From: Dickeya dadantii NCPPB 898
GTDB lineage: Bacteria; Pseudomonadota; Gammaproteobacteria; Enterobacterales; Enterobacteriaceae
Length of the DNA stretch: 32,000 nt
Direction of reading: 5' to 3'
Assembly (NCBI RefSeq): GCF_000406145.1
Contig: NZ_CM001976.1
Span: 2,012,161-2,044,160, forward strand
Made by a program: the position numbers and the translations under genes. Of the stretch, positions 1 to 32,000 are shown in pieces (positions within the stretch are counted from its first letter, which is position 1; every line of letters begins with the position of its first letter). The notes below the pieces were generated by a model. The model was not told the DNA's origin. It ran no database searches and worked only from the letters and a program-made list of their open reading frames with translations.

Positions 1-852
1 TTGTTGGTAGTAATCATTCCAGTCGGCTTTTTCAGTGGTGGGCGGGAGCGCGACCCAACCGTTTACCGCCAGTGCCGCTTTTTCAGCCGCGATTTTTCCC
101 GTGTTGTTACCATCGGGTTTACGATCATTATCCGCAGCAAGGATGATTTTGGCATCCGGCCAGACAGCACGGCAAGACCGCGCAACGTGAATCAGATTCC
201 CGCTATCTAATGCGCTGATAGCGACACCTTGCATCAGTAACGATGCCGTAATTGCCGTGGCGTAACCTTCGGCAATGATCACTGTGTCCGTGTGTTCAGG
301 TAGGGTATTAACGGGAATGAATGCACCTTTCTTGCGGCTACCGGCAATCAACTTTTTCTCGCCATTAGGTTTGATTAGCTGTGCGCCGGTGGGAGTGCTA
401 CCCATGTTTTGCAGCACCAGCAACAGAGAACCATCATCTAAGAGTAGTGAGGATCGTTGCAGCCCCTTATTCAGCAGATAGGCAGATTGGCCGGATACCG
501 CTTTCGACACCAGCGAATTCACCCGTTTGATAATCGTGCGATTATCAGGCTTCTCACTGGCGGGCGTAACGACCGGCAACGGAAGCGCCAGCACCTCAGC
601 GACCTGTTCCGCTGCTTGTCTCGCGCCACACTTATTCACTTTCATCACCAGATTTAGTCCGGTTCCTGCACCGCAGTGAGAACAAAAATAGGTGCCTCGA
701 CCTTCTTTATCGTCAAAACGGTAGCGGGTATTCCCGCCACAGTTGGGACATTCACTTTCCTGCCGATTGGTCGGGATGCCTAACCGCTGCAAAATCCCCT
801 CCCAATGGTCGTTGGCTTTTGTCCGCACGTCTTGAATAAACGTGTTGCTCAT
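1..852 (-). CDS. P4 alpha-type DNA primase, N-terminal part (zinc ribbon + Toprim); 3' end beyond the left window edge
   Basis: Absent from the ORF track because it runs off the edge. My translation from the ATG at 852 reads MSNTFIQDVRTKANDHWEGILQRLGIPTNRQESECPNCGGNTRYRFDDKEGRGTYFCSHCGAGTG. This is a CxxC...CxxC zinc ribbon. Later come TVIIAEGYATA and ILAADND, the Toprim Glu and DxD. The frame stays open to position 1. The start forms an ATGA overlap with the upstream ORF. Confidence 0.8.
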   Translation of the reverse strand, partial: MSNTFIQDVRTKANDHWEGILQRLGIPTNRQESECPNCGGNTRYRFDDKEGRGTYFCSHCGAGTGLNLVMKVNKCGARQAAEQVAEVLALPLPVVTPASEKPDNRTIIKRVNSLVSKAVSGQSAYLLNKGLQRSSLLLDDGSLLLVLQNMGSTPTGAQLIKPNGEKKLIAGSRKKGAFIPVNTLPEHTDTVIIAEGYATAITASLLMQGVAISALDSGNLIHVARSCRAVWPDAKIILAADNDRKPDGNNTGKIAAEKAALAVNGWVALPPTTEKADWNDYYQQ

Positions 853-1016
853 GCGGCCTCGTCCTCCTGCGCTCGGTGGAGCGCATCAAGCCGCTCGGCA
901 AGAATGAACATCAGGATCTCTTTTGCCTGCGGCTCCCTTAACTCCATGATGGCATAAGCCAACGCACGACACTGATCGATCAGTTCTTCCTGCTCCAGCG
1001 GCGTGTTATCAAACAT
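849..1016 (-). CDS. Hypothetical small protein (55 aa), translationally coupled between the Icd-like gene and the primase
   Basis: This is the C-terminal 55 aa of track ORF 849..1676 (MFDNTPLEQEELIDQCRALAYAIMELREPQAKEILMFILAERLDALHRAQEDEAA). An AGGAGG lies 6 nt upstream of the ATG. The stop overlaps the primase ATG. The sequence looks helical and acidic, and I recognise no family. Confidence 0.5.
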   Translation of the reverse strand: MFDNTPLEQEELIDQCRALAYAIMELREPQAKEILMFILAERLDALHRAQEDEAA

Positions 1017-1209
1017 GGCGCACCTCCTGGGCGGGAAGACGAGCAGCGAAAGCGAATGTGAAACATGGAGACAGCATTTGCCGTGCTTCCTGCTCTGAAT
1101 AGGATTCAACGGATAGGCGACAAAACGTTTTTGCCTGCGAAGAGTAGGGCAGTACCAGAAAGCGATACTGAAATTTAAGGCGAGTTTGGGTAGACTGTGA
1201 ATCAGCCAT
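1009..1209 (-). CDS. Icd-like (host cell division inhibitor-like) small protein
   Basis: 66 aa ending in SEQEARQMLSPCFTFAFAARLPAQEVRHV. This resembles the conserved C-terminus (...EARR.L...F.L.FAARLPV.E...) that I recall for Icd-like proteins of P4-like islands. AAGGAG lies 7 nt before the ATG. The gene overlaps the next ORF by 8 nt. Confidence 0.55.
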   Translation of the reverse strand: MADSQSTQTRLKFQYRFLVLPYSSQAKTFCRLSVESYSEQEARQMLSPCFTFAFAARLPAQEVRHV

Positions 1210-1298
1210 GACGTTACTCCTTTTAACGCTGTGGTCAGAAGCCCGGTATGTGTTGCTGCACTGCCGGGCTTCGTTATGTTAACCTTGAATTCAATCAA

Positions 1299-1339
1299 GG
1301 TGTGCGCACAGGATAGTTCTTGGTGTGCGCACACGTCAA
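1299..1339 (-). promoter_or_regulatory. Sigma70-like promoter of the icd-like/primase operon with two identical palindromic operators
   Basis: On the minus strand the promoter reads TTGACG (1339-1334), an 18-bp spacer, then TATCCT (1315-1310). GGTGTGCGCACA (palindromic core TGTGCGCACA) occurs twice, at 1322-1333 inside the spacer and at 1299-1310 over the predicted +1. Confidence 0.5.
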
Positions 1340-1398
1340 GCGCTTTAAATTTCAATTTTTCAGGCAGAGTACCGTCAGTGTCTTTAACGGAGTTAGGC

Positions 1399-1590
1399 AT
1401 GGCTACAGGCAATAACAATAGTAAATCCACTAAAAAGGGAATCCGTTTCCCACACGAACTTATTGATGAAATTGATGCCAGTGTAGCGCGTGAAAAAGTA
1501 GACAATCCCAACGCTAATTTTTCTGCGTGGGTATTGGATGCCTGCGGACGTAAGTTAGAGGCGGAAAAAGACGATAAATCAAAACCGTGA
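1399..1590 (+). CDS. Small ribbon-helix-helix-type DNA-binding protein (possibly YlcI/YnfO DUF3950-like); candidate island repressor
   Basis: Internal ATG of track ORF 1231..1590, with GGAG 7 nt upstream. 63 aa: MATGNNNSKSTKKGIRFPHELIDEIDASVAREKVDNPNANFSAWVLDACGRKLEAEKDDKSKP. The beta-strand (IRFP) followed by two helices is typical of RHH proteins. The gene is divergent from the operator-bearing promoter. Confidence 0.55.
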   Translation: MATGNNNSKSTKKGIRFPHELIDEIDASVAREKVDNPNANFSAWVLDACGRKLEAEKDDKSKP

Positions 1591-1729
1591 TTTGAGCGTT
1601 TTTCTAAATAGCTGATGTGCTGATTTTTGGCGTAACAATGCCCGTTCCAGCCAGCGCCAGATTTTTGGATCATCATATTTTTTGATTCCGATATGCCGCT
1701 ATCGCGGCAATAAAAATGGATGTGTTGGC

Positions 1730-1945
1730 TTATGCGGTTTCGGTTTGCTGGTCACGTTCGGCAATGCGTTGCCTCAACCAGTCGCTAACTTCATCCTCGA
1801 ACCAGCCTACGCGCCGTAAGCCAACCCGAAACCCTTTGGGGAATTCTCCGGCATTGATCATTTCCTGAAAGCTGCTGTCCGAGCTAACGCGCAGAATGGC
1901 TTTCACTTCTTTCTTTAACAGGATTTTTCTGTCTAACAGGTTCAT
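1730..1945 (-). CDS. alpA: AlpA-family phage/island transcriptional regulator (excisionase-like HTH)
   Basis: MNLLDRKILLKKEVKAILRVSSDSSFQEMINAGEFPKGFRVGLRRVGWFEDEVSDWLRQRI matches the AlpA pattern (HTH followed by ...VGW.E.E...WL..R). I chose the ATG at 1945 because GAGG lies 9 nt upstream. The track ORF starts at 1963. Confidence 0.8.
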   Translation of the reverse strand: MNLLDRKILLKKEVKAILRVSSDSSFQEMINAGEFPKGFRVGLRRVGWFEDEVSDWLRQRIAERDQQTETA

Positions 1946-2050
1946 AGCGATATACCTCATCAATGACCGGTCGTATCCGGTCGATGAGGCTATTCAATAA
2001 CAGAGTGAGGGAATTGGCATCGCAACGAAAAATAGATTTTCGCTGCAAAT

Positions 2051-2935
2051 TTAACAGTTTGATTTATAAAACTTATTCGATTCTGAAAAGTAGTTATCCA
2101 GAGTGCGGCTTTTGATGTTCTCCGTATTCTCGACTATTTCTAGCTTCAAGCTATCTTGTGTCCATCTTTTTGATTTGGTCGATGTATTTTTTAGTGCATC
2201 AATAATCGCGCCAATAACGAAAAGGCTTTCATTCAGATTGAGATCGGTATATTCATCCAACTGCTGCTTTTCAAATTGCTCAATATTTACGCGACGAAAT
2301 ACAAATTCGACATCACGTAACCCATCTGCGGGATAAAACGATGAGTGATAATTATCTGGTGTTACGAATTCTTTTCTTTTTTCATCAAATAATCTTAGCT
2401 TTCCTGCATCATCCATTTTGTATCCAACAGCTTTCTCAATGAAAGGTTCGACTATGCTGATATATCGTTCGTCATCAATTAAAAATGGTCCATCCAGATT
2501 AATAAAGGTTGCTGGCTCTCTTCCTTGGTGAATAGAACAAAGATGCAAAACATCCAATACTTCAGCCCCTATCATCGGTAGATCATAGATGCCTGTTTCA
2601 AGGCGAAACACTTCCCCATATCGAGACATGCGTATAGGCATCCTATTTGATATTGTCTCAAGTGCATCATCCAACACATGAGGATTTTCCTTAAGCATTC
2701 CTTTCTCTAATAAGAATTCGTTAAACCCTGCTAAAAGATCTTTGCTAAGAGGGCTCTTTTTTTCAGCCCACATACCATAGCGATTTTTTTCTATTAACGC
2801 TGAAATGATGATGTGACCATCAAGTGCAAGTTGAAGACAGTCTGCAATGGATACTTCTTCCTGAAAGCTGGTGGTCAGTCTGCGGGCGGTTTCTTCTAAT
2901 GTTAACCACTCTTTGAGCTTAAACAGCTTTTTCAT
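2051..2935 (-). CDS. Orphan 294-aa protein of unknown function, strongly AT-rich, in the int-alpA slot
   Basis: Clean 885-nt ORF with GGGAG 5 nt before the ATG. Spot GC of 37-40% compares with about 60% in the adjacent int. The N-terminus (KEWLTLEETARRLTTSFQEEVSIADCLQLALDG) looks HTH-like. By eye there is no TM segment, P-loop or nuclease/kinase motif. Confidence 0.8.
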   Translation of the reverse strand: MKKLFKLKEWLTLEETARRLTTSFQEEVSIADCLQLALDGHIIISALIEKNRYGMWAEKKSPLSKDLLAGFNEFLLEKGMLKENPHVLDDALETISNRMPIRMSRYGEVFRLETGIYDLPMIGAEVLDVLHLCSIHQGREPATFINLDGPFLIDDERYISIVEPFIEKAVGYKMDDAGKLRLFDEKRKEFVTPDNYHSSFYPADGLRDVEFVFRRVNIEQFEKQQLDEYTDLNLNESLFVIGAIIDALKNTSTKSKRWTQDSLKLEIVENTENIKSRTLDNYFSESNKFYKSNC

Positions 2936-3028
2936 GATGCTCCCTATCAGTGAATCTTGTGCCAGTTGACGGAGAAAAGCATTCAGGTATGGGGTTCTCG
3001 GTTCTGCCTGTTTTCACCGGATAACGAC

Positions 3029-3082
3029 ATTTTAGGAGGGCAATTAACAGGAATCAATAATTAACTGTATATAAATACAGTG
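3029..3082 (-). promoter_or_regulatory. Predicted SOS-regulated promoter of the orphan gene: LexA box plus sigma70 -35/-10
   Basis: AACTGTATATAAATACAGTG at 3063-3082 has the CTGT-N8-ACAG core and matches the E. coli LexA consensus TACTGTATATATATACAGTA at 17/20 positions. On the minus strand TTGATT (3057-3052), a 17-bp spacer and TAAAAT (3034-3029) follow. Confidence 0.6.
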
Positions 3083-4333
3083 TCAGCTATTGGCGATGCG
3101 TAATCCTCTGGCTCCTTCCGACGCCATGACTTTTCCCGTTGCGGCTGTTTCCACAAATTCCCCCCACCAGCACATCAATACCTTGCGTTGTTCCAGATAG
3201 GTGGAGCGGTTATAGGCGCGGCGTACTTCGTTAGTATCAACGTGGGCGAGGGCGGCTTCGATCACGTCTGGCGAGAAGCCTTCTTCATTGGCGGCGGTGC
3301 TGAATATGGCGCGTAGGCCGTGGGATACCAGCACGCCTTTGTACCCCATACGGCGCAGTGCGGCGTTAGCGGTCTGGCTGTTCATCGGCTGCTTAGGGTC
3401 TTTACTGGAAGGAAACAGGTATTCCCGGTGGCCGCTGATGGGCTTCATGGCGTCCAAAATGGCTAATGCCTGCGGGGGCAGGGGAATAACATGCTCACGG
3501 CGCATCTTCATGCGGCCGGCGGGGATTGTCCAGGTATTCTCTGTAAGGTTTATCTCGCTCCAGCGGGTTTCAGCGGCTTCGGCAGGGCGGGTAACGGTCA
3601 GTAATTGCCATTCGATCAATAAACGAGTCTGTAGCTCTATGCTGGCGACCGATAGCGTTTTCATCAGGCCAGGTAATGCCTCTGGCCGGATAGTCGGCAT
3701 ATGGGTTTTCACCGGCGTCTGAAACGCTTTGCGGATCTTCGCCGCCGGGTTAGCCGGTATCAGGCCGGAATTAACGGCATAGTCCATCACTTCGTTAATC
3801 CGCTGGCTTACCCGCTTGACGGTTTCCAGTTTGCCGCTGGCCTGTATCGGTTCCAGCGCGGTGATGAAGTGACGAGCGGTAAGCTGGGTGATCGGTAAGG
3901 TTCCGATGAACGGGAAGACGTATTTTTCCAACGAACGCCAGATATCTTTAATGGTGTTCTCGGCCAGAGGTTGGGATTTTTTCACTTCGTACCAGTCAGC
4001 GGAGACTTTGGCGAACGTGTTTAGGTTGATGGCTTGCTCTTGTTCGCGCTGCTGTTGCTGGTGGAATTGCGGATCGATGCCTTTACTTATCAGCGCCTTT
4101 GCTGCTTCACGCCGCTGTCGGGCTTCGGCCAAAGAAACCGCTGGGAATGAACCAAAGCTGATTAATGCACGTTTCTTCGTATCAGGGCGGTAATAATTAA
4201 AGCGCCAGATTTTAGAGCCGCTCGGTTTCACCAGCAGATACAACCCATCCCCGTCCTGTAGCGTGTATTCCTTTTCGGCAGGTTTGGCGGCTTTGATCTC
4301 GGTATTGGTCAGTGGTGTAGTTATACGAGCCAT
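3083..4333 (-). CDS. int: P4-type tyrosine recombinase/integrase (DUF4102 N-terminal arm-binding domain + catalytic domain)
   Basis: 416 aa. The N-terminus MARITTPLTNTEIKAAKPAEKEYTLQDGDGLYLLVKPSGSKIWRFNYY is the hallmark of P4-like integrases. The C-terminus has HGLRAIFST...LAHVDTNEVRRAYNRSTY (HxxR ... Y). The gene is adjacent to a tRNA 3' end. Confidence 0.95.
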   Translation of the reverse strand: MARITTPLTNTEIKAAKPAEKEYTLQDGDGLYLLVKPSGSKIWRFNYYRPDTKKRALISFGSFPAVSLAEARQRREAAKALISKGIDPQFHQQQQREQEQAINLNTFAKVSADWYEVKKSQPLAENTIKDIWRSLEKYVFPFIGTLPITQLTARHFITALEPIQASGKLETVKRVSQRINEVMDYAVNSGLIPANPAAKIRKAFQTPVKTHMPTIRPEALPGLMKTLSVASIELQTRLLIEWQLLTVTRPAEAAETRWSEINLTENTWTIPAGRMKMRREHVIPLPPQALAILDAMKPISGHREYLFPSSKDPKQPMNSQTANAALRRMGYKGVLVSHGLRAIFSTAANEEGFSPDVIEAALAHVDTNEVRRAYNRSTYLEQRKVLMCWWGEFVETAATGKVMASEGARGLRIANS

Positions 4334-4387
4334 CGTAGTTATACGCTTTTGTAGTTATATGGGGCGGTATAACTAAGCGTATAACTA
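4318..4387. repeat. Five copies of the 8-bp motif TAGTTATA / TATAACTA around the int start and int promoter (candidate Int arm-type or regulator sites)
   Basis: TAGTTATA(C/T) occurs on the plus strand at 4318, 4336 and 4352. The inverted form TATAACTA occurs at 4368 and 4380. A minus-strand TTTACA-17 bp-TACGCT promoter (4404-4376) overlaps the two inverted copies. Confidence 0.6.
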
Positions 4388-4432
4388 AACTTTCCGGCTG
4401 TAAACGGGGTATCCCGATAGATAACAGGCAAC

Positions 4433-4463
4433 AAAAAAAACCGCAAACTCAGTGAGAATGCGG
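4433..4463 (-). terminator. Rho-independent terminator downstream of tRNA-Pro
   Basis: The minus strand reads CCGCAttCTCactGAGttTGCGG followed by T8 (A8 at 4433-4440 on the plus strand). Confidence 0.7.
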
Positions 4464-4511
4464 GTTCTTGTGGGGTTTCCGGTAGTAAACGATACTAACC
4501 GAATATGTATT

Positions 4512-4588
4512 TGGTCGGCACGAGAGGATTTGAACCTCCGACCCCCGACACCCCATGACGGTGCGCTACCAGGCTGCGCTACGTGCCG
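4512..4588 (-). tRNA. proL: tRNA-Pro (anticodon GGG)
   Basis: The reverse complement is CGGCACGTAGCGCAGCCTGGTAGCGCACCGTCATGGGGTGTCGGGGGTCGGAGGTTCAAATCCTCTCGTGCCGACCA. This gives a 77-nt cloverleaf: 7-bp acceptor stem CGGCACG/CGTGCCG, anticodon loop AUGGGGU, T-loop TTCAAAT, encoded CCA. It matches my recollection of E. coli proL and sits downstream of yejM as in E. coli. Confidence 0.95.
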
Positions 4589-4603
4589 ATGCTATGGGCC
4601 GCT

Positions 4604-4631
4604 ATACTACCGTTTCCTGACCCGATTGCAA
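4604..4631 (-). promoter_or_regulatory. Candidate proL promoter
   Basis: On the minus strand TTGCAA (4631-4626), a 16-bp spacer and TAGTAT (4609-4604) are followed by a GC-rich discriminator (AGCGGCCC). The element lies about 15 nt before the mature tRNA 5' end. Confidence 0.4.
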
Positions 4632-4666
4632 TAGCCGCCCCAAACGACTGCTTTAGATTTAGGCAG

Positions 4667-6439
4667 TTAGTTGGCAATAAATCGCCGTTCAGTCGTCAGT
4701 ACCTGTAAGAGCAGCCCCAACTGGGGTTTTTCGTTTGGCAAAACCTTGCCGCTGGCGTCGTAAGCGCGGTAGTTGCCGTTGCGTCCCAACACAATAACCT
4801 GCTGTGGGGTGATGATGGTCAGCGCATTGCCGTCACCGTTGAGCAGCCAATTGGTGCGCCGCTCGGCGCTGAACAGATCCTCACCCTGAGAGTAATCATC
4901 GGTTGCGGTTTTCACATGCAGCAGACGCTGCATCAGCGTGGTCATCACGTCTTTCGGGTCGGTCATCTTGCTGATGGTTTGCGCCGGGGTATCCGGCCAG
5001 TGTACCACCAGCGGCACCTGACGATGCTCACGGTTCATCGGCGACGGGTCGTCGTCTTTGAGACGTTCAGCGCTGCTCTGTTCGGCCGTAATCACCACCA
5101 CCGTCTTGTCGAGCAGGTTTTTCTCGCGCAGCGTCGTGATGATGCGATCGATCTGTTCATCAATGCTGGCGGTGCCTTGACGATAACGGCGCTGCTGTTC
5201 GCTGGCCGAAACCGGACGGCCGTTGCTGCCTGCTTCGCTGTGGTTGAATTCGATAAACGAGAACCAGGGCGAGCGAGCATCGGTATTGTTGTCCAGCCAT
5301 TTGGTCCACTGGGTGGTAATGGTCTCATCGCTCTGCGGTTGCGCCGGCGGCAGCGAAAAGTCGGACAACAGTGCCTGACGGTAAAGCGGGCTGCTGAATC
5401 CGCTGGCCGAGAACAGGCCGAACTGGTAGCCCTGGCGGCTCAGCGCATTGATCAGCGCCGACGGTTTGCTGCTGCCCAGCACGCCATCCATGTAGGTGGT
5501 GGAGATCCCGTAGAACAGGTTGAACAGACCGCCATCCTGCTGGGTTCCGGCGCTGAAGTGGTTGCTGAAGCGTACGTTTTCTTCAGCGAAGCGCGCCAGA
5601 TTGGGCATGGAGCGGGGCGTATCCTGATCCGGCACGCTGTCCATCACCACCAGTAGCAGGTTGTAACCGCTGCCGGCGTCGCGGAAGTTGATGTCGCTGA
5701 GTGGGTATTCCACCGATACCGCATCCGGGTTGCCTTGCAACGTCAGACGACGTTCATACTCCTGCGCGTTGAGCAGGCCATGTTTTTCCAGGAAACGACG
5801 CGCCGTCATCGGGTAGGACAGCGGCAGATTGGCGCGCTGCATGGTAATCGGGCGGTAGAAGTTGGCGTCCGCCCAGATATACATCAGGTGAGACAGGCAA
5901 AACGCCACGATGAATACCGCCGCCAGCGGTTTGGCGAAATGACGTCGCCCCAAGCTGCGCAACTTTTGCCAACACCAGGTGCCGAACAGCATCTCCACCA
6001 TGAAGATCACCGGCACGCTGATAAACAGCAACTGCCAGTCGCGCACCATCTCGCTTTGTTCCGGGTTGGTTACCAGTTCCCAGACGGTCATGTTCAGGTG
6101 CAGATGAAAGCGGCTGAACACCGCGGCATCGACAATCAGCAGCGTCTGCCCGGTGGTGGCGAGCGCGGCGGACAGGAAGCGCAGCAACCGCTGCGACATC
6201 ACAATAAATGTTAGCGGGAAGATAATCAGCAGGTAGGCCGAAAATCCGATAAAGCTGAAATGCCCCAGCCAGCTCACCAGCGAATAGACTCGCCCGGCCA
6301 GCGACGACGGCCAGTCGGCAACGAACAGATAGCGGCTACCCAGCCCCAGTGCGAGCAGAATGTTGAACAGGGCGAACCAGTGCCCCCAGCTAATCATCTG
6401 GGAGACTTTTTCACGGTAGCGCGGACGGTTGGTTACCAT
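4667..6439 (-). CDS. yejM: Inner-membrane LPS-homeostasis protein YejM/PbgA/LapC (5 TM + sulfatase-like periplasmic domain)
   Basis: 590 aa. MVTNRPRYREKVSQMISWGHWFALFNILLALGLGSRYLF...LLLQVLTTERRFIAN is collinear with E. coli YejM (586 aa) along its whole length. Confidence 0.95.
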   Translation of the reverse strand: MVTNRPRYREKVSQMISWGHWFALFNILLALGLGSRYLFVADWPSSLAGRVYSLVSWLGHFSFIGFSAYLLIIFPLTFIVMSQRLLRFLSAALATTGQTLLIVDAAVFSRFHLHLNMTVWELVTNPEQSEMVRDWQLLFISVPVIFMVEMLFGTWCWQKLRSLGRRHFAKPLAAVFIVAFCLSHLMYIWADANFYRPITMQRANLPLSYPMTARRFLEKHGLLNAQEYERRLTLQGNPDAVSVEYPLSDINFRDAGSGYNLLLVVMDSVPDQDTPRSMPNLARFAEENVRFSNHFSAGTQQDGGLFNLFYGISTTYMDGVLGSSKPSALINALSRQGYQFGLFSASGFSSPLYRQALLSDFSLPPAQPQSDETITTQWTKWLDNNTDARSPWFSFIEFNHSEAGSNGRPVSASEQQRRYRQGTASIDEQIDRIITTLREKNLLDKTVVVITAEQSSAERLKDDDPSPMNREHRQVPLVVHWPDTPAQTISKMTDPKDVMTTLMQRLLHVKTATDDYSQGEDLFSAERRTNWLLNGDGNALTIITPQQVIVLGRNGNYRAYDASGKVLPNEKPQLGLLLQVLTTERRFIAN

Positions 6440-6452
6440 AAACGGGCCGGTA

Positions 6453-6683
6453 TCAGTGGATGTCGTTGGTTTTTATGGACGCCTGCAACGCGTCGGCAAA
6501 CGAGCCAGCCAGCGCTTCGCGCTGTTTCGGATTAGCGATGCTGGTATTGAGCAGATTGGTGACCATGTTGCCGAGCACCATCAGTGCGAGATCGGTCGGG
6601 GTGTGGTGCTTTTCCAGCACATTGACCAGATCAGACAGCAGTTGTTCGATTTGCTCGTCACTGTAACGGGATGATTGTGGCAT
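6453..6683 (-). CDS. yejL: UPF0352 protein YejL
   Basis: 76 aa, [45 protein letters not shown], close to E. coli YejL. The position next to yejM is conserved. Confidence 0.9.
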
Positions 6684-6844
6684 AAAATCGTGTATCTCAG
6701 GTGATGAAAGGCAAATATATTACCGTATAGGGGCGTGGTTTTCCGCACTTTTATCAATGCGGATCGTCAGAACCGGGATGCTTTGAGTTGCATGCCGAAA
6801 CGTCAGGTGCTTGAATACGCGCCTTACTAGAAGGAGAGTTTACC

Positions 6845-7855
6845 ATGAGTCTGGATATCGACCAGATTGCCCTGCACCAGTTGATCAAGCGCGACGAGCA
6901 GTCACTGGAGATGGTGCTGCGGGATTCGCTGCTGACCGTGAACGGCGCGGTCAGCGATATGATGGCGGAACTGCACCGCGTTTACAGCGCCAAAAGCAAG
7001 GCATACGGCCTGTTTAATGAAGAGAGCGAACTGGCGACGGCATTACGTTCCTGTCGCAAAGGCGATGATGACTTTTTGGCATTCTCCCGCGCCGCTACCG
7101 GCCGATTGCGCGATGAACTGGCGAAATATCCGTTCGCCGAAGGGGGCGTGGTGCTGTTCTGTCAGTATCGCTATCTGGCGGTGGAGTACCTGCTGATTGC
7201 GGTGCTGAACAGTTGCAACAGCCTGCGGGTCAACGAACAGCTGGATATCAGCAGCACCCATTATCTGGACATCCACCATGCGGATATCGTGGCGCGCATC
7301 GACCTGACCGAATGGGAAACCAGCCCGGAATCTACCCGCTATCTGACCTTCCTCAAGGGCCGGGTCGGCCGTAAGGTGTCGGATTTCTTTATGGATTTCC
7401 TGGCCGCGGCGGAAGGGCTGGATACCAAGGCACAGAACAAAGGGCTGCTGAAAGCGGTGGATGACTATTGCGCCGATGCGGAACTGGATAAGAACGAGCG
7501 CCAGCAATACCGTCAGCAAGTGTACAGCTACTGCAACGAGCAGTTGCAGGCGGGCGAAGAGATTGAGCTGGAAGCGTTGTCGAATGAGTTGCCGCCGCTG
7601 GGCGACAAGACCTTTCAGGCGTTCACCGCCGAGCAGGGCTATGAGCTGGAAGAGAGTTTTCCGGCCGATCGCGGCACGCTGCGCCAACTGACCAAGTTCG
7701 CCGGCAGCGGCGGCGGGCTCAGCATCAATTTTGACGCGTTGTTGCTGGGCGAGCGCATTTTCTGGGACCCTGCCACCGATACCCTGACCATCAAAGGCAC
7801 GCCGCCCAATCTGCGCGATCAATTACAGCGCCGGCTCGGCGGCGGCAATCGCTGA
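6845..7855 (+). CDS. ndpA: Nucleoid-associated protein NdpA (YejK)
   Basis: 336 aa beginning [36 protein letters not shown] is present as RBS. Synteny with yejL is conserved. Confidence 0.95.
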
Positions 7856-7905
7856 TTTCTCCTTTCTGCGGCCTGCTTTCCGCTCTGAGCGGTGAGCGGC
7901 GCGTT

Positions 7906-7929
7906 CAGGCAGGGGGTTCTCCCTGCCTG
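7906..7929 (+). terminator. Terminator-like hairpin after ndpA (no clear U-tract)
   Basis: CAGGCAGGG-ggttct-CCCTGCCTG forms a perfect 9-bp stem 50 nt after the ndpA stop. Confidence 0.4.
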
Positions 7930-7999
7930 TAAACCGGTTTGGCAGCGCTTGCCCGCTGTTTTATGATGGGCATTCGATTGCTTGTGTTGTGAGATTCCC

Positions 8000-9700
8000 G
8001 TGCGTTCGACCTTTGACATGTTGCTGGCGGTGTACGATCGTGCGGCACTGATGCTTATTTGCCTGTTTTTCCTGACGCGGACGCGTCATTTCCGCCAGTT
8101 GCTTCAGCAGGACGAGCATTCTCGTTTTGATCTGGCCGTGGTCACCGCCATTTTTTCCCTGTTCGCGCTGTTTAGCACCTGGTCCGGCATCAATGTGGAA
8201 GGCTCGCTGGTGAACGTCAGGGTGGTGGCGGTGATGTCCGGCGGTATCCTGTTTGGACCGTGGGTCGGCATCACCACGGGAGTTATCGCCGGCGTTCACC
8301 GCTATCTGATCGATATTCATGGCATTACTTCGATACCTTGCCTGATCACCAGTATTGTGGCCGGGTTTATGTCCGCCTGGATTCACCGCCGTATTCCGCG
8401 CGATCGTCACTGGAGCGTGGGCATTGCCGGCGGCATGCTGTGCGAATCGCTGACCATGCTGCTGGTGGTGCTGTGGGCGCGGCCGTTTTCGCTGGGGCTG
8501 GATATCGTCGCCCACATCGCCATTCCGATGATTCTGGGGGCGGTCAGCATTGGTCTGATTGTGTTGCTGGTGCGCAGCGTGGAAGGGGAAAAGGAGGCGA
8601 TTGCCGCCCGGCAGGCCAAGCTGGCGCTGGATATCGCCAACAAGACGCTGCCGCTGTTCCGCCACAGCAATAGCCAGTCGCTGAGTACGGTATGCGATAT
8701 TATCCGCCGTGACATCGATGCCGACGCGGTGGCGATCACCAACACTTCGCAGGTGCTGGCCTACGTGGGGGTAGGGGAGGAGAATTACCACAGCGGCGAT
8801 CGCGATCTCAGCCCGACGACCCAACTGGCGTTAAAGGGCGGGAAGATCATTATCAAAAATAACGATGAGGCCTACCGTACCCCGGAAATTCATTCGATGA
8901 TCGTGATTCCGCTGCGGGAAAAAGGCGAGGTAACCGGCACGCTCAAGATCTATTATCGGCGGGCGCACCGGATTACCTGGTCGCTGAAAGAGATGGCGAT
9001 CGGGCTGTCGCAGATTATTTCCACCCAGCTTGAAGTCTCGCGGGCCGAGCAACTGCGCGAGATGGCCGACCGCGCCGAACTGCGGGCGCTGCAAAGCAAA
9101 ATTAATCCGCATTTTCTGTTTAATGCGCTTAATGCCATTTCCACCTCTATCCGGCTGAACCCGGATACGGCGCGTCAGCTGATTATCAACCTGTCACGTT
9201 ATCTGCGTTATAACCTGGAGCGCAATGACGAGGAACTGATTGATATCAAAAGCGAACTTTATCAGGTCAAGGATTACATCGCCATCGAGCAGGCCCGTTT
9301 CGGCGACAAACTGACGGTGATTTACGACATTGATGAAGAGGTCAGTTGCCATATCCCCAGCCTGTTGATTCAGCCGCTGATTGAAAACGCGATAGTGCAC
9401 GGTATTCGGCCTTGTAAAGGCAAGGGCGTGGTGACGTTGAGTATTCAGGAGCAGGGGGAACGTATTCGGGTGGCGGTACGGGATACCGGCAGCGGCATCA
9501 GCGATGAGGTGATCGCCCGCGTCGAGCGCAACGAACTGCCGGGCAACAAGATTGGCCTGCTCAATGTGCATCATCGCATCAAACTGCTGTATGGTGAGGG
9601 GCTGCGGATTCGCCGGCTCAACCCCGGCACGGAAATCGAATTTTTTATCACCCGGGACAACGTTAACCGCTCGGACAGCATGGTGGCGTTTCCCTCGTGA
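8000..9700 (+). CDS. ypdA: LytS/YehU-family sensor histidine kinase (5TMR-LYT + GAF + His_kinase/HATPase), YpdA-like
   Basis: The N-terminal half is multi-TM. The later stretch [18 protein letters not shown]...[13 protein letters not shown]...VRDTGSGI is the LytS-type HK core. I prefer the GTG at 8000 (about 566 aa) to the track's TTG at 7982; the ATG at 8018 is also possible. Confidence 0.85.
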
Positions 9701-9725
9701 ACGGGGTTGGCGGTAGGAGAAAAGC

Positions 9726-10460
9726 GTGAAAGCGATCATTGTCGAAGATGAATTTCTGGCGCAGCAGGAACTGAGCTGGCTGGTCAAACAACACAGTCAG
9801 ATCGAGGTGGCCGCCGTGTTTGACGATGGCCTCGACGTGCTGAAATACCTGCAGGATAACCGGGTGGATGTGATCTTCCTGGATATCAACATTCCATCAC
9901 TGGACGGGGTGATGCTGGCGAAGAACATCAGCCAGTTCGCCCATAAGCCCTTGATCGTCTTCATCACCGCGTATAAGAATCATGCGGTGGAGGCGTTTGA
10001 GCTGGAAGCGTTCGACTATATCCTCAAGCCCTACCATGAAACCCGCATTGTCGGCATGCTGCAAAAACTTGAAGCGGCGTGGCAGCAACAGCAATTGCCT
10101 ACCCATTCCGGCGGCGACAACCGCCCGGCGCCGATGACCATCAATCTGATTAAAGATAAACGGATTATCGTCACCAATATTCACGATATCTATTACGCCG
10201 AATCCCACGAAAAGCTGACCTTTGTCTATACCCGACGTGACGAGTTCGTGATGTCGATGAACATCACCGAGTTTTGCAGCCGGCTGCCGGAGGCCTATTT
10301 TTTCCGGTGTCACCGGTCGTACTGCGTTAACCTGAGCAAGATCCGCGAGATCGAACCCTGGTTCAACAACACCTATATTCTCAAACTGAGCGACCTGGAT
10401 TTTCAGGTGCCGGTCAGCCGCAGCAAAGTGAGGGAATTTCGCCAGCTGATGCGGTTGTAG
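9726..10460 (+). CDS. ypdB: LytR/AlgR-family response regulator (REC + LytTR), YpdB-like
   Basis: 244 aa with a GTG start and AGGAG as RBS. MKAIIVEDEFLAQQEL...DVIFLDINIP is the REC domain. The C-terminus ...FFRCHRSYCVNLSKIREIEPW... is a LytTR domain. Confidence 0.9.
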   Translation: MKAIIVEDEFLAQQELSWLVKQHSQIEVAAVFDDGLDVLKYLQDNRVDVIFLDINIPSLDGVMLAKNISQFAHKPLIVFITAYKNHAVEAFELEAFDYILKPYHETRIVGMLQKLEAAWQQQQLPTHSGGDNRPAPMTINLIKDKRIIVTNIHDIYYAESHEKLTFVYTRRDEFVMSMNITEFCSRLPEAYFFRCHRSYCVNLSKIREIEPWFNNTYILKLSDLDFQVPVSRSKVREFRQLMRL

Positions 10461-10513
10461 CTGTAAATAGGTCCGGCATGAAACGTATTCAATGTCATTG
10501 ATACCGCTCTGGC

Positions 10514-10544
10514 GGCATTTCATTCCCTAATTCATGCCGTTCAT
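10514..10544 (+). promoter_or_regulatory. Direct-repeat LytTR (YpdB-type) binding site in the transporter promoter
   Basis: GGCATTTCAT (10514-10523), an 11-bp spacer, then TGCCGTTCAT (10535-10544). A TATACT -10 candidate lies at 10578-10583. The motif and spacing match what is reported for the E. coli yhjX promoter (Fried et al. 2013, from memory). Confidence 0.6.
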
Positions 10545-10645
10545 GCCCTTATTAAACCCATGGATTTAGCCCCTCTTTATACTGGTGCCATTCGGCAGGC
10601 TCCGGCCTGTTTTATCTTCACATCAGAAAAATCAGGGGGTCCGGT

Positions 10646-11863
10646 ATGAACAGCAAACCGGCAAATCGCGGCGTTATTATTGCAGGGACTGTCCTCGCCC
10701 AAATGGGGCTGGGGACTATTTACACCTGGAGCCTTTACAACCAGCCGCTGGTCGACAAATTCGACTGGCCGCTCAGTTCGGTGGCGACCACCTTTTCTTT
10801 AACCAGCTTTTTCCTGGCGTTCGCCACGCTGTTTGCCGGGCGTATTCAGGAGCGCATCGGTATCCGTAAGCTGACGTTGATCGCCGGTCTGGTGCTGGGA
10901 GCGGCGCTGATGGCGGCCTCTATGGTGTCCTCGCTGCCGATGTTGTGGCTACTGGTGGGGGTGGTGGTCGGGTTTGCCGACGGCGCGGCCTACATCACTA
11001 CATTGTCCAACCTGATTAAATGGTTCCCGAATCGCAAGGGCGTTATCGCCGGGATTTCGGTCGGCGCGTACGGCACCGGCAGCCTGGTGTTCAAATACAT
11101 CAACAGCGCGTTGCTGGCGCAGGTCGGTGTGTCCCAGACCTTCTTCTGGTGGGGAGCGATGGCGCTGGTGATGATTACCGGCGGCGCCATGCTGCTGAAA
11201 GACGCGCCGGTACAACCGGCCCAGACGGCGGCACTCGGTGGCAACGTCAACTTTACCGTCAGCGAAATGCTGCGTCGTAAAGAAGCCTGGCTGCTGTTTG
11301 TGGTGTTCTTCACTTCCTGCATGAGCGGGCTTTATCTGATCGGCATCGCGAAGGATATCGGTGTGAAAATGGCCGGGTTGGATGCGGTGACGGCCGCCAG
11401 CGTGGTATCGGCGATTGCCATCTGCAACACCGCCGGACGCCTGATTCTCGGTTATCTGTCCGACAAAGTGGGGCGCTTGCGGGTGCTGAACTTTACGTTG
11501 CTGGTGACCGCGCTGTCGGTGACCGTGATGGCTTTCCTGCCGTTGAATGCTATGACGTTCTTCCTGTGCACCGGTGCGGTGGCCTTCTGTTTCGGCGGTA
11601 ATATCACCGTCTACCCGGCGATTGTGGCCGATTTCTTTGGCCTGAAGCATCACAGTAAAAACTACGGGCTGATTTATCAGGGCTTCGGTCTGGGGCCGTT
11701 GGCCGGTTCCTTTATCGCCGCCGCGCTGGGCGGGTTCCACAGTACCTTTATCGCCATTGCGCTGCTGTCGGTGGTGTCGCTGGTGATTACCCTGTTCATT
11801 CAGCCGCCGAAAGCGCCGCGCGAGCAGGATGCGCCGCTGGTCGCACAGGGCAGCCACGCCTGA
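10646..11863 (+). CDS. yhjX: MFS transporter of the oxalate/formate antiporter family, YhjX-like (pyruvate-responsive in E. coli)
   Basis: 405 aa. ...GTVLAQMGLGTIYTWSLYNQPL...IQERIGIRKLTL...LSNLIKWFPNRKGVIAGISVGAYGTGSLVFKYI... is collinear with E. coli YhjX (402 aa). Confidence 0.85.
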   Translation: MNSKPANRGVIIAGTVLAQMGLGTIYTWSLYNQPLVDKFDWPLSSVATTFSLTSFFLAFATLFAGRIQERIGIRKLTLIAGLVLGAALMAASMVSSLPMLWLLVGVVVGFADGAAYITTLSNLIKWFPNRKGVIAGISVGAYGTGSLVFKYINSALLAQVGVSQTFFWWGAMALVMITGGAMLLKDAPVQPAQTAALGGNVNFTVSEMLRRKEAWLLFVVFFTSCMSGLYLIGIAKDIGVKMAGLDAVTAASVVSAIAICNTAGRLILGYLSDKVGRLRVLNFTLLVTALSVTVMAFLPLNAMTFFLCTGAVAFCFGGNITVYPAIVADFFGLKHHSKNYGLIYQGFGLGPLAGSFIAAALGGFHSTFIAIALLSVVSLVITLFIQPPKAPREQDAPLVAQGSHA

Positions 11864-11882
11864 TTAAGAAGCCTCACCCTTT

Positions 11883-11908
11883 TCGTGTAGCCAAATCGTG
11901 TAGCCAAA
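11883..11908. repeat. Perfect 13-bp tandem duplication TCGTGTAGCCAAA x2
   Basis: Read directly from the sequence: copies at 11883-11895 and 11896-11908, between the transporter stop and its terminator. Confidence 0.9.
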
Positions 11909-11914
11909 CGTCAC

Positions 11915-11941
11915 CGTCACCATGCCGGTGGCGTTTTTTTT
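11915..11941 (+). terminator. Rho-independent terminator of the YhjX-like gene
   Basis: CGTCACC-atgcc-GGTGGCG forms a 7-bp stem with one G-U pair and is followed by T8. A G7 run comes next. Confidence 0.75.
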
Positions 11942-12010
11942 GGGGGGGAAGGGATAGGGCAAGGGAGGAAGTGAGGTACTGGTGAGATCACGGGAATATG
12001 CCGATGAGAA

Positions 12011-12043
12011 AAACAAAAACGCCGCAACAAGTGCGGCGTTTTT
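12011..12043 (-). terminator. Bidirectional rho-independent terminator (serves rplY)
   Basis: The CGCCGCA-acaag-TGCGGCG hairpin is flanked by an A-rich run (12011-12019) and T5 (12039-12043). It lies about 30 nt after the rplY stop. Confidence 0.75.
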
Positions 12044-12072
12044 GCTGGCTCGACGAAGACGTCGCTGCGTGA

Positions 12073-12360
12073 TTAAACGCGAACGAAGTCGATGTGAGTC
12101 AGTTTCGGCTTGAACGGATGACGCTGAACAGCCTGAATTTTTACTTTGGTTTCTTTGCCATCGACAACCAGGGCGATTTCACCGTACAGACCTTCGCTGT
12201 TACGATCTTCCAGGTTTTTAACGATATCGTGGTCCAGTTCGATGGAAACCGGTGCTTCGCTGCCGCCGTAAACGATGGCGGGGAATTTACCGGTAGTGCG
12301 CAGGCGGCGGCTCGCACCCTTACCCTGCTCTTTACGTACTTCTGCGTTGATAGTAATCAT
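12073..12360 (-). CDS. rplY: 50S ribosomal protein L25
   Basis: 95 aa, [21 protein letters not shown]...HIDFVRV, nearly identical to E. coli L25. Confidence 0.95.
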
Positions 12361-12514
12361 TGCTTTCTCTACTTGATAAAATGAACCTGCTACAGGCGAC
12401 CCAGCAACAGGCAGGATAATCCGCTTTGTTCAAATAACCATGTTGATATTCGAAATAAAAGCGGGCGAGATTCTAGCGGAATATGATGGCGCGGGCAAAT
12501 AAAACCGCCGCAGA

Positions 12515-14290
12515 TTAGCCGCGCAGTTCATGGGCGCGGCGATAGCGGCCCTGATAATCGAAGATCTTTTCCCGGACCTGCCAGAATTTGCCCTGCAAAC
12601 GAGCTACCACGAAATCCGGCGCGCGCAGCAGCGCCTGCTGCGCGACCACATCCTCGGCACGCTGCCAGTGGAAGGGCACGCCGGGCGCGCGCTGGTGTGT
12701 GCGCAGAAACACATGCGTAAAGGCGTGGCGCTGGGCGGCGGTGTGCAACCGGAAACGTTCGCTGACGTCGGCGCCGTCTTCATCGTAATAGGTGATGCGC
12801 AGCCATTCGCCTTTGGCGTCGACGCCGTGTTGCAGGTTCATGCCGCTGCAACGCAGCACCAGCGCGTCTTTCAGTTTCAGGGCCGCTTTCAGCATGTCGT
12901 CTGGGTCGACCAGCACCGCATCGCACGCCTGACAGCGTCGTGCGGCGATATCGTTTTCGGCGCCGCAGTGCGGGCAGCTTTTGAAGCGGAAGCGGTAGTC
13001 GCATTGTTGCCGCCGTCCTTGCTCATCCGCCTGCCACCCCTGGCAACGGCGGCCATAATGCTCAATCACCGTGCCATCGTCGGTGCATTTTCCCCAGAAC
13101 AGGTTGGCGAAGCCGCATTGCGGGCAGAACACCTGCACCGGTTGGCTGTCGCTGTGCGGTTTGCTGTGGCCGACTTCGGGCGTGTAGAGATCAAACGGGT
13201 TGCCGGCGTAGTCCAGAATCAGGCAATCGGTTTTACCGGGAAACAGGCGCAGGCCGCGGCCGATGATTTGCTGATAGAGGCTGACGGACTCCGTCGGGCG
13301 CAAAATGGCGATCACATCGACGTGCGGCGCATCAAAACCGGTAGTCAGCACCGACACGTTGACCAGATAGCGCAGCTGTTGCTGCTTGAAGGCGGCGATC
13401 AGCGCATCCCGCTGTGGTGCCGGCGTTTCGCCGCTGATCAACGCCGCTTCGCCGGCCGGCAGCAACCCTTCGACTTCCCGCGCGTGTTCGACCGTGGCGG
13501 CGAAAATCATCACGCCGCGTCGGTTGGCGGCGTACTCGGTAATCTGGCGGACAATCTGCGGCGTGACCCGTTGCTGACGCTTCAGCTCGCGGTTCAGCTC
13601 CACGTCGCTGAACAGTCCATTGCTGAACAGTCCATCGCCGCGCGCCGCCAGTTGGCTGAAGTCGTACTGCACCACCGGCATGTCCAGCCGTTCCGGCTGT
13701 ACCAGAAAGCCGTGCCGGATCATATAGCGCAGCGGCAGTTCGTAGATGCAGTCGCGGAACAGACAGCTGTCGTCACCACGGATCATGCCGTGATAGTGGT
13801 ACTGGTAGATCCAGCCCCGGCCGAGGCGATACGGGGTGGCGGTCAATCCCAGCAGCCGCAACTGCGGGTTGGCCTGCTGCAAATGCTGGATGATTTGCTG
13901 GTATTGGCTGTTTTCATCGTCGCTAATCCGGTGGCATTCATCGACGATCAGTAGCGAGAACGCGTCATCAAATTTGCCGGGGTGCCGCGCCACCGACTGC
14001 ACGCTGCCAAACACTACCTTGCCTTCGCTGTCGCGCTGATTGAGCCCAGCGGCGAAAATGTCCGCCTGTAGCCCCAGCGCGCAATATTTGGCGTGATTCT
14101 GCTCCACCAGTTCCCTGACGTGCGCCAGCACCAATACCCGGCCGCGCGCCAGCCGCGCCAGCTCGGCGATCACCAGGCTTTTGCCGGCGCCGGTGGGGAG
14201 AACGATCACCGCCGGCGCGGTGTGCTGGCGAAAATAGGCAAGGGTGGCGTCAACCGCCTCTTGCTGGTACGGGCGCAGTGTAAAGGACAT
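12515..14290 (-). CDS. radD: DNA repair helicase RadD (YejH), SF2 helicase with C-terminal zinc-finger region
   Basis: 591 aa. The sequence shows [20 protein letters not shown]...LPTGAGKS (Walker A), LLIVDECH (DEAH-type motif) and C-terminal CPQCG/CPHCG cysteine pairs. Confidence 0.95.
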
Positions 14291-14529
14291 CAGTGGCGGC
14301 AGATTTTACTTTCATGGGTGGTAAACCTGTTATCTTGCGGAATGAATTTGCCTTTGTCAGCCAGAAATTGCACCAGTCCGGCGGCGGTCATGTCGGCAGC
14401 GGAGCAGGTATGAAAGCGGGCATCGCGGCCAAAACGCGCCTCAATGGCGGCAATCAGCTCGTCAGTGGTAAAGGATCTGTTGGCGGCCACCATCATATGT
14501 AATACTTCATGACCGTGAATCGATGACAT
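14290..14529 (-). CDS. YecH-like (DUF2492) putative metal-binding protein
   Basis: 79 aa from the ATG at 14529, with GGAG upstream: [13 protein letters not shown]...[28 protein letters not shown]...SKICRH. The His/Cys motifs (HGHE, HTCS, KICRH) fit my recollection of E. coli YecH. The stop overlaps the radD start (TGATG). Confidence 0.7.
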
Positions 14530-14794
14530 AATAGGGCTCCTGATAATTATCGGGCGATGAAATGCCGCCAACACGGCAAAACGTCGCGGTGCACTCTCCC
14601 TTTCCTGCTTAATGACGGGCAGGGTAGCAGGGCAGTGAAGAGCAAAAAGTTGCTTTTATTATGCTTTTTTTAAACGGCGCAGAAGGGCGGTTTACATCAA
14701 TATCCGGTGTGAAAGCCAGCGCCTTTTCCTATCAGGCGGCGGTCAGCGCCATGCCTGACCGGCAATTCGTAACGACCATAGGCAGTATTCATTA

Positions 14795-15493
14795 ATGCGA
14801 TTGGATAAATTTCTTTCCCAGCAGTTGGGGATCAGCCGTGCGCTGGTAGCGCGCGAACTGCGCGCACAGCGTGTGACGGTAAACGGTGAGGTGATAAAAA
14901 GCGGTGCGTTCAAGCTGCTGCCGGAGCATGAAGTGGCGTTCGACGGCAATGTGCTCGAACAGCAGAACGGTCCGCGTTATTTCATGCTGAATAAGCCGCA
15001 GGGATATGTGTGCTCCACCGACGATCCCGACCATCCGACGATTTTGTATTTTATCGATGAACCGGTGGCGCACAAGCTGCACGCCGCCGGCCGGCTGGAT
15101 ATTGACACCAGCGGTCTGGTACTGCTGACCGACGACGGCCAGTGGTCGCACCGTATTACCTCGCCGAAGCACCATTGCGAAAAAACCTATCTGGTGACGC
15201 TGGAGCAGCCGCTGGCGCCGGATACTGCGGATAATTTTCAGGCTGGCGTGCAATTACACGGTGAGAAGAATCTGACCCGCCCGGCAACGCTGGAGCAGAT
15301 TTCTGAGCACCAGGTGCGGTTGACCATCAGCGAAGGCCGCTATCATCAGGTAAAACGCATGTTTGCCGCGGTTGGCAACCATGTGGTGGCGTTGCATCGT
15401 GAACGCATCGGGGCCATTACGCTGGATGACGCGCTGGAGCCCGGCGAATATCGCCCGCTGACGCCGGAAGAAGTGGCCGGCATCGGGCAATAG
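14795..15493 (+). CDS. rsuA: 16S rRNA pseudouridine-516 synthase RsuA
   Basis: 232 aa. [33 protein letters not shown] is the S4 domain. ...[20 protein letters not shown]... is the RsuA catalytic motif. Confidence 0.95.
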
Positions 15494-15591
15494 CCGAAAG
15501 ACCGTCGGTCACCGGCCTGTTATCTGTTAAATCCCTGTATCCGCCGCCGTCGGGTGGCGGGAAACCGCGTCTACCTGGAGAACCGTTTTTC

Positions 15592-16773
15592 GTGCAACCA
15601 CATTCATCCTCGCGCGTCGGTCTGATTTTTATTCTGGGATTGATATCGATGCTGATGCCAATCGCCATCGATATGTATTTACCGGCGCTGCCGGTGATCG
15701 CAAAAGAATTTTCGGTCGATCCGGGCCGGGTGCAGATGACCCTCAGCTCGTATGTACTCGGTTTCGCCATCGGCCAGATTTTCTATGGCCCAATGTCGGA
15801 CAGCATCGGCCGTAAGCCGGTGATTCTGGGCGGCGTGCTGATTTTTACTCTGGCCGCCGCCGCCTGCGCGCTGTCGCAAACGGTCGATCAACTGATTCAT
15901 ATGCGCTTCCTGCACGGCTTGTCGGCCGCGTCGGCCAGCGTGGTGATCAACGCGCTGATGCGGGATATGTTCTCGAAGGATGAGTTCTCGCGCATGATGT
16001 CGTTTGTGATTTTGGTGATGACGGTGGCGCCGCTGCTGGCGCCGATCATCGGCGGCGCGCTGTTGTTCTGGCTTAGCTGGCACGCCATCTTTTGGACTAT
16101 CGCCGCCGCGTCGCTGGTGGCGACGGTGCTGGTATGGCTGTTTATCCATGAAACCCTGCCGGCGGAACGGCGACAGCGTTTCCATCTGCGTACCACGCTG
16201 GGGAACTTTTCCCAACTGGTCCGCCACCGCCGCGTGTTCAGTTACATGTTTGCCAGCGGGCTGTCGTTTTCCGGCATGTTTGCCTTTTTGAGCGCCGGGC
16301 CGTTTGTCTACATCGATCTTAACGGCGTGTCGCCCCAGCATTTCGGCTACTACTTTGCGCTGAATATCGTATTCCTGTTTTTGATGACGTTGCTCAACAG
16401 CCGTATTGTGTCGCGGATGGGAGCGATGTTCATGTTCCGGCTGGGGTTGATTATCCAGTTTGTGATGGGGATATGGCTGGTGGTGGTCAGTAGTTTCGAT
16501 TTGGGGTTTATTCCGCTGGTGATCGGCGTTGCGGTATTCGTGGGCTGCGTCGCCACGGTGGCATCCAACGCCATGGCGGTGATTCTCGATGGTTTCCCCC
16601 ATATGGCCGGAACGGCGTCTTCGCTGGCCGGCACCATGCGCTTCGGGCTGGGGTCGCTGGTGGGGACGTTATTGTCGCTGGCGACGTTCCAGAGCGTGTG
16701 GCCGATGGTGGGCGCTATGGCGTTCTGCTCGGCAGGCGCGTTCGGTTTATTCCTGTACGCCAGTCGGCGTTAG
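15592..16773 (+). CDS. bcr: Bcr/CflA-family MFS multidrug (bicyclomycin/sulfonamide) efflux transporter
   Basis: 393 aa with a GTG start. ...[29 protein letters not shown]...[16 protein letters not shown]... is collinear with E. coli Bcr. The gene is adjacent to rsuA as in E. coli. Confidence 0.9.
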
Positions 16774-17085
16774 GTTCCTCTTTCACTCCTCTCTTTCCTG
16801 CTTCTTGCTGCCGGTAACCTGCCGGCAGTGCTCTCCGCCTGCTGCGCTTAAATGTGAAAATATTGAACCAAAAGTGAACAACTTGAAGAAATTGGTTGAG
16901 ATATCTGGAATAAAAGGTTACATATAGCGCAAAATCAGTCAAAATCGTGATCTTGTTAACGTTTTGAACGGTTACCAATCTGAGCGCCATGCTTCTGGGA
17001 CGGCCTCATCATGACGAAATGTTGCTTTTTTGTGTCCGAATAGTAGTAAATGAAGATGCGGAGCAAAAAAAGTTTACTGATTTAT

Positions 17086-17093
17086 GTTATAAT
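17086..17093 (+). promoter_or_regulatory. Candidate extended -10 promoter of yejG
   Basis: TGtTATAAT, with a perfect -10 at 17088-17093, lies about 40 nt upstream of the yejG GTG. No recognisable -35 is present. Confidence 0.4.
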
Positions 17094-17133
17094 TTTGTGA
17101 ATTTTAAAAGCAGCTTAGCTGAGGAAGACCGCT

Positions 17134-17478
17134 GTGAATACTCTCCAACTTTCGGTGGTTCATCGCTTGCCGCAAAGTTACCGCTGGTTATCCGGTTTTA
17201 CTGGCATCAAAGTTGAACCGATTCCGCTTTGCAGCATGGATGACGACAGTTATCTGATCGGTTTTAAACTGCTCAGCCACGACGGCGAAGAAGCTCGCCA
17301 GATTATGCGCCACCTCAACCAGTCACTGGATGATATCCAGCTGCAATGCGCGGTAGTCGAGTGGGAAGGCGAGCCGTGCCTGTTCCTGCATCGTCAGGAC
17401 GAAAGCGCCGCTATGTGCCGTCTGAAAGACGTCGGCGTGGCGATCGCCGAATCCGTCTGTGCTCAATACCCTTTCTGA
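17134..17478 (+). CDS. yejG: Uncharacterised protein YejG
   Basis: 114 aa with a GTG start and GAGGAAG as RBS. MNTLQLSVVHRLPQSYRW...EGEPCLF..RQDE.AA.CRLK..GVAIAE matches E. coli YejG. Confidence 0.9.
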   Translation: MNTLQLSVVHRLPQSYRWLSGFTGIKVEPIPLCSMDDDSYLIGFKLLSHDGEEARQIMRHLNQSLDDIQLQCAVVEWEGEPCLFLHRQDESAAMCRLKDVGVAIAESVCAQYPF

Positions 17479-17480
17479 AA

Positions 17481-17506
17481 CCGCAGCATCGGTAACGATG
17501 CTGCGG
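17481..17506. terminator. Perfect 11-bp hairpin between convergent yejG and yejF (terminator-like, no U-tract)
   Basis: CCGCAGCATCG-gtaa-CGATGCTGCGG, starting 3 nt after the yejG stop. Confidence 0.5.
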
Positions 17507-17549
17507 TAACGCCACTTCTCTCCAGGCTTTCCTGAACCGAGCGAGATGC

Positions 17550-19142
17550 TCAGACCGACAGTTGCAATAACTGCCGGGTATAATCCTGCTGTGGGTGTTC
17601 AAAGAGTTGCCGACACTCGCCTTGCTCTACCACTTCGCCGTGCCGCAGCACGATAACCTGATGACACAGTGAACGCACTACGTGCAGATCGTGGCTGATG
17701 AACAGATAAGCTAACTGGTGGGTTTGTTGCAGGGTTTTCAGCAGCGCCAGAATCTGCGCCTGTACCGTACGATCGAGCGATGAGGTCGGTTCGTCGAGAA
17801 TCAGCAGTTCCGGTTGCAGGATCAACGCCCGGGCGATAGCGATACGCTGGCGCTGGCCGCCGGAAAACTCTGATGGATAGCGATGGCGGCTGTCCGGGTC
17901 CAGCCCGACTTCCTGCATGGCCTGGATCACCCGCTGCGTCTGTTCCGCCGGACTTGACCGGTGGTGTACCCGCAGCCCCTCCGCGATAATCTGCTCCACG
18001 TTCAGGCGGGGATTCAGCGAACCGTTTGGGTCCTGAAACACCACCTGAATGCGGCGACGCACCGGCAGCATCTGCTTACGGTTAAAACGGTGCAGCGGCT
18101 GGCCGTCGAACCAGATCTCGCCGCGACTGCGCAGCAAGCGCAGCAACGCCAGTCCGGTGGTGCTCTTGCCGGAGCCGGATTCGCCCACCAGTCCGATGCT
18201 TTCTCCGCGGCGCAGGCTAAAGCTGAGCGCCTGTAACACCGGTTTTTCTCCCACCGTGCGGCGCAATAGGCCACGTCTGATGGGGAAGCTGACGCCCAAC
18301 TCCCGGACATCCAGCAGCGTCGATGCGGCCTGCTCTAGCGGCAAGGCTTCTCCTGTCGGCTCGGCATCCAGCAACTGCCGGGTATATGGATGCTGCGGCG
18401 CGCTGAACAACTCGCGGGTTTGGTTCTGCTCTACGCAACGCCCGGCCTGCATCACCGCCACCCGGTCCGCCAGCCGGCGCACAATGTTCAGGTTATGGGT
18501 AATGAACAGCAGGCCCATGTTTAGCTCTTGTTTCAGCTCGTTGAGCAGGGCCAGAATTTGCGCTTGTACGGTGACGTCCAGCGCGGTGGTCGGTTCGTCG
18601 GCAATCAGCAGGTCGGGCTGCGTCAGCAGCGCCATGGCGATCATCACCCGCTGGCGTTCACCGCCGGAAAGCTGGTGGGGAAAGTCCGCCAGTCGTCGCG
18701 CCGCCTGATGAATACCGACGCGTTCAAGGCAACCGACGATTTCACCTCGCGCGGCTTCGTGGCGCATACCCCGGTGCAGCGAGAGCACTTCCGCCAGTTG
18801 CTTTTCAATGGTGTGCAGCGGGTTGAGGGAGACCATCGGCTCCTGAAAGATCATGGCAATCCGGTCGCCGCGCACCTGGCGCAGCCGCTGCTCGCTGGCG
18901 TTCAGTAACGATTCGCCGGCAAACAGGATGTCGCCGTGAGGGTAGACCACCGGCGGCGAGGGCAGCAAACGCAGCACCGACAGCGCGGTCACGCTTTTGC
19001 CGGAGCCGGATTCGCCGACCAGCGCCAGCGTTTCTCCGGCCTCAATGCTCAGCGAGACTCGGTCGACCACCTGCCGCTGCTGGTCGCCGTTGCGAAACGC
19101 AATGCTCAGGTCCCGGATTTCAAGTAAAGGGTGTGCGGACAT
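17550..19142 (-). CDS. yejF: ABC transporter ATPase YejF (two fused ATP-binding domains; microcin C/peptide uptake system)
   Basis: I chose the ATG at 19142 ([16 protein letters not shown]..., 530 aa; E. coli YejF is 529 aa), not the track's 19319. Two Walker A motifs (GESGSGKS twice) and two [16 protein letters not shown] signature motifs are present. Confidence 0.95.
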
Positions 19143-19143
19143 A

Positions 19144-20169
19144 TCAATGCGCCTTACCTGGGTCAAAGGCGTCGCGAACCGCTTCGCCGATAAAGATAAG
19201 CAGTGACAGCACCACCGCCAGCACCATAAAGACCGTGATGCCAAGCCACGGCGCCTGTAGATTATTTTTCCCTTCCAGCAGCAGGCCGCCGAGCGAGGCG
19301 GACCCCATCGGCAGACCAAACCCCAGAAAGTCGAGCGAGGTCAGGGTGGTGATGGAACCGCAGAGAATGAACGGCAGATAGGTGAGGGTGGCGACCATGG
19401 CGTTGGGCAGCATGCAGCGAAACATGATGGACCGGTCGCTGACGCCCATCGTCTGTGCCGCGCGGATATAGTCAAAATTGCGGGTACGCAGGAATTCGGC
19501 CCGCACCACGCCGACCAGCGCCATCCAGCCAAACAGTACGGTAATGCCTAGCAGCCACCAGAAGTTCGGCTGAATTACGCTGGAGAGCAGGATAATCAAA
19601 AACAGCGTCGGCATACCGGACCAGACTTCGATAAGGCGCTGTCCCCACAGGTCTACGCGTCCGCCGTAATACCCCTGAGACGCACCTACTACGATGCCAA
19701 TCAGGCTGGACAACAGTGTCAGCGCCAGCCCGAACAGAATGGAAATACGAAAGCCATACAGCACCTGCGCCAGCACGTCGCGCCCCTGACTGTCGGTGCC
19801 GAGCAGATTCTGGCGCGACGGCGGCGACGGAAACGCGCTCTGGGTGGCGTAGTTGATGGTGTCGTAGCGGTAGTGAATCAGCGGCCACAACGCCCAGCCG
19901 CCTTGTTCCAGCCGCTGCACTAACCAGGGATCGCGGTAATCGGCCGGCGTCGCCAACTGGCCGCCGAAGGTAGTTTCGCTGTAATCCACCATAACCGGCG
20001 CGTACCACTGCCCGTCGTAGCGCACCAGCAACGGTTTGTCGTTGGCGACCAGCTCAGAGCACAGGGTAACGACAAACAGCGCCAGAAAAACCCACAGCGA
20101 CCAGTAACCACGACGATTAGCGCGAAAACGTGCCCAACGCGCCTGATTGATAGGGCTTAGACGGCTCAT
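19144..20169 (-). CDS. yejE: ABC transporter permease YejE
   Basis: 341 aa, [26 protein letters not shown]..., the same length as E. coli YejE and close to it in sequence. Confidence 0.95.
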
Positions 20170-21257
20170 TGGCGCTCCTCGAAATCGATACGCGGGTCAA
20201 CCAACGTATAGGTCATGTCGCTGAGAATATTCAGCAGCAGGCCAATCAGGGTAAAAATGTACAGCGTGCCGAACATCACCGGGTAATCGCGTTGCAGGGT
20301 AGCATCGTACCCCAGCAGGCCAAGGCCGTTGAGGGAGAACATCACCTCAATCAGCAGCGAACCGGTAAAAAACATGCTGATGAAGGTGGCGGGGAAACCG
20401 GCGATCACCAACAGCATGGCATTTCGAAACACGTGGCGATAGAGAATCCGTTTTTCATCCAGCCCTTTGGCGCGGGCGGTGACCACGTACTGCTTGCGGA
20501 TTTCATCCAGAAACGAGTTCTTGGTCAGCATGGTCAGCGTGGCGAAGCCGCCAATCACCATCGCCAGTACCGGCAGCGCAATGTGCCACAGATAATCGGT
20601 AACCTTATCAAACCAGGACAGGCTGTCGAAATGCGGCGATACCAGGCCGCGCAGCGGGAACCAGTCGAGGTAACCGCCGCCGGCGAACAGCACGATCAGC
20701 AGGATCGCGAACAGGAACGCCGGGATAGCGTAGCCGACGATAATTAGCGTACTGCTCCAGACGTCGAAGGCCGAGCCGTTGCGCACCGCCTTTTTGATGC
20801 CGAGCGGAATGGAAACCAAATAGATGATCAGCGTGCTCCACAGCCCGAGGGATATCGACACCGGCATACTCTCTTTAATCAGGGCAAGCACCGACGAGCC
20901 GCGAAACAGGCTGTTGCCGAAGTCAAACCGCACGTAATCCCAGATCAATTTGACGTAGCGCTCGTGCAGCGGCTTATCGAAGCCGTAGCGTTTGGTGATC
21001 TCCGCGATGATTTCCGGGTCCAGCCCGCGGGCGCCGCGATAGGTGTTTTCCACCGACGGTTTGCCGCCCGGCCCGCGCGCCAGCCCGCCGCCGTCCCCGC
21101 CGGCGCTAAAGCCGCTGCCCTGGCCCATTTCAATCGAGGCGATGGCCTGATCGACCGGGCCGCCCGGCGCGACCTGCACAATAAAAAAGTTGATGGTGAT
21201 GATGGCCCACAGCGTGGGGATCACCAGCAATAGTCGACGTAACAGGTAAGTTCCCAC
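20166..21257 (-). CDS. yejB: ABC transporter permease YejB
   Basis: 363 aa, [40 protein letters not shown]..., close to E. coli YejB. It overlaps yejE by 4 nt. Confidence 0.95.
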
Positions 21258-21266
21258 ATCGGCTCC

Positions 21267-23078
21267 TTATCGACGCGCTGCCGGCAGGGTGGCCGCTTTA
21301 TCCGCGTCATACCACCAGCTGTCGATACCCAGCGTATAGGCCGGGCGGGTTGCAGGCATGGCAAATTTATTCCAGTAAGCGAAACGATCGTGATTGGAAT
21401 ACCACATCGGTATGGCGAACTGGTTCCAGGTCAGCACTCGGTCCAGCGCCGGTCCCAGCGACAACAGCGCCGGCTTGTCGCCCTGATGGCGCACGATGTT
21501 GTCAATCAACTGGTCAATGGCGGTGTCTTGCACCCCCGGCGAGTTATAGGAGGAGTTGATATACCCGGAACTCCAACTGATGGCGAGGTCGGAGCTGGGG
21601 TAGGGCATCGCCGGGTACAGCTTCGGGATCATGTCGAAGTCGCGCTTGCGAAACCGGTTATTGAACTGCGGACTATCGACGCTGCGCACTTCCATGCGGA
21701 TACCGAGTCGCGCCAGACTATGCTGGAACGGCAGCACATAGATGGAGTTGGCGGCGCTCGGCAACAACAGTTCGAAACGAAAAGGCTGACCGGTCTGCTT
21801 GTTCACCAGCACCTGATTTTTCAGCTCCCAACCCGCCTGTTGCAGCAGTTGCAGCGCGTTGAGCAGCCCGGCGCGGTCGTAACCGCTGCCGTCGGATTCT
21901 TCCGGCCGGTATGCCGGGCCGAAGACTTCGGAGGGAATCTTGTCTTTCAGCGGTGTCAGCCAGGCCAGCTCTTCCGCCGATGGCGCGCCCTGCGCCGCGT
22001 ACTCGGTGTTCTGGAAAAAGCTGTTGGGGCGCTGATAGCTATTAAAAAACAGCGCTTTATTCATCCAGTTGAAGTCAAAGGCCAGCGCCAGCGCCTGACG
22101 CACCCGGCGATCGCTAAACTGCGGCCGCTGGATGTTAAACACCAGCCAGCGGGTATCCTGCGCCGCCTGATTGGTTTCATCTTTCTTGCGAATGTAGCCG
22201 CGGGCGAAATTACCGCCTTCGTACTGGGTCGCCCAGTGTTTGGGGGAACCCTCGATGCGGAAATCAAATGCGCCGGCCTTGAAGGCTTCCAGCGCTACGC
22301 TGTCGTCCAGGTAGTAGTCATAACGCAACTGGTCAAAGTTGTAGCGGCCGCGGTTGACCGGCAGGTTGGCTGCCCAGTAGTCGGTCACGCGCGAATAAAT
22401 GACGTACTGGCCCATGCGGTAATCGGTAATGCGGTAGGGGCCGCTGGCCAACGGTGGTTTGCTCAGCGGGTCGCTGAGTTTGTGGTCGCGCCAGAATTTC
22501 TCCGGCATGACCGGTAACGTCAGCATCCCCAGCATCTTTTCCTTGTCTGGTTCAGGGAAGGTAAAGCGCACCGTGTGCGGCGTAATGGCTTTGACGTCGG
22601 CGCCTTTGTAGTACAGACGGAACTGCGGTACACCTTGGGTCATGAACATATTGAAGGTGAACGCCACGTCGGCGGCGGTAATCGGCGAACCGTCATGAAA
22701 ACGCGCGGCGGGGTTCATCTCTACTTCAATCCAGCTGTAATCGCTGGCATAACGCGCGGTAAGCGCGATCAACGGGTAGTAACTGGCGGGTTCGTCTTCT
22801 GAACTGACGTAAAGGGCGTCGTACAGGCTTTCGGTGCGGGCGGCGGCCAGACCGCGCAAAGCAAAGCGGTTAAAGTTATCGAAAGTGCCTAGCGCGCTGA
22901 ACGTAATTTTGCCGCCTTTGGGGGCCGATGGATTGGTGTAATCGTAGTGGGTAAATCCCTGCTGGTATTTCGGTTCGCCCAGGGTCGCAAACGCATAAGT
23001 CTGCTGCGTGGTCGGTTCGGCATAGGCCAGCCAGGTGCAGGCAGACAGCAAGGTGGCGATAAGTGCACGTATAAACAT
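21267..23078 (-). CDS. yejA: Periplasmic substrate-binding protein YejA (family 5 SBP)
   Basis: 603 aa with the signal peptide MFIRALIATLLSACTWLAYA. It is the first gene of the yejABEF operon. Confidence 0.95.
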   Translation of the reverse strand: MFIRALIATLLSACTWLAYAEPTTQQTYAFATLGEPKYQQGFTHYDYTNPSAPKGGKITFSALGTFDNFNRFALRGLAAARTESLYDALYVSSEDEPASYYPLIALTARYASDYSWIEVEMNPAARFHDGSPITAADVAFTFNMFMTQGVPQFRLYYKGADVKAITPHTVRFTFPEPDKEKMLGMLTLPVMPEKFWRDHKLSDPLSKPPLASGPYRITDYRMGQYVIYSRVTDYWAANLPVNRGRYNFDQLRYDYYLDDSVALEAFKAGAFDFRIEGSPKHWATQYEGGNFARGYIRKKDETNQAAQDTRWLVFNIQRPQFSDRRVRQALALAFDFNWMNKALFFNSYQRPNSFFQNTEYAAQGAPSAEELAWLTPLKDKIPSEVFGPAYRPEESDGSGYDRAGLLNALQLLQQAGWELKNQVLVNKQTGQPFRFELLLPSAANSIYVLPFQHSLARLGIRMEVRSVDSPQFNNRFRKRDFDMIPKLYPAMPYPSSDLAISWSSGYINSSYNSPGVQDTAIDQLIDNIVRHQGDKPALLSLGPALDRVLTWNQFAIPMWYSNHDRFAYWNKFAMPATRPAYTLGIDSWWYDADKAATLPAARR

Positions 23079-23262
23079 CGAAATGGCAGACTCCTGATAA
23101 CCTCATGTTTCCCCGTATGAAAAGCCGACTTGCCGGAGAAAGTGCCTGAAATTCCTGGCAATCACGATGCCGGACGCTATGGTGCTCTGTTTTACCATGA
23201 ATTAAGGCGTCAAACCTACTGTTAATCGATCCAAGTTGTTACCGGAGGGACGAGTGGAGCAA

Positions 23263-23292
23263 TAAAAAACGCCGCTGTCTGACGAGCGGCGT
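23263..23292 (-). terminator. Rho-independent terminator of mepS
   Basis: The ACGCCGCT-gtctgacg-AGCGGCGT hairpin is followed on the minus strand by a T-run (A-run at 23263-23269 on the plus strand). It lies about 40 nt after the mepS stop. Confidence 0.75.
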
Positions 23293-23329
23293 TTTAAGTT
23301 TGTTTGGACGACATCAAGGAAAAAGAAAA

Positions 23330-23905
23330 TCAGCTGTGCGAATCCTGCTTCAGCACCCGGCGCGCTTCGCGGTAGCGAGGTTTCCAGTAGTTGTCATCCA
23401 TGCTGGAAATAGTCACACCAATGCTGGTGGAAGCATGAACGAACTGCTGGTTGCCGATGTAGATGCCCATATGGCGGCCGGTAGAGCCGGCATGAAACAC
23501 GACCAGATCACCCGGGCGCAGCTTATTGCGCTGGATTTGAACGCCGATGTCCTGCTGTTCATAACTGGAACGCGGCAAATCCATACCGAATTGTTCACGG
23601 AAAGTACGCTGAACGAAACCGGAGCAATCGATGCCTTTACGGCTGTCGCCCCCGAGGCGATAACGCACGCCTTTCCAACTGGCGTACTGTTCAAGCAACT
23701 TGGATTTGACTTCCACGTTGCGAACCATCGCTTCGAATTCATCCTGAGAGGCTTGTAGTGAAGGGTCACCACCGTTAACCACACGCCTATCAGTTTGATT
23801 ATTAACACTTGCAGTATTGTTGGTACAGGCGGAGAGCATTACCGCTACCGCCACGGCAGGCAAGGCCCGCCAGATATATCTCAGAGTCGGTTGAGATTTG
23901 ACCAT
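23330..23905 (-). CDS. mepS: Murein DD-endopeptidase/LD-carboxypeptidase MepS (Spr), NlpC/P60 lipoprotein
   Basis: 191 aa. [27 protein letters not shown] is the lipobox. ...[21 protein letters not shown]...[17 protein letters not shown] is close to E. coli Spr. Confidence 0.95.
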
Positions 23906-23960
23906 TGTTGTTATGTTCCCTTGATGTCCTTAACGATTCAATCGCTATCGCTGTGTTTAT

Positions 23961-24034
23961 GAACGATGTATTTATTGAACGATGTGTCTATTGATCAATG
24001 TTTCTATGCCAATGATCAATGTGTCTATGCCAAA
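23961..24034. repeat. Four tandem imperfect repeats (unit GAWCRATGTDTYTAT, 16-21 bp) upstream of mepS
   Basis: gaacgatgtatttatt / gaacgatgtgtctatt / gatcaatgtttctatgccaat / gatcaatgtgtctatgccaaa, read directly from the sequence. They lie 56-129 bp upstream of the mepS ATG. Confidence 0.7.
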
Positions 24035-24396
24035 CAAAACGAGTGTCAGACTAAAGCACTACTTTTCATGGGACAATTATCCATCCACCAAATTGTGCAA
24101 CACTGCACACTATTATTGGTTTGGCAACAGTTGGTTAACTGGCCGGATGTCTGCCCATGAATCGCGAGCCTCGACGACCATACCTTAACGAAAATCAGAT
24201 TGCGAGTTTTTTTGTCTCTTTTGTTTATACGATTTCATGATGAAATTTTTCACGCCAGCCCTATAAAAATCTGCGGCGGGAGAGTGGAACGATAAAACGT
24301 GCGCAAAATAGCCAAAAAAGTTGAACAGGTGGGCAGGGTGACCACTATCTTGGCGACTACCGGAGGCGACAGATCGTTTGCAGTGGTCACCATCAG

Positions 24397-25110
24397 TCAG
24401 GCCTGCTGACTGAGCGATTTTTTGCCGGGTAACAGGTGGTCAAGCCAGCTAATCAGCGCGTCGCAGGCTGGGGTCAGCAGCCACCAACTGAGCCCCACCA
24501 GCACGATTGACAGCGACCCGACGGCGACATCGGTAAACCAATGCGCGCCGCTCATGATGCGCGGCGTGGCAAATACCAGCACGATCAACAGGCTGACGGC
24601 AAAGGCTAGCCGGCCAAAGTAGCGCAGCATAAATGCGGCGAATATCATCAGCATCATTCCGTGATCGCCTGGGAAGCTATCGCTGGACGCATCCTTGGTG
24701 GGAATACCGGTCAGATCACCCACCCGGTTGATGTCGCTGAAAAACAGCGTCGGGCTGCTGTGCTGTATCGGTATCAGATGTCCCAGTTGGTTTAGCACCA
24801 CCGCGGTCATCAGCATCACCAGACCGATAAGCAGCATCTGACGGCGCGCGTCATGGGAGCGACGCAGGTAATAGCACAGATAAAGCAGCCCCATGGCCAG
24901 CAGCGCACTGGCGTCGAAGGCGCGATTGTTGGTAATCGCCACCAGATGGAGAAACGCGCTGGATGTAGCCAGGCGCTGGTTGAAATAGAAAAACAATGAT
25001 GTGTCTATGTCGAACCAGAACCCGTGCTGTGCGGGCAAATACCAGGAGAAGAACAGAGAAAAACCCAGAAGATTGAATAATAAAATAAGTAGCTTACTAC
25101 GCTTTGACAT
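24397..25110 (-). CDS. lpxT: PAP2-family lipid A 1-diphosphate synthase LpxT (YeiU)
   Basis: 237 aa from the ATG at 25110 (the track ORF starts at a TTG at 25140). ...LFFSWYLPAQHGFWFDIDTSLFFYFNQ...AITNNRAFD...DSFPGDHGMMLMIF...PRIMSGAHWFTDV... is collinear with E. coli LpxT, including the PAP2 motifs. Confidence 0.85.
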   Translation of the reverse strand: MSKRSKLLILLFNLLGFSLFFSWYLPAQHGFWFDIDTSLFFYFNQRLATSSAFLHLVAITNNRAFDASALLAMGLLYLCYYLRRSHDARRQMLLIGLVMLMTAVVLNQLGHLIPIQHSSPTLFFSDINRVGDLTGIPTKDASSDSFPGDHGMMLMIFAAFMLRYFGRLAFAVSLLIVLVFATPRIMSGAHWFTDVAVGSLSIVLVGLSWWLLTPACDALISWLDHLLPGKKSLSQQA

Positions 25111-25158
25111 ACATCCTGACTCACTGTCAAATTTGTCCAAGCGTATAATTTACATCGC

Positions 25159-26136
25159 TTATATTAAACGGGAATTTAACAACTGCTTTTGCAAGGTGTT
25201 CCATTCCGCTTCAGATTCATTAATGATTTCAATGCGGCTGTCCGGCGGTGAGGCGGATTGCGTTTCAATGCGCAGGTCGAATCCCTGTCGGTTAACCACC
25301 AGCGTGCCTTCTGGAATACGCATCACACCTTTAACGCGGCTTACCGGTGCCAGACGCACCCAGTCAAGCAGACTGGCGGTGTTGAACTGGGTATCGCCAT
25401 CGAAAATCCAGCCGCAGGCATAATAGCCCTGACCCTGATTCAGTGCGCGGCGCCAGCTTTCCCGGCCGGTCAGTTTCAGTGCGGCCAGCCCGGTTTTGGC
25501 GACGGCGGAGTGATGGTGGTGACGGGCATCCGGCAGCGCATTGTGGTTTTCCCGCGGCAAATCCAGCACGGCGATATCCAACTGCCCCTGAGACAGGGTG
25601 ATCAGACGACGATCCTGACCCTGCTGCTGATACCAGGCCTGCAGCGCGTCGTGGTCGCTGTCCTGCCAGGTATCTTGCTTGTTGGCGACAATCACGTCGG
25701 CAGCGGCCAACTGGTCGCGGAAGTTTTCATTTTCGGTGTAACGGCTGTCGCCGAGCTGGCGCGCATCCAGCAAACACACGGCAGCCTGCAACTGGAGCCA
25801 CGGCTGATAGGCTTCCGAGGTCAATAGCGTCAGAATTTGCTTCGGATGGCCGAGACCGGTGGGTTCAATCAGTAAGCGGTGAGGTTTTTTCTGCAGCAGC
25901 ATATTGAGCCCCACCTGCATCGGCAGGCCATTCACACAGCACATGCAACCGCCGGGGATCTCTTTGAGCAGTGCGCCGGTATCGCTCAGCAACGCGCCGT
26001 CGATACCGATTTCACCGAACTCATTGACCAGCACCGCCCAGGTTTCGTCTTCAGGCTTGCGGGACAGCAGGTGCTTGATGGTGGTGGTTTTGCCGCTGCC
26101 GAGAAAACCGGTGATCAGGTTTACTTTCGTCAACAC
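25159..26136 (-). CDS. yeiR: COG0523/CobW-family zinc-binding GTPase YeiR
   Basis: 325 aa with a GTG start and AGGAGG as RBS. LITGFLGSGKTT is the P-loop and GGCMCCV is the CxCC metal motif. A His-rich stretch (DARHHHHS) is also present. Confidence 0.9.
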   Translation of the reverse strand: MLTKVNLITGFLGSGKTTTIKHLLSRKPEDETWAVLVNEFGEIGIDGALLSDTGALLKEIPGGCMCCVNGLPMQVGLNMLLQKKPHRLLIEPTGLGHPKQILTLLTSEAYQPWLQLQAAVCLLDARQLGDSRYTENENFRDQLAAADVIVANKQDTWQDSDHDALQAWYQQQGQDRRLITLSQGQLDIAVLDLPRENHNALPDARHHHHSAVAKTGLAALKLTGRESWRRALNQGQGYYACGWIFDGDTQFNTASLLDWVRLAPVSRVKGVMRIPEGTLVVNRQGFDLRIETQSASPPDSRIEIINESEAEWNTLQKQLLNSRLI

Positions 26137-26213
26137 AGGGAGCCTCCTTGTATCTGCAGGAATACGTCTGGCTTGGCCCGCCAGACGCGGGTATTCAATT
26201 CACCGGCGGGCGG

Positions 26214-26786
26214 TTAGTCCGCGCGACCCATGTAGCGGCGCTCGGCGATATGAATATGGATTTTTTCGCCGGCGCTCAGGTATTCCGGCACCTGAATCAC
26301 CAGACCGGTGGTCAGCGTGGCCGGTTTGTTGCGGGCGCTGGCGGATGCGCCTTTGATCCCCGGCGCGGTTTCCACGATTTCCAGATCGACCGTCTGCGGC
26401 AGTTCCAACGCCAGCAACTGTCCGTCCATGGTTAATACCTGAATGCCCGGCATGCCGCCTTCAGGAATAAACAGCAGTTCATCTTCGATCTGCTCTTTCT
26501 TGAAGGTATACGGGGTGTAGTCTTCCTCGTCCATAAAGATGTATTCGTCACCGTCAATATAGGAGAACGTCACGGAACGGCGGGTCAGGGTGATGGTGTC
26601 CAGAATATCATCGCCTTTGAAGCGCTCTTCTACTTTCAGGCCGGTACGGACATCGGAAAAACGCATTTTGTACAGCGTACTGGCGCCGCGGGCGCTGGGG
26701 CTCTGGATATCGATATCTTTTACCAGCAGCAGCTTACCGTTGTAGTTAACGGCCATGCCGCGTTTGATCTCATTTGCTCTTGCCAT
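26214..26786 (-). CDS. efpL: Elongation factor P-like protein EfpL (YeiP)
   Basis: 190 aa, [60 protein letters not shown]..., nearly identical to E. coli YeiP. Confidence 0.95.
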
Positions 26787-27025
26787 GAAACATACCTTAA
26801 ATAAAGAAGAGAAATTTTTGTGGCGACACGTTACCCGTCAGGATGGGTTCAGGCAAGCGGGATTTGTGGCGGCCAGATGCCAAACAGACCGGCGGCGGAG
26901 CAGTAAAAACGGTGGTAGTAAAAACGGCGGTAAAACGGCGATAAGGTAAATAGTGGCCTTGCGGCCGACAGCCTGTTAGGCTCTGCGGCCTGAAAGAGTA
27001 ACGGGAATCCCCGGAGGTTATGTTG

Positions 27026-27280
27026 ATGGAATGTCGCCCTGATTGCGGCGCCTGCTGTACCGCGCCTTCTATCTCCAGCCCGATTCCCGGCATGCCGCAG
27101 GGAAAACCGGCCAATACGCCCTGCATCCAACTCTCTGCAAATAACCTGTGCAACATTTTCGGGTCTCCGCTACGCCCGAAAGTCTGTGGTAGCTTACAAC
27201 CCTCGCACGAAATGTGTTCAACGAACCGCGAAGATGCCATGACGTATCTGATTCATCTTGAAGAAGCGACGGGACCTTGA
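27026..27280 (+). CDS. yeiW: YkgJ/UPF0153-family cysteine-cluster protein YeiW
   Basis: [36 protein letters not shown]...[16 protein letters not shown] matches E. coli YeiW. I chose the ATG at 27026 because GGAGG lies 8 nt upstream. The track ORF starts at 27020. Confidence 0.85.
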
Positions 27281-27311
27281 CACACCGCGGATAATAATGT
27301 GACTTAGTGGC

Positions 27312-28079
27312 TCACTCATCTGGTGTGTCCATTTTCAGCAGATACTGATTGCATTCATCTACGCAGAGCCTCAGCGCTGTTTCAATTTCATTTCTGTGCG
27401 AATGAAACCTGTGGGTGGGAACCACTACGGATATGGCGAGATTAAGCCCACCCCAGATACGGAGTGGTAGGCCAATGGCGCATGAATCTACAGCATGCTC
27501 TTCTCTATCGTAGGCGAACCCACCAGCCCGAATAGCGTTAAGTTGTTTCACTAAGTCGTCGACATTGACCACTGAATTGGGCGTTATTCTTTCCAGCATG
27601 CCGGATCCATAGCGGTTATGAATTTCACGGTCGGAAAGGGTGGAAAGCAATGCTTTGCCGTTTGCCATTGTGTACGCGGGGTATCTGACCCGTATATCAG
27701 GTACGGCGCGGATACGCTGCTCAGAAAGAAAACGATCCATAAACAAAACGGATGTCCCATCTAGTGTTGATAAATCAACGGTCTCTTTTGTTCTTTCATA
27801 TAAGCGATAAAGTAAAGGGCGAAGGTTATGAGAGGGTTCTGGATTGGATATTTCCCCCAAACGTCTCAACCCCCAACCAGGGCGTACCCCTTTTGCTCCG
27901 GCCTGTACCAGGTGTTCACCTTCAAGCGCATCCACAATTCTCTGAACAGTGGATCTGGCAAGCCCCGTCAATGATGCAATCTGTCCCAGACTGAGGCCGT
28001 CAGGGCTCTCACAGATTTCACGTAAAATAGCCGCCGCTCGCGATATAACCTGGATACCGCCTCTCGATTTTTCAATCAT
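27312..28079 (-). CDS. IclR-family transcriptional regulator
   Basis: 255 aa. The N-terminal wHTH is VISRAAAILREICESPDGLSLGQIASLTGLARSTVQRIVDALEGEHLV and a C-terminal IclR effector-binding domain follows. GC is low, and the gene is divergent from the amidohydrolase gene. Confidence 0.9.
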   Translation of the reverse strand: MIEKSRGGIQVISRAAAILREICESPDGLSLGQIASLTGLARSTVQRIVDALEGEHLVQAGAKGVRPGWGLRRLGEISNPEPSHNLRPLLYRLYERTKETVDLSTLDGTSVLFMDRFLSEQRIRAVPDIRVRYPAYTMANGKALLSTLSDREIHNRYGSGMLERITPNSVVNVDDLVKQLNAIRAGGFAYDREEHAVDSCAIGLPLRIWGGLNLAISVVVPTHRFHSHRNEIETALRLCVDECNQYLLKMDTPDE

Positions 28080-28092
28080 AACAACCCACCCT

Positions 28093-28133
28093 GTATCATA
28101 TCGTGGTACAGTAACTGTATTGCATTGTGATAC
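28093..28133. promoter_or_regulatory. Nested 41-bp inverted repeat in the IclR/amidohydrolase divergent promoter (candidate IclR operator)
   Basis: GTATCA-N8-TACAG-taa-CTGTA-N8-TGATAC, fully symmetric in arms and spacers, read directly from the sequence. Confidence 0.45.
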
Positions 28134-28234
28134 ACTGCATGTGTTAAATACCAGTAATTATGCTTTTTAATCTACGCATGCTGGCATGCCGCTAGATTGC
28201 TTTTAACAAATTAAATTGTAAAGGATGCAATAGC

Positions 28235-29572
28235 ATGAAACTTAACTCTGCATTATGTCTCATAATGTCAATGAATTATTTATCGAATGTTGCCTATGCA
28301 TTTGATATCCAGAAGGCTAGCAAGGCGACAGATAGCTATCTCGATATCAATTATTCTCAACTGGATAACTTATACAAAGATATTCATCAAAATCCTGAAC
28401 TCGGGTATCAGGAAGTCAGAACGACTAAAATACTTGCTAATAATATGCGTAAGATTGGTTTTCAGGTGATGGATAATCTCGGCGGCACAGGATTTGTTGC
28501 TATATACAAAAATGGTGATGGGCCAACCGTAATGGTGAGAACTGAACTGGATGCGCTTCCCATGCAGGAAAAAACCGGTTTGCCGTACGCAAGTAAGGTA
28601 AAGCAGAAAGATCAAGATGGGAAAGAGACATATGTTGCGCACTCCTGCGGCCATGATATACACATGGCATCCTGGTTCGGGAGCGCCTCCGCACTGATTA
28701 ACATGAAGGATCAGTGGCAAGGAACCCTGATGTTTGTCGCCCAGCCGGCTGAGGAAAAAATTACTGGCGCAAGTGCAATGGTCAACGATGGTATTTTCAA
28801 AAAATTCGGCAAACCGGACTATGCATTCGCATTACATACTTCACCGATGGAATACGGACTTGTTTCCTTTAAGCCCGGAGTTCAGACCTCCAACGGCGAT
28901 TCATTCTCTATTACTTTTAAAGGAAAAGGCGGCCATGGTTCAATGCCGGAAAAAACCATCGATCCTATTTTGATTGCCGCAAGGTTCGTTACCGATGTAC
29001 AGACATTGATTAGTCGAGAAACCTCTCCTAACAAATTCGGCGTTGTAACTATTGGTGCATTTAATTCAGGGACATCCGGCAATATTATTCCTGATATGGC
29101 AAAAATACAGGGAACGCTGCGTACCTACGATGATAATGTACGTAAGAACTTAATTGATGGCATTGCCCGTTTTGCGAAAGCATCCGCGGATATGTCTAAG
29201 GCACCACTCCCGGAAATAATAATTGGTGAAAATAAGGTGGATTCAATTGTTAATGATAGTTCTCTATCAGAATCTACCGCTAAAGTGTTTAAGGAGCGAT
29301 TTGGCAACCATTTTACGGAAGCTAAAGAACCTAGCTCCGCCAGTGAAGATTTTTCTGTATTCGTCAATGCTGGAATTCCTGCCGTGTATTTTAATATTGG
29401 CATATATTCTCCAGAGCAGATTAAACAATGGGAGCGCGAAGGTGTTGAAATACCCAGCAACCATTCTCCTCTGTTTGCACCAGTGCCAGAGCCGACTATT
29501 CGCACGGGAGTTGAAGCCATGACGCTAGCTGTAATGAATGCTTTAGATAACAATGTCGGGAAAAAGTTATAA
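28235..29572 (+). CDS. M20D-family amidohydrolase (aminoacylase/hippurate hydrolase/ILR1-like), possibly exported
   Basis: 445 aa. ...VRTELDALPMQE...AHSCGHDIHMA...FVAQPAEE...GKGGHGSMPEKTIDPI... are signatures of the M20D aminoacylase family. The N-terminus MKLNSALCLIMSMNYLSNVAYA/FD looks like a Sec signal peptide. Spot GC is about 37%. Confidence 0.9.
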   Translation: MKLNSALCLIMSMNYLSNVAYAFDIQKASKATDSYLDINYSQLDNLYKDIHQNPELGYQEVRTTKILANNMRKIGFQVMDNLGGTGFVAIYKNGDGPTVMVRTELDALPMQEKTGLPYASKVKQKDQDGKETYVAHSCGHDIHMASWFGSASALINMKDQWQGTLMFVAQPAEEKITGASAMVNDGIFKKFGKPDYAFALHTSPMEYGLVSFKPGVQTSNGDSFSITFKGKGGHGSMPEKTIDPILIAARFVTDVQTLISRETSPNKFGVVTIGAFNSGTSGNIIPDMAKIQGTLRTYDDNVRKNLIDGIARFAKASADMSKAPLPEIIIGENKVDSIVNDSSLSESTAKVFKERFGNHFTEAKEPSSASEDFSVFVNAGIPAVYFNIGIYSPEQIKQWEREGVEIPSNHSPLFAPVPEPTIRTGVEAMTLAVMNALDNNVGKKL

Positions 29573-29721
29573 CAGCATTTATACCTCTTTGGGAATCCAC
29601 AGCCGGTAATTATTGCCGTCAGTTATCAGTAACAGCGAAGCGACAGCATGCTCTGTCTTGATTAGTGCCAGGCCATTCTTCGTGCATTTTTATTTGCCGG
29701 CGCCACCGCGCCGTGACAAGG

Positions 29722-30903
29722 TTAAACGTCGCGGATGCGCCACATGCAGACGGCGGCGCCGGCCAGCATGGCGATGGCGATAACAAAACCCGCATGATAA
29801 CTCCAGACTTCGGCCACGATGCCCGCCAGCGAGCCGGAGATAATCCAGCCTACGCGGGTGGTGTTGGTGAACAGCGTCGTGGCGGCGCCCGCCTGGCCCG
29901 GCATCAGATCCTGAAAATACAACATTCCCATCCCAGCCAGAATGCCGATGAAAATCGCGTTCAGCAATTGCAGCGCCAGCAGCGCCCACGAACCGTTCAG
30001 CAGCGTCAGCCCGGTATAAAAAATTAGTCCGGCGATCACCGCCAGCCGCATCAGCAGGCGCTTGCCTAACCGGCTGGTGAGGTAGCCGGCCAGCAGCATC
30101 ACCGGGATTTCCAACCCGGCGGCGGTGCCCATCATGACCCCGGCGAGTTTTTCTGGTAACCGCAATTCATTAACCAGATACAACGGCATATTGATCAGAT
30201 AGATGCCGTTGCAGGTCCACATCAGCGTGCAGGCGGTAAACAGCAATAGCGTGTCGCGCCGGTTCTGCCGGGGCGACTCCAGCGTCGCGGCGGATTTAAC
30301 CCGGGTTTTGGGCATTGACGGCAACAGCAGCCACACCAGCAGTCCGCACAGTACGAATACCACCGCCGCCGTCAGGTACATCGCCGGGAAACCGAAGCCC
30401 AGAGCCAGCGCGAAGGCGACCGGCGGCCCGATCACCCAGGACAGCGAAATCTGCGCCCGCATTACCGAACTGAACATGGCGGCGCCGCGGCCGGTGCGGT
30501 CGGCGTGTTCCCGCGCCAGCGCAAACAGTTGCGGGTTGGCGGTGGAGCCGAAACTCGACAGCAGTACGCCGATAAACAGCAGTACGAAATAGTTACGGTT
30601 CCAGGCATACAGCAGGCAGGCCAGCGCGCCCAACAGGCAGCACTGCAATATCAGCGTTTTGCGGTCGCCCTGACGATCGGAATAGGTCGCCAGAATCTGG
30701 CTGACGACGATGCCGATCACCGCGCTGCCGGTATAAAACAGCCCGACCATGAACGGGCGTACCTGTACTTCCATTGATAAAAACAGACTGAGCGTGGGGA
30801 GCTGCAGCGCACCGGCAATCCCGGTCAGAAAAGCAATCACCAGAAACGCCGAAGACGTCAGATCGGGCAGGCGTCGGGCCGTGCGGGCAGAAGAAATTGT
30901 CAT
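29722..30903 (-). CDS. setB: MFS sugar efflux transporter, SetB-like
   Basis: 393 aa. ...LTSSAFLVIAFLTGIAGALQLPTLSLFLS...WNRNYFVLLFIGVLLSSFGSTANPQLFALAREHADRTGR... is collinear with E. coli SetB. Its position next to fruB is also as in E. coli. Confidence 0.85.
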   Translation of the reverse strand: MTISSARTARRLPDLTSSAFLVIAFLTGIAGALQLPTLSLFLSMEVQVRPFMVGLFYTGSAVIGIVVSQILATYSDRQGDRKTLILQCCLLGALACLLYAWNRNYFVLLFIGVLLSSFGSTANPQLFALAREHADRTGRGAAMFSSVMRAQISLSWVIGPPVAFALALGFGFPAMYLTAAVVFVLCGLLVWLLLPSMPKTRVKSAATLESPRQNRRDTLLLFTACTLMWTCNGIYLINMPLYLVNELRLPEKLAGVMMGTAAGLEIPVMLLAGYLTSRLGKRLLMRLAVIAGLIFYTGLTLLNGSWALLALQLLNAIFIGILAGMGMLYFQDLMPGQAGAATTLFTNTTRVGWIISGSLAGIVAEVWSYHAGFVIAIAMLAGAAVCMWRIRDV

Positions 30904-31136
30904 GCTGAATTCAGGTTAAAAAAGAAGCAGGGAGAAAACTGAACGCGCTATCTTACGCTGATGGAGTAGAAACGAAAGTCCGTTTCAGTTTTTTTTCTTC
31001 AGCACCTATTCAGCATGTGTATGTCAAAGTGTTACGGATTCTGGTGTTTCGTGGTGAAAATGTGCGTGACCTCTAAGATCTGTCATTTTATCTATGCAGA
31101 ATGCTTGCATACATATAGTGAAAAACGCAGAATTTT

Positions 31137-31150
31137 TGAAACGTTTCAGC
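31137..31150. promoter_or_regulatory. Cra (FruR) operator, perfect palindrome
   Basis: TGAAACGTTTCAGC is the reverse complement of GCTGAAACGTTTCA, the sequence I recall for the E. coli fruB O1 operator. It lies 89 bp upstream of the fruB ATG. Confidence 0.7.
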
Positions 31151-31202
31151 GAGGTTTTGCTGAAACTACCCTGAGAGAGTCAGCAAATTTTTTCTCATAA
31201 AA

Positions 31203-31216
31203 GCTGAAACGATTCA
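31203..31216. promoter_or_regulatory. Second Cra (FruR) operator
   Basis: GCTGAAACGATTCA differs from the palindrome at one position and lies 23 bp upstream of the fruB ATG. A half-site, GCTGAAAC, is also present at 31159-31166. Confidence 0.6.
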
Positions 31217-31238
31217 AGTTCAGCAAGAGAGGAGCGTT

Positions 31239-32000
31239 ATGTTTCAGTTGTCACAGCACGACATTCATTTAGGTGCTTCCGCCGGCAGTAAAGAAGAGGC
31301 CATTCGTCAGGTGGCCGCCGCACTGACCGAGGCTGGTTGCGTGAGCGAGGGCTATGTCGAGGGGATGCTTCAGCGTGAGCTGCAGACCTCTACCTATCTC
31401 GGCAGCGGTATTGCCATTCCGCATGGCACCACCGATACGCGCGATCTGGTGCAGAAAACCGGTGTTCAGGTGTTCCAGTTCCCGCAGGGGATCGCATGGG
31501 GCGAAGACCAGACCGCGTATGTGGTGCTGGGGATTGCCGCCCGTTCCGACGAACATCTGGCGCTGCTGCGTCAACTGACCCACGTGCTGAGCGATGATCG
31601 CGTCGCGGCTCGTCTGGCCAGCACCACGTCAGCTGACGAACTGCGCGGGTTACTGATGGGCGAACAACTGGCGGGCGCGTTCCGTTTTGATACCTCGCTG
31701 ATTAGCCTGAATGTGGCGACCGACAACCTGATGACGCTGCAGGCGCTGAACGCCGGCCGTCTGCAACAGATTGGCGCGGTCGACGCCAGCTTTGTCAGCC
31801 ATGTGGTCGGCAACAAGCCGGCGTATCTGGGGCAGGGTATCTGGCTGAGCGATAGCCTGACCGGCAATCTGGTGAGCGCGCTGGCGGTGAGCCGCCCGGC
31901 GGAACCTTTCGCGGTGGATGGCGAAAGCGTAGGGCTGTTGCTGACGGTTTCGGCGGCGGATGAGCAGGTGTTCGCGCCGATGGATTACCTCAGCACACTG
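31239..32000 (+). CDS. fruB: Fructose PTS multiphosphoryl transfer protein FruB (EIIA-Fru / M / FPr), N-terminal 254 codons; continues beyond the right edge
   Basis: Absent from the track because no stop falls in the window. The ATG at 31239 follows [72 protein letters not shown]... is a PTS EIIA-2 domain with the active-site His context. Confidence 0.95.

Follow-up and report, generated by a model that had tools for sequence, protein, structure and literature searches.

The genomic island at a tRNA-Pro gene in Dickeya dadantii carries, between its integrase gene and alpA, a coding sequence for a 294-aa protein from a large and uncharacterised family. We refer to this as gene X (positions 2051-2935, minus strand, of the 32,000 nucleotide stretch of DNA analysed here, hereafter the window). 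Gene X is followed by a pair of short palindromes whose sequence, across the family, appears to vary together with the C-terminal domain of the encoded protein. We propose that X, a protein of the element itself, binds DNA sequence-specifically to regulate the alpA promoter, and consider the chances of this being correct to be about even. As the master activator in Gram-negative PICI-type islands, AlpA triggers both excision and replication, and X would hence set the time at which the island is switched on.

Gene X was noted in a preliminary description, which reported an open reading frame of 294 codons with a good ribosome binding site. This proved accurate. The Shine-Dalgarno motif, GGGAG, is at positions 2940-2944 and four nucleotides separate it from the ATG. 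Comparison with three close relatives, from Pectobacterium, gave dN/dS values of 0.07-0.12. For five further pairs within the family, values were 0.10-0.18. Gene X is therefore subject to purifying selection, and is a real gene. Neither is it an orphan, as had been supposed. A search of 5.8 billion proteins recovered 117 homologue clusters (at 90% identity), all of them 'hypothetical' and none with a Pfam domain. An exhaustive search, of representatives at 50% identity, returned 912 homologues (E <= 1e-3) and, again, all are unnamed. Identity to X is 98% in Pectobacterium, 83% in Brenneria, 43-62% in Serratia, Salmonella, Erwinia, Citrobacter, E. coli, Yersinia, Morganella and Klebsiella, and 25-35% in Pseudomonas, Methylobacter and Shewanella. 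The genome loci encoding X derive from gamma-, beta-, alpha- and delta-proteobacteria, and Bacteroidota MAGs provide a few more. In IMG/VR there are 10 copies, six of which sit ~1.1-1.6 kb from the end of a contig (contigs of 12-38 kb).

No match to the protein was found in the Pfam, PADLOC, NCBIfam or PHROG profile libraries, in agreement with the preliminary description, which recognised no family. Sequence searches of the PDB, using X as a single sequence or the family profile, also gave no match. A literature search, with incomplete coverage, found no description of the X family or of the paired motifs discussed below. The profile and Foldseek searches suggested at the outset have thus identified no characterised family, but have revealed a large unnamed one. 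We conclude that X belongs to an uncharacterised protein family that is widespread in Proteobacteria.

The left end of the island is defined by its integration target, a tRNA-Pro gene with anticodon GGG (4512-4588, minus strand, found by ARAGORN). Transcribed inward from the tRNA is a gene for a P4-type tyrosine integrase (3083-4333, minus strand), with Pfam domains Arm-DNA-bind_3, Phage_int_M and Phage_integrase. Gene X is next, on the same strand, followed by alpA (1730-1945, minus strand). The latter was identified by its Pfam match to Phage_AlpA (E = 1.5e-7) and the gene call at locus L066. The AlpA protein has 71 aa, counted from the ATG at 1945. The longest alpA open reading frame begins at a TTG, position 1963. 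Finally, the window edge cuts a primase gene, of which the 5' part is present (1-852, minus strand), recognised by identity to L066, a close relative of the island. Positions 2-1050 of the window are 92% identical to positions 11838-12886 of L066, where the primase has Zn_Ribbon_Prim, Toprim_3 and DUF927 domains. Beyond the primase, L066 contains only unnamed genes and ParE toxins. In the lineage of the window, the stretch from int to alpA has 88-91% nucleotide identity to three relatives. The 570 bp past alpA (1050-1620) are replaced. We conclude that the layout of the island, with an inward integrase at the attachment site, alpA and a primase, is the pattern described for Gram-negative PICIs (PMC10111431).

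The same arrangement recurs across the family. We examined 62 genome loci encoding X, of which 55 had enough upstream sequence for integrase genes to be counted. A P4-type integrase gene ended no more than 400 bp upstream of X, on the same strand, at 33 of the 55 loci, and was within 6 kb at 45. An AlpA-like open reading frame, found by searching with a profile of 19 AlpA proteins, lies 15-215 bp downstream of X, on the same strand, at 38 of the 49 loci with full-length homologues. For 16 of these 38, automated matching of open reading frames placed no integrase within 400 bp upstream; for at least two of the 16 (L029 and L040), BLAST nevertheless identified an integrase next to X. Further downstream are AntA/Bro-type genes and a primase of the DUF927, D5 or Toprim-DUF3987 type. 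Inserted DNA, such as an IS110 element in Erwinia psidii and two large genes at L030, falls between int and X, not between X and alpA. At the loci examined, X was never seen outside of the int/alpA context.

At 33 of 55 loci gene X immediately follows int in the same orientation, and so X could be an accessory factor made in fixed proportion to Int. Here, X would modulate integration, excision or target choice by acting on Int or att DNA. In several lineages, the gap between the int stop codon and the start of X is -8 to +18 bp, so that the genes overlap or nearly touch, which suggests translational coupling. The first 60 residues of X (2756-2935) are also exceptionally conserved, being the best-conserved part of the family, with a mean column identity of 63%. 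However, X stays beside alpA when int is kilobases away or undetected. Furthermore, similarity between X proteins follows the host taxon rather than the type of integrase, and X can be 54-62% identical where the integrases are 24-32% identical. Gene X is also more than 1.4 kb from the att core, and AlpA already provides an excisionase-type function in such islands (PMC6092414, PMC5148205). We regard an accessory role for X in integrase function as very unlikely.

We built an AlphaFold model of X from an alignment of 34 sequences. The model is confident (pLDDT 88.5). Beyond the conserved N-terminus is a beta-rich domain (residues ~100-215, 2291-2638), in which the motifs YDLPMIGAE-LD and YPADGL are found. 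Within this central domain D118, M121 and G149 are invariant in the alignment. Several homologues keep the N-terminus alone, fused to a different remainder. When the full model was compared with the PDB and BFVD, using Foldseek, there was no significant neighbour (best E ~0.6), and no HTH protein was present among the top 50 PDB matches. As modelled, the conserved N-terminal and central domains have no detectable structural relatives. Residues ~230-294 (2054-2248) differ in character, being variable, helical and HTH-like. The alignment pattern in this region is 'ERNxLLxIIxAL ... G-x-x-(V/I)S-x-x-T(I/V)Rx-x-LK', and the domain is modelled as four helices (pLDDT 78.6). The top 30 Foldseek PDB matches of the C-terminal model are mostly HTH or winged-helix DNA-binding proteins, among them Fur/PerR, SlmA, PhoB and Rex, all with E > 2 and non-significant. 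Weak sequence matches are to HTH_Tnp_Tc3_2, the HTH of the Tc3 and Sleeping Beauty transposases, and to the RpoN box of sigma-54. The best Pfam match of the C-terminus had E = 0.004, in just 2 of 27 members.

Note that the preliminary description had placed an HTH at the other end of the protein, in residues 1-45. This gained no support. A Pfam search with full X, and another with 23 N-terminal fragments (E <= 10), gave no match to HTH_17 or Phage_AlpA, and the best match of the fragments was HTH_Mga (E = 0.045, 2 members). Comparison with an AlpA alignment, using hhalign, returned a probability of 0.3. Foldseek did not identify an N-terminal HTH either.

Gene X is AT-rich, as first reported, with a GC content of 0.38 overall and 0.36-0.42 in 500-bp windows. 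For the integrase gene the figure is 0.54, rather than the ~60% initially estimated. The low GC content had been attributed to recent acquisition of gene X as cargo. We compared GC content at 35 loci where the homologue is full-length and int is adjacent. Gene X has the lower value at 34 of the 35 (mean difference -0.09, GC3 difference -0.15; Wilcoxon p ~1e-10). The GC content of gene X, which ranges from 0.33 to 0.58, also tracks that of the host locus (r = 0.81). Hence, low GC content is a family trait and provides no evidence that gene X was recently acquired.

Two copies of a palindrome, T(T/C)GCnGCGA, were recognised downstream of gene X as conserved repeats. We refer to these putative operators as O1 (2040-2049) and O2 (2020-2029). 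The spacing of O1 and O2 is 20 bp and, jointly, they form a 13+3+13 inverted repeat, starting 2 bp past the stop codon of X. At Enterobacterales loci, the TCGCnGCGA pair is near-invariant although the X proteins are 45-60% identical and the AlpA proteins differ. Alignment of these loci also revealed an invariant ATGAC directly after O2. Other lineages have the same paired layout with other palindromes, including CCGAATTCGG, CCGCAATTGCGG, GCCAGTTGGC, GGCAGTTGCC and CCTAATTAGG, amongst more. We counted repeats of at least 10 nt, with no more than one mismatch, 18-25 bp apart and no more than 70 bp past the stop codon. Such a pair follows gene X at 27 of 48 non-redundant loci, compared with 1 of 47 regions upstream of gene X and 0 of 240 shuffles. 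About 40% of loci are without a clear repeat by this definition. Of the 27 pairs, 26 are spaced at 20 or 21 bp, even though the repeat units range from 8 to 14 bp.

An inverted repeat at this position might instead act in RNA, as a terminator or insulator between int-X and alpA. The AT-rich gene would then be mainly a platform for H-NS-type silencing of alpA, with the protein having a role elsewhere, for example in manipulation of the helper. The palindrome copies can indeed pair, as a stem of 9-17 bp, and an A-run before the repeat is accompanied by a T-run after it in several lineages (L040, L056 and L062). In addition, H-NS directly silences the alpA promoter of Shewanella CP4So (PMC5148205), and the GC deficit of gene X is family-wide, GC3 being 15 points under that of int. 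However, folding of the palindromes at 34 loci showed no bias between the sense and antisense strands (-14.1 vs -13.8 kcal/mol, p = 0.35). Hence, the G-U signature expected of an RNA element is absent. Moreover, the U-tract is missing at most loci, and the spacing is fixed at 20-21 bp though stem and loop lengths vary, which fits protein sites on one face of the DNA but not hairpins. The E. coli locus L071 is also informative. Here, a cassette that lacks X has two direct repeats of TTTCAATAGATT. These are non-palindromic and their spacing is as in X loci. Both this arrangement and the constant centre-to-centre spacing point to DNA sites for a protein. We regard a terminator, insulator or silencing platform as an unlikely explanation.

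AlpA was considered as the protein that binds the palindromes, and was rejected. The AlpA proteins of L070 and L071 are 94% identical and the motifs upstream are unrelated; L070 carries the TCGCnGCGA pair. Conversely, the AlpA proteins of the window and L001 are 20% identical and the palindrome motif is the same. We compared proteins, within and between motif classes, for 30 loci with classes assigned by eye. The last 45 aa of X are 40% identical within classes and 22% identical between them, a ratio of 1.81. Equivalent ratios are 1.15 for AlpA, 1.21 for the N-terminus of X, and 1.17 for the middle of X. In a partial Mantel test, controlling for the rest of the protein, r was 0.46, with 0 of 5000 permutations as high (r = 0.08 for the reverse test). 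Note that part of this association may result from physical linkage, because the codons and the motif are 2-30 bp apart. These comparisons indicate that the motif tracks the C-terminal helical domain of X, not AlpA. In silico, X loci thus present paired putative operators, at a candidate early-gene promoter, that co-vary with the proposed regulator.

The candidate promoter for alpA (1992-2020, minus strand) would have a -35 hexamer ATGCCA (2015-2020), which abuts O2, and a -10 hexamer TTGAAT (1992-1997), separated by a 17-bp spacer. We infer this assignment; the site was not called by a consensus promoter scan, and a scan of promoter geometry over the loci was noisy. The alpA leader is also predicted to form a stem-loop (1955-1989, minus strand; dG -22.6, z -3.8), the 3' arm of which holds a Shine-Dalgarno motif, GAGG (1955-1958). 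The Shine-Dalgarno region is paired at 25 of 37 loci, and comparable hairpins of unrelated sequence are found elsewhere.

Scans for promoters and LexA boxes identified a promoter-like site, CTGACA-18-AATTAT (3057-3086, minus strand), that starts inside the integrase stop codon, ~130 bp upstream of gene X. A perfect LexA box, CTGTATTTATATACAG at 3065-3080, occupies the spacer. The LexA box is kept at five related loci (in Pectobacterium, Brenneria and Serratia) while the flanking sequences diverge. At the Serratia locus, the integrase is just 32% identical. The SOS-type promoter noted in the preliminary description is therefore upheld, as a conserved feature. Across all loci scanned, LexA boxes were confined to the int-X spacer in about five lineages. 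Hence, SOS control is a probable property of the window island, and we reject LexA control as a trait of the X family.

Among 5,426 complete E. coli genomes, 383 have a yicC-site integrase that is 80-90% identical, at the DNA level, to the integrase of L001. In E. coli, the slot between int and alpA differs from island to island. At L070, a yicC-site island, the slot encodes a 293-aa X homologue, 45% identical to the window protein. At L071 and L072, two further islands of this site, there is a 216-aa gene unrelated to X. In EcCIMP1, a characterised PICI, the slot is 427 bp with no annotated gene, ruling out this element as a characterised carrier of gene X. Homology between L070 and L071 ends at the int stop codon, and restarts ~36 bp before the ATG of alpA. 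We conclude that the slot is variable and, judging from these boundaries, exchanged as a cassette. Variability of the int-alpA position had been anticipated, and comparison of islands agrees that the slot is exchangeable. The comparison does not agree with X being interchangeable cargo; X instead accompanies alpA consistently and has cis sites of its own. The preliminary description stated that its proposal would fail if homologues of X were a conserved, invariant component of all such islands with an assigned role, and the fixed X-alpA pairing comes close to the first part of this.

The proposal in question was that X is an accessory anti-phage gene, with an abortive infection or other defence function, in the 5' slot of a PICI-like island. 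In that case, the repeats would serve only regulation of alpA. Exchange of the slot between close E. coli islands is in favour of this, and the 5' end of PICIs has been described as an accessory or immune region (PMC11364771). Similarly, gene X is AT-rich, has a fold without relatives, and is under predicted SOS control. Even so, no evidence for defence was gained. PADLOC-DB 2.0 gave 0 families at E <= 10. Homologues of X are absent from 50,697 phage records and plasmid records contain just one, on a Paraburkholderia chromid. Unlike typical defence genes, X occurs in no other context, and the pairing with alpA is strict through alpha-, beta-, gamma- and delta-proteobacteria. In addition, the cis motif appears to track the C-terminus of X, rather than AlpA. 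We give the defence explanation little credence. The data suggest that another idea in the preliminary description, of an SOS-triggered regulatory factor, lies closer to the mark.

Our model is that X regulates the alpA promoter from O1 and O2. The HTH-like C-terminal domain would bind these sites, with one dimer at each, two helical turns apart and abutting the -35 region of alpA. The conserved N-terminal and central domains might sense a signal or contact a conserved partner. Gene X, the operators and the promoter region would together form the cassette that is swapped between islands as a unit, much like the immunity region of a lambdoid phage. In the window island, the LexA-box promoter of X would couple DNA damage to the alpA switch.

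X may either activate or repress alpA. On the side of activation, gene X is under predicted SOS control in the window island, and the putative alpA promoter is weak. Furthermore, the conserved ATGAC(A) after O2, in Enterobacterales, resembles a -35 hexamer. If read as such, O2 is near position -39, and O1 near -59. On the side of repression, gene X resembles cI, Stl and ImmR in its position and in often being co-translated with int. An activator made constantly along with int would also be harmful, as replication becomes uncontrolled when AlpA is overexpressed (PMC6092414). Activation, in the order SOS, X and then alpA, is at most slightly ahead. In neither case would X be universally required, since PICIs without X, such as EcCIMP1, still regulate alpA.

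A broader possibility, which we raise tentatively and think has perhaps a minority chance of being right, is that, across Pseudomonadota, members of the X family act as master switches for a very large class of P4-integrase/AlpA islands, Gram-negative PICI-like satellites included. X proteins would be signal-sensing regulators that read DNA with a variable C-terminus, and have a new fold in their conserved N-terminal and central parts. Exchangeable cassettes of gene plus operators would set element-specific 'immunity' and the timing of AlpA. The founding PICI paper noted that no master repressor was known. X, with its putative operators, is a concrete candidate for the point at which alpA of Gram-negative elements is held off or switched on. 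The alternative cassettes suggest a specificity system comparable to phage immunity. Few mobile elements are commoner in Proteobacteria than AlpA-driven islands, such as PICI-like satellites, CP4-57-type islands and PIMEs, which carry virulence, resistance and defence genes between hosts.

Master regulators encoded next to int include Stl of the SaPIs, ImmR of ICEBs1, and lambda cI, which acts at the OR operators. Like these, gene X separates int from the first 'early' regulator gene, and int and X are often transcribed together. The boundary of the early promoter is marked by paired operators, putative in our case. Moreover, the X cassette occurs in alternative, non-homologous, specificities, as do Stl alleles and immunity regions. 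There are also differences. X has no similarity to Stl, ImmR or cI in sequence or fold, and gene X is co-directional with alpA, not divergent. In X, the putative DNA-binding domain is C-terminal and variable, and the rest is highly conserved; in Stl the reverse is true.

The island resembles EcCICFT073 and EcCIMP1 in having a tRNA or yicC site, inward int, alpA, a Bro/AntA zone, and a DUF927/P4-type primase (PMC6092414, PMC10111431, PMC11773190). It differs from EcCIMP1 in the slot, which has no annotated gene in that element. Descriptions of Gram-negative PICIs also call int and alpA the integration zone, treat the intervening genes as accessory, and describe no regulator upstream of alpA. 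In E. coli CP4-57, yfjH is present between intA and alpA, as the preliminary description stated, and so occupies the same interval as gene X. However, yfjH is on the opposite strand and the proteins have no detectable homology (hhalign probability 0.2, E = 0.38). We thus reject YfjH as a homologue of X. In PIME elements, both excision and replication require a LuxR regulator encoded beside alpA (preprint 10.64898/2026.01.12.698999). LuxR belongs to another family, and is divergently oriented. PIMEs also need conjugative plasmids, and have trb/tra genes, of which none were seen in the window island. Nevertheless, X would share with the PIME LuxR protein the role of a second element-encoded regulator, in the int-alpA region of a P4-integrase/AlpA element from Pseudomonadota.

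Downstream of alpA, a 570 bp segment of the window (positions 1050-1620) is without homology to the islands of three relatives. Outside this segment, the window island is 88-92% identical to the same three islands. The segment contains an open reading frame of the YlcI/YnfO family, on the opposite strand, at window positions 1231-1590 (NCBIfam E = 1e-15; PHROG 949). Positions 1050-1620 are the truly variable spot of this island lineage. Elsewhere in the window, the composition profile shows a second low-GC stretch at positions 28001-29500, with values of 0.38-0.47 vs approximately 0.55-0.60 in the surroundings.

Two Brenneria loci carry decayed copies. In Brenneria sp. (L060), the integrase is frameshifted and homology to the window ends 24 codons into the 294-aa gene, referred to here as X. 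In Brenneria salicis (L004), X has an apparent frameshift near codon 30-60. Locus L066, a close relative of the window island, carries an incomplete second copy of the integrase's att-proximal part (L066 positions 19227-20048) approximately 11 kb downstream. This copy is 91% identical to window positions 3651-4491, and genes for ParE-type toxins lie between the two. The position of the partial copy suggests an island of approximately 11 kb in L066, with either a remnant or a tandem element after it.

The conserved N-terminal domain of X also occurs in a different context, at locus L050 (positions 6683-10351). Here, a short open reading frame consists of this domain only, and is 54% identical over residues 1-46. 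It follows a gene for a DUF499/HEPN_Swt1 protein, and an integrase gene lies downstream in the opposite orientation.

Directly upstream of the alpA start codon, the window contains a minus strand stem-loop (positions 1955-1989), with the Shine-Dalgarno sequence within its 3' arm. Hairpins occupy the same leader position in approximately 25 other loci, and their sequences are unrelated to the window stem-loop. Across 37 loci, folding of the alpA leader has a mean z-score of -2.5 and, in predicted folds, the Shine-Dalgarno region is mostly paired in 25 of these. Predicted pairing of the Shine-Dalgarno region, together with unrelated hairpins at the same place elsewhere, suggests that alpA may be under translational control. 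Separately, a CATGTTCAACAA-like motif recurs in the alpA leaders of distant loci (L009, L014, L016, L019, L029, L030, L054, and L061), approximately 20-40 nt 5' of the start. In the predicted folds, the CATG of this motif pairs with bases around the start codon of alpA.

In those E. coli yicC-site islands where an unrelated 216-aa gene takes the place of X, two TTTCAATAGATT-like direct repeats, spaced by 21-22 bp, lie upstream of alpA (L071 positions 11255-11300; L072 positions 11190-11240). Given these paired repeats, the two-site architecture of the X cassette, in which the palindromes O1 and O2 of the window lie between X and alpA, recurs in the alternative cassette, built from another sequence.
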